The notes under the pieces were generated by a model. The model did not search any database, was not told the origin of the DNA, and worked only from the letters and a program-made list of their open reading frames with translations. A stretch of DNA of 32,000 bases from Xylanibacter ruminicola 23. Its GTDB lineage: Bacteria; Bacteroidota; Bacteroidia; Bacteroidales; Bacteroidaceae. A program made the position numbers and the translations under genes. Location: NCBI RefSeq assembly GCF_000025925.1, contig NC_014033.1, forward strand, positions 3,420,001 to 3,452,000. The letters are read 5' to 3'. Within the stretch, counting starts at the first letter, position 1. Every line of letters begins with the position of its first letter. Of this stretch, positions 1 through 32,000 are shown piece by piece.

Positions 1-763
1 GCTGCTCAACCTCATATAGCTGGGTTTTCAAGCTGCTGTTGGTCACCTCTGTCTTTACATGTACCACAGCCTCGTTGTAAGGCTGCTGCAGTTCGGCGTA
101 CACAAACGTACCGAAAGGTGCCACGCTGACCTGTGCCGCTTTCTCCAACCACACGTCGCGATAGATGCCGGCGCCCTCGTAAAACCACCCCTCCTCCAGG
201 GTGGCATCGGCGCGCACGCATATCAGGTTGTCGTCGCCGTATTTGATATAGGGTGTGATGTCGTAGGTCTGTGTGGCGTAACCGCTGGGTTCGATGCCCA
301 TATAAAAGCCGTTGAACCATACACGGGCATTGCGGAAGATGCCGTCGAAGCGCAGCATCAGTCGCTTGCCCAGATCCTCGTTGGGTATGTGGATGGTTTT
401 GCGATACCATCCCACGCTGGTTTCAGGGTATTTGTAGCCCACCGTCTTATAGCCGTGCGAGTGACTGGCTTCGGCCGCATAGGGCAGTGTGGTCACCCAG
501 TCGTGCGGCAACTGCACCTCGTGCCAACGGTTGTCCTCCACAAATTTCTGCGCGTACGGTCCCTCGTTGTGTATCGAGTTGGCCTTTGTCAGATAGTTAA
601 AATACTCCGTGCCGCAACCGAAGTCCTTTTGAGGGTCGGCAGCGTTTCCCAGTGCAAATCGCCATCCCTTGTCAAGTCGGATGGTTTCGCGTACGCTCTG
701 TGCATTCAAGTTGGCAGTTAGCAGGCAGCCTATCGCTGCTACAATCATCGTTTTAAGTTTCAT
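1..763 (-). CDS. glycoside hydrolase family 2 (beta-galactosidase-like), N-terminal part; 3' end lies beyond the window start
   Basis: The minus-strand frame is open from the ATG (cat at 761-763) to the window edge. It is missing from the ORF track because it has no stop in the window. Hand translation gives MKLKTMIVAAIGCLLTANLNAQSVRETIRLDKGWRFALGN...WHEVQLPHDWV...GWYRKTIHIPNEDLGKRLMLRFDGIFRNARVWFNGFYMG...ICVRADATLEEGWFYEGAGIYRDVWL. That is a signal peptide followed by typical GH2 sugar-binding domain motifs. Confidence 0.85.
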   Translation of the reverse strand, partial: MKLKTMIVAAIGCLLTANLNAQSVRETIRLDKGWRFALGNAADPQKDFGCGTEYFNYLTKANSIHNEGPYAQKFVEDNRWHEVQLPHDWVTTLPYAAEASHSHGYKTVGYKYPETSVGWYRKTIHIPNEDLGKRLMLRFDGIFRNARVWFNGFYMGIEPSGYATQTYDITPYIKYGDDNLICVRADATLEEGWFYEGAGIYRDVWLEKAAQVSVAPFGTFVYAELQQPYNEAVVHVKTEVTNSSLKTQLYEVEQ

Positions 764-790
764 TGTTTGCTGTTTATAGTTATTTTTTTG

Positions 791-798
791 CAAAGATA
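791..798 (-). promoter_or_regulatory. Bacteroidota -7 promoter box (TATCTTTG) for the GH2 gene
   Basis: The reverse complement of caaagata matches TAnnTTTG, 27 nt upstream of the ATG at 763. Confidence 0.5.
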
Positions 799-885
799 GT
801 GCAAATCGCGCGAAATACAAAATTATTTTTCGCAAAGTCGTTCTATAATACTAACAATCAGCAAAATAGTACAAACGATCATCGG

Positions 886-2016
886 TTATAATCTTATGCC
901 GATGGCGGTGTTGATAAACCAGTCGTTCAGATAGCCATGAGTGCTTTGGTGGCGATAGCGTATGTTGTTAAACTGTCCGTAGGCACTGATAAAGTAGCGT
1001 CCGAAGTTGTAGGTGACCGACATGCGTGTGTCGAATCCCAGACTGATACCGCTGTTGATGGTTTTGTCGCCCATGGGTGTGATGTGCACATGGCTATAGA
1101 ACCACTCGTCCCATTCCTCGTTGCTGATGTCTTCGCTCCAGAATCTGTCGTCGGTCATCAGTTCGGGCACGTTGGTGGCGTAGGCAAACACCTTCAGTTT
1201 GTTCACGAATGTCACCATGGGCATCAGCATCACGTTAACCAGCAGTCCGCGTGCTGGCACCCAGTTGTAGGCATAGCCCACGCCAGCGCTGCCCTGCCAC
1301 AGCTTTACTTTGCCCAGTCCGTGCATCAGGTACACCAGGTCGCCATTCAGGTCGGTGGCATAGTCGATACGCGTATAGTTGTACATCAGTCCGGCCATGA
1401 GCGATCCAGCCGAACGTTTCTGTATCACCGACTGGTCGTAGGCCGCTGCATACGAGAATTTCTTGCCGTTGAACATATAGTAGCCATCGGCAATCACGGT
1501 TCGCACGTGTATAGGGTCTATCAGTTGTACGTCGTCCCAGGTTTTCTGTTCTTCCTCGCTCAGCAGTTCGCTGTTCAGGTTGATGCTGGGGTTGCTGTTG
1601 TCGAACGAGTGTATGCGCACGTTCACGCCGTAGGCGCCTCCAGTGGCACCAAACACCAGGTTGCTACCTTTATCGCCGCCCACGTTCACGGTGTAGCCGA
1701 TGCCATAGCCTCGGTAGCCCGCCCAGAAACCTACGTACTGTGAGGGCTGCGTTTTAAGATAGGGTCGGGCACTGTAGTCCACGCCTAATATGTTTCCATC
1801 GGCGTTCATACTCACAATCGTCTGACTCACATTGCCCTTGGCTATCAGTTGCCATGGTTTCTCAGAAGCATCAATATAGCTACGGTCGAGGCCTCTCACC
1901 GACATCGAGTCGATCATCGTGCCCACTTTCTTCACGAAAGTAGTCAGGCCCCCTTGCGCCGTCGCCGTCCCGCAACAGCCCATACCTATTGCTAAAATGA
2001 TGCTTTTCAATGTCAT
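886..2016 (-). CDS. secreted outer-membrane beta-barrel-like protein (DUF4421-like, unverified)
   Basis: 376-aa ORF with an N-terminal signal peptide (MTLKSIILAIGMGCCGTATAQG). It is rich in Gly/Tyr with alternating-hydrophobic strands (GYRGYGIGYTVNVGG, GAYGVNVRIHSF, AGVGYAYNWV). The family name is from memory only. Confidence 0.7.
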   Translation of the reverse strand: MTLKSIILAIGMGCCGTATAQGGLTTFVKKVGTMIDSMSVRGLDRSYIDASEKPWQLIAKGNVSQTIVSMNADGNILGVDYSARPYLKTQPSQYVGFWAGYRGYGIGYTVNVGGDKGSNLVFGATGGAYGVNVRIHSFDNSNPSINLNSELLSEEEQKTWDDVQLIDPIHVRTVIADGYYMFNGKKFSYAAAYDQSVIQKRSAGSLMAGLMYNYTRIDYATDLNGDLVYLMHGLGKVKLWQGSAGVGYAYNWVPARGLLVNVMLMPMVTFVNKLKVFAYATNVPELMTDDRFWSEDISNEEWDEWFYSHVHITPMGDKTINSGISLGFDTRMSVTYNFGRYFISAYGQFNNIRYRHQSTHGYLNDWFINTAIGIRL

Positions 2017-2045
2017 TGTATATTAATAATCAGATTGTTTGCTTG

Positions 2046-2053
2046 CAAATATA
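2046..2053 (-). promoter_or_regulatory. -7 promoter box (TATATTTG) for the 886..2016 gene
   Basis: The reverse complement of caaatata matches TAnnTTTG, 29 nt upstream of the ATG at 2016. Confidence 0.5.
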
Positions 2054-2086
2054 CGAATAAGTATTTAAAGTTCCAAATATTTTGGG

Positions 2087-2094
2087 TACTTTTG
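2087..2094 (+). promoter_or_regulatory. -7 promoter box (TACTTTTG), divergent, facing the 2278 ORF
   Basis: TAnnTTTG match. It would give a roughly 180-nt AT-rich leader before the ATG at 2278. Confidence 0.35.
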
Positions 2095-2277
2095 CATTCC
2101 GGAATGTCCGAAGTAGCTAACACAACAACTAATTATCTAAGCCCAGGATCAATTTGTTGGGCTGCTTTCCTGGCTATGGGCGCACGATTGGAAAACTCAC
2201 CCAATACATCTTTGGCCAACGTCTAATCTATTAATCATTTGGCGTTTAACTCTAAATTAATGATGATTAAATAGATT

Positions 2278-2607
2278 ATGAAGAAATTAAATATTTCTGC
2301 CGACACACCGCTGTCGGTGCTTTTTCATGATGGATGTCATGATCAGCTAAAGAATGATATCAAGTACTTGTGCAACTTTCTGATTGATTGCCAATCGGAT
2401 GTTGATGTGCTTAAGGTGAGTAGATTTGATTTTGATTTCAGCTCCCCCAAGTTTCGTCCGTGCAAGGTGTATCAGAAACTGGCTAACATGGTTAACCGTC
2501 ATCTGCTGATTGTGTCGCACAGAGAGTTGAGCCGCTATATGGCTGAACACTCTAATCTGCATGCCAGTGCCGAATCGATATATCGTTCGATATATAAGTA
2601 TATGTAA
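2278..2607 (+). CDS. hypothetical protein, 109 aa
   Basis: ORF in an AT-rich segment, followed by a long hairpin terminator. I recognised no motif. The C-terminal segment HRELSRYMAEHSNLHASAESIYRSI could be a helix-turn-helix. Confidence 0.5.
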   Translation: MKKLNISADTPLSVLFHDGCHDQLKNDIKYLCNFLIDCQSDVDVLKVSRFDFDFSSPKFRPCKVYQKLANMVNRHLLIVSHRELSRYMAEHSNLHASAESIYRSIYKYM

Positions 2608-2632
2608 GCACTGTTGCTAATGCACTCTGATG

Positions 2633-2673
2633 GGAAGAAACTTGTCCTAATATAGGACTGGTTTCTTCCTTTT
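2633..2673 (+). terminator. intrinsic terminator hairpin
   Basis: ggaagaaac (2633-2641) pairs with gtttcttcc (2661-2669). An inner GTCCTA/TAGGAC stem is present and a T run follows. Confidence 0.6.
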
Positions 2674-2700
2674 ACTATTGGAATAGCCTGAAAAAAGCAT

Positions 2701-2708
2701 TACCTTTG
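2701..2708 (+). promoter_or_regulatory. -7 promoter box (TACCTTTG) upstream of the M15 peptidase leader
   Basis: Exact TAnnTTTG match, 162 nt upstream of the ATG at 2871. The leader contains a 10-bp GC hairpin at 2793-2818. Confidence 0.5.
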
Positions 2709-2870
2709 CAGGTGGTTATAGGAACCAATATAATTCACTTAAAACTGTAAAAGTATGAATCAACAACCACTGGCAAACAGATTATTACGATAGGGCGTCA
2801 CCTTCAGGGGTGGCGCCCTTCTTGGGATTTCTTTACTTTCGAATAAATATTAATCAATTGTATTAACAAA

Positions 2871-3344
2871 ATGATGAAAACTATTTTTGATGCAACCATG
2901 CGTCTATCAGAACACTTTACGCTCGGCGAGATGTGCTACTCAGCAACAGCCGAAGCTAAAAAGATTCCTAACATTCCACTGAAGCAGCACATCACAGCGA
3001 TGCAGAACCTTTGCGAGCGCTGTCTGGAGCCCGTGCGCTGCCAGTTGGGACTGCCCATCAAGGTGAACAGCGGTTACCGCTGCCAGCTGCTCAACCAGAT
3101 GGTGGGCGGTGTGCCCACGTCGCAGCACCTGAAGGGTGAGGCTGCCGACATCACCATCCCCCGCAGTCACCGTCCGTTCGGTCACCCCACGGATGAGCAG
3201 GCAGCACGCCTGCTACTGAAGTATGCCGAGCAGTATGCCGACTTCGACCAGCTCATCCTGGAGCACCGTGGCAACAGTTGGTGGGTGCACATCAGCTGCC
3301 GAATTGACTTCCGTAAAAACCGCAAACAGGTGTTGAAAATGTAA
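2871..3344 (+). CDS. peptidase M15A family (D-alanyl-D-alanine carboxypeptidase / phage endolysin-like zinc peptidase)
   Basis: 157 aa, no signal peptide. Carries the motif pattern SGYRC...N...SQHLKGEAADI...WVHIS (a His/Asp/His zinc-ligand arrangement), typical of Peptidase_M15_3. Confidence 0.8.
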   Translation: MMKTIFDATMRLSEHFTLGEMCYSATAEAKKIPNIPLKQHITAMQNLCERCLEPVRCQLGLPIKVNSGYRCQLLNQMVGGVPTSQHLKGEAADITIPRSHRPFGHPTDEQAARLLLKYAEQYADFDQLILEHRGNSWWVHISCRIDFRKNRKQVLKM

Positions 3345-3366
3345 TAATTGCAAAATAAAGAAAGCA

Positions 3367-4056
3367 ATGAAGAATAAGGGTTTTATAAAGTTATATCGCA
3401 GTATGCTGTCGAAGCCTGAGATGACCGATCTTGTGAACGAACAGGGTGCGGTTGGCTTCGGCGTGTACATGATGATAGTGCTGCACCTGTCGCAGTGTGA
3501 TGATTACGAAGGGATGTTCACCAATGGACAGCTCAGTGCCTTTGCTGCCCAAGCCAAAACTACCCGTAAGAATGTGCGCCATATTATTGAGGATTTCGGA
3601 TTGTTTGAGATCAACGGAAACCGATTTAAAACCGCAACAAAATCGGAAGAAAATGCCGACGAAACCGAAACTAAATCGCCACACTCACATGCGCGTAATA
3701 ATAGGTACGCAGGCGAAGATGTAGAAATAGATATAGAAAAAGAAAAAAAAGAAAAAGGCACGAAGGTTCCCGATATGATCGGACCTTCGGCCTACGAGGT
3801 GATGACGCGCGAGGGCCTGCGACAGGGCGGCCATGGCGAACCTGTGCCTTGGTGGGCACCGCCGCAGCGCGATGTGTACATGGTGTGGAGCCTGGTGGCC
3901 GACAGGTGGGTGCCGCCAGCGCAGATAGATGCCGAGGCCGAACGCCAGCGCCACAAAGAGATGAAGCCCGCCGACTTTATGATGAAGACGGCCTGGGAAG
4001 TACTAACCGAAGATGAACAAACAAGAATTCAAGACAATGCAAAACGACAGCTTTAA
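3367..4056 (+). CDS. DUF4373-like (Lin1244/Lin1753 N-terminal-like) replication-associated protein
   Basis: 229 aa. The N-terminus GFIKLYRSMLSKPEMTDLVNEQGAVGFGVYMMIVLHL resembles the phage replisome-organizer N-terminal pattern. There is an acidic/lysine low-complexity linker (EDVEIDIEKEKKEKGTK). The ORF overlaps the next gene by 44 nt. Confidence 0.55.
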   Translation: MKNKGFIKLYRSMLSKPEMTDLVNEQGAVGFGVYMMIVLHLSQCDDYEGMFTNGQLSAFAAQAKTTRKNVRHIIEDFGLFEINGNRFKTATKSEENADETETKSPHSHARNNRYAGEDVEIDIEKEKKEKGTKVPDMIGPSAYEVMTREGLRQGGHGEPVPWWAPPQRDVYMVWSLVADRWVPPAQIDAEAERQRHKEMKPADFMMKTAWEVLTEDEQTRIQDNAKRQL

Positions 4057-5932
4057 ACCCCAAAAACAGTGGGAACAAACCAGCACGGGCTACTATATTG
4101 TGCCCATCGACAAGTTGGATGTGAAGGGTGCCCCAAAGGACAACGACGGCAAGCCCGACCTGAAGGCACCGGGCATGACGATTGTGCGCTGCAAATGTCC
4201 CGACTGTAGCGACACCCGTAAGCACCAGGATGAGCACTGCGTAAGGCTCGACACCATGACCGGACTGGGCAAGTGCTACAACTGCGGCTTTAAGTTCGTG
4301 ATCAGCAGTAAGGTGCCCGACTATAACAAGAAACGTGGCTACCAGAAAAAGAAATTCAAACTGCCTGATACCAGTAAACTGAGGCCTATCGACGGTATCG
4401 GTATCAACTATCTGCTGGACCGGAAAATACAACCACAGACAGCCGCAAAGGCAGGTGTGCGCTCGGCCACCCGAACGTTCGATGGCATTGAGCGTTCGTG
4501 CCTGGCCTTTACCTATCGCGAGGGCAGCAAGGTGGTAAACATCCAGTATAAAACCACCAGCAAGGACTTTGCTGTTGAGAGCGACTGCGAGCTGATACCT
4601 TGGAACATTGATGCCGCCATCGGTCAGGACACGCTGATTGTTACCGAGGGGATGATGGATGCGCTGGCACTGATGGAGTGCGGGTTCGACAACGTGATAT
4701 CGGTGTCGAACGGCGCCGAGAGTGATGTACGGACGTTCGACCGCTTTCGCTACAGTCATCTGGATGGCATTCGTACCTTTTATCTGGCTGGCGACATGGA
4801 CGAACCCGGTGTGGAGCTGCGCCAAAAACTGGCCCTATACTTCGGCGAGGCACGCTGCCGCATCGTAGAGTGGCGCGTGGGCGATGATGCGGCCAAGGAT
4901 GCCAACGAGATGCTGATGGAACATGGTGTGGATGCGGTGCTGCAGTGTATCAACCACGCACAGCTGTGCCCGATAGTGGGGGTGGAGACCATCGACGACT
5001 ATCGCGAACGCACCAAGTATATTTGGGAGCACGGCATCGCACCAGGCAAAACAGTAGGGTGGGGTGAGTTCGACGACCACGTGCAGTTTGAGCCGGGGCG
5101 CACGGTGATTATCGTGGGCGAACCCAACACAGGAAAATCGACCTTTGCCGACGACCTGGTGCTGAACCTGGCACTGCAGCATGGTTGGAAGGCGGCGCTC
5201 TATTCGCCCGAGATGTTTCCACCCGAGCGCCACATTGAGCGTATGGCCACTACCATCGCGGGGCGTAAGTTCCGTAAAGAACTGGTGCAGACCGAGCGTG
5301 GGGTTGACTATCGCAAGCCGCTGATACCTGAGCGCATGGCCGACAGAATTCTGGACTGGCTGTGCAGTAACGTGTTTTTTATCACCGAGACATCGGGTCG
5401 CACCATCCACAAGCTGCTGCACCGTGCCGAACAGCTGCAGCATCGCTATGGCATACAGCAGTTGCTGCTCGATCCGTTTAACTACATACAGTTGCCCGAG
5501 GGAGCTAAGAGCGACACGATGAAGATTGGCGACGTGCTGGCCGAGATAGAGCTGTTTGCCCATCGCACAGGACTGCTCATCTTTGTGGTGGTGCATCCGT
5601 CGAAACCGCAGAAGGGCGAGCAAATTGATTCGCTTTACAATGCCAGTGGGTCGGCCGAATTCCGTAACCGTGCCGACTACGGACTGGTGCTGGTGAACGA
5701 CGACAAGCAGTGTGCGCGCAACGGCTATCATCTGCTGAAGATCATCGTGGATAAGGTACGCGACGATGCCATGGGACATAAAGGCACCTGTCATGTGTCG
5801 TTCGATCCCCAGAACTATCGTCATGGCATGGTGCAGACCATCCACCTTATGGGCGAGGTGAACCAGTACAACATCCTCGACATCAGTCCTCACTGCTGGC
5901 TGGATCAAACCAAAGAACCAACGCTGTTTTAA
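4013..5932 (+). CDS. bifunctional DNA primase-helicase (zinc finger + Toprim + P-loop RecA/DnaB-like), T7 gp4 / Twinkle type
   Basis: 639 aa. It has a CxxC...CxxC zinc ribbon (CPDCSD...CYNCGF) and Toprim motifs (LIVTEGMMDALAL and YLAGDMDEPG). Walker A is IVGEPNTGKST and Walker B is LLLDPFNY. The start could instead be the ATG at 4037. Confidence 0.85.
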   Translation: MNKQEFKTMQNDSFKPQKQWEQTSTGYYIVPIDKLDVKGAPKDNDGKPDLKAPGMTIVRCKCPDCSDTRKHQDEHCVRLDTMTGLGKCYNCGFKFVISSKVPDYNKKRGYQKKKFKLPDTSKLRPIDGIGINYLLDRKIQPQTAAKAGVRSATRTFDGIERSCLAFTYREGSKVVNIQYKTTSKDFAVESDCELIPWNIDAAIGQDTLIVTEGMMDALALMECGFDNVISVSNGAESDVRTFDRFRYSHLDGIRTFYLAGDMDEPGVELRQKLALYFGEARCRIVEWRVGDDAAKDANEMLMEHGVDAVLQCINHAQLCPIVGVETIDDYRERTKYIWEHGIAPGKTVGWGEFDDHVQFEPGRTVIIVGEPNTGKSTFADDLVLNLALQHGWKAALYSPEMFPPERHIERMATTIAGRKFRKELVQTERGVDYRKPLIPERMADRILDWLCSNVFFITETSGRTIHKLLHRAEQLQHRYGIQQLLLDPFNYIQLPEGAKSDTMKIGDVLAEIELFAHRTGLLIFVVVHPSKPQKGEQIDSLYNASGSAEFRNRADYGLVLVNDDKQCARNGYHLLKIIVDKVRDDAMGHKGTCHVSFDPQNYRHGMVQTIHLMGEVNQYNILDISPHCWLDQTKEPTLF

Positions 5933-5934
5933 TC

Positions 5935-5955
5935 TTTAATGTTTAATGTTTAATG
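5935..5955 (+). repeat. three perfect tandem TTTAATG heptamers ending in the start codon of the Zn-ribbon ORF
   Basis: tttaatg tttaatg tttaATG at 5935-5941, 5942-5948 and 5949-5955. The same heptamer array recurs at 23374-23408 in minus sense. Confidence 0.9.
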
Positions 5956-6135
5956 GAAATAACTTGTACGCGTTGCGGGCAAACACTGCCGCGCAGCAAA
6001 TTAGAACGCATGAAGACGGGCACCTACCGTCGGGTGTGCAACCATTGTAAGTGGCTGTACTACGTAAAGCCCAGTCGCGATCGGCGCATCCTTCGCGACC
6101 TGGAGGCCCGCCACCACCATCCCAACGAAAAGTAG
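5953..6135 (+). CDS. small zinc-ribbon protein, 60 aa, basic C-terminus
   Basis: MEITCTRCGQ...RRVCNHCKW gives CxxC-N20-CxxC. The tail is Arg/His-rich. It lies directly downstream of the primase-helicase, and its stop codon sits inside the first phased repeat. Confidence 0.55.
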   Translation: MEITCTRCGQTLPRSKLERMKTGTYRRVCNHCKWLYYVKPSRDRRILRDLEARHHHPNEK

Positions 6136-6207
6136 CTTTTCACCCTCCGAAAAGTAACTTTTCACTCATCAAAAAGTAGCTTTTCGATGCATGAAAAGCT
6201 ACTTTTC
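6127..6207. repeat. four 15-bp imperfect-palindrome repeats at exact 22-bp phasing (iteron-like; candidate origin or regulator array)
   Basis: GAAAAGTAGCTTTTC at 6127, GAAAAGTAACTTTTC at 6149, AAAAAGTAGCTTTTC at 6171, and the inverted copy GAAAAGCTACTTTTC at 6193. Copies 3 and 4 form 14-bp inverted arms. Confidence 0.85.
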
Positions 6208-6223
6208 GTTTTTGCCACTGCAA

Positions 6224-6257
6224 GGGCTGATTCTTAGGGGATCAGCCTTTTTTTTTG
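6224..6257 (+). terminator. intrinsic terminator (T1)
   Basis: GGCTGAT...ATCAGCC stem followed by T9. It is about 86 percent identical to the hairpin at 9770-9805. Confidence 0.7.
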
Positions 6258-6284
6258 AAATAAAGTTAAAATAGTAATATTTTG

Positions 6285-6315
6285 CACAGAAAACAAAGAA
6301 AATATTTGTTTTGTG
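6285..6315. promoter_or_regulatory. imperfect inverted repeat over the -33 region of the abiE promoter (candidate AbiEi operator)
   Basis: CACAGAAAACAAA (6285-6297) faces TTTGTTTTGTG (6305-6315): 11-bp arms with one bulged G, 14 nt upstream of the -7 box. Confidence 0.35.
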
Positions 6316-6328
6316 TACGAAATATAAC

Positions 6329-6336
6329 TATATTTG
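6329..6336 (+). promoter_or_regulatory. -7 promoter box (TATATTTG) for abiEi-abiEii
   Basis: TAnnTTTG match 27 nt upstream of the ATG at 6364. Confidence 0.55.
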
Positions 6337-6363
6337 CACCATTCAAGCACTAATTGTATATAG

Positions 6364-6999
6364 ATGACACCGTTTGAGAACATAGGCAATATCCCCTTTG
6401 ATGTTAATGTGCTAAGTGCGTTTTTCCCGAACCATAAGCATATTAACGAAAAAGCGCGCGCGCTCGAAAAGAATGGTCAGATTATACGCTTAAAGAAGGG
6501 TATGTACGTGGCCAGCAAGATGGAAACCGGTAAGGAACTGTCGAAGGAACTGATAGCCAATCACATTTACGGGCCATCGTATGTGGGTTGCGAATATGCC
6601 TTGCGCTATTATGGTTTGATACCTGAACGTGTGTATCAGGTAACATCAGTTACCACCAAGCACTCCAGAGATTTTGAGAACGCTGTAGGCCGTTTCAGTT
6701 ATCAGAACTGCTCGCCAGAATACTTCGCTGTTGGCGTTAGAATAGAGCAGGCCGATGGTGTTAGTTTCTTGATAGCTGCCCCCGAGAAGGCTCTTTGCGA
6801 TGTGATAAACTTTAGCAAGTGTCTGAATCTACGTTTCATGAAGGATGTAGGGAGTTATCTTGAGGAAGACATCCGTTTTGACACTGACGCACTTGAGAAC
6901 TTTGATATCGAACTTCTTGAACGTTGTGCATTAGCAAGCCGCAAGCAATCGAGTATAAACACGTTAATAAAGTATATAAAGCATGTCAGACATCTTTGA
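6364..6999 (+). CDS. abiEi: type IV toxin-antitoxin system AbiEi family antitoxin
   Basis: 211 aa. Its size, its position overlapping a downstream AbiEii gene by 17 nt, and the N-terminal winged-helix-like region (ARALEKNGQIIRLKKGMYV) fit AbiEi. Confidence 0.75.
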   Translation: MTPFENIGNIPFDVNVLSAFFPNHKHINEKARALEKNGQIIRLKKGMYVASKMETGKELSKELIANHIYGPSYVGCEYALRYYGLIPERVYQVTSVTTKHSRDFENAVGRFSYQNCSPEYFAVGVRIEQADGVSFLIAAPEKALCDVINFSKCLNLRFMKDVGSYLEEDIRFDTDALENFDIELLERCALASRKQSSINTLIKYIKHVRHL

Positions 7000-7807
7000 A
7001 CAAATGGTAGCACAGCACACTATCGCAGGCGATAACGATAGGAAGAATGCACTCTACGAGGTAATGCAGCAGGTGGTGTTGAGTGGCCTTTATCGTGGTG
7101 GTTTCTTTAAGGAGGCGGCCTTCTATGGTGGTACGTGTCTCAGGATATTCCACGGATTGAGACGATATTCTGAGGATATGGATTTCTCTTTGCTGGCGAA
7201 GAATCCGAATTTTACGCTCGAAACCTATTTTCCAGCCATTATCGAAGAGGCAAGACTATTAGGACGGACAGTTACGATTACTAAGAAGGACAAGCGTACC
7301 TTTGGCAAGGTTGAATCTGCTTTTCTGAAGGATAATACTGATGTGTACAATCTGACGTTTCAGACCGAAAAGACATTGAAGATAAAGATCGAGGTAGATG
7401 TAAATCCGCCTCTTGAGTTTTCTACCGAGCAGAAACTGCTTATGCAGCCCTTCTCGTTTACTACACGTTGTTTTACGTTACCCGATTTGTATGCCGGTAA
7501 GATGCATGCTCTAACATTCCGGGCTTGGAAGAATCGCATAAAAGGACGCGATTGGTACGATTTCGAGTGGTATGTACGAAATCGCGTGGCGTTGGATTTT
7601 GAACATCTAAAGGTAAGGACAAAGGAATTTAATGATATCGACCTTACTAAGGAACTCTTCATGGAACTCCTAAAGGAACGTATTTCTAAAGCAGACATTG
7701 ATGCAGTAAAGACCGATGTTATCCCTTACATCATCGACAAGCGCGAACTCGACATCTGGAGCAACGATTACTTCCTGCAACTGGCCGATATGATTGTGTT
7801 TAAATAA
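6983..7807 (+). CDS. abiEii: nucleotidyltransferase AbiEii/AbiGii toxin family protein (DUF1814)
   Basis: 274 aa. The N-terminal region NALYEVMQQVVLSGLYRGGFFKEAAFYGGTCLRIFHGLRRYSEDMDFSL matches the AbiEii nucleotidyltransferase core (GG...R, S-x-D-x-D). Confidence 0.85.
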   Translation: MSDIFEQMVAQHTIAGDNDRKNALYEVMQQVVLSGLYRGGFFKEAAFYGGTCLRIFHGLRRYSEDMDFSLLAKNPNFTLETYFPAIIEEARLLGRTVTITKKDKRTFGKVESAFLKDNTDVYNLTFQTEKTLKIKIEVDVNPPLEFSTEQKLLMQPFSFTTRCFTLPDLYAGKMHALTFRAWKNRIKGRDWYDFEWYVRNRVALDFEHLKVRTKEFNDIDLTKELFMELLKERISKADIDAVKTDVIPYIIDKRELDIWSNDYFLQLADMIVFK

Positions 7808-7842
7808 AATAATCACGGGGGCCGCCCCGTGATTATTTTATT
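7806..7842 (+). terminator. intrinsic terminator after abiEii
   Basis: aaaataatcacgggg pairs with ccccgtgattatttt (15-bp stem, 4-nt loop), followed by a T-rich tail. Confidence 0.75.
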
Positions 7843-7874
7843 ATAAGAAATTTGGAAGTTATTAAAAAATTCTT

Positions 7875-7882
7875 TATATTTG
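7875..7882 (+). promoter_or_regulatory. -7 promoter box (TATATTTG) for the C11 lipoprotein gene
   Basis: TAnnTTTG match 46 nt upstream of the ATG at 7929. Confidence 0.5.
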
Positions 7883-7928
7883 CGGCGTGATACTAATAAC
7901 AACAAGTAAATATTAAAGTAATACCATT

Positions 7929-9728
7929 ATGAAAACAAACCTAAAACAATTGATGCTATTGGCATGTTTCATGCTGAGTTTTGTGGCGTGCACTAACGAT
8001 AGTGGTGATAACCCTGCGAAAGGAATCGACACCAGGATTGTGGGCAACTGGTTCTCGGATGTGTCGGGGATGACCTATGCCAAGTGGAACTATGGTAAGA
8101 CATGGCAGAACACCGAGTTTAAAGCCGACGGTACGGGCAGCACCCGTATCTACTACACCTTTGAGGATGATGTCATCGGTTGCGAGAAGATTGACTTTAC
8201 GTACACGGCATCGGCCAATGGTGTGTTGACGATGAACCCGAAGGATAGGGAGAAGATGTACGCTAACTGGCAGCTGGTGGGCGACGAGCTGACTCTTGGT
8301 GATGGCGATATCGACCTGAAATTTAAGAAAACCACTAGTGACATGGCTGCTAAGTTCGATACCTGGAGCAAGGACGATGAGATGATAGATGTGCCGCAAC
8401 CCGCCAAATACACCGTGTTTGTATATGGCAATGCGGGTGGCACCATGGATTTTATTATAGAACAGGGCTTATGGGAGAGACTGCAGCAGTACCTGACCGA
8501 CCACAACAACGTGCGCGTGGTGTGCATGTATAAATATGGTAAGGATCAGCCGGATCCAGATAAGGCCTTTACGGGCAAATATGCAGCGCCTGGCGATATC
8601 GTGTGGTTTGAGCTGACTGGCGAGACCGACCTGAACACAATTAAGGAACAAGGTATGCAGGCTTTCGGCATGGGCGAGAAAGCCAAGCAACTGAAGATTT
8701 GTGACCCTAACACCATGCGCATGTTCCTGGAGTTCAGCAGTCTGCTGTGCCCTGCCGAGGATTACGTAATGGGCATCTGGGGGCACGGATCGGGCTTTGA
8801 TGCCTTGTACGATGTGCCTGGTAAGTACGAAGTGCAGCAGGCTCGTGCTACCCGTGGTGTGATGGTAGACGAGTGGGTGGATAACGAGTGGATGGACATG
8901 TACGAGATGTACGATGCCATGCAGGCTGCGGGCATTGAGAAGTTTAACACGCTGATGTTCCACAACTGCTTTATGGGTAATATCGAAACGCTGACACAGG
9001 CACGCAGCTTTGCCGACTACATTTTTGCCTCAGCCCATATACTGAGTAGCGGCGGTGAGCTGATGACGGAATTTATTCGCGGCCTTATAGAAACAGGCGA
9101 TGCCGAGAAGGCTGGCAACCTGATGTTTGAACGCTGTACACCTGAATGGCAGAACAGTTATGTAGACGTAGCCAAGAATGTTTACGCCAACGGCGACTAC
9201 AAGATGATTCGCACCGATAAGTTCGAGCCTATCATCGATGCTGCCAAGCAGCTGTGCGACCGCATTCTGGCACTCTATCCCACACAGAAGGAGGCCATCG
9301 ACCGTGCTACCAAGAGCGTGTATCGCTTCGAGCCTATCGATGCGAATAAAAACGAGTTTATTTACCCATTCTTCGACATCGCTAACTATGCCCAGCTGTT
9401 GGCTAAGGAAACCGACGATGCCGAGCTGAAAGCTATATCGGCAGCGATGGATAAGGCCTTCGACGAGGCTTTTGTATGCTATCGCGATGTGAACAACAGT
9501 AAGGAGCATCTGGATCACTACACACTGAGCATCTGCCTGATGAGTAAACTCTTCTACACCTTCGACTACATGACGAATGTTCCGGAGTTAAAAGCCTTGA
9601 ACAACTACAATGAAGGCTACGAGAAGTGCGACTTCCACAAGCTGACGGGGTGGGGCAACTGGCTGAAAACCAACGAGCAGTTCTTGAACAGCAATCCACA
9701 GAAAGGTGGAGGCGGTAAATTAAAATAA
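7929..9728 (+). CDS. lipoprotein with N-terminal lipocalin-like domain and clostripain-like cysteine peptidase (C11) domain
   Basis: 599 aa. Lipoprotein signal MKTNLKQLMLLACFMLSFVAC. A GNW-containing N-terminal beta domain is followed by the C11 His/Cys dyad context GIWGHGSGF and LMFHNCFMGN. Confidence 0.7.
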   Translation: MKTNLKQLMLLACFMLSFVACTNDSGDNPAKGIDTRIVGNWFSDVSGMTYAKWNYGKTWQNTEFKADGTGSTRIYYTFEDDVIGCEKIDFTYTASANGVLTMNPKDREKMYANWQLVGDELTLGDGDIDLKFKKTTSDMAAKFDTWSKDDEMIDVPQPAKYTVFVYGNAGGTMDFIIEQGLWERLQQYLTDHNNVRVVCMYKYGKDQPDPDKAFTGKYAAPGDIVWFELTGETDLNTIKEQGMQAFGMGEKAKQLKICDPNTMRMFLEFSSLLCPAEDYVMGIWGHGSGFDALYDVPGKYEVQQARATRGVMVDEWVDNEWMDMYEMYDAMQAAGIEKFNTLMFHNCFMGNIETLTQARSFADYIFASAHILSSGGELMTEFIRGLIETGDAEKAGNLMFERCTPEWQNSYVDVAKNVYANGDYKMIRTDKFEPIIDAAKQLCDRILALYPTQKEAIDRATKSVYRFEPIDANKNEFIYPFFDIANYAQLLAKETDDAELKAISAAMDKAFDEAFVCYRDVNNSKEHLDHYTLSICLMSKLFYTFDYMTNVPELKALNNYNEGYEKCDFHKLTGWGNWLKTNEQFLNSNPQKGGGGKLK

Positions 9729-9770
9729 TAATAGTGGAACTGTCCATGCGTAATTTTGGCTAACTACATA

Positions 9771-9805
9771 GGGCTGATTCTTTTGGAATCGGCCTTATTT
9801 TTTTG
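9771..9805 (+). terminator. intrinsic terminator (T2), homologous to T1
   Basis: GGCTGATTC/GAATCGGCC stem followed by TTATTTTTTT. It shares AGGGCTGATTCTT and most other positions with 6223-6257. Confidence 0.7.
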
Positions 9806-9813
9806 TACCTTTG
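9806..9813 (+). promoter_or_regulatory. -7 promoter box (TACCTTTG) for the HU-like gene
   Basis: Exact TAnnTTTG match starting 1 nt after terminator T2. The leader is 92 nt. Confidence 0.55.
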
Positions 9814-9905
9814 CAACGTGTTCAGGAGAATCCTGAGCCTGACGAAAAGTCAGAGTGTTTAACGCAGTAGGGATGTAAATCCCGAGTAAAGAAAGGAGGA
9901 GCAAT

Positions 9906-10430
9906 ATGTCTGTATTTTACAGATTGTCGAAGGTGACATCACCTAAAGCCAAGGGCTATGGCAAGTGGTATCCACGAGCCGTGATTACCCAGACCGTGGA
10001 TACGGAGATGCTGGCCACCATCATGCAGCGTAACTGTACCTTGAAAAAGGCGGATATCGTGGCTGTGATCTCTGAGCTCATCGAGACGATGGCCGACCAG
10101 TTACAGGATTCTAAGCGTGTGAAGCTGAATGGCTTTGGATCGTTTAAGATCGGTATCCGTGGCGAGGGCGCTGACAGCGCTGCTGACTTCAGCATCAGCA
10201 AGAACATCAAGGGCTTGCACGTGCTGTTTCAGCCCGAGGTAAAGACCGATGGCAGTGGTCTGCGTCAGAAGACCTTCATCACTGGTTGTAGTGTGCAGGA
10301 GGCGCCAAAGAACGATGTCGACACCACTAAGCCCGCTAACAGCGGTAGCAATGGTGGTGGCAATGGTGGCAGCACCCAGCCAAGCAACGGTGGTAACGGC
10401 GGTGGCAGCCACGAGCCCATCGGGGATTAA
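9906..10430 (+). CDS. HU family (Bacteroidales HU_rel type) histone-like DNA-binding protein with Gly/Asn-rich tail
   Basis: 174 aa. The N-terminus YRLSKVTSPKAKGYGKWYPRAV and the core LKKADIVAVISELIETMADQLQDSKRVKLNGFGSFKIG are typical of the Bacteroidales HU-related family. The C-terminus is GSNGGGNGGSTQPSNGGNGGGS. A strong GGAGG lies 6 nt upstream of the ATG. Confidence 0.8.
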   Translation: MSVFYRLSKVTSPKAKGYGKWYPRAVITQTVDTEMLATIMQRNCTLKKADIVAVISELIETMADQLQDSKRVKLNGFGSFKIGIRGEGADSAADFSISKNIKGLHVLFQPEVKTDGSGLRQKTFITGCSVQEAPKNDVDTTKPANSGSNGGGNGGSTQPSNGGNGGGSHEPIGD

Positions 10431-10460
10431 GGTTTGGGGCTTCGGCCCCAGCCTTATTAA

Positions 10461-10484
10461 AATGTAAAAATGTAATAATGTAAA
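10461..10484 (+). repeat. three tandem AATGTAAW octamers (three ATG-TAA start-stop units)
   Basis: aatgtaaa aatgtaat aatgtaaa, with ATGTAA at 10462, 10470 and 10478. They sit immediately upstream of the Shine-Dalgarno-like AAGAAAGGAGGA at 10489-10500. Confidence 0.9.
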
Positions 10485-10503
10485 AATTAAGAAAGGAGGA
10501 ATT

Positions 10504-10605
10504 ATGATGAAGAACTGGAGGACGATTGCGAAGATCGTGGTGGCAGTAATCACCGCCTTGTTAGGCGCAGTAGGTGCAACTGCCGCAGGCGTTCAAATCG
10601 TGTGA
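10504..10605 (+). CDS. 33-aa single-pass membrane microprotein (resembles Bacteroidales peptides annotated as smalltalk protein; from memory)
   Basis: Not in the ORF track (under 60 aa). Sequence is ATGATGAAG...GTGTGA = MMKNWRTIAKIVVAVITALLGAVGATAAGVQIV. GAAAGGAGGA lies 3 nt upstream, a strong hairpin terminator follows, and it sits directly downstream of the HU_rel gene. Confidence 0.6.
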   Translation: MMKNWRTIAKIVVAVITALLGAVGATAAGVQIV

Positions 10606-10613
10606 AATGAAAG

Positions 10614-10650
10614 CGGTGCAACTCTCACGAGCTGCACCGTTTGCCCTTTT
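10614..10650. terminator. bidirectional terminator between convergent genes
   Basis: CGGTGCAACTC (10614-10624) pairs with GAGCTGCACCG (10629-10639), followed by a T-rich tail. The adjacent CCCTT/AAGGG hairpin serves the minus-strand fucosidase gene. Confidence 0.65.
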
Positions 10651-10678
10651 ATAAGGGTGAATTTAGTTGTTAGTAGGT

Positions 10679-12298
10679 TTATTTTGTTATACGGAGTACA
10701 GGAGCGATCTTGTTGCAGGGCTTGGGCAGGTTTACTACCAGTCCCTCGGCTGTTTGGCTGGCCTTGAGTTTGCCGTAGCCTAACAGATAAACGTTCGTAA
10801 TAGTTTTCTTGAAATCTTTATTGCCTTTGGCCAGCGACTTGATGACCAGACGTCCATCCTGAGGCCATCCCATAGCGGTGGCGTACAGGTATTTCTTGGT
10901 CTGGTTAAAGCGGATGTCGCGGTAGTCCATACCGTTGTACTGCCCCTCGTTAAAGCCCTGGGCATTGATGGCAATGGCCTTCTCGGCTACAGGACCCTCG
11001 CCGAACTTAACCCAAGGACGGGTACCAAAGATACTCTCGCCGTTAGGTGTCATCCAGGCTTCGAGCTCGTCGAGGAACTGCGAGGCCTTCTCGTCGTAGG
11101 TGCCATCGGCACGCAGGGGGATATTAAGCAGCAGGTTGCCATTCTTGGATACGATGTCGACCAGCTGTTTTACCATGTTCTCGGATGTGCGGTAACCGTG
11201 CTTGTAGGTGCTGGTGTTATAGTGCCAGTCGCCAATGCAGTTGCAGGTTTGCCAGGGCTCGGCGATAATCTGGTTGGGGGCACCACGCTCTACATCCCAG
11301 GTAAGAGCCTTCTTCTGCTCCTCGCTCAGTATCTTACCAAACACCACGCTACGTGGATTCTTGTTATACATGTGGGTGGCAATCTTCAGTCCACAGTCGC
11401 TGATGGGATAGAAGGGCAGCACCGTTACATCGAAGTAGATGAGGTCGGGATTGTAGCGGTTGATGGCATCGAGGGTGCGATCGTAGAAGTTGGTGACGAA
11501 CTCCTCGGATGGTGTGGCTGCGCCGTTCTCCCAGCCCCATTGGGCATGTATCTGACCGTTGTTCCACGAGCGGTCGCTCATGGGGTGGTTCTGGGCATAC
11601 AGCTTCTGGGGGTCGAGACCTTCCCACCACTTGCCTTTGCCATCGGCCTTAGTAAGCTTGCCATCGTAATATACGCCGGCTTTCGGACCGTTCTGATCGT
11701 AACGCTGTGCGGTTTCGTACCAGGTCCAGGCATGGTCGGCATGGAACGAGATACCCAGTGGCAGTCCGGCTTTCTTGGCAGCACGGGCCCAGCCTTCGAG
11801 GATATCCTTATGCGGACCGATGTTCTTGGAGTTCCACTCCTGATACTGCGAATCCCACAGGTCGAAGTTGTCGTGGTGATTGCCCAGTACAAAGAAGTAC
11901 TGAGCACCACAACGCTTGTAGCGCTGCACGAGCGCCTCGGGATCCCACTTCTCGGCCTTGAACAAGGGCAGGATGTCCTTGAAACCGAACTCGGAAGGAT
12001 GACCGTAGTGCTTTACATGGTGCTTGTACTGACTACTACCCTCGATATACATGCCACGAGCCATCCAGTCGCCAGAACCTTCGACACACTGAGGTCCCCA
12101 GTGGGCCCAGATGCCGAACTTGGCATTGCGGAACCATTCGGGTGTCTGGTGTGTCTCTAACGACTGCCAGGTGGGTTCGTACTTGCCCTGCTGCATCTTC
12201 TCATGTCTTTCAGATACGGGCACCTTGTAATCTTGTGCAAAGGCAGTCAGCGTTGCGCCGACTGCCATGAACGTAAATAGTAGTTCTCTTGTTGTCAT
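10679..12298 (-). CDS. alpha-L-fucosidase (GH29)
   Basis: 539 aa with a signal peptide. The motif KFGIWAHWGPQ and overall GH29-like layout fit, and it is last in an operon with fucI (29-nt gap). Confidence 0.8.
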   Translation of the reverse strand: MTTRELLFTFMAVGATLTAFAQDYKVPVSERHEKMQQGKYEPTWQSLETHQTPEWFRNAKFGIWAHWGPQCVEGSGDWMARGMYIEGSSQYKHHVKHYGHPSEFGFKDILPLFKAEKWDPEALVQRYKRCGAQYFFVLGNHHDNFDLWDSQYQEWNSKNIGPHKDILEGWARAAKKAGLPLGISFHADHAWTWYETAQRYDQNGPKAGVYYDGKLTKADGKGKWWEGLDPQKLYAQNHPMSDRSWNNGQIHAQWGWENGAATPSEEFVTNFYDRTLDAINRYNPDLIYFDVTVLPFYPISDCGLKIATHMYNKNPRSVVFGKILSEEQKKALTWDVERGAPNQIIAEPWQTCNCIGDWHYNTSTYKHGYRTSENMVKQLVDIVSKNGNLLLNIPLRADGTYDEKASQFLDELEAWMTPNGESIFGTRPWVKFGEGPVAEKAIAINAQGFNEGQYNGMDYRDIRFNQTKKYLYATAMGWPQDGRLVIKSLAKGNKDFKKTITNVYLLGYGKLKASQTAEGLVVNLPKPCNKIAPVLRITK

Positions 12299-12327
12299 TA
12301 ATTGTTAGTAAACGTAAGTATGAATTG

Positions 12328-14154
12328 TTATTTATATATCGGACCAAAATTCTTGCAGGCACGGTAGTCGGCGCCCTCCTTGTCCATGCCAAAGGCATTC
12401 CAGGCAGCAGGACGGAAGATGTCCTTGTCGGCTATGTTGTGCATGCATACAGGTATGCGCAGGATAGAGCAGAGTGTGAGCAGGTCGGCACCGATATGGC
12501 CGTAGGCGATGGCACCGTGGTTGGCACCCCAGCAGTTCATCACGCTGTACACATCCTTAAAGCAATCCTTGGTAGCGTCGAGTCGTGGCACAAACCAGGT
12601 GGTAGGCCAGGTGGGATCGGTACGCTTGTCGAGTATGTTGTGGGTTTCGGCATCCAGCTCTACAGTCCAGCCTTCGGCCAGCTGCAGCACAGGACCTAAG
12701 CCTTGTACCATGTTGATACGCATCATGGTCATGGGCATGCCGCCCTTGGTAACGAAGTGCGAGCTGTAGCCGCCACCACGGAAGTAGTCGCGATCGGCTG
12801 GCATCCAGCTGGTAGCCTTCAGGCAGGCCTCTACGTCGGCATCGGTCATATTCCAGAACTCCTTCATGGTGGGGTTTCCGTTAGCATCTGTCATGGCGCC
12901 TGTGGCATCGAGTGTGGTGGCACCGCTGTTGATAAGGTGGATGAATCCACCAGCAGCCAGTCCCTCAGGGCGATGGCCTGCCACACGCTCTACAGCCTCG
13001 GGGCTCCAGTAGGTGCGGATGTCGGAGAACATCACACCACGGTTGGTGAGCAGATGGCCGAACAGCATCGACATGCCGTTGAGGAAATCGTTCTCGGTGG
13101 CCAGCACATCGGCTTCGCGACGGCCGTTCCAGTCGAATGAGGTGCAGAGCATCGACTCGGGGAAGTCGAAGTTGGGCTTGTAATCGGTCCACTGGCGCTG
13201 GCCCTGTACACCGCCAAAGATGGCGTTGTGGCCCAGTGCCTCTTCCTTATAGCCCATCTCCAGCAGGCGTGGGTTGCCGTGCATCAGGTCGCGGATAATC
13301 ATCATGGTCTTAACGGTGAACTCCCAGTCGGCATCCTTTTCCTGGCGGTTCTTGCCCTTGCCTTTACCGTTGAAGGTGGTCATAGGTGTGCCGGGGAACA
13401 GGGGGCGGTCCTCGTTATAATCGTGGCCCTCCTGGGGCTTGCAGTATTTCTCTACCCACTGCATGGCCTTGTTGAACTCATCGGGATCGAAGATGCCGAA
13501 ATCAACACGGCGCAGAATCTCTACTAATGACACATACTCGGTGCGCATGCCCAGATACTGCTGCAGGAAATCGGCGTTAACGATACTGCCGGCAATACCC
13601 ATGCAGGTGTTACCTAATGAGAGGTAGCTCTTGCCCTTCATGGTGGCTACGGCCTGTGCGGCACGTGCAAAGCGCAGCAGTTTCTCGGCTACATCGGCGG
13701 GGATGGTGTTATCGTCGAGGTCCTGTACATCGTGTCCATAGATGCCAAAGGCAGGCAGTCCCTTCTGGGCGTGGGCGGCCAGTACGGCAGCCAGATACAC
13801 AGCGCCTGGACGCTCGGTGCCGTTAAAGCCCCAAACAGCCTTGGGGTAGTGGGGATTCATGTCCATGGTTTCGGAACCGTAGCACCAGCACGATGTAACG
13901 GTGATGGTGGCACCAACACCCTCGCGTTCGAACTTCTGGGCGCAGGCAGCACTCTCGGCCACACGACCGATGGTAGTGTCGGCAATCACGCACTCAACAG
14001 GCGAGCCGTCGCCATTACGCAAGTTTGAACTGATGAGCTGGGTTACAGCCTTTGCTAAAGCCATTGTTTTTTGTTCGAGGCTTTCGCGAACGCCCCCTTG
14101 ACGACCGTCGATGGTGGGGCGAATACCAATTTTAGGATAGTTATTCATGATCAT
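12328..14154 (-). CDS. fucI: L-fucose isomerase
   Basis: 608 aa. It is collinear with my recollection of E. coli FucI: [96 protein letters not shown]. Confidence 0.97.
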
Positions 14155-14536
14155 AAAGATAAAACATGCGGTCCATCATGCGCCACTTCTCGTCGGAAGT
14201 ACTGCCTGGCTTGCAGGCCTGGAACATGGCTACGTAATCCTCCCATTCGGCCTGGCGAGGCAGAGTGGCCAGTCGGGCCATGGCGCTGTCCCAATCAAAA
14301 TCCAGTGGGGTTTCTACAATCATGAACAAACGGTTATCCAGGATGTAGAGCTCCATCTCGAGGATGCCCACCTCACGGATACCTGCTAAGATTTCGGGCC
14401 AGGCATGCAGGCGGTCGTGCGCCTCCTTGTACTTGGCTATCAGCTCAGGATCGTTTTTAAGATCCATGGTTTGGCAATACCTTTTTACGGGCATGCTGTA
14501 AGTCTTGCATTTGTAACCTGAAATTTTCTCGTCCAT
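14141..14536 (-). CDS. L-rhamnose mutarotase family protein (RhaM/DUF718; probably an L-fucose mutarotase role)
   Basis: RhaM-like pattern: [47 protein letters not shown]...LFMIVE. I placed the start at MDEK (14536) because the longer ORF start (14593) lies upstream of the -7 box. It overlaps fucI by 14 nt. Confidence 0.8.
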
Positions 14537-14562
14537 TATCGTAGTTTTCTTTTTTGTCGGCG

Positions 14563-14570
14563 CAAAGTTA
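14563..14570 (-). promoter_or_regulatory. -7 promoter box (TAACTTTG) for the mutarotase-fucI-fucosidase operon
   Basis: The reverse complement of caaagtta matches TAnnTTTG, 26 nt upstream of the ATG at 14536. Confidence 0.55.
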
Positions 14571-14784
14571 AGGAATAATTTTAAATACACCAATCAACAA
14601 ACGCGTTTTTTTAGAGAAAATCGACGGCAGAATGGTAAAAAAGTTAATTTTATTTCAGATTTATAGCACTTTATCGATATTTTATAGTTAGTTTTCGAAT
14701 CGGCACTGAAAAAAACTTGAAATTTGTTGTATATTTAAAATAAATGTTGTTACTTTGTAAACGAAACACTATAAACACTTGGTT

Positions 14785-15648
14785 ATGAACTATCCTATAG
14801 ACAAGCTTCACTTACTGACCCTGAACGTAGGACTGGCCGACCATATGGCCGACTGGAACTGGAAAAATGTGCGCAGTCCGTTTGCGCGCTTGTATTACGT
14901 TACCGATGGTACGGCGCAGGTTGAGATGCCGTCGGGTGTTTACACGCTGATACCTAACCATCTGTATTTTATACCAGCCTATACCATGCATAGCTATATC
15001 TGCGATGCACCGTTCTCACATTATTATATACATATATACGAGGATATGCACAGCGATATGAGCATACTGGACCAATGGGACTATCCCGTGGAGGTAAAGG
15101 CGGCTCCAGGCGATCTGGAACTGGTAAGGCGACTGTGCTTTATCAACCCATTCCTGAAGCTGCAGCAGTCGGACCCTGAAGCGTACGACAACCACCAGAC
15201 GCTGATTAGTAACCTGGAACTTAATCAGCGCCGTCCGTTCTGCGATAAGGTAGAGAGTCGTGGTATCCTGTACATCCTGATGTCGCGATTCCTGAAGTAT
15301 GCCACGCCTAAGGCCGATGTGAAGGACGACCGTATACATCTGACGCTGGCCTATATACGCAAGCACATCGGCGAAAGGCTCGACATAGAACAGCTGGCCG
15401 AAAAGGCCTGCATGTCGAAGGATCATTTCATACGCGTGTTTAAGCACGAAACAGGCGAAACACCCAATGCCTTTATTACCAAGCGCAAGCTGGAGAAGGC
15501 CGAGCTGACACTGGTAACCACCAACATGGCCGTGAACCGTATAGCCGACGCGTTAGGCTACGACGACTACTCGTACTTTAACCGCATTTTCAAGAAAAAC
15601 TCGGGTATGACGCCCCAGCAATACCGTAAAAGTCATTTTAAACTGTAA
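14785..15648 (+). CDS. AraC family transcriptional regulator (cupin-like N-terminus, HTH C-terminus), divergent from the fucose operon
   Basis: C-terminal AraC HTH: LAEKACMSKDHFIRVFKHETGETPNAFITKRKLEKAELTL...IADALGYDDYSYFNRIFKKNSGMTPQQYRK. I chose the ATG at 14785 over the TTG at 14779. Confidence 0.9.
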   Translation: MNYPIDKLHLLTLNVGLADHMADWNWKNVRSPFARLYYVTDGTAQVEMPSGVYTLIPNHLYFIPAYTMHSYICDAPFSHYYIHIYEDMHSDMSILDQWDYPVEVKAAPGDLELVRRLCFINPFLKLQQSDPEAYDNHQTLISNLELNQRRPFCDKVESRGILYILMSRFLKYATPKADVKDDRIHLTLAYIRKHIGERLDIEQLAEKACMSKDHFIRVFKHETGETPNAFITKRKLEKAELTLVTTNMAVNRIADALGYDDYSYFNRIFKKNSGMTPQQYRKSHFKL

Positions 15649-15688
15649 ATCCATATAAATAGGGATTGTGAGGGCCGGCGGAATGTAG

Positions 15689-15696
15689 TACCTTTG
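15689..15696 (+). promoter_or_regulatory. -7 promoter box (TACCTTTG) only 5 nt before the hemN ATG
   Basis: Exact TAnnTTTG match. The upstream 12-mer AGGGATTGTGAG at 15661-15672 is also present, at the same 16-nt spacing, in the cysK promoter. Confidence 0.5.
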
Positions 15697-15701
15697 CACC
15701 C

Positions 15702-17066
15702 ATGCAAACAGACATTATAGAGAAGTATAACCGTCCGGTACCGAGATACACCAGCTATCCACCGGCAAATTACTTTAGTAACTTTACCGAGGCCGACTAT
15801 CTGATGATGGTTGATCAGAGTAACGAGGCCCGACAGAACCAGATATCTTTCTACCTGCATATTCCCTTTTGCAGGCACTTGTGCCATTACTGCGGCTGCA
15901 ACTCGTATCCTCAGGCCAAGCCCGAGGTGGTAAAGGCATATGTTGAGGCTCTGCACAAGGAAATCGATCTGGTGGCTAAGCATATCAGCGATGATCGACA
16001 GATTTCGCAGATACACTATGGCGGCGGCAGTCCTACGGCATTGCCCATTGCCATGATTAAGGAGCTGAACGAGCACCTGTTATCGATAGCGCCTACCATT
16101 GAGCGCCCCGAGATTGCCATCGAGTGCCATCCCGGTTATCTGGATGCCAACGACTGGCAGCAGCTTACTGCATGCGGTTTTACACGCTATAGTCTGGGTG
16201 TGCAGGACTTGCGCCCCGAAGTGCTGAAGGTGGTGAACCGACGTGAGTCGATGATGCCTGTGGGTGAGATTCTTGAGATGCTGCACGAGAGTGGGGCAAC
16301 GGTGAATCTCGACTTCCTGTATGGATTGCCCCTGCAAACTATCGACTCGTTCCGTAATACCATCGAGCAGGCGGCTGCATGGCGACCCGACCGATTGGTT
16401 ACTTTCTCGTATGCACATCTGCCAAAGTTGTTCCCACGACAGCAGATACTGGATAAGGTGGGACTGCCTGCCAACCAGGAGAAGAACGGCATGTATGAGA
16501 CGGCTACAGAGGTGCTGACAGCGGCCGGCTATCAGCCCATAGGTCTGGACCATTTTGTGCTGCCCGATGACGAACTGGCTGTGGCGCTTGGCAAGGGACA
16601 GCTGCACCGTAACTTTCAGGGCTACTGCACACGTCGTACAACGGCGCAGGTGTATGCCTTTGGTGTTACGGGTATCAGTCAGCTGGACGACTGCTACGCC
16701 CAGAACGGTCGCGATATCAACACGTATATCGAAACCCTGAACAGTGGTCAGCTCTACATTTCACGCGGCTATCATCTTACCCCTCAGGAAAAGCTGGTGC
16801 GCCAGGTGGTAGAGACGCTGATGTGTAACTACACCCTGAACTGGAGCGACGTGGCTGCACACCTGGGTGTGAGTGCCGCTGAGGTGCGCGAGGCCTGTGG
16901 CTACAACGAAACCACATTCAGCGAGATGCAGGCCGACGGACTGTTACGCTTTGACGACGACCATATTGAGGTGAACACCTGTGGGCGCCCATTTGTGCGC
17001 TGCGTGGCTGCTGCACTCGACCCACTGATGGCTCATAACGACAAACAATTCTCAAAACCGATATAA
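15702..17066 (+). CDS. hemN: oxygen-independent coproporphyrinogen III oxidase (radical SAM)
   Basis: 454 aa. N-terminus IIEKYNRPVPRYTSYPPANYF, radical SAM CxxxCxxC (FCRHLCHYCGC), and HYGGGSPT. Confidence 0.9.
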   Translation: MQTDIIEKYNRPVPRYTSYPPANYFSNFTEADYLMMVDQSNEARQNQISFYLHIPFCRHLCHYCGCNSYPQAKPEVVKAYVEALHKEIDLVAKHISDDRQISQIHYGGGSPTALPIAMIKELNEHLLSIAPTIERPEIAIECHPGYLDANDWQQLTACGFTRYSLGVQDLRPEVLKVVNRRESMMPVGEILEMLHESGATVNLDFLYGLPLQTIDSFRNTIEQAAAWRPDRLVTFSYAHLPKLFPRQQILDKVGLPANQEKNGMYETATEVLTAAGYQPIGLDHFVLPDDELAVALGKGQLHRNFQGYCTRRTTAQVYAFGVTGISQLDDCYAQNGRDINTYIETLNSGQLYISRGYHLTPQEKLVRQVVETLMCNYTLNWSDVAAHLGVSAAEVREACGYNETTFSEMQADGLLRFDDDHIEVNTCGRPFVRCVAAALDPLMAHNDKQFSKPI

Positions 17067-17068
17067 CA

Positions 17069-18424
17069 ATGCAAAAACGTGATATAGTAGTGATAGGTGC
17101 CGGACTGACTGGACTGAGCACTGCCTTTAACCTGAAGAAGATGGGCCGCGATGTGCTGGTGCTTGAAAAGCAGAACCGCATAGGTGGCCAGATAGCTACG
17201 CACAACGAGGATGGATTTACGTTCGAGAGTGGTCCTAACACAGGCGTGGTATCGTTTCCCGAGGTAACCGAGTTGTTCCGCGATCTGGAGGGACGCTGCC
17301 AGATGGAGACAGCCCGTGAATCGTCGAAGCGCCGACTGATATGGAAAGGCAGTGAGTTTCATGCTTTGCCTGCCAGTTTGCCAGCAGCTATCAGTACCCC
17401 CTTGTTTACACTGAAGGATAAGTTCCGTATACTGGGTGAGCCCTGGCGTAAGAAGGGTACCGACCCTGATGAACCTGTAGGTGCACTGGCACAGCGCCGA
17501 CTGGGACGCTCGTTCTACGAGTATGCCGTTGATCCGTTTGTGTCGGGTGTGTATGCCGGTGATCCGATGAAGCTGACCACCCGCTATGCGTTGCCTAAGC
17601 TTTATAATTTGGAGGCTAACTACGGCAGTTTTGTGCGTGGTGCCATTGCTAAGGCCAAGGAGCCTAAGAGCGAGCGCGACCGCTTGGCTACCAAGAAGGT
17701 GTTCTCGGCCTTTGGCGGTTTGCAGAATCTGGTAGAGGCACTGGCTGAGGGCATCGACATTGTAACCGGTGCACAGGCGATAACGGTGATGCCCGATGGC
17801 GAGCACAAATGGCTGATACGCTATAACAACGGTACCGAGGAGATACACTGCAACCATGTGATTACCACTGTGGGTGCTTATGCCTTGTCATCGTTGCTAC
17901 CCTTTGTGGCGCAGGAGCAGATGGCGCCTATCAGCAAGCTTTACTATGCACCTATCATACAGGTGTGCGTGGGCATTAAGAACACTGGCGGTATCGACTA
18001 TGCGGCCTTTGGCGGTTTGGTGCCCAGCAAGGAGCAGAAGCAGGTGCTGGGTATCTTGTTCCCATCGGCCTGCTTTGTGCAGCGTGCGCCCGAGGGTGGT
18101 GCCCTGTACTCGTACTTTATGGGTGGCGCCCGTCATACCGACTATCTGCAGAAGAGCGATGCCGAGATACGCTCGATGGTGCGCGAGGCTTTCCACAGTA
18201 TGCTGAAATATCCTATGAACGTAGAGCCCGACATGATACGTATCTTCCGTCATGAGCATGCCATTCCGCAGTATGGCGTGGATAGTGGCGAGCGTTTTAA
18301 GGCGGTGGAGGCTATCCAGCAGCAGTACCCCGGACTGATTATAGCCGGTAATCTGCGCGACGGTATCGGCATGGGTAACCGCATTCAGCAGGCAGCCGCT
18401 ATCGCCCGATTATTTCAAAAATAA
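17069..18424 (+). CDS. hemY: FAD-dependent protoporphyrinogen oxidase (HemY/PPOX type)
   Basis: 451 aa. Dinucleotide-binding VVIGAGLTGLSTAFNL...VLEKQNRIGGQI, a C-terminal PPOX-like region, and a 2-nt gap after hemN. Confidence 0.8.
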   Translation: MQKRDIVVIGAGLTGLSTAFNLKKMGRDVLVLEKQNRIGGQIATHNEDGFTFESGPNTGVVSFPEVTELFRDLEGRCQMETARESSKRRLIWKGSEFHALPASLPAAISTPLFTLKDKFRILGEPWRKKGTDPDEPVGALAQRRLGRSFYEYAVDPFVSGVYAGDPMKLTTRYALPKLYNLEANYGSFVRGAIAKAKEPKSERDRLATKKVFSAFGGLQNLVEALAEGIDIVTGAQAITVMPDGEHKWLIRYNNGTEEIHCNHVITTVGAYALSSLLPFVAQEQMAPISKLYYAPIIQVCVGIKNTGGIDYAAFGGLVPSKEQKQVLGILFPSACFVQRAPEGGALYSYFMGGARHTDYLQKSDAEIRSMVREAFHSMLKYPMNVEPDMIRIFRHEHAIPQYGVDSGERFKAVEAIQQQYPGLIIAGNLRDGIGMGNRIQQAAAIARLFQK

Positions 18425-18469
18425 GATTAAAATCAACGCCCAAATGATGCGGCGTTAAAGAATTATTAC

Positions 18470-18477
18470 TATCTTTG
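18470..18477 (+). promoter_or_regulatory. -7 promoter box (TATCTTTG) for the GH3 gene
   Basis: TAnnTTTG match 26 nt upstream of the ATG at 18504. It overlaps the GTG used by the ORF track, which argues against that start. Confidence 0.5.
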
Positions 18478-18503
18478 TGGCCACTATAACAAAAACAGTG
18501 GTT

Positions 18504-21131
18504 ATGAAGAGACTTTTGATGATGTCCCTATTCGTGGGTTTCTGCGCTACAGCGATGGATGCGCAAGGTTTGCCGTATCAGAATGCGAACCTGTCAGCAG
18601 CACAGCGAGCTGATGACCTGTTGAGCCGACTGACGCTCGATGAGAAGGTGAGTCTGATGATGGATACATCGCCTGCCATCCCCCGTTTGGGTATTCCTCA
18701 GTTCCAGTGGTGGAACGAGGCGCTGCACGGCATCGGTCGTAACGGCTTTGCTACCGTATTCCCCATCACCATGGCTATGGCGGCTTCGTGGGACGATGCG
18801 CTGCTGCACCAGGTGTTTACGGCTGTGAGCGACGAGGCGCGTGTAAAAGCCCAGCAAGCCAAGTGTACAGGGGATATCAAACGCTATCAGAGTTTATCGT
18901 TCTGGACACCGAACATCAATATATTCCGTGATCCCCGTTGGGGCCGCGGACAGGAAACCTATGGCGAGGACCCTTACCTGACGGCTAAGATGGGACTGGC
19001 TGTGGTGCGTGGCTTGCAGGGTGTAGGCTACAACGGCGAGGACCTAGGTGTAAGCAAATATCGTAAACTGCTGGCATGTGCCAAGCATTTTGCCGTGCAT
19101 AGCGGTCCGGAGTGGAACCGTCATGAGTTTAATATCGAGAATCTGCCTGAACGTGATTTGTGGGAGACCTATCTGCCTGCCTTTAAGGCACTAGTGCAGG
19201 AAGGAAAAGTGGCCGAGGTGATGTGTGCCTATCAGCGTATCGACGGTCAGGCCTGTTGTGCGCAGACCCGTTACGAGCAGCAGATACTGCGTGACGAATG
19301 GGGCTTTGACGGACTGATTACCAGCGACTGTGGTGCCATTCGTGATTTCCTGCCTCGTTGGCATAATGTGTCCAAGGATGGGGCCGAAGCCAGTGCCAAA
19401 GCCGTGTTGGCTGGTACCGACGTGGAGTGCGGTTCGGAGTACAAGCACCTGCCTGAGGCTGTGCGTCGTGGAGATGTGAAGGAGGCCGATATTGATCGTA
19501 GTCTGCGCAGACTGTTGATAGCCCGTTTTGAGTTGGGCGATATGGATAGCGACGACCTGAATGCATGGACCAAGATACCAGAGACAGTAGTGGCTTCGCA
19601 GGCACATAAGGATCTGGCCCTGAAAATGGCACTGAAGAGTATTGTGCTGCTGCAGAATAAAATTAAGGTGCTGCCTTTAGGCAATCCGTTAAATGCTGGC
19701 GCAGGCTCTGACAAGGATATTGTGGTGATGGGTCCGAATGCCAACGATTCGGTGATGATGTGGGGTAACTATGCCGGCTATCCAACACACACCGTGACGG
19801 CACTGGATGGTATCACCCGTATGGCAAAGACGCTTTCGCCCGATGCCACGGTACGTTTTATTCAAGGCTGCGGGCTGACACGAAACGAGGTGTTCGAGAG
19901 TCGCTTCAATCAGATAAAAGATCCGTTAGGTAATAGCGGCATACAGATAGCTTACTGGAATAATACCGAGATGCAGGGCGCACCTGTAACGGTGGTGAAC
20001 CGTAAGCAGCCCGTACAGCTGAGTAATGGCGGTAACACGGTGTTTGCACCTGGCGTGAACCTGGAGAATTGCTCGGCACGACTGGACGGTACACTGGTGC
20101 CGACAGCCGATGAGACACTGAGCTTTGAGATTAGCGGCGACGACCGCTTGCGCCTGATAGTGAATGGCGATACATTGGTGAACATCTGGAATCCACGTCA
20201 GCGTATTCAGAGCGGTAAGAAGGAGATAGCCGTAAAAGCCGGACAGCACTACCGCATTCAGATTGATTATGTACAGGAAACGGGTTACGGTGCCTTGAAC
20301 TTCGATATCAAGAAGCGTGTGAACCCAACAGCCGAGGAGCTGTTGGCTCAGATAGGCAATACCCAGACCATCATATTTGTAGGTGGTATATCGCCTAACC
20401 TGGAGGGTGAGGAGATGCGTGTGAACGAGCCTGGCTTTAAGGGGGGCGACCGCACCAGCATAGAACTGCCACAGGCACAGCGCGACTTGTTGGCTGTGCT
20501 GCATAAGGCTGGCAAGAAGGTGATTTTTGTAAACTGTTCGGGATCGGCCATGGCGCTGGCTCCGGAACTGGAAACATGTGATGCTATCCTGCAGTGGTGG
20601 TATGGTGGCGAGCAGGGTGGTGCTGCCTTGGCTACAACACTGTTTGGTATGGTAGCCCCCAGTGGAAAACTGCCGGTTACCTTCTATAAGAGTACCGACG
20701 AGTTGCCCGATTTCCTGGATTACACCATGAAGAATCGTACGTACCGTTATTACGAAGGCGAGCCGCTGTTCCCATTCGGTTTCGGTCTGGGCTACACCAC
20801 TTTCAATATAGACAAACCTATCTATAAAAATAATAAGGTACAGGTGCGCGTAAAGAATCTGGGCACTACAGCCGGTACCGAAACTGTACAGGTATATATC
20901 CGTCATCTGGCTGACAAGGAAGGTCCAAAGAAATCGCTGCGTGCCTATCAACAGGTAACCCTGAATGCAGCAGAGGCAAAGACCATCAGTATAGAACTGC
21001 CACGTAAGAGTTTCGAGGGTTGGGATGTGAAAACCAACACTATGCGCGTAGTGCCTGGCAAGTACGAGGTGATGGTGGGCAACTCGAGTGCCGACAAAGA
21101 TCTGAAGAAAATAATAGTCAACATTAAATAA
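18504..21131 (+). CDS. glycoside hydrolase family 3 (beta-glucosidase/beta-xylosidase-like) with inserted PA14 domain
   Basis: Signal peptide MKRLLMMSLFVGFCATAMDAQG. GH3 motifs are QFQWWNEALHG, NIFRDPRWGRGQETYGEDP, KHFAVHSG and ITSDCGAI. A PA14-like segment is IAYWNNTEMQGAPV...RLIVNGDTLVNIW. Confidence 0.9.
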   Translation: MKRLLMMSLFVGFCATAMDAQGLPYQNANLSAAQRADDLLSRLTLDEKVSLMMDTSPAIPRLGIPQFQWWNEALHGIGRNGFATVFPITMAMAASWDDALLHQVFTAVSDEARVKAQQAKCTGDIKRYQSLSFWTPNINIFRDPRWGRGQETYGEDPYLTAKMGLAVVRGLQGVGYNGEDLGVSKYRKLLACAKHFAVHSGPEWNRHEFNIENLPERDLWETYLPAFKALVQEGKVAEVMCAYQRIDGQACCAQTRYEQQILRDEWGFDGLITSDCGAIRDFLPRWHNVSKDGAEASAKAVLAGTDVECGSEYKHLPEAVRRGDVKEADIDRSLRRLLIARFELGDMDSDDLNAWTKIPETVVASQAHKDLALKMALKSIVLLQNKIKVLPLGNPLNAGAGSDKDIVVMGPNANDSVMMWGNYAGYPTHTVTALDGITRMAKTLSPDATVRFIQGCGLTRNEVFESRFNQIKDPLGNSGIQIAYWNNTEMQGAPVTVVNRKQPVQLSNGGNTVFAPGVNLENCSARLDGTLVPTADETLSFEISGDDRLRLIVNGDTLVNIWNPRQRIQSGKKEIAVKAGQHYRIQIDYVQETGYGALNFDIKKRVNPTAEELLAQIGNTQTIIFVGGISPNLEGEEMRVNEPGFKGGDRTSIELPQAQRDLLAVLHKAGKKVIFVNCSGSAMALAPELETCDAILQWWYGGEQGGAALATTLFGMVAPSGKLPVTFYKSTDELPDFLDYTMKNRTYRYYEGEPLFPFGFGLGYTTFNIDKPIYKNNKVQVRVKNLGTTAGTETVQVYIRHLADKEGPKKSLRAYQQVTLNAAEAKTISIELPRKSFEGWDVKTNTMRVVPGKYEVMVGNSSADKDLKKIIVNIK

Positions 21132-21140
21132 CAACAACCA

Positions 21141-21758
21141 ATGACAAAAAAGTTTTTAATAGGTGCAGCCACAGTGCTGCTTGCTTTAACCAGTTGCCAT
21201 AATGACAACACCAACACAGAGACGTCGGTATCGTTCGACGAAGTTTTAACCACCCGTAGAAGCGTACGCAGCTACGACCCAGCGAAGAAAATCTCGGAGG
21301 CCGAAGTACGCGAACTGCTCAAGGCTACCCAGGAGGCTCCATCGTGGGCTAACCAGCAGCCTTCGAAGTATTATGTGGCTATCGGCGAGGAGAAACTGAA
21401 GGCTGCCATGGAGATGATTGGCGCCAACAAGGATCGCGTGGCCGATGCACCGGTACTGATTGTGTCGACCTTTGAGCGCGGAAAATCGGGCTATTTCCAG
21501 GGACAGGCTACCAACGAGGTAGGCGAAGGCTGGGGTGCCTATGATAACGGACTGAGCAACTGCTACCTGATATTGAAAGCACGCGCCATGGGATTCGATA
21601 CCCTGATTATGGGTATGCGCGATGCCGACCAACTGAGAGCGCTGTTTAACATCCCCGAGGACGAGACTGTGATGGCTGTAATTGCCTTGGGCTACAGAAA
21701 CGAAGAGCCCACACATCCCGACAGACGCGATCTGGATGATATCGTAAAGTTCTTCTAA
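21141..21758 (+). CDS. nitroreductase family protein with lipoprotein-type signal peptide
   Basis: 205 aa. N-terminus MTKKFLIGAATVLLALTSCHND, then the nitroreductase core TTRRSVRSYDPAKKISEAEVRELLKATQEAPSWANQQP. It starts 9 nt after the GH3 stop. Confidence 0.8.
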   Translation: MTKKFLIGAATVLLALTSCHNDNTNTETSVSFDEVLTTRRSVRSYDPAKKISEAEVRELLKATQEAPSWANQQPSKYYVAIGEEKLKAAMEMIGANKDRVADAPVLIVSTFERGKSGYFQGQATNEVGEGWGAYDNGLSNCYLILKARAMGFDTLIMGMRDADQLRALFNIPEDETVMAVIALGYRNEEPTHPDRRDLDDIVKFF

Positions 21759-21777
21759 TCAAGGACTTTTAAATACG

Positions 21778-21873
21778 TATCGCAAGCGATATATAGTTAA
21801 ACTCTCTTAAAGTTTTTACTAAATCGCTTGCGATATAAATAATTATGCTTACCTTTGCATCGCAAACGATATA
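21778..21873. promoter_or_regulatory. three copies of the palindromic motif ATCGCWWRCGATATA (candidate OhrR/MarR operators)
   Basis: TATCGCAAGCGATATA at 21778, ATCGCTTGCGATATA at 21823, ATCGCAAACGATATA at 21859. The third begins 2 nt after the -7 box and so covers the predicted transcription start. Confidence 0.6.
21850..21857 (+). promoter_or_regulatory. -7 promoter box (TACCTTTG) for gpx-marR
   Basis: Exact TAnnTTTG match 30 nt upstream of the ATG at 21888. Confidence 0.55.
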
Positions 21874-21887
21874 ATTGTAATAATGAT

Positions 21888-22433
21888 ATGAGTAAGATTT
21901 ATGATTTCAAGGCTCTGACGAGCAAAGGTAAGGAGATTGATTTCTCTGAGTTCCAGGGAAAGGTGCTGCTGGTAGTTAACACAGCCAGCAAGTGTGGATT
22001 CACCCCTCAGTTCGAAGGATTGGAGGCGTTGAACCAGAAGTATAAGGATCAGGGACTGGTGGTTATCGGTTTTCCCTGCAACCAGTTTAAGGAGCAGGAT
22101 CCAGGTACCGACAGCGAGATTAGCGAGTTCTGCCAGTTGAACTACGGCGTTACCTTCCAGATTATGAAGAAGATTGATGTGAATGGTGCTGCTGCCGATC
22201 CTATTTTTGAGTATCTGAAGACACAGGCTCCCACCGAGGAGTATAAAGGTTTAAAGGCCAAGGCTGCCAAGGCTCTCTTCAAAACCATCAGCAAGAGTGT
22301 AGAGAAGGACAGCGATATTAAGTGGAATTTCACCAAGTTCCTGATTTCGAAAGACGGTGATACCATTAAGCGCTATGCACCTACTACCGAGCCTGCTGAC
22401 TTTGAGAAGGACATTGAGGCCATGCTTGGTTAA
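21888..22433 (+). CDS. gpx: glutathione peroxidase family protein (Cys type)
   Basis: [64 protein letters not shown]...KWNFTKFLI. The ATG at 21888 is preferred because the TTG start at 21855 lies inside the -7 box. Confidence 0.9.
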
Positions 22434-22455
22434 TTGAAAATTAAAAATAAAAAAT

Positions 22456-22899
22456 ATGCACGAAGAATTACGACTCGATAATCAAGTCTGCTTCCGTTTG
22501 TATACGGCTACACGTTTAATAACTCAGGCTTATACGCCTCTGCTGAATGAGCTGGGTATTACCTATCCGCAGTATCTGGTAATGATGGTTCTGTGGGAGC
22601 AGGACGCCCAACCTGTGAACGACATTGCACGCCGACTGCTGCTGGAAACAAACACTGTTACGCCGCTGCTGCAGCGTATGGAGAAACTGGGCATAGTGAC
22701 CCGACAGCGCGGAAAGGAGGATAAGCGCCAGCAGATAGTATCGCTTACCGAGAAAGGTAAGGCGATGGAAGAGCAGGCTTATCAGGTTATTCCCGCCGGT
22801 ATGGGTCGTGAACTGAGTGCTTGTCCGTTCCAGTTTGACGACTATGAGCGGTTGGCTGGCGAACTGGACACCATCATCAACACATTACGACAAAGATAA
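22456..22899 (+). CDS. ohrR: MarR family transcriptional regulator, OhrR-like (organic hydroperoxide sensing)
   Basis: 147 aa. N-terminal reactive-Cys context LDNQVCFRLYTA and winged-helix ITYPQYLVMMVLWEQDAQPVNDIARRLLLETNTVTPLLQRMEKLGIVTRQR. It starts 22 nt after gpx. Confidence 0.75.
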   Translation: MHEELRLDNQVCFRLYTATRLITQAYTPLLNELGITYPQYLVMMVLWEQDAQPVNDIARRLLLETNTVTPLLQRMEKLGIVTRQRGKEDKRQQIVSLTEKGKAMEEQAYQVIPAGMGRELSACPFQFDDYERLAGELDTIINTLRQR

Positions 22900-22902
22900 T
22901 CT

Positions 22903-23364
22903 TCAGCCGATGTGGATACCGTAGTTCTGTTTCACCTCGCTCATCACAAAGGTGCTCTCGATAGAGGCCAGGCTTTCTATCTCGCCCAGTTTGTTGAGCA
23001 CGAACTCCTGGTATTGTTTCATGTCGCGCGCGCGTACCTTTAAAAGGTAGTCGTAGGCACCCGAGGTGTTGTAGCATTCGGTAACCTCAGGTATGCGCTG
23101 GATGCGACGAACAAATGAGTCGGCAATCTCGTGGTTAATATGCTTGAGTTTAACCTTGCAGAAAACCTGCAAGCCCTGACCCAATTTCTCGGGATCGAGA
23201 ATAGCCACATACTTTTTAATATACCCCTGTCTTTCGAGTCGTTTCTGACGCTCAAAGACGGGGGTTGGTGTTAAATGAACGGCATCGGCCAGCTCTTTGG
23301 TGGTCAATTTGGCGTTTTTTTGCAGTGTTTTCAGTATCTGCAAGTCGGTTTCGTCTAATTCCAT
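22903..23364 (-). CDS. Lrp/AsnC family transcriptional regulator
   Basis: 153 aa. MELDETDLQILKTLQKNAKLTTKELADAVHLTPTPVFERQKRLERQGYIKKYVAILD plus a C-terminal RAM/AsnC-type domain. Divergent from metY. Confidence 0.9.
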   Translation of the reverse strand: MELDETDLQILKTLQKNAKLTTKELADAVHLTPTPVFERQKRLERQGYIKKYVAILDPEKLGQGLQVFCKVKLKHINHEIADSFVRRIQRIPEVTECYNTSGAYDYLLKVRARDMKQYQEFVLNKLGEIESLASIESTFVMSEVKQNYGIHIG

Positions 23365-23373
23365 CGCTGTTTT

Positions 23374-23408
23374 ACATTAAACATTAAGCATTAAACATTA
23401 AATATTCA
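23374..23408 (-). repeat. tandem heptamer array (TTTAATG x4 plus one degenerate copy) in the Lrp leader
   Basis: The plus strand reads acattaa acattaa gcattaa acattaa atattca. In minus sense this is TTTAATG TTTAATG CTTAATG TTTAATG, ending 10 nt upstream of the ATG at 23364. Confidence 0.9.
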
Positions 23409-23530
23409 GAAAGATATTCTGTTTGGGGGCTATGTGAAAGCCAGAATTAGAACTTTATTCTTTCTCGACTGCAAAATTAGGTATATTTTCTGAATTAAAC
23501 AAGAAATTTGGTAGATTTTTCTAAACCTAT

Positions 23531-23538
23531 TACCTTTG
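23531..23538 (+). promoter_or_regulatory. -7 promoter box (TACCTTTG) for metY
   Basis: Exact TAnnTTTG match 42 nt upstream of the ATG at 23581. Confidence 0.55.
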
Positions 23539-23580
23539 CACCCAGAAAGTTTAATCAAATAAAAAGAAAGGAATAAAGTT

Positions 23581-24873
23581 ATGAGTACAAGTAAGAATTA
23601 TCGTTTCGAGACTTTGCAACTGCATGTAGGCCAGGAACAGGCCGACCCCGCTACTGATGCACGTGCCGTGCCCATCTATCAGACCACAAGCTATGTGTTC
23701 CACAACTCAAAGCATGCTGCCGATCGTTTCGGACTTCGCGATGCTGGTAATATCTACGGTCGACTGACCAACTCTACACAAGGTGTGTTCGAGGACCGTG
23801 TGGCAGCACTCGAAGGTGGAGTAGCAGGTCTTGCAGTTGCCAGTGGTGCAGCCGCTATTACTTACGCTCTGCAGAACATTGTGCAGGCAGGTGACCATAT
23901 CGTAGCTGCTGATAACCTGTATGGTGGTTCTTACAACCTCATTACCCATACACTGGCTACCCAGGGCATTACCAATACCATCGTGAATGTAAACGATCTG
24001 GCTGCGCTCGAGGCTGCCATCAAGCCCAACACAAAAGTAGTATATGCCGAGACCTTCGGTAACCCTAACAGCGATGTGCTCGACCTTGAGGGTGTGGCTG
24101 CTGTTGCTCACAAGTATGGCATCCCATTCATCGTTGATAACACCTTCGGTACCCCATACCTGATCCGTCCATTGGAGCATGGTGCCGACATCGTAGTACA
24201 CTCGGCCACTAAGTTCCTGGGTGGACACGGAACCTCACTGGGTGGTGTGATTGTAGATGGTGGTAAGTTCGACTGGAAGGCTAATCCCGAAAAATTCCCC
24301 ACACTGGCTAAGCCCGATCCATCGTACCATGGTATCGTATTTGCCGATGCAGTAGGTGCTGCCGCTTACGTGACTCGTATCCGTGCCGTGATTCTGCGCG
24401 ATACCGGTGCTACACTGTCGCCATTCAATGCCTTTATCCTGCTGCAGGGTGTTGAGACACTGAGTCTGCGTGTAGAGCGCCACGTGGAGAATGCACTGAA
24501 GGTTGTTGACTTCCTGGCCAACCATCCAAAGGTGGCTAAGGTTAATCACCCAGCATTGGCAAGTCATCACGACCATGCTTTGTACAATAAGTATTTCCCA
24601 CAGGGTGGTGCCTCAATCTTCACCTTCGAGATTAAGGGCGGGCAGGAAGAGGCCTGGAAGTTTATCGATGCCCTGCAGATTTTCTCACTGCTGGCTAACG
24701 TGGCCGATGTGAAGAGTCTGGTTATCCACCCATATACCACCACTCACTCACAGCTGAGTCCTGAGGAGCTGGCTGAGCAGCACATCACGCCATCAACCAT
24801 CCGCTTGAGTATCGGTACTGAGCACATCGACGACATTATTGCCGACTTGTCACAGGCTTTTGACCAAATTTAA
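23581..24873 (+). CDS. metY: O-acetylhomoserine aminocarboxypropyltransferase / sulfhydrylase (PLP-dependent)
   Basis: 430 aa. [32 protein letters not shown], the PLP-lysine context [11 protein letters not shown], and C-terminal [16 protein letters not shown]. Confidence 0.92.
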
Positions 24874-24877
24874 CGGG

Positions 24878-24903
24878 AACGGGGAGTAAAATCCCCGTTT
24901 TTC
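24878..24903 (+). terminator. intrinsic terminator after metY
   Basis: AACGGGGA (24878-24885) pairs with TCCCCGTT (24892-24899), followed by a T run. Confidence 0.7.
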
Positions 24904-24907
24904 AACA

Positions 24908-24929
24908 ATATACCAAACGTTTGGTATAT
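24908..24929. promoter_or_regulatory. perfect 22-bp palindrome ATATACCAAACGTTTGGTATAT upstream of the cysK promoter
   Basis: All 11 base pairs of the dyad were checked by hand. It lies 43 nt upstream of the -7 box at 24973. Confidence 0.6.
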
Positions 24930-24972
24930 AGAATGCCACACAAGAGGGATTGTGAGACTGCAAAAAACGTCG

Positions 24973-24980
24973 TACCTTTG
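24973..24980 (+). promoter_or_regulatory. -7 promoter box (TACCTTTG) for cysK
   Basis: Exact TAnnTTTG match 69 nt upstream of the ATG at 25050. AGGGATTGTGAG at 24945-24956 lies 16 nt upstream, as at hemN. Confidence 0.55.
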
Positions 24981-25049
24981 CAGTGTGATAAAAATCATAT
25001 TGAAGAGAGAGATTTATTTGTTATTAATTTTATAAAAAAGGTAAGGATT

Positions 25050-25997
25050 ATGAGTAAAATCGCAAAACAGCTGACAGAGCTCGTCGGCAACACTCCACTT
25101 CTTGAGCTCAACAAGTTTTCACAGGCAAAGGGTCTGGAGACTCCTGTTATTGCCAAGGTAGAATTCTTTAATCCTGGTGGTAGCGTAAAAGATCGTATCG
25201 CACTGGCGATGATTGAAGACGCAGAGGCCAAAGGCATCTTGAAGCCAGGTGCAACCATTATCGAACCAACCTCTGGAAACACGGGCGTAGGACTGGCACT
25301 GGTATCAGCCGTCAAAGGCTACCATTTGATCCTTACCATGCCTGAAACCATGAGTGTAGAGCGCCGAAACCTTGTGAAAGCCTATGGTGCCGAGGTACGA
25401 CTCACTTCTGGTAAAGACGGCATGCCAGGCGCCATCCGCGCTGCAGAGGAACTGCGCGACTCTATCCCTGGTGCTGTGATTCTGCAGCAGTTTGAGAACG
25501 CTGCTAACCCTGCTAAGCACTATGCTACTACAGGTCCTGAGATCTGGCGTGACACCGATGGACAGGTCGACATCTTTATCGGCGGTGTAGGTACTGGTGG
25601 TACTATCAGCGGTACAGGTAAGTATCTGAAGGAGCAGAATCCAAACGTGAAAATTATCGCTGTAGAGCCCAAGTCGAGCCCTGTACTGAACGGCGGTCAG
25701 AGCGGTCCTCACAAGATTCAGGGTATCGGTGCAGGTTTCATTCCCAAGACCTACGATGCAACTGTTATCGACGAGGTGTTTGATGTAGAGAACGACGCTG
25801 CTATCCGTACAGGTCGTGAGATTGCTCAGCAGGAAGGTCTGCTGGTAGGTATCTCGGCAGGTGCAGCCCTCTATGCTGCTACCGAGGTGGCTAAGCGTCC
25901 TGAGAATAAGGGTAAGAAGATAGTAGTGCTGCTGCCTGATACTGGCGAGCGCTATCTCTCGACAGTGCTTTATGCATTCGAAGATTATCCACTTTAA
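25050..25997 (+). CDS. cysK: cysteine synthase A (O-acetylserine sulfhydrylase)
   Basis: [20 protein letters not shown]..., [14 protein letters not shown] (PLP lysine), [21 protein letters not shown]. The 43 codons upstream in the ORF track cross the promoter and were discarded. Confidence 0.93.
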
Positions 25998-26010
25998 GTT
26001 GTTTGTTAAT

Positions 26011-26047
26011 AAAAAGTGGGTGACCGTTTGGTCACCCATTTTTTTTA
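26011..26047. terminator. intrinsic terminator after cysK (A-tract/T-tract flanked)
   Basis: TGGGTGACC (26017-26025) pairs with GGTCACCCA (26030-26038), followed by T8 and preceded by A5. Confidence 0.75.
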
Positions 26048-26153
26048 TTCCGATAGCATTGTTATTTCGATGCGGCGTTTGGCTGCCAGAATCTTCTGGG
26101 CCATACGCTGTTTGCGCTCAGTACTTATTGGTAGGGTGTGCAATACTTAAAAA

Positions 26154-27572
26154 CTAGTATTTTGTTCTTGCGGTCTTATGGCCTTGTTCGATAACGATTC
26201 CTCGGTAACTATTAGGAGCCAGGGTTCCGCTGAGTGTGTAGGAACGGGCAGAGCCGGAGGGAATGGTGGTGGCAGGAGCTGGGATGGCGGAAGCCTCGGT
26301 GTCTTTGATGGCATCGTATTCCGTCATTGTTTCGGCCATGCGGGCATCGAGATCTGACAGACGATAGAGTCCATCGCTATTAGCCGTCAGTCCTTCGATG
26401 GTGACGGGGAGAATCATAGGTGGCTCTTCGACAGAAAGCAATGTGCGGTTCTGTAACTGACTGACGGACTGATATACCAGATTGATGGCAACGTACTCAT
26501 CTGTACCGTTGCTCCACTTCTCGAACACGAGTTTAGAACCGATGGGGGTATGTAGTTCCAGAGCCTGTTCGGTTTCTGGATATACGAGACGCAGGGCTGC
26601 ACCGATACTGGCCAGATTGCTGTCGTGACCACAGAGGAATGTGAACTTACGTCGGTCGTGGTGCAGTTCTTCACGGATACGACTCACTAATGGGTAAGCC
26701 AGGTTTACGGCAGCACTATGAGTTGTGAAGAGCAAAGCGTCGTATACCTCCTTGATGCCGCAGATGGCTCGCCATTGCTCCTGAGTCAACTCATGGCCGA
26801 AGGCCGACAAGCTCTCGCTTTCGTAGCATTGCAGCACCAGAGCGTCGGCTACGCTATTGGCCAGCTTAAAGCCGCCTGTCATCTTTGGTTCGTCGCCCTT
26901 CTCTAATGTAAACTGCGTGTCATCGTACCAGAAGTGCGTTGTGTCGTTCTGCGCTGCTGGTGAGTGCGCCATATCAATGATTTCCTCTACCAGCGTTAGG
27001 GTGGGCTGTACAGACTGCATCCAAGCCTGTGGACCGTTGTGCATGGCGTTTATCTCGGCGAGAACCTGCTGGCGGTAGGTATCGTTCATCTTTGTGAACT
27101 GTGGCGTAAACAAGGGATCCATCTTGTCCTCCTCGTACTTGTGCTTAATCTCCACGTTGGCGAAGGGCAGGAATCCGGCTGAGAAATACTTAGCTGTGGC
27201 AAATGTACGCTGGCGAGAGTTGGCGTAGAACAGCACATCGTCGCCATCGGGACGGTAGTTGTCGGGCAGCAGTCCTTCGCCTACCAACCATTTGCGGAAA
27301 AACTGTCCCATCTCTGTTTCAAGTACGCCGCCACGCAATGATAACTGACTGCCTGGCGATGTCCACTTAAACCATTCATAAGGCGTTACTCGCATATAGG
27401 TGGCACCGCCCGATGCCAGTGGTGAGCGGATGTTGTGGCGACTCATCACTACGACCTCCTTCAGCTGATACTTAGCTTTGAAGTCGGCCGATCGCTTTGT
27501 CTGTGCCTGTGTACTGATTGTTGCTGTCATGGCAGCAAGCATTAATAAAAGTAGTTTTTTCATTCTGTCCAT
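26154..27572 (-). CDS. periplasmic histidine-type acid phosphatase, Agp (glucose-1-phosphatase)-like
   Basis: 472 aa with a signal peptide. The catalytic RHxxR motif is VVMSRHNIRSPL and the HD motif is LCGHDSNLASI. Other stretches (FYANSRQRTFATAKYF, TPIGSKLVFEKW, YQSVSQLQN) are collinear with my recollection of E. coli Agp. Confidence 0.85.
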   Translation of the reverse strand: MDRMKKLLLLMLAAMTATISTQAQTKRSADFKAKYQLKEVVVMSRHNIRSPLASGGATYMRVTPYEWFKWTSPGSQLSLRGGVLETEMGQFFRKWLVGEGLLPDNYRPDGDDVLFYANSRQRTFATAKYFSAGFLPFANVEIKHKYEEDKMDPLFTPQFTKMNDTYRQQVLAEINAMHNGPQAWMQSVQPTLTLVEEIIDMAHSPAAQNDTTHFWYDDTQFTLEKGDEPKMTGGFKLANSVADALVLQCYESESLSAFGHELTQEQWRAICGIKEVYDALLFTTHSAAVNLAYPLVSRIREELHHDRRKFTFLCGHDSNLASIGAALRLVYPETEQALELHTPIGSKLVFEKWSNGTDEYVAINLVYQSVSQLQNRTLLSVEEPPMILPVTIEGLTANSDGLYRLSDLDARMAETMTEYDAIKDTEASAIPAPATTIPSGSARSYTLSGTLAPNSYRGIVIEQGHKTARTKY

Positions 27573-27584
27573 ATGTTATTTTTT

Positions 27585-29390
27585 TTACGCGTTGTTATTT
27601 GTTTGTTTATAGGTGGTTGGCGTCATGCCGTACTTGGTGCGGAAGTTGCGGGTAAAGGTGTCGGCATTGGTAAATCCGCTGGCCTGACTTACCTGCTCAA
27701 CGTTCAGGTCGGGCTGGCTGTTCATCAGACTTACAGCATAATCGAGGCGCAGTTCGCGAACGTAGGCTGGCAGCGAAACACTATCGCTACCCTGTGCAAA
27801 GGCGGCACCAATGCGTTCCTTCGACAGGCCTGTACGATCGATGAGCGACTGTCGGTCAAAGTCGGGCTGCAAGAACAGTTTCTCGTTTTCAATCAAATCG
27901 CGCAGGCAGAGGAATAACTGCTCGTCGGTAAGTGTCGTGAAATCAGAGATGCTAAGTCCTGCTCCAATTGTACTTGGTTCAGCAGTTTCAGCTTCGACCT
28001 TTGGTGAATTTGTTGATTCGGCCGAACGGTTAGCGGCTTTCAGTTCTTTGTATTTCTCCTTATACTCTACGGCCTCGGTAATCTGTCGGGCCAGGATGCG
28101 GTTGTGTCGCTGGGTGATGCGCCACTGCAGGAAGGCATAGAGACCGAAAGCCAGGATAAGTAAAGCTGCTGTGGTGACGGCAATGCTGATGGCTGTTACG
28201 AATCGGTTCTGGGCGCGCTGTTCTGCTATCTGGCGCTCCTTGCCCTGCGTGTCGTAGATGGTAGCCAGTTCGGCACTTTCGCTACGCTTCTGGCGTACAA
28301 GGGCCGTATCGTAGACTTCGGCTATCTGCATGGCCACATGGAGGGCCGAGTCCTTACGTCCGGCAAAATAGTTGGAACGGAACTTAGGCAGCAGATTCTG
28401 ACCGATGGTTTCTAAATCGTATTCATAACCCCAATCCTTAATAAAACGGTCGAGCTCGGTATAGTTGTCGGCAGCTTCGGCATAGCGACGGGCTTCTACC
28501 AGGTATCCGCAGCCGTTGATGCGTCCCTCGAGTGTTTGTCCAAAGTCGGTTTTCATATATTGGGCATAATTGCGGGCGGCTTCGGCTGTTTTTCCGTTCA
28601 TCTGGTACACTTGTGCACGATGCAGCCAAACTAAGGCACGCAGTGTTTTTAATTCTTTTTCAATCGGCTTGGGCTCTTTCTCATAGATAGTTACAAGCGA
28701 GTCCATGCGATCTACCCATACGCCGGCCTCATTCAAGTGGTGATTGATGTGACTAACGGCGATATTCTCTAAGGTTTGAATGCTGGCTGCTATCGGTCGG
28801 TTTGTAGAGTCGTTAACTGTGCGAAGTACCCACAGATAGGCATCGTCATAACTCTTCTTGGCTTCGTCGAAGCGTTCCAACATTATCTGGGTGTCGCCTA
28901 GGCTTAAGTAAAGCGTCTGTAATTCGACAGGACAGTATGGATTGTCCACATCCTTCAGCTTGTCGATAAGCAGGAGGGCAGTGCGCATGGCATTATCGTA
29001 GTCGCGATCGGTGGTTAGCATGATAACCAGGTTAGTGCCTGCATGTATGTACTCCCAGAAGTCCTCGGCAGGAGGATTCTCGATAGAAACAACACGACGG
29101 AAGCACTCGATGCACTTATCCATCTGTCCCATCTGGAAATAAGCTACGCCACGATAGCCTTCGGCACGTATCGGCGAGAGTTCGCCAACTTCGGCCAAAC
29201 TGTCAGTAACGGCCAGGAAATGCTCAAAGTCGCCAGAAAATCTAGCAGCCAGAGCAATACTGTCGCCACGTGTGGAAATGCGCTTTGCGGGGATGTCGCC
29301 TCGTTTTTCACCGCCCTTACCGCCACAGGCCGTGAGCACGGTAAGGATGATAGCTATACTTATTAAATATATGCACCTACAAATTTTCAT
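27585..29390 (-). CDS. membrane-anchored one-component regulator: lipoprotein signal, TPR-like sensor, one TM helix, coiled coil, AraC-type HTH
   Basis: 601 aa. N-terminus MKICRCIYLISIAIILTVLTACGG, then a repetitive helical TPR-like region. TM helix is FVTAISIAVTTAALLILAFGLYAFLQW. The C-terminus is LRLDYAVSLMNSQPDLNVEQVSQASGFTNADTFTRNFRTKYGMTPTTYK. It ends 12 nt before the phosphatase gene. Confidence 0.85.
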   Translation of the reverse strand: MKICRCIYLISIAIILTVLTACGGKGGEKRGDIPAKRISTRGDSIALAARFSGDFEHFLAVTDSLAEVGELSPIRAEGYRGVAYFQMGQMDKCIECFRRVVSIENPPAEDFWEYIHAGTNLVIMLTTDRDYDNAMRTALLLIDKLKDVDNPYCPVELQTLYLSLGDTQIMLERFDEAKKSYDDAYLWVLRTVNDSTNRPIAASIQTLENIAVSHINHHLNEAGVWVDRMDSLVTIYEKEPKPIEKELKTLRALVWLHRAQVYQMNGKTAEAARNYAQYMKTDFGQTLEGRINGCGYLVEARRYAEAADNYTELDRFIKDWGYEYDLETIGQNLLPKFRSNYFAGRKDSALHVAMQIAEVYDTALVRQKRSESAELATIYDTQGKERQIAEQRAQNRFVTAISIAVTTAALLILAFGLYAFLQWRITQRHNRILARQITEAVEYKEKYKELKAANRSAESTNSPKVEAETAEPSTIGAGLSISDFTTLTDEQLFLCLRDLIENEKLFLQPDFDRQSLIDRTGLSKERIGAAFAQGSDSVSLPAYVRELRLDYAVSLMNSQPDLNVEQVSQASGFTNADTFTRNFRTKYGMTPTTYKQTNNNA

Positions 29391-29409
29391 GATAAATAGT
29401 TTGTAGGTG

Positions 29410-29417
29410 CAAAGGTA
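29410..29417 (-). promoter_or_regulatory. -7 promoter box (TACCTTTG) for the TPR-AraC regulator
   Basis: The reverse complement of caaaggta matches TAnnTTTG, 19 nt upstream of the ATG at 29390. Confidence 0.55.
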
Positions 29418-29573
29418 CGGGTTATTTTCTAAAAACCCAAATAAAAAATCAAGTTTTTATCTTTTCCCCCTTCAATATTCCATTCATAAAGATTTAGAAT
29501 CTGTAACCACCGGCAGAGAGAACCGAATACATGCCGAAACTCTTTTTGCGTAGCCAGTTGAATTTAGTTAGCA

Positions 29574-29672
29574 TTAATTATCATTGTGAGTCATGTCGAG
29601 CACCAACATTCTTACCACCAGGATAAATAATATCACGGCGACGACTAACAGAACCATCAGCGCTATTTCCAT
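29574..29672 (-). CDS. 32-aa hydrophobic microprotein A (paralog of B)
   Basis: Not in the ORF track. Hand translation: MEIALMVLLVVAVILFILVVRMLVLDMTHNDN. It shares the C-terminal VR-x-x-VLDM-(T/S)-HN with ORF B, and a roughly 20-nt conserved block cattgtgRStcatgtcgag. Confidence 0.5.
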   Translation of the reverse strand: MEIALMVLLVVAVILFILVVRMLVLDMTHNDN

Positions 29673-29728
29673 GTTTTTAGAAGTTTATCACACCAATATT
29701 GAAATGCATCTTTTTAAGATATATACTA

Positions 29729-29830
29729 TTACAGTTTACCATTGTGGCTCATGTCGAGTACCCACAATCTTACAATCATTGCCAACACTATTAAGGCGAA
29801 TGCCATCAGGATAATTAGATTTGTTTCCAT
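29729..29830 (-). CDS. 33-aa hydrophobic microprotein B (paralog of A)
   Basis: Not in the ORF track. Hand translation: METNLIILMAFALIVLAMIVRLWVLDMSHNGKL. The ATG is 33 nt downstream of a TATCTTTG -7 box. Confidence 0.55.
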   Translation of the reverse strand: METNLIILMAFALIVLAMIVRLWVLDMSHNGKL

Positions 29831-29863
29831 ACTTTTATTACTTTTGTTTTTAAATTTCTGGTG

Positions 29864-29871
29864 CAAAGATA
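29864..29871 (-). promoter_or_regulatory. -7 promoter box (TATCTTTG) for microprotein ORFs B and A
   Basis: The reverse complement of caaagata matches TAnnTTTG. Repeat copy L1 lies 28 nt further upstream, over the -33 region. Confidence 0.5.
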
Positions 29872-29899
29872 TAACAAAAAGACAGTATCTGCAATAGCA

Positions 29900-29938
29900 C
29901 AGACAAATGGTCGGGTGGTTTCAGACAAATAGTCGGGT
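29900..29938 (-). repeat. two copies (L1, L2) of the 17-bp motif YCCGAC-N-ATTTGTCTG, minus orientation, 22-bp phasing
   Basis: The plus strand reads CAGACAAATGGTCGGGT (29900-29916) and CAGACAAATAGTCGGGT (29922-29938). Confidence 0.85.
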
Positions 29939-30063
29939 ATTTGTTCGCGATAACTACACCTATTATAGATATAAAATTGTTTAAAACCACAAAACAAAAT
30001 GTAGTTTTATCGTGTGTTTTGCTATCATTATCTTGAAATTAAGTACCAAAAGTTGTGTAATTT

Positions 30064-30143
30064 GTCCGACGACGTGTCGTTTTGTCCGACAGATTGTCTG
30101 AAATGTCCGACGATTTGTCTGAAACCACCCGACTATTTGTCTA
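30064..30143 (+). repeat. four copies (R1-R4) of the same 17-bp motif, plus orientation, 20/21/22-bp phasing
   Basis: GTCCGACGACGTGTCGT (30064, degenerate), GTCCGACAGATTGTCTG (30084), GTCCGACGATTTGTCTG (30105), ACCCGACTATTTGTCTA (30127). R4 lies 28 nt upstream of the -7 box at 30172. Confidence 0.85.
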
Positions 30144-30171
30144 AACCCTTGTGGGAATGGATTTTTTGCCT

Positions 30172-30179
30172 TACCTTTG
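30172..30179 (+). promoter_or_regulatory. -7 promoter box (TACCTTTG) driving an orphan short transcript
   Basis: Exact TAnnTTTG match. No ORF longer than 12 codons lies between it and the terminator at 30299-30349. Confidence 0.5.
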
Positions 30180-30185
30180 CAACCA

Positions 30186-30349
30186 GAAAATTTAATCGCT
30201 CTTTCTTTTTTTTAAGTAATAGATATAACCTAATGATCAATATCCTTTTGACAATGAAGTGCAGTGCGTAATGGAACGAAGCGTTAACTGCCAAACGTGC
30301 CCCAGGCCAACTATCTCGCTAACGGATAGAAGGCCTGGGGCCTTTTTTT
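30186..30349 (+). ncRNA. candidate small RNA (about 165 nt) or 12-aa micro-ORF transcript ending in a strong terminator
   Basis: It is bounded by a promoter box and an intrinsic terminator: GCCCCAGGCC (30299-30308) pairs with GGCCTGGGGC (30332-30341), followed by T7, with an inner CTATC/GATAG hairpin. The only ORF is ATG 30233..30271, MINILLTMKCSA. Confidence 0.4.
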
Positions 30350-30401
30350 GTATAAAACAAATTATTTTTGATTTTTTGTTTGGCGTATAAGAATAATGTT
30401 G

Positions 30402-30409
30402 TATATTTG
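30402..30409 (+). promoter_or_regulatory. -7 promoter box (TATATTTG) for the riboswitch leader
   Basis: TAnnTTTG match about 80 nt upstream of the aptamer core. Confidence 0.5.
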
Positions 30410-30479
30410 CAACGTGATTCAAGAATGAGTCTATGTGAAAGTTGAGGCTACGCCTCGACATAACGTGAACGTTGAGGCA

Positions 30480-30655
30480 TAGCCTCGACCTTCGCCCGTA
30501 AAGGTTCGCTTAGCCGCGATTAATTGGGAATGTGAGTGAGAATCTCCGACTGTCCCGCAGCAGTGAACTCCATTATGGCTCCTAAGCATCAATGCCATTG
30601 CCCGTTTGGGTGAGAAGGCGCTTGGGAGTGGAGGAAAGTCTGAAGACCAGCCTTT
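30480..30655 (+). promoter_or_regulatory. cobalamin (B12) riboswitch
   Basis: The conserved core TTAATTGGGAATGTGAGTGAGAATCTCCGACTGTCCCGCAGCAGTGAA matches the consensus GGGAA..GGTG.GAATCC...CTG.CCCGCA.C.GT.AA. The B12 box GGAAAGTCTGAAGACCAGCC is at about 30634-30653. Exact ends are uncertain. Confidence 0.85.
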
Positions 30656-30716
30656 TTCGGTATTTGCTAAATGCTCTCGATGTAAGGGCGTGAGGCGCAA
30701 CTTAATTTTTGTGGGT

Positions 30717-31112
30717 ATGAAACATGAATCAATCGTCGTGGTATACGACAGTTGTCAGGCTATTGCAGAAGAAATAGCCGACAAGCTTGGCGCTGAAACT
30801 ATCAGCGTACAGAGTATTAACAACAGGCAGATAGAAAACTGCCAGAGTTTTGTTCTTGCATTAGAGTTTATGGCTGATGGAAGTATGACTCCCCATTGGC
30901 AGTGGGCTTGTCAAACGTTGCGTGGTGCTAGCCTAAGTGGAAAGAACTTTGCCGTGTTAGTGGCATTAGGTAACAAACTGAATCATGATGCAGATAAAAT
31001 TTGCCATGAACTGCGTGAACGCCATGCGCACATTGTTGGCGAACAGCTATATGCTGAAACGCCCCAATGCAATCTCGAAAATTGGATATGTTCTGTTTCA
31101 CCTAATTTATAA
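30717..31112 (+). CDS. flavodoxin-fold protein, divergent paralog of the neighbouring fldA with FMN-binding loops deleted or replaced
   Basis: 131 aa from the ATG at 30717 (the upstream part of the track ORF runs through the riboswitch). It aligns by eye to the 31342..31836 product: IVVVYDS----CQAIAEEIADKLGAE vs IVIYGSSTGTCEAIAEKIASKLGCE; TLRGASLSGKNFAV vs TLQGADLSGKTIAI; ENWICSVSPNL vs DAWLAAITPSL. Confidence 0.7.
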   Translation: MKHESIVVVYDSCQAIAEEIADKLGAETISVQSINNRQIENCQSFVLALEFMADGSMTPHWQWACQTLRGASLSGKNFAVLVALGNKLNHDADKICHELRERHAHIVGEQLYAETPQCNLENWICSVSPNL

Positions 31113-31122
31113 TCAAATTACT

Positions 31123-31212
31123 ATGGTATACATTTTAGTAGTAGCTTTGGAATTTTTGCTCGCAACCATTGGTGTAGCGTGTCTTATCAGACACTATAAC
31201 CACAAAGTTTAG
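31123..31212 (+). CDS. 29-aa hydrophobic microprotein (tentative)
   Basis: The ATG is 10 nt after the upstream stop. Sequence is MVYILVVALEFLLATIGVACLIRHYNHKV. A 15-bp-stem terminator follows. It has no independent support. Confidence 0.35.
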   Translation: MVYILVVALEFLLATIGVACLIRHYNHKV

Positions 31213-31265
31213 TGGCTATATAGAAACAATGATTGTTAATTTATGCCGCAAAGATGCGAAAAAAG

Positions 31266-31298
31266 AAAGGTGGCTGGTCGTCTCGACTAGCCACCTTT
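31266..31298. terminator. bidirectional terminator between convergent flavodoxin-type genes
   Basis: AAAGGTGGCTGGTCG (31266-31280) pairs with CGACTAGCCACCTTT (31284-31298): 15-bp stem with one G-T pair and a 3-nt loop, flanked by A and T runs. Confidence 0.75.
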
Positions 31299-31341
31299 AC
31301 CCTAACTAAACAAATACTTATTTATAAATTTACACCTGTGA

Positions 31342-31836
31342 TTAAAGACTTGGAGTAATAGCTGCCAACCAGGCATCGATACGTGTATCGGTCTGGTCGT
31401 CCTCATTGATGTCGTCGAGAGGCAGGCCAATAAACTTTCCGTCGATAACTGCTTCAGAATCGTCGAAAGTGTAACCATCGGTTTCAACGCTACCAATAAA
31501 GTTGGCACCGCTGTCTTTGATGCCGTTATAGAGCTCACCCATACCACCTACAAATGTATCACTATAGGTAGAACAGTCGCCACAACCAAAGATGGCGATA
31601 GTTTTTCCGCTCAGGTCGGCACCCTGTAAGGTCTTCAAACCGTCGTACCAATCGTCCTGCAGTTCGCCAGCTCCCCAGGTAGAGGTACCTAAGATCAGAT
31701 TCTGGTTTGCGGCAACGGTTTCGGCCGAAAGATCCTGTACATTCAAGGCTTCGCAACCCAGCTTCGAGGCTATCTTCTCTGCGATGGCCTCGCATGTTCC
31801 TGTAGAGGAACCATAAATTACAATAGTTGAATTCAT
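31342..31836 (-). CDS. fldA: flavodoxin (long-chain, FldA type)
   Basis: 164 aa. FMN phosphate loop IYGSSTGTCE, Trp loop GTSTWGAGE, FGCGDCSTYSDTF, and long-chain insertion. Confidence 0.9.
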   Translation of the reverse strand: MNSTIVIYGSSTGTCEAIAEKIASKLGCEALNVQDLSAETVAANQNLILGTSTWGAGELQDDWYDGLKTLQGADLSGKTIAIFGCGDCSTYSDTFVGGMGELYNGIKDSGANFIGSVETDGYTFDDSEAVIDGKFIGLPLDDINEDDQTDTRIDAWLAAITPSL

Positions 31837-31860
31837 TACTTTATATTATCATTATGTGGT

Positions 31861-32000
31861 TTAATTCTTACATTTGCAGTTTCCGTCGCATTGTCCTTTA
31901 CGTTTGCAATAGCGCTCGCACTGGGCACAGATGTCGTACCCCAACATAGCACCAAGAATAAAATCCTCTTCAGGTGTAAGTTGGTTCAACGGACGGGTAA
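31861..32000 (-). CDS. Cys-rich protein, C-terminal part only (possibly DUF2023-like; from memory)
   Basis: The minus frame is open to the window end. It translates to ...[44 protein letters not shown], stops at 31861, and lies 24 nt upstream of fldA (an operon). Confidence 0.5.

Follow-up and report, generated by a model that had tools for sequence, protein, structure and literature searches.

The locus at positions 26154-30349 of the window, the 32,000-nucleotide, Xylanibacter (Prevotella) ruminicola-like stretch of DNA analysed here, raises the question of whether its closely spaced elements belong to a single signalling system. A preliminary description, made from the sequence alone, had proposed that they do and had listed a membrane-bound AraC-type regulator, two microproteins, an array of phased repeats, a small RNA and a periplasmic phosphatase. 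All of these sequence features were found where that description had placed them. The first four, with the RNA being a structured one, apparently constitute a conserved and undescribed switch in rumen Prevotella-type bacteria. The 601-residue protein is probably a transmembrane one-component activator that has the microproteins and the RNA as its outputs, and a probability of roughly 0.62 can be given to this reading, in which we infer both DNA binding and activation rather than repression.

Domain structure of the regulator

The regulator (601 residues; 27585-29390, minus strand) starts with a lipobox signal, LTAC, in which Cys22 is the lipobox cysteine, and this cysteine is kept across homologues with 54-97% identity. 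The rest of the chain comprises TPR repeats (Pfam TPR_1/2/8), one transmembrane helix and an AraC-type C-terminal part, in which residues 518-596 match the AraC/XylS family (HTH_18, 48.2 bits with a cut-off of 33.6; HTH_AraC, 27.0 bits with a cut-off of 26.6). A search of NCBIfam returned only generic AraC-domain matches. The AF2 model of the protein is of moderate confidence, with a pLDDT of 67.8 and a pTM of 0.43. The TPR solenoid spans about residues 41-342 and is periplasmic in the predicted topology. The sole hydrophobic transmembrane helix, approximately residues 397-420, lies inside a long helix (346-446). A disordered linker of about 40 residues joins this juxtamembrane helix to a two-HTH AraC-type domain (residues ~489-599), which is modelled as seven helices with a pLDDT of about 80-87. 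The TPR fold of the model matches LGN/Pins, and NprR/Rap are found lower in the list.

The gene appears to have a promoter of its own. A -7 box of the TAnnTTTG type, TACCTTTG, can be read at 29410-29417 on the minus strand; one of the related loci, L002, has such a box at the equivalent position, and the upstream region is also alignable in L009 and L003-L005. Here and below, Bacteroidota promoter elements were identified by their consensus only.

Relationship to known regulators

Proteins of the ToxR/ToxS, TcpP/TcpH and CadC type unite a signal sensor and a DNA-binding part in a single membrane-spanning chain, and ToxR and TcpP each have a small membrane partner whose gene is adjacent. The domain layout of the window regulator, with its predicted topology, would place it among such one-component transmembrane regulators, of which ToxR, CadC and TfoS are examples. 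The DNA-binding domains of ToxR, TcpP and CadC are, however, of the winged-helix OmpR type, whereas that of the window regulator is of the AraC type. The partners of ToxR and TcpP are periplasmic-domain proteins of 150-170 residues, whereas the microproteins considered here are peptides of 32-70 residues with a putative partner role.

TfoS of Vibrio cholerae is, according to the available part of its description, a transmembrane AraC regulator that switches on the promoter of the small RNA TfoR by binding to it directly, and its periplasmic domain senses chitin oligosaccharides (PMC3903286). The window regulator is likewise a transmembrane AraC protein with a small-RNA promoter as its predicted target. 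In contrast, the same part of that article does not describe the TfoS sensor as a TPR solenoid, nor does it describe a lipoprotein signal, a phased multi-unit operator array or a microprotein output (PMC3903286). The likeness thus suggests a functional analogy and not membership.

For the membrane-anchored AraC domains of the Bacteroides HTCS proteins, the predicted targets are direct repeats with a spacing of about 21 bp, which mostly lie beside the regulator's own locus (PMC3878776). Like the HTCS proteins, the window regulator is a Bacteroidota inner-membrane sensor with a C-terminal AraC-type domain, and the 21-22-bp direct-repeat geometry of the array matches this prediction, which supports the preliminary interpretation of the array as a target of the regulator. 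HTCS proteins nevertheless possess histidine-kinase and receiver domains and another periplasmic sensor, and their targets are polysaccharide-utilisation loci, whereas the sensor of the window regulator is of the TPR type and its predicted outputs are the microproteins and the RNA. It is not assigned to the HTCS family because a Pfam search of the protein found no histidine-kinase (HK), receiver (REC), HisKA or HATPase domains; their place is taken by the short disordered linker.

The repeat array and its promoters

The repeat unit is written as CCGAC-N3-TTGTC for the copies counted in the window, and as CCGAC-N3-TTTGTC for the units on the microprotein side and for the arrays compared across loci, where the phase is 21-22 bp. 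The half-array on the microprotein side consists of two exact units, 22 nt apart (29902-29914 and 29924-29936, minus strand). The half on the RNA side (30066-30141, plus strand) consists of three exact units and one with a single mismatch, spaced by 20-22 nt, so that the '2+4' count given earlier is correct provided the degenerate unit is included. In each unit of the array there is a pair of TGTC half-sites, separated by 12 nt inside the unit and by 9 nt from the unit that follows. The rest of the window holds just two one-mismatch copies of the repeat, with 1.5 expected by chance, and eight matches were reached in none of 100 shuffles of the window.

Both halves are associated with a -7 box of the TAnnTTTG type. 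The box of the microprotein promoter, TATCTTTG, is located at 29864-29871 on the minus strand, 43 nt from the proximal CCGAC, and that of the RNA promoter, TACCTTTG, at 30172-30179 on the plus strand, again 43 nt from the proximal CCGAC, which begins at 30129. The spacing between these two elements is exactly 43 nt in 66 of the 69 distinct arrays.

Predicted products of the two promoters

The microprotein promoter is followed by the genes of two predicted single-TM peptides, microprotein 1 (type A, 33 residues, METNLIILMAFALIVLAMIVRLWVLDMSHNGKL; 29729-29830) and microprotein 2 (type B, 32 residues, MEIALMVLLVVAVILFILVVRMLVLDMTHNDN; 29574-29672), both on the minus strand. The microproteins are strongly hydrophobic, with a maximum Kyte-Doolittle value of about 3-3.7, and the pattern shared by them across loci is 'ME-T-T-L-M-I-L'. 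Differences between orthologues of microprotein 2 are distributed over the three codon positions as 579/275/855, as expected for a coding hydrophobic segment. Homologues of microprotein 1 are present in public gene calls (P0121-P0140); in the genomic contexts fetched for three such proteins, it immediately follows a regulator homologue and an array at 9 of 10 places. Altogether there are three paralogous subfamilies, one of which, a 67-residue form, has a cytoplasmic helix that is charged and conserved. Being located downstream of an array-linked promoter, the microproteins look like outputs.

Beyond them lies a remnant of a gene for a small outer-membrane β-barrel (29494-29574, minus strand; ..FNWLRKKSFGMY.. 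in the ORF list). A blastn search with 29508-29565 gave matches within the outer-membrane protein (OMP) genes of L003-L006, and the full-length counterpart in L004 matches OMP_b-brl. The OMP gene also comes after the microproteins in relatives.

The predicted product of the plus-strand promoter is a structured RNA of about 165 nt (30186-30349, plus strand). An unstructured 5' part, which contains the conserved core ACCUUUUGACAA, precedes hairpin P1 (GCAG..CUGC); the terminal hairpin, at 30299-30341, is followed by a U-run (a T-run in the DNA). Homologues were found at 26 distinct loci; 95% of cells are paired, compensatory changes occur at 5 pairs, and the folding energy (MFE) is -42 kcal/mol (z -2.3). 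The RNA contains no conserved ORF and, in the region 29350-30480, there is no Rfam match at E<=1. The sole Rfam match in the window is a cobalamin riboswitch at 30485-30669. The term 'orphan' sRNA used in the preliminary description does not fit the family, whose members form the 5' leader of the microprotein operon in many relatives: the RNA is a sense-strand leader of the microproteins in 16 loci and is divergent elsewhere. Its pairing to the translation-initiation regions of the microprotein, regulator and phosphatase genes is not significant (RNAduplex z -1.6 to +1.8).

Conservation of the locus

The searches for relatives set out separately from the regulator, from the microproteins and from the repeat DNA. 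An array and promoter accompany the regulator in 12 of the 13 loci fetched by regulator homology, and 9 of the 10 loci fetched by a microprotein contain both regulator and array. A blind DNA-pattern search of metagenomes, the loci of which were ascertained with the motif itself, placed a regulator homologue in the same locus for 48 of 50 genuine arrays. The co-conservation of regulator, phased repeats, microproteins and small RNA, proposed earlier as a comparative test, thus holds from three independent starting points. The two arrays that lack a regulator in the fetched DNA, L096 (3.6 kb of upstream sequence) and L033 (1 kb), indicate either action of the regulator in trans at these loci or a linkage that is not absolute. 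In relatives the repeat motif almost exclusively adjoins the regulator gene, and it is retained beside regulators as diverged as 38-56% identity.

Among the 81 arrays with sufficient downstream DNA, microproteins come next in 56 (16 of them with an RNA leader in between) and the RNA alone in 11. In the common layout, the RNA is transcribed away from a first array, on the other side of which are the regulator promoter and gene, a second array, the microproteins and the OMP gene, in that order; the two array copies therefore flank the entire 1.8-kb regulator gene. In the window the two array halves are adjacent, with the RNA on one side and the microproteins, the OMP remnant, the regulator promoter and the regulator on the other. 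This order is a rearranged form of the common layout, with a linkage that persists despite the rearrangement. Where the regulator is most diverged (38-42% identity; the same holds for L037/L060, at about 61%), the array precedes genes for secreted proteins and no microprotein is adjacent, which argues against an obligatory partner role of the microproteins.

Alternative explanations

The gene of the Agp-like phosphatase (26154-27572, minus strand) starts 12 nt past the regulator stop codon. Its product has a signal peptide and is a predicted periplasmic protein. The match to His_Phos_2 (E 6e-19, 69.1 bits with a cut-off of 23.6), the motif SRHNIRSP, an RH-x-x-R-x-P variant of the RHGxRxP type, and the downstream CGHDSNL (HD motif) identify it as a branch 2 histidine acid phosphatase, similar to Agp and AppA. 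It scores 309 bits against the NCBIfam Agp model PRK10173, under the equivalog cut-off of 425, and is thus called Agp-like but not an Agp equivalog. There is no terminator between the regulator and phosphatase genes, and the nearest terminator-like site beyond the phosphatase is at 26038-26017 (minus strand); the two genes are probably co-transcribed in the window species.

The phosphatase could accordingly be regarded as a fifth part of the module, being its physiological output or the source of its signal (sugar phosphates or phytate), while the microproteins, as modulators of the MgrB/SafA/ToxS kind, would contact the transmembrane helix of the regulator and exert feedback. The arrangement of the genes in the window would suit this explanation, as would the recurrence of the phosphatase near the regulator in three different arrangements (that of the window and L001, that of L007 and that of L053). 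Besides the window, however, L001, L007 and L053 are the only related loci with a nearby phosphatase. It is missing from the great majority and so is peripheral to the conserved module, and this component of the preliminary proposal was not borne out. The gene for MgrB is induced by the same system that MgrB modulates, and small single-TM proteins under an array-linked promoter beside a membrane regulator fit the logic of PhoP-induced MgrB. The microproteins resemble MgrB, which acts on PhoQ, and SafA, which connects EvgS and PhoQ, in size and in their single membrane pass, and the location of their genes behind an array-linked promoter fits induction by the system. The target of MgrB and SafA is a kinase, whereas that of the microproteins would be a DNA-binding membrane protein. 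A Pfam search with the microproteins gave no match, in sequence they are unlike MgrB and SafA, and a BLASTP comparison of microprotein C with the transmembrane region of the regulator gave E = 0.27. Furthermore, the arrays of the most diverged regulators drive secreted proteins with no microprotein beside them, and in L096 an array and a microprotein occur with no regulator in the fetched DNA. Taken as a whole, the five-part explanation is unlikely.

It is very unlikely that the repeats are the site of a different factor or have a structural role, as the termini of a phase-variable promoter segment that can invert or as remnants of a mobile element, with the regulator nearby by synteny only, even though the co-occurrence may also be compatible with another factor acting on the repeats. 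Inverted repeats flanking promoters are a hallmark of Bacteroidales invertible promoters, and the two array halves do form an 81-nt inverted duplication, comprising operator and promoter, around a 158-nt spacer. The arms are, however, just 74% complementary, a similarity accounted for by the shared operator and promoter, and the copies that flank a whole regulator gene in relatives do not suit this explanation. There is no recombinase-sized ORF at 24-32 kb of the window. A 43-nt register relative to the -7 box, together with phasing of 21-22 bp, is what belongs to an activator site, and the linkage is kept after rearrangement and beside regulators with identity as low as 38%.

A type I toxin-antitoxin-like locus, with the microproteins as membrane-damaging toxins, the RNA as antitoxin and the regulator as a mere neighbor, is the least probable explanation and a highly improbable one: the peptides are indeed short, very hydrophobic and adjacent to a small structured RNA, but this RNA is a sense leader or divergent and not antisense to the microprotein genes, even its strongest complementarity to the initiation regions (z -1.6) is not significant, in L098 a clean deletion has removed the RNA but left the microproteins, and the three paralogous subfamilies with their strict linkage to regulator and array are unlike mobile toxin-antitoxin loci.

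Model of the switch

If the 601-residue protein is a transmembrane one-component activator, its lipid-anchored TPR solenoid would be periplasmic, a single helix would pass through the inner membrane and the AraC-type domain would be cytoplasmic. The trigger would be a signal from the envelope, and the TPR fold of the sensor makes a peptide or a protein its probable ligand. Several protomers would line up along one face of the DNA, one per 21-22-bp CCGAC-N3-TTTGTC unit. The proximal unit, 43 nt upstream of the -7 box, would adjoin the -33 region, a fixed position that suits recruitment of RNA polymerase. Two divergent copies of the operator and promoter in the window would give two outputs. On one side these would be the two single-TM microproteins, where transcription may continue into the genes of the regulator and the phosphatase, and on the other the terminator-ended RNA. 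The nature of the signal and the functions of the microproteins and the RNA are also what we infer.

A more far-reaching and rather unlikely version of this model is a self-contained envelope circuit. The regulator would sense a periplasmic peptide or protein cue, the RNA would act in trans to remodel envelope or OMP synthesis, and the paralogous microproteins would insert beside the transmembrane helix of the regulator and tune or reset it in the manner of MgrB or ToxS; such MgrB-like feedback is speculative. If true, it would be the first circuit of its kind to be described in Bacteroidota. Its sensor module would be one that is reused with PP2C and kinase outputs. Sensors with the same combination of TPR lipoprotein and transmembrane helix are 30-39% identical to the regulator over its residues ~10-465, which cover the signal peptide, TPR solenoid and TM helix, but end in a SpoIIE/PP2C phosphatase or in HisKA and HATPase domains instead of an AraC domain.

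The conserved association of regulator and operator array

The five-part signalling module proposed in the preliminary description (regulator, microproteins, repeat array, orphan small RNA (sRNA) and Agp-like phosphatase) was examined in related loci (L numbers) collected through regulator homology, microprotein homology or DNA pattern. Starting from the regulator, the repeat motif is present in 12 of 13 genome loci, and across about 10 kb of flank it is essentially confined to regulator-adjacent DNA. Starting from the microproteins, homologues were found in public gene calls with a profile of concatenated microprotein pairs, none of them with a domain or an informative name. The contexts of three such proteins place the gene directly 3' of a TPR/HTH_18 regulator and an array in 9 of 10 places; the remaining context ends at a contig end. 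Starting from the DNA, a blind scan of metagenome contigs requiring two phased units gave 119 loci, of which about 69 were set aside after inspection as unrelated 21-22-nt tandem repeats in organisms of other GC content. The full operator-promoter unit is found in 50, and 48 of these have a regulator homologue in the same locus. Co-conservation of regulator and phased repeats, the check proposed in the preliminary description, is supported from all three starting points. No regulator is present in the loci of two arrays: L033, whose upstream sequence extends for only 1 kb, and L096, where the array drives a microprotein 3' of a glycoside hydrolase gene. The same motif is kept adjoining regulators of just 38-56% identity.

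The unrelated contigs (L072/L126, L073, L083, L034/L049, L077/L103 and others) carry 3-7 perfect tandem 21-22-nt repeats containing CCGACnnnTTGTC, for example CCGACAATTTGTCATAGTTCAC in four copies. Such repeats could be iterons, or operators of other elements arranged in arrays, and the type of site behind them, AraC-like or Rep-like, may be widespread.

Operator arrays and promoter geometry

The array consists of CCGAC-N3-TTGTC units spaced 20-22 nt. Two exact copies lie on the minus strand (29902-29936), and three exact copies plus one with a single mismatch on the plus strand (30066-30141), which agrees with the 2+4 count originally given. Elsewhere in the 32-kb window there are two one-mismatch copies only. 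The shuffled window has 1.5 matches on average, and eight were reached in none of 100 shuffles. Both half-arrays are contained in an 81-nt inverted duplication, together with one TAnnTTTG box per side. The duplication was also considered as an invertible promoter, but this reading was rejected on several grounds, among them that the arms are only 74% complementary.

Promoters were assigned by the TAnnTTTG consensus, the -7 box of the Bacteroidota type. Consensus boxes belong to the RNA promoter (30172-30179, plus) and the microprotein promoter (29864-29871, minus), and a third precedes the regulator (29410-29417, minus). A sigma-70 promoter scan gave chance-level matches, the sigma-70 model not being one for Bacteroidota promoters. 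The T of TAnnTTTG lies exactly 43 nt from the first C of the proximal CCGAC in 66 of 69 distinct arrays, and also for both array copies in the window. The consensus of the array-promoter can be written as tCCGAC..(degenerate unit)..TCCGACnATTTGTCTGAAAcCatCCGACCATTTGTCtgt-CCCTTGTGGG-..TTTTT..TAccTTTGC. Two TGTC half-sites are present per 21-22-bp unit, at a distance of 12 nt from each other and of 9 nt from the following unit. This spacing would suit a two-HTH AraC domain on neighbouring major grooves, consecutive protomers then lying along one face of the DNA. The AraC domains of the membrane-bound hybrid two-component systems (HTCSs) of Bacteroides were likewise predicted by Ravcheev et al. 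to occupy direct repeats with a mean spacing of 21 bp (PMC3878776), similar to the 21-22-bp units found here.

Several related loci (L002 at 5950-5985, L008, L019, L035, L082 and others) have a hairpin, GTACCC-TTGT-GGGTAC, and a T-run between the proximal unit and the -7 box. Its stem varies compensatorily between loci (GTGCTC/GAGTAC; GCGCGC/GCGCGC in L082). The structure resembles a terminator of the regulator gene sitting inside the next promoter. The hairpin is degenerate where there is no upstream gene, that is, on the RNA side and in the relocated window copy (30145-30168 and 29875-29900).

The regulator and its sensor part

The 601-residue regulator (27585-29390, minus strand) carries a lipoprotein-type signal (LTAC, Cys22), TPR matches and a single hydrophobic helix, and ends in an AraC-type domain whose HTH_18 match scores 48.2 bits against a Pfam cut-off of 33.6. 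The lipobox, the TPR and HTH_18 matches and the predicted helix agree with the layout originally proposed, an exported TPR-like sensor followed by one transmembrane (TM) helix and a cytoplasmic AraC domain. A homologue in Xylanibacter ruminicola D31d is 97% identical, and identities to rumen Prevotellaceae isolates and metagenome-assembled genomes are 70-80%. The lipobox Cys is kept among homologues at 54-97% identity. In public annotations the homologues are named merely 'helix-turn-helix domain-containing' or 'AraC-like'.

An AlphaFold model (mean pLDDT 67.8, from a 25-sequence alignment) predicts an all-alpha TPR solenoid for residues 41-342, a single unbroken helix that includes the TM segment for residues 346-446, then a disordered linker, and an AraC domain of seven helices for residues 489-599. 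The top matches in a fold search with the solenoid are peptide-binding TPR domains (LGN/Pins), and the RRNPP sensors NprR and Rap come lower. The search returned generic TPR matches alone, and the clue to the ligand stops at a 'peptide/protein-binding type'; the modelled fold is a weak hint that the ligand may be a peptide or a protein.

An exhaustive search among 50%-identity representatives found 166 relatives at E <= 1e-30 and 889 at E <= 1e-10. Many relatives of about 690 residues align over residues ~10-465 of the regulator only, and in those checked a SpoIIE/PP2C or HisKA+HATPase output replaces the AraC domain. Examples from the homology searches, at 30-39% identity, are P0163 and P0165 (SpoIIE) and P0178 and P0229 (HisKA/HATPase), P0229 having a Cache domain as well. 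Being fused to PP2C, kinase and AraC outputs, the TPR-lipoprotein and TM part behaves, to judge from its domain partners, as a portable, modular extracytoplasmic sensor.

The microproteins

Microprotein 1 (type A, 33 aa, 29729-29830, minus) and microprotein 2 (type B, 32 aa, 29574-29672, minus) are hydrophobic peptides that share the C-terminal end VLDM(S/T)HN. Of the 81 arrays with sufficient downstream sequence, 56 have a single-TM peptide, starting ME-T-T-L-M-I-L or similar, within about 450 nt. Type A peptides have 33-48 residues and a C-terminal ...LD(E/M)xH..., and those of type B have 32, with ...RMLVLDMTHND. In type C (67-71 aa) the TM segment is followed by a strongly conserved charged helix, HKxDELKEKNDVIVREVRRNQxLIDRAVQNGV. 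Differences between orthologues at codon positions 1, 2 and 3 number 579, 275 and 855 for type B and 1814, 435 and 2409 for type C; being most frequent at positions 3 and 1 and least at 2, they have the pattern of a translated hydrophobic segment. Pfam and NCBIfam searches with the microproteins, the neighbouring 203-aa and 140-aa proteins and the small outer-membrane proteins gave only weak OMP_b-brl matches, to the last of these.

Their position after the array-promoter makes the microproteins probable outputs of the system. By analogy with MgrB and ToxS, it is attractive to suppose that they also feed back on the TM helix of the regulator. However, the arrays of regulators at 38-42% identity, and at about 61% (L037/L060), drive secreted proteins and have no adjacent microprotein; L096 combines an array and a microprotein with no regulator; and type C has no significant similarity to the TM region of the regulator. 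A derivation of microprotein C from the TM/juxtamembrane segment, as a decoy, was rejected, as BLASTP gave a non-significant E of 0.27.

Another family of small, lipobox-like peptides, ...ESLGLMAFIIICSMMVIGLSSC... (31-75 aa), occurs in L007 (5506-5628), L090, L085, L039, L132 and L133. In several loci these peptides come after an array or microprotein C, and in L007 the gene is 5' of a cation-diffusion-facilitator gene. In L002 (6023-6829), microprotein A is joined in frame at an A-run (...HNGKKAFLV...) to the next outer-membrane (OM) beta-barrel ORF, which could be an assembly error, a real fusion or a frameshift site; P0129 is a related fusion.

The structured RNA

The predicted plus-strand transcript of about 165 nt would end at a terminal hairpin (30299-30341) and the T-run behind it. 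It folds with -42 kcal/mol (z = -2.3). The RNA was taken at first for an orphan, but homologues lie 3' of array-promoters at 26 different loci. Common to them are an unstructured 5' part, in which the core ACCUUUU(U)GACAA (ACCUUUUGACAA) is invariant, a hairpin P1 (GCAG...CUGC) and the terminal hairpin (CCCAGRCC...GGYCUGGG). In an alignment of 17 sequences 95% of cells pair, with compensatory changes at five pairs, compared with only 26-52% in slid controls. Rfam has no match to the RNA at E <= 1.

In the window lineage a U-run follows the terminal hairpin, which predicts a stand-alone sRNA. In 16 loci the RNA is followed by CUUCGGUAAAAA and then by the microprotein genes, and thus takes the form of a 5' leader. 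L008 and L059 have array-promoter-RNA units in tandem. In L098, a metagenome contig (~8591-8650; compared with L100 and L027), a clean deletion has removed the leader RNA (about 165 nt) from its place between promoter and microprotein genes, and therefore the operon layout does not need the RNA in cis. Two ORFs inside the RNA, of 12 (MINILLTMKCSA) and 39 residues, were rejected as genes: the start codon or the protein is not conserved, and similarity tracks the RNA stems. No pairing above shuffles was found between the 5' part and the translation-initiation regions of the regulator, microprotein, OM protein and phosphatase mRNAs.

Gene order and the phosphatase

In the usual order (L002-L006, L009 and many metagenome loci), the RNA is transcribed away from an array, on whose other side the regulator's own promoter (Preg) leads into the regulator gene, a further array, microproteins A and B, and a small OM beta-barrel gene. 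In the window and in L001 the array-microprotein unit is placed upstream of the regulator promoter. A C-terminal fragment (29494-29574, minus) is what remains in the window of the beta-barrel gene, and L001, from the same species group, keeps about 180 nt more of it (~3350-3880). The remnant marks a recent rearrangement or deletion. Since the association outlived a change of gene order, a functional link is favoured over synteny alone. The stretch of the window from microprotein 2 to the regulator showed no terminator, so that transcription from the array promoter could read through.

The histidine acid phosphatase (His_Phos_2, with a signal peptide; 26154-27572, minus) starts 12 nt past the regulator stop. 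It scores 309 bits with the NCBIfam Agp model, which falls short of that model's equivalog cut-off (425). The short gap, and the position of the next terminator-like site at 26038-26017, make co-transcription with the regulator probable in the window. Among related loci, a phosphatase is near the regulator in three only: L001, placed as in the window; L007, where it is divergent and frameshifted; and L053, with the order regulator, array, microprotein C, a 946-aa lipoprotein and phosphatase. Judged by this distribution, the pairing is a species-level arrangement outside the conserved module. The features of the preliminary description are all present in the sequence where it placed them, and its observation is confirmed; its interpretation is partly supported, the core module being real and the phosphatase peripheral.

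Just past the phosphatase, on the opposite strand, are O-acetylhomoserine sulfhydrylase-like and cysteine synthase-like genes (23581-25997, plus), and the hairpin at 26017-26038 may be a bidirectional terminator.

Proposed mechanism and related systems

The regulator would be a transmembrane one-component activator that oligomerises on the phased units adjoining the -33 region and, when bound at the arrays, switches on the RNA and the microproteins. Vibrio cholerae TfoS, on the account consulted, is built from a periplasmic domain, a single TM helix and an AraC-like domain; it acts directly on the promoter of the sRNA TfoR, which it binds and activates (PMC3903286). On that account TfoS would be the closest characterised analogue in way of working, although the regulator is not counted as a member of its family. 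The AraC domains of HTCSs are the nearest analogues within the phylum, but the regulator lies outside this family, since kinase and receiver domains are absent.

Taken singly, each part is of a kind already known: the protein is a transmembrane transcriptional regulator, the array an AraC direct-repeat operator, and the rest are small membrane proteins and an sRNA. What appears to be undescribed is their combination, together with the strict geometry of the operator, the family of microproteins and an RNA that alternates between a leader and a stand-alone form. Full-text literature searches found no description of a TPR-TM-AraC regulator, these peptides or this RNA, and no relevant work on Prevotella microproteins or sRNAs, in agreement with the preliminary description, in which no system of this composition was known to have been described.

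HTCSs, SusR-like proteins and ECF sigma/anti-sigma pairs make up most of the envelope sensors known so far in Bacteroidota. To our knowledge, transcription control is almost unexplored in the Prevotellaceae, which are dominant rumen and gut bacteria. The module offers a compact, directly testable regulon with a defined operator of strict geometry, a sensor domain wired also to PP2C and kinase outputs, a new conserved microprotein family, and a new structured RNA that is predicted to be both a stand-alone sRNA and a 5' leader. It is a clean system for asking how membrane-tethered regulators gain access to DNA in Bacteroidota, what small membrane proteins do there, and how a leader RNA becomes an sRNA. 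Feedback of the microproteins on the regulator, if it occurs, would carry MgrB/ToxS-type logic into a new phylum and over to a sensor that binds DNA.

A cobalamin riboswitch (30485-30669, plus; 78 bits, E 8e-18) is found directly 5' of a flavodoxin-like ORF (30606-31112, plus; MKHESIVVVYDS...), on which a second, canonical flavodoxin gene (31342-31836, minus) converges. The pairing of a B12 riboswitch with a flavodoxin paralogue is unusual.

Follow-up and report, generated by a model that had tools for sequence, protein, structure and literature searches.

A locus of Xylanibacter ruminicola 23 appears to carry a two-gene operon that is turned off by vitamin B12. The first gene encodes a 131 aa protein that is derived from the flavodoxin FldA, would carry no flavin and would act as an adaptor, and the second a predicted 29 aa membrane peptide. 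The operon would descend from one that included a DASS anion transporter. We give this combined reading a probability of about 0.55. In the current annotation the first gene is a "hypothetical protein" and the second is not annotated.

Locus organization

The window is the whole 32,000 nt stretch of DNA analysed, and positions refer to it. The features are as follows.

30402..30409, + strand: candidate Bacteroidetes-type promoter −7 box TATATTTG (sequence reading; consensus TAnnTTTG)
30435..30489, + strand: two tandem 25 nt copies, each an 8 bp hairpin GTTGAGGC-NNN-GCCTCGAC, in the interval between promoter and aptamer (direct-repeat family D2)
30485..30669, + strand: cobalamin riboswitch aptamer RF00174, including the B12 box (Rfam covariance model)
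30673..30689, + strand: expression-platform hairpin with loop CGAUGUA, a candidate regulatory or kissing-loop hairpin (compensatory stem variation)
30717..31112, + strand: open reading frame for the 131 aa flavodoxin-fold protein, an FldA paralog that lacks a canonical FMN site (BLASTP, Pfam, AF2, Foldseek)
31123..31212, + strand: open reading frame for the predicted 29 aa single-pass membrane peptide MVYILVVALEFLLATIGVACLIRHYNHKV (recurrence in 50 loci, dN/dS)
31269..31295, no strand assigned: hairpin GGTGGCT...AGCCACC between the operon and the convergent fldA, probably a shared terminator (sequence reading and inference)
31342..31836, − strand: canonical long-chain flavodoxin FldA, the parent paralog (NCBIfam, Pfam)

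TAnnTTTG is the Bacteroidetes promoter −7 consensus, and most of the related loci listed have such a box at the corresponding position, a few nt ahead of the leader or aptamer. The hairpin at 31269..31295 shows a good T-run on the minus strand and a weak one on the plus strand; a simple scan did not flag it.

Riboswitch and leader

The leader carries a genuine cobalamin riboswitch, as a sequence-only reading of this DNA had claimed. The covariance-model scan proposed in that reading places it well over the RF00174 gathering score (78 bits against 31.5, E-value = 8e-18) and the match covers model positions 1–189, i.e. the full model. It is the only Rfam match in the 32 kb. The aptamer core, GGGAA...CCCGCAGC, and the B12 box, AGTCTGAAGACCAGCC, are also seen by direct reading. 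The 3′ end of the aptamer is situated 47 nt ahead of the ATG of the 131 aa open reading frame, on the same strand.

The comparison set consists of 55 Prevotellaceae genome loci. A riboswitch is found directly 5′ and on the same strand in 50 of these, and in two more it is cut by a contig end with its 3′ half visible. A functional riboswitch is missing, lost or damaged, in the other 3. A B12-box match is present in 52/55 loci, and aptamers in the orthologous leaders score 36–90 bits against RF00174. The riboswitch is also found 5′ of five divergent loci, L065 and L068–L071, the last four carrying family members only 40–50% identical. A 3′ remnant of it is present in L061. Thus homologs of the gene consistently follow a B12 riboswitch, a point that the sequence-only reading had put forward as a check.

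Leaders are either about 50 nt or about 200 nt long. The tandem 25 nt hairpin copies are present 0, 1 or 2 times among relatives; they are a variable leader insertion and thus inessential to the switch. The loop of the platform hairpin, CGAUGUA, is invariant across loci while its stem varies in a compensatory manner (GCUCU/AGGGC, ACCCU/AGGGC, CACCA/UGGUG, CAUCA/UGGUG and CGUCA/UGGCG). A minimum free energy fold computed over the full leader failed to recover the aptamer and displayed no clear terminator or sequestrator. A kissing-loop pairing of the CGAUGUA loop with GCAUC at 30586–30590 was considered and withdrawn, as GCAUC is present in just 6 of 62 leaders.

Probable response to B12

The window aptamer is the reverse complement, with 1 nt difference, of the riboswitch at 1604149–1604333 of the sister strain KHP1, which is given in Table S5 of a published RNA-seq study (PMC11575231). 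In Table S6 of that study J4031_06995, annotated as a hypothetical protein, shows a log2 fold change of −4.22 with cobalamin, an 18.6-fold fall (q = 1.5e-180) (PMC11575231); this gene is very probably the ortholog of the 131 aa gene, by synteny and locus-tag arithmetic, not by sequence. Genes metY and cysK have tags 07030 and 07025 in KHP1; in the window they lie 5–7 kb 5′ of the riboswitch, and the count of genes in between fits the tags. KHP1 tag density would place 06995 about 70 kb from the printed riboswitch coordinate. The other KHP1 riboswitches precede TonB receptor, cob and ABC uptake genes, and these are repressed in the same experiment (PMC11575231). The 131 aa protein is not among the 13 differentially abundant proteins. 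From the published RNA-seq, mapped by synteny, it is very likely that the operon is repressed about 18-fold by B12, which agrees with the repression proposed from sequence. The operon is apparently among the most strongly B12-repressed X. ruminicola transcripts outside the uptake and cob genes.

The flavodoxin-like protein

The neighbouring fldA is convergent and lies 230 nt from the stop of the 131 aa open reading frame. Its product is a canonical long-chain flavodoxin (NCBIfam FldA 197 bits against a cut-off of about 172–175; Pfam Flavodoxin_1 76 bits). The N-terminal part of the 131 aa protein and FldA share a 37% identity over 81 aa (BLASTP E-value = 8e-16). The AF2 model of the 131 aa protein is confident (pLDDT 88.3, pTM 0.86) and displays the order beta1-alpha1 through beta5-alpha5, and the best 50 PDB matches in Foldseek are all flavodoxins or FMN domains, with TM scores of 0.65–0.8. 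Both the paralogy to fldA and the flavodoxin fold claimed from the letters alone are thus borne out, the latter by the structure prediction proposed there as a check.

The cofactor loops differ from those of FldA in the way that had been noted earlier. The BLASTP alignment shows an exact gap of 4 residues in the phosphate loop, YGSSTGTCE in FldA against YDS----CQ, i.e. GSSTGTCE reduced to DSCQ. The same gap is found against solved flavodoxins (8SNZ), and YDSCQ is conserved in the family of the 131 aa protein. The Trp loop TSTWGAG of FldA is replaced by LEFMADG. The window protein lacks the Tyr of the 90s loop, and this position varies among family members. Thus the 131 aa protein has neither the FMN phosphate-loop motif T/S-x-T-G-x-T after strand 1 nor the 50s-loop and 90s-loop aromatics between which the isoalloxazine ring lies, and the canonical FMN site is ablated. 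The Pfam Flavodoxin_1 (PF00258) score is 21.5, below the gathering score of 25. The NCBIfam models FldA (TIGR01752) and flav_long give about 31.5, against cut-offs of about 172–175 and 146.75.

Common ancestry with FldA (PF00258, TIGR01752) is also seen in the five-strand beta-alpha fold and in the motifs LGA, DG.L...W, LSGK and a C-terminal W..I.P.L. In contrast to FldA, the 131 aa protein is 33 residues shorter, has the 4 residue loop deletion, replaced Trp and Tyr loops and sub-cut-off profile scores, and carries a net charge of about −7 rather than −20. Judged by these sequence features, it is a product of fldA duplication that has kept the flavodoxin fold and lost the canonical FMN motifs. 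Because the phosphate loop and the flavin-clamping aromatics are lost, the protein is most likely flavin-free and inactive in electron transfer.

A total of 264 homologs were retrieved, and 28 columns are invariant among 109 family sequences. In the main clade the invariant or near-invariant residues are Y10, D11, S12, C13, Q14, E50, F51, G55, H60, W61, G85 and N86.

The membrane peptide and selection on both genes

In 50 of the 55 loci an open reading frame for a peptide of 28–29 aa, consensus MQYIFIVALEFVLAFTGVALLIRYYNHKA, is found directly 3′ of the flavodoxin-like open reading frame, at a distance of 10–70 nt. The peptide displays a single predicted transmembrane helix and a conserved charged tail, R-Y-Y-N-H-K, and has no Pfam match. 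Gene callers skip it in the 10 X. ruminicola-type contigs that were retrieved with the window protein. Recurrence of riboswitch, open reading frame and small open reading frame in about 50 independent loci is not a chance arrangement.

For the flavodoxin-like open reading frame dN/dS is about 0.14 across species-level genomes with dS >1, and for the peptide it is about 0.13; synonymous variation is present at conserved residues. Both are protein-coding and under purifying selection, and the 29 aa transmembrane open reading frame picked out by the sequence-only reading is a real conserved gene. A full-length flavodoxin-like protein is kept in 47 loci, where the C-terminal two thirds shows a dN/dS of 0.145. 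Synonymous divergence is lower over its first 52 codons (dS 0.57) than over the rest (1.59).

Deletions within the flavodoxin-like open reading frame are found in 5 loci, so the protein is dispensable in some lineages. Four of these loci (L050, L051, L052, L054) retain the first 26–48 codons, and the peptide there is intact and consensus-like despite the internal deletions upstream. Many truncated metagenomic variants of the flavodoxin-like open reading frame are also found. No peptide accompanies the flavodoxin-like gene in the divergent riboswitch-linked members of the family; thus the protein is the older and more widespread partner.

Small membrane proteins of bacteria, e.g. AcrZ, MgtS and KdpF, can modulate transporters or sensors. 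The 29 aa peptide may be analogous to these, being similar in size, single transmembrane helix, charged tail and co-regulation with nutrient stress. However, there is no sequence relationship, and the analogy serves as a lead only.

Relation to a DASS transporter

Several loci combine the riboswitch and the flavodoxin-like gene with a DASS gene. In L071 the order is riboswitch, flavodoxin-like gene and an intact DASS gene (TIGR00785, 256 bits). In L065-67 and L061 an internally deleted DASS gene is situated between the riboswitch and the flavodoxin-like gene. Loci with long leaders retain the DASS 5′ UTR, a bare ATG-TAG and the DASS/flavodoxin-like intergenic element. In loci with short leaders, the window included, the flavodoxin-like ATG is joined to the platform UUUUUGUGGGA. 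These leader remnants suggest an ancestral operon in which the riboswitch governed a DASS anion transporter and, after it, the flavodoxin-like gene; a later deletion of the transporter would have left the present module. Such stepwise transporter loss would illustrate how riboswitch cargo gets replaced in evolution. That the module could be the remnant of a transporter operon was missed in the sequence-only reading.

None of 80 metagenomic DASS orthologs (60–84% identical) has a flavodoxin-like gene within 2.5 kb, and in the 20 tested no riboswitch is seen upstream on the same strand. A search with nhmmer around these orthologs gave just two riboswitches, both divergently oriented. Judged by these metagenomic orthologs, the flavodoxin-like protein is thus not a general partner of the DASS transporter, and the DASS link is lineage-specific and historical. 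Literature on DASS or SLC13 under a B12 riboswitch gave nothing relevant. The 29 aa peptide was also considered as a relic of the deleted DASS gene and rejected; a profile of 35 peptides scored at most 0.8 bits against DASS proteins.

Proposed function and alternatives

The dominant bacteria of the rumen include Xylanibacter and Prevotella, which rely on B12 to switch between succinate and propionate. In the proposed scheme the Bacteroidetes promoter at 30402–30409 would transcribe a leader holding a class-typical cobalamin riboswitch, and cobamide binding would lower expression of both downstream open reading frames. The products would be a cytoplasmic FldA-derived protein and a 29 aa single-pass membrane peptide, and the soluble protein may dock on, or act with, the peptide at the inner membrane. 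Our best guess is that the pair is a non-redox adaptor in the B12-starvation response. Such an adaptor, with an ancestral DASS operon behind it, would point to a role in membrane transport or metabolite handling once B12-dependent metabolism stalls (succinate to propionate, MetH), not in electron transfer.

More tentatively, the protein and the peptide may form a so far unrecognised B12-starvation module of Prevotellaceae with a new molecular function. It could be a cytoplasmic adaptor that gates export of dicarboxylate (succinate), or another inner-membrane transporter, when B12-dependent conversion of succinate to propionate stalls, or it could serve to load or hand over cobamide when this is scarce. 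Either candidate function, if true, would mean that a redox carrier has been recruited as a non-redox regulator or chaperone controlled by a riboswitch.

A role in corrinoid or lower-ligand handling, first raised from the sequence, appears unlikely. The remodelled FMN pocket would bind cobamide, cobinamide, DMB or alpha-ribazole, and the protein would scavenge, chaperone or deliver it when B12 is scarce, e.g. from an inner-membrane importer to MetH. Repression by B12 resembles that of uptake and salvage genes, loss of the phosphate loop suits a ligand with no phosphate there, the residues conserved in the main clade sit in the three loops that form the flavodoxin cofactor site, and the linked membrane peptide would suit transfer of the ligand at the membrane. 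The B12-binding domain of MetH, mutases and corrinoid proteins (PF02310) is a flavodoxin-like Rossmann fold with DxHxxG. However, the 131 aa protein shares with this domain nothing more than the general three-layer alpha/beta architecture and a ligand loop after strand 1. It shows no PF02310 match (E-value up to 1) and no DxHxxG, and the Foldseek neighbours listed are flavodoxins and FMN domains, with no B12-binding domain among them. The candidate ligand residues are also not kept, since C13, E50 and H60 are replaced in divergent riboswitch-controlled members (YDYSQ, YESNP; E50 to T/S/D; H60 to I/R/L/F/S). There is no conserved aromatic pair to sandwich a ring system, and the X. ruminicola protein is without the 90s-loop Tyr.

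Of similarly low probability is that the 29 aa peptide is the true effector, e.g. a transporter modulator, and that the flavodoxin-like open reading frame is semi-dispensable, kept mainly for its 5′ part in riboswitch-controlled expression or translational coupling. The four loci with an intact peptide behind a deleted open reading frame, the first 26–48 codons retained in them, the low dS of the first 52 codons, i.e. extra nucleotide-level constraint, and the many truncated metagenomic variants all fit this. They are set against the 47 loci with a full-length protein, the purifying selection over its C-terminal two thirds and the divergent riboswitch-linked members that keep the flavodoxin-like gene without the peptide.

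Still less probable is an atypical flavodoxin that binds flavin, is redox-active and serves as dedicated electron donor to a B12-independent backup enzyme (NrdG or PFL activases) when B12 is lacking. NrdI is an FMN-binding flavodoxin-like protein encoded with nrdEF (class Ib RNR) and under B12 riboswitch control in some bacteria, and both it and the 131 aa protein are small flavodoxin-fold proteins possible in a B12 regulon. However, the 131 aa protein has no NrdI or flav_RNR match in NCBIfam, and nrd genes are found at none of the loci. The retained FldA fold and C-terminal helix would suit a redox role, as would the control of B12-independent isozymes, classic B12 riboswitch targets (PMC545781). 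The deletion of four residues of the T/S-x-T-G-x-T loop, the replaced Trp and Tyr positions, the Pfam score under threshold, the much reduced acidic charge for partner docking and the lack of a redox partner gene in the operon at any locus argue against it; the B12-sparing redox partner suggested earlier is thus hard to square with loss of the cofactor site.

That the gene is a decaying, functionless duplicate, transcribed only through a riboswitch left from the lost transporter operon, is very improbable: the stepwise loss of the ancestral DASS gene, the 5 loci with deletions and the 3 with a lost or damaged riboswitch would fit, but the idea is largely refuted by the selection signal (dN/dS 0.14 with dS >1), and the 28 invariant columns and the compact, confident AF2 fold also oppose it.

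Comparison with known cobalamin regulons

Regulons of RF00174 riboswitches contain btuB, btuFCD, cob/cbi genes and B12-independent isozymes, e.g. metE and nrdDG. The operon described here resembles these in aptamer family, B12 box, 5′ leader position and repression by B12 (in KHP1, by synteny). It differs in its cargo, a flavodoxin paralog without an FMN site and a 29 aa peptide, with no transporter, biosynthetic enzyme or recognisable isozyme. No description of such flavodoxin-type cargo was found in the literature on B12 regulons, in line with the earlier remark that the gene class is undescribed there. It is a new cargo class for a known riboswitch.

Knowing what the operon does would complete part of the picture of how a key gut and rumen clade responds to B12 starvation. 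It would also provide a clear instance of a flavodoxin put to new use once its cofactor site was lost, and bring a new small membrane protein into a vitamin regulon.

Gene neighbourhood

Flanking genes of the module are not conserved among loci and give no functional clue beyond the link to fldA. In 13 genome loci fldA is no more than about 4 kb away from the module, and it adjoins a DUF2023 gene in 11 loci. Genes situated 3′ of the module (methyltransferase, ArsP-type permease, fldA-DUF2023) are almost always convergent with it.

Organization of the operon

The riboswitch operon of Xylanibacter ruminicola 23 and the adjacent fldA gene are arranged as follows.

30402–30409, Bacteroidetes-type −7 promoter box, TATATTTG
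30435–30489, leader with two tandem 8-bp hairpins
30485–30669, full-length cobalamin riboswitch aptamer (Rfam RF00174, 78 bits against a gathering score of 31.5, E = 8e-18)
30673–30689, small hairpin with loop CGAUGUA
30717–31112 (+), 131 aa open reading frame, flavodoxin-like
31123–31212, 29 aa open reading frame, starting ten bases past the 131 aa frame
31269–31295, hairpin dividing the riboswitch operon from convergent fldA
31342–31836, fldA, convergent (NCBIfam FldA, 197 bits against a cut-off of 172)

The aptamer is the only Rfam match in the whole 32 kb, and the fldA product is a bona fide long-chain flavodoxin. Most of the loci listed have a promoter box immediately 5′ of the aptamer or leader. 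In the window leader the 25-nt hairpin repeat occurs twice; this variable insertion is found in 0–2 copies among loci. In the hairpin 3′ of the aptamer the loop is invariant and the stem changes compensate each other, so this hairpin is a conserved element of the expression platform; a pairing partner of the CGAUGUA hairpin was sought but none was identified.

A DUF2023 gene follows fldA (31861–32000, minus strand, within the window) and its product carries a Cys-rich C-terminal tail. The two genes adjoin in 11 related loci, and in P. gingivalis the pair has been noted to be co-regulated. Strains of X. ruminicola are polymorphic here: in some, the operon and fldA are separated by a 462 aa Sde182_NH-like gene. 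It is found downstream of the operon in L001, L072, L074–L077, L079 and L080 (loci holding relatives of the 131 aa gene) and is missing in the window-type arrangement.

The 131 aa protein is a flavodoxin fold without FMN motifs

The sequence-only reading described a flavodoxin paralog with its FMN-binding loops lost, and BLASTP against FldA together with profile alignments shows these observations to be correct. The 131 aa protein shares 37% identity with the neighboring FldA across 81 residues (E = 8e-16). In the FMN phosphate loop a 4-residue gap takes out the core (FldA YGSSTGTCE, 131 aa protein YDS----CQ), and FldA TSTWGAG aligns with LEFMADG. Profile alignments with solved flavodoxins (8SNZ) give the same 4-residue gap. 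Pfam Flavodoxin_1 gives 21.5 bits, under the gathering score of 25, and NCBIfam flavodoxin models give approximately 31 bits against cut-offs above 145.

AlphaFold2, run on 109 family sequences, gave a confident model (pLDDT 88.3, pTM 0.86) with the beta-alpha order of flavodoxin. In the PDB, its top Foldseek matches are without exception flavodoxins or flavodoxin-like FMN domains (TM 0.65–0.8, approximately 15% identity), and no B12-binding domain is among the PDB matches listed. The protein is far less acidic than FldA, with a net charge of about −7 versus −20. The fold is that of flavodoxin and the FMN-binding motifs are lost. The protein is identical in strain Ga6B6 and 99% identical in D31d, and its exact sequence is present on 696 public contigs. 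NCBI annotates it as a hypothetical protein and some JGI records as a flavodoxin.

Conservation of the module

A search of 5.8 billion proteins gave 264 homologs, and the 120 of these that were listed are each at least 65% identical. Among 1.84 billion representative proteins, a profile of the family matched only 34 at E ≤ 1e-10, many of them fragments, thus the family is narrow. In a scan with one genome per species, 55 loci were found, all in Prevotellaceae and mainly from rumen isolates or MAGs.

The B12 riboswitch is strictly tied to the flavodoxin-like and peptide cargo. A same-strand RF00174 lies immediately upstream of the flavodoxin-like frame in 50 of the 55 loci; of the other five, two are at a contig end with the 3′ half of the aptamer present, a third carries an internal deletion in the aptamer, and from the last two the aptamer has been lost. 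L017, L028 and L040 keep both genes without a working riboswitch; L028 resembles a precise excision of promoter plus aptamer, and the L040 aptamer lacks its 3′ half.

The 29 aa frame is downstream in 50 loci and was not called by gene callers in the 10 X. ruminicola-type contigs examined. Its consensus, MQYIFIVALEFVLAFTGVALLIRYYNHKA, has a single transmembrane helix, a conserved Glu and a basic tail. Median dN/dS is 0.14 for the large frame and 0.13 for the small one, with dS approximately 1.2; both are protein-coding and under purifying selection. In the first 52 codons of the large frame the protein is near-invariant and dS is reduced (0.57 versus 1.59), which suggests additional constraint at the nucleotide level near the expression platform.

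Divergent members and the DASS transporter

Four relatives only 40–50% identical (P0121, P0123, P0125 and P0129, in L068–L071) also have a riboswitch directly upstream. In L071 an intact DASS sodium-coupled anion symporter (TIGR00785, 256 bits) starts 7 nt after the flavodoxin-like gene. L065–L067 show the riboswitch, a DASS gene cut to 205 aa by a large internal deletion and then the flavodoxin-like gene. In L061 the riboswitch 3′ end leads into a 74 aa DASS remnant, a conserved element and a distant flavodoxin-like gene. The element consists of GTATTATTATATAAGTT and a hairpin, GGGG...GUCGUGAGAC...CCCC-UUUU. In L056 it follows a DASS 3′ end and precedes the flavodoxin-like gene. Long-leader loci of the main clade retain, from aptamer to ATG, the DASS 5′ UTR, a bare start codon (often ATG-TAG) and the element. 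In short-leader loci, the window included, the flavodoxin-like ATG is joined straight to the platform UUUUUGUGGGA. These arrangements are read most simply as descendants of an operon that carried the riboswitch, DASS and the flavodoxin-like gene and would have lost the transporter by stepwise deletion.

DASS forms at different stages of decay, from intact (L071) through 205 aa (L065–L067) to 74 aa (L061), lie between or after the riboswitch and the flavodoxin-like gene in L065–L067, L061, L071 and L056. The GTATTATTATATAAGTT element, with its hairpin and U-run, is approximately 60–110 nt 5′ of the flavodoxin-like ATG. It accompanies the gene wherever a DASS gene or remnant is upstream, as well as in riboswitch-less L017, and is missing from the window. 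It could be a terminator, an attenuator or a processing signal.

Loci with the GTATTATTATATAAGTT element
L005, L008, L009, L011, L018, L019, L025, L032, L042, L046, L050, L056, L061, L068, L070

The link between DASS and the flavodoxin-like gene is not general. None of 80 metagenomic DASS orthologs has a flavodoxin-like neighbor, and Rfam showed no same-strand riboswitch upstream of the 20 examined; nhmmer across all 80 gave only two riboswitches, both divergently oriented. The 29 aa peptide was considered as a DASS relative and is unrelated; it is restricted to the main clade.

Further cobalamin riboswitches are found near the module in L045 (3451–3638, minus strand) and L024 (3271–3412, plus strand), and upstream of DASS on the opposite strand in L130 and L139. 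These belong to other genes; the one in L045 goes with a TonB-dependent receptor. Since they lie close to the module or DASS orthologs, B12-regulated loci tend to cluster in these genomes.

Response to B12 in strain KHP1

X. ruminicola KHP1 has been cultured with and without cobalamin, and four riboswitches were predicted (PMC11575231). The one listed at 1604149–1604333 lies on the minus strand and, once reverse-complemented, differs from the window aptamer at one position. J4031_06995, a hypothetical protein that the authors do not discuss, is 18.6-fold down with B12 (log2FC −4.22, q = 1.5e-180, Table S6), ranking just after the cob/TonB operon of a different riboswitch (PMC11575231).

In KHP1, J4031_07030 is O-acetylhomoserine sulfhydrylase and J4031_07025 is cysteine synthase (PMC11575231). 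The window carries metY (23581–24873, plus strand) and cysK (24921–25997, plus strand) for these enzymes, followed by a phosphatase, an AraC/TPR regulator, two small called frames and the riboswitch. Because this gene order fits the tag numbering, J4031_06995 is taken as the ortholog of the 131 aa gene. Tag density alone would place it approximately 70 kb from the printed riboswitch coordinate, which counts against the assignment. The operon is very likely strongly repressed by B12.

The KHP1 metY and cysK orthologs are also repressed by B12 (log2FC −5.22 and −1.45; protein −3.31 and −1.05; PMC11575231). Rfam shows no riboswitch upstream of metY/cysK in the window, and the effect is probably indirect, via methionine or SAM status while MetH works.

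Comparison with known systems and possible function

The aptamer is an ordinary RF00174 member. Described cargo of B12 riboswitches comprises uptake, cob, metE and nrd genes, whereas the window cargo belongs to none of these classes. The 131 aa protein lacks the defining features of a flavodoxin (profile cut-off, phosphate loop and aromatic clamp), of a B12-binding domain and of NrdI. Full-text literature searches gave no paper linking a flavodoxin-like gene to a cobalamin riboswitch. Since it is outside the described classes and no such paper was found, the cargo is rated new: a known switch with a new, uncharacterized cargo, restricted to Prevotellaceae.

We infer that the protein has lost its flavin and does not transfer electrons. 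The invariant residues of the main clade sit in the three loops forming the former cofactor site, as might be expected if the protein handled a corrinoid or lower ligand. However, C13, E50 and H60 are replaced in divergent members still linked to riboswitches, and the conserved remainder is largely the FldA structural core; this disfavors conserved binding of a metal or a small molecule, such as a corrinoid, and favors a protein-interaction or adaptor role. Alternatively, the 29 aa peptide may be the true effector: the large frame is internally deleted in five loci, and in four of these (L050, L051, L052, L054) the small one is intact. Against this, the divergent loci have the riboswitch and the flavodoxin-like gene without the peptide. 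An atypical flavin protein would keep the fold seen in the model, but the loss of the phosphate loop and aromatic clamp speaks against it. A decaying duplicate would fit the five deleted frames and sits poorly with a dN/dS of 0.14.

With modest confidence, the 131 aa protein would be a protein-interaction or adaptor factor acting at the inner membrane under B12 shortage. The membrane location is suggested by the partners in its transcript, today a membrane micro-protein and in the ancestral operon an anion transporter. In B12 shortage X. ruminicola builds up succinate instead of propionate, and methionine synthesis is stressed, with metY 37-fold up (PMC11575231); this would be the setting in which the factor acts.

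Features upstream of the riboswitch

A promoter-like box, TACCTTTG (30171–30178), is followed approximately 120 nt on by a strong hairpin (30299–30341) and T-run. The segment 30185–30350 (plus strand, approximate ends), immediately 5′ of the riboswitch promoter, may encode a small RNA approximately 160 nt long; Rfam gave no match to it.

An 81-nt inverted repeat (29862–29942 and 30101–30181) is 74% complementary, with arms 158 nt apart, and is made of 21–22-nt direct repeats (TGTCCGAC...TTGTCTGAAA; CAGACAAATAGTCGGGT). Each arm adjoins an outward-facing TAnnTTTG promoter box, and the whole looks like a symmetric divergent promoter/operator region.

Between the AraC/TPR regulator and the riboswitch are two tandem paralogous open reading frames of 32/33 aa, each with a single transmembrane segment (29574–29672 and 29729–29830, minus strand; MEIALMVLLVVAVILFILVVRMLVLDMTHNDN and METNLIILMAFALIVLAMIVRLWVLDMSHNGKL). 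Several X. ruminicola assemblies annotate them as genes, and they show no sequence relationship to the 29 aa peptide.
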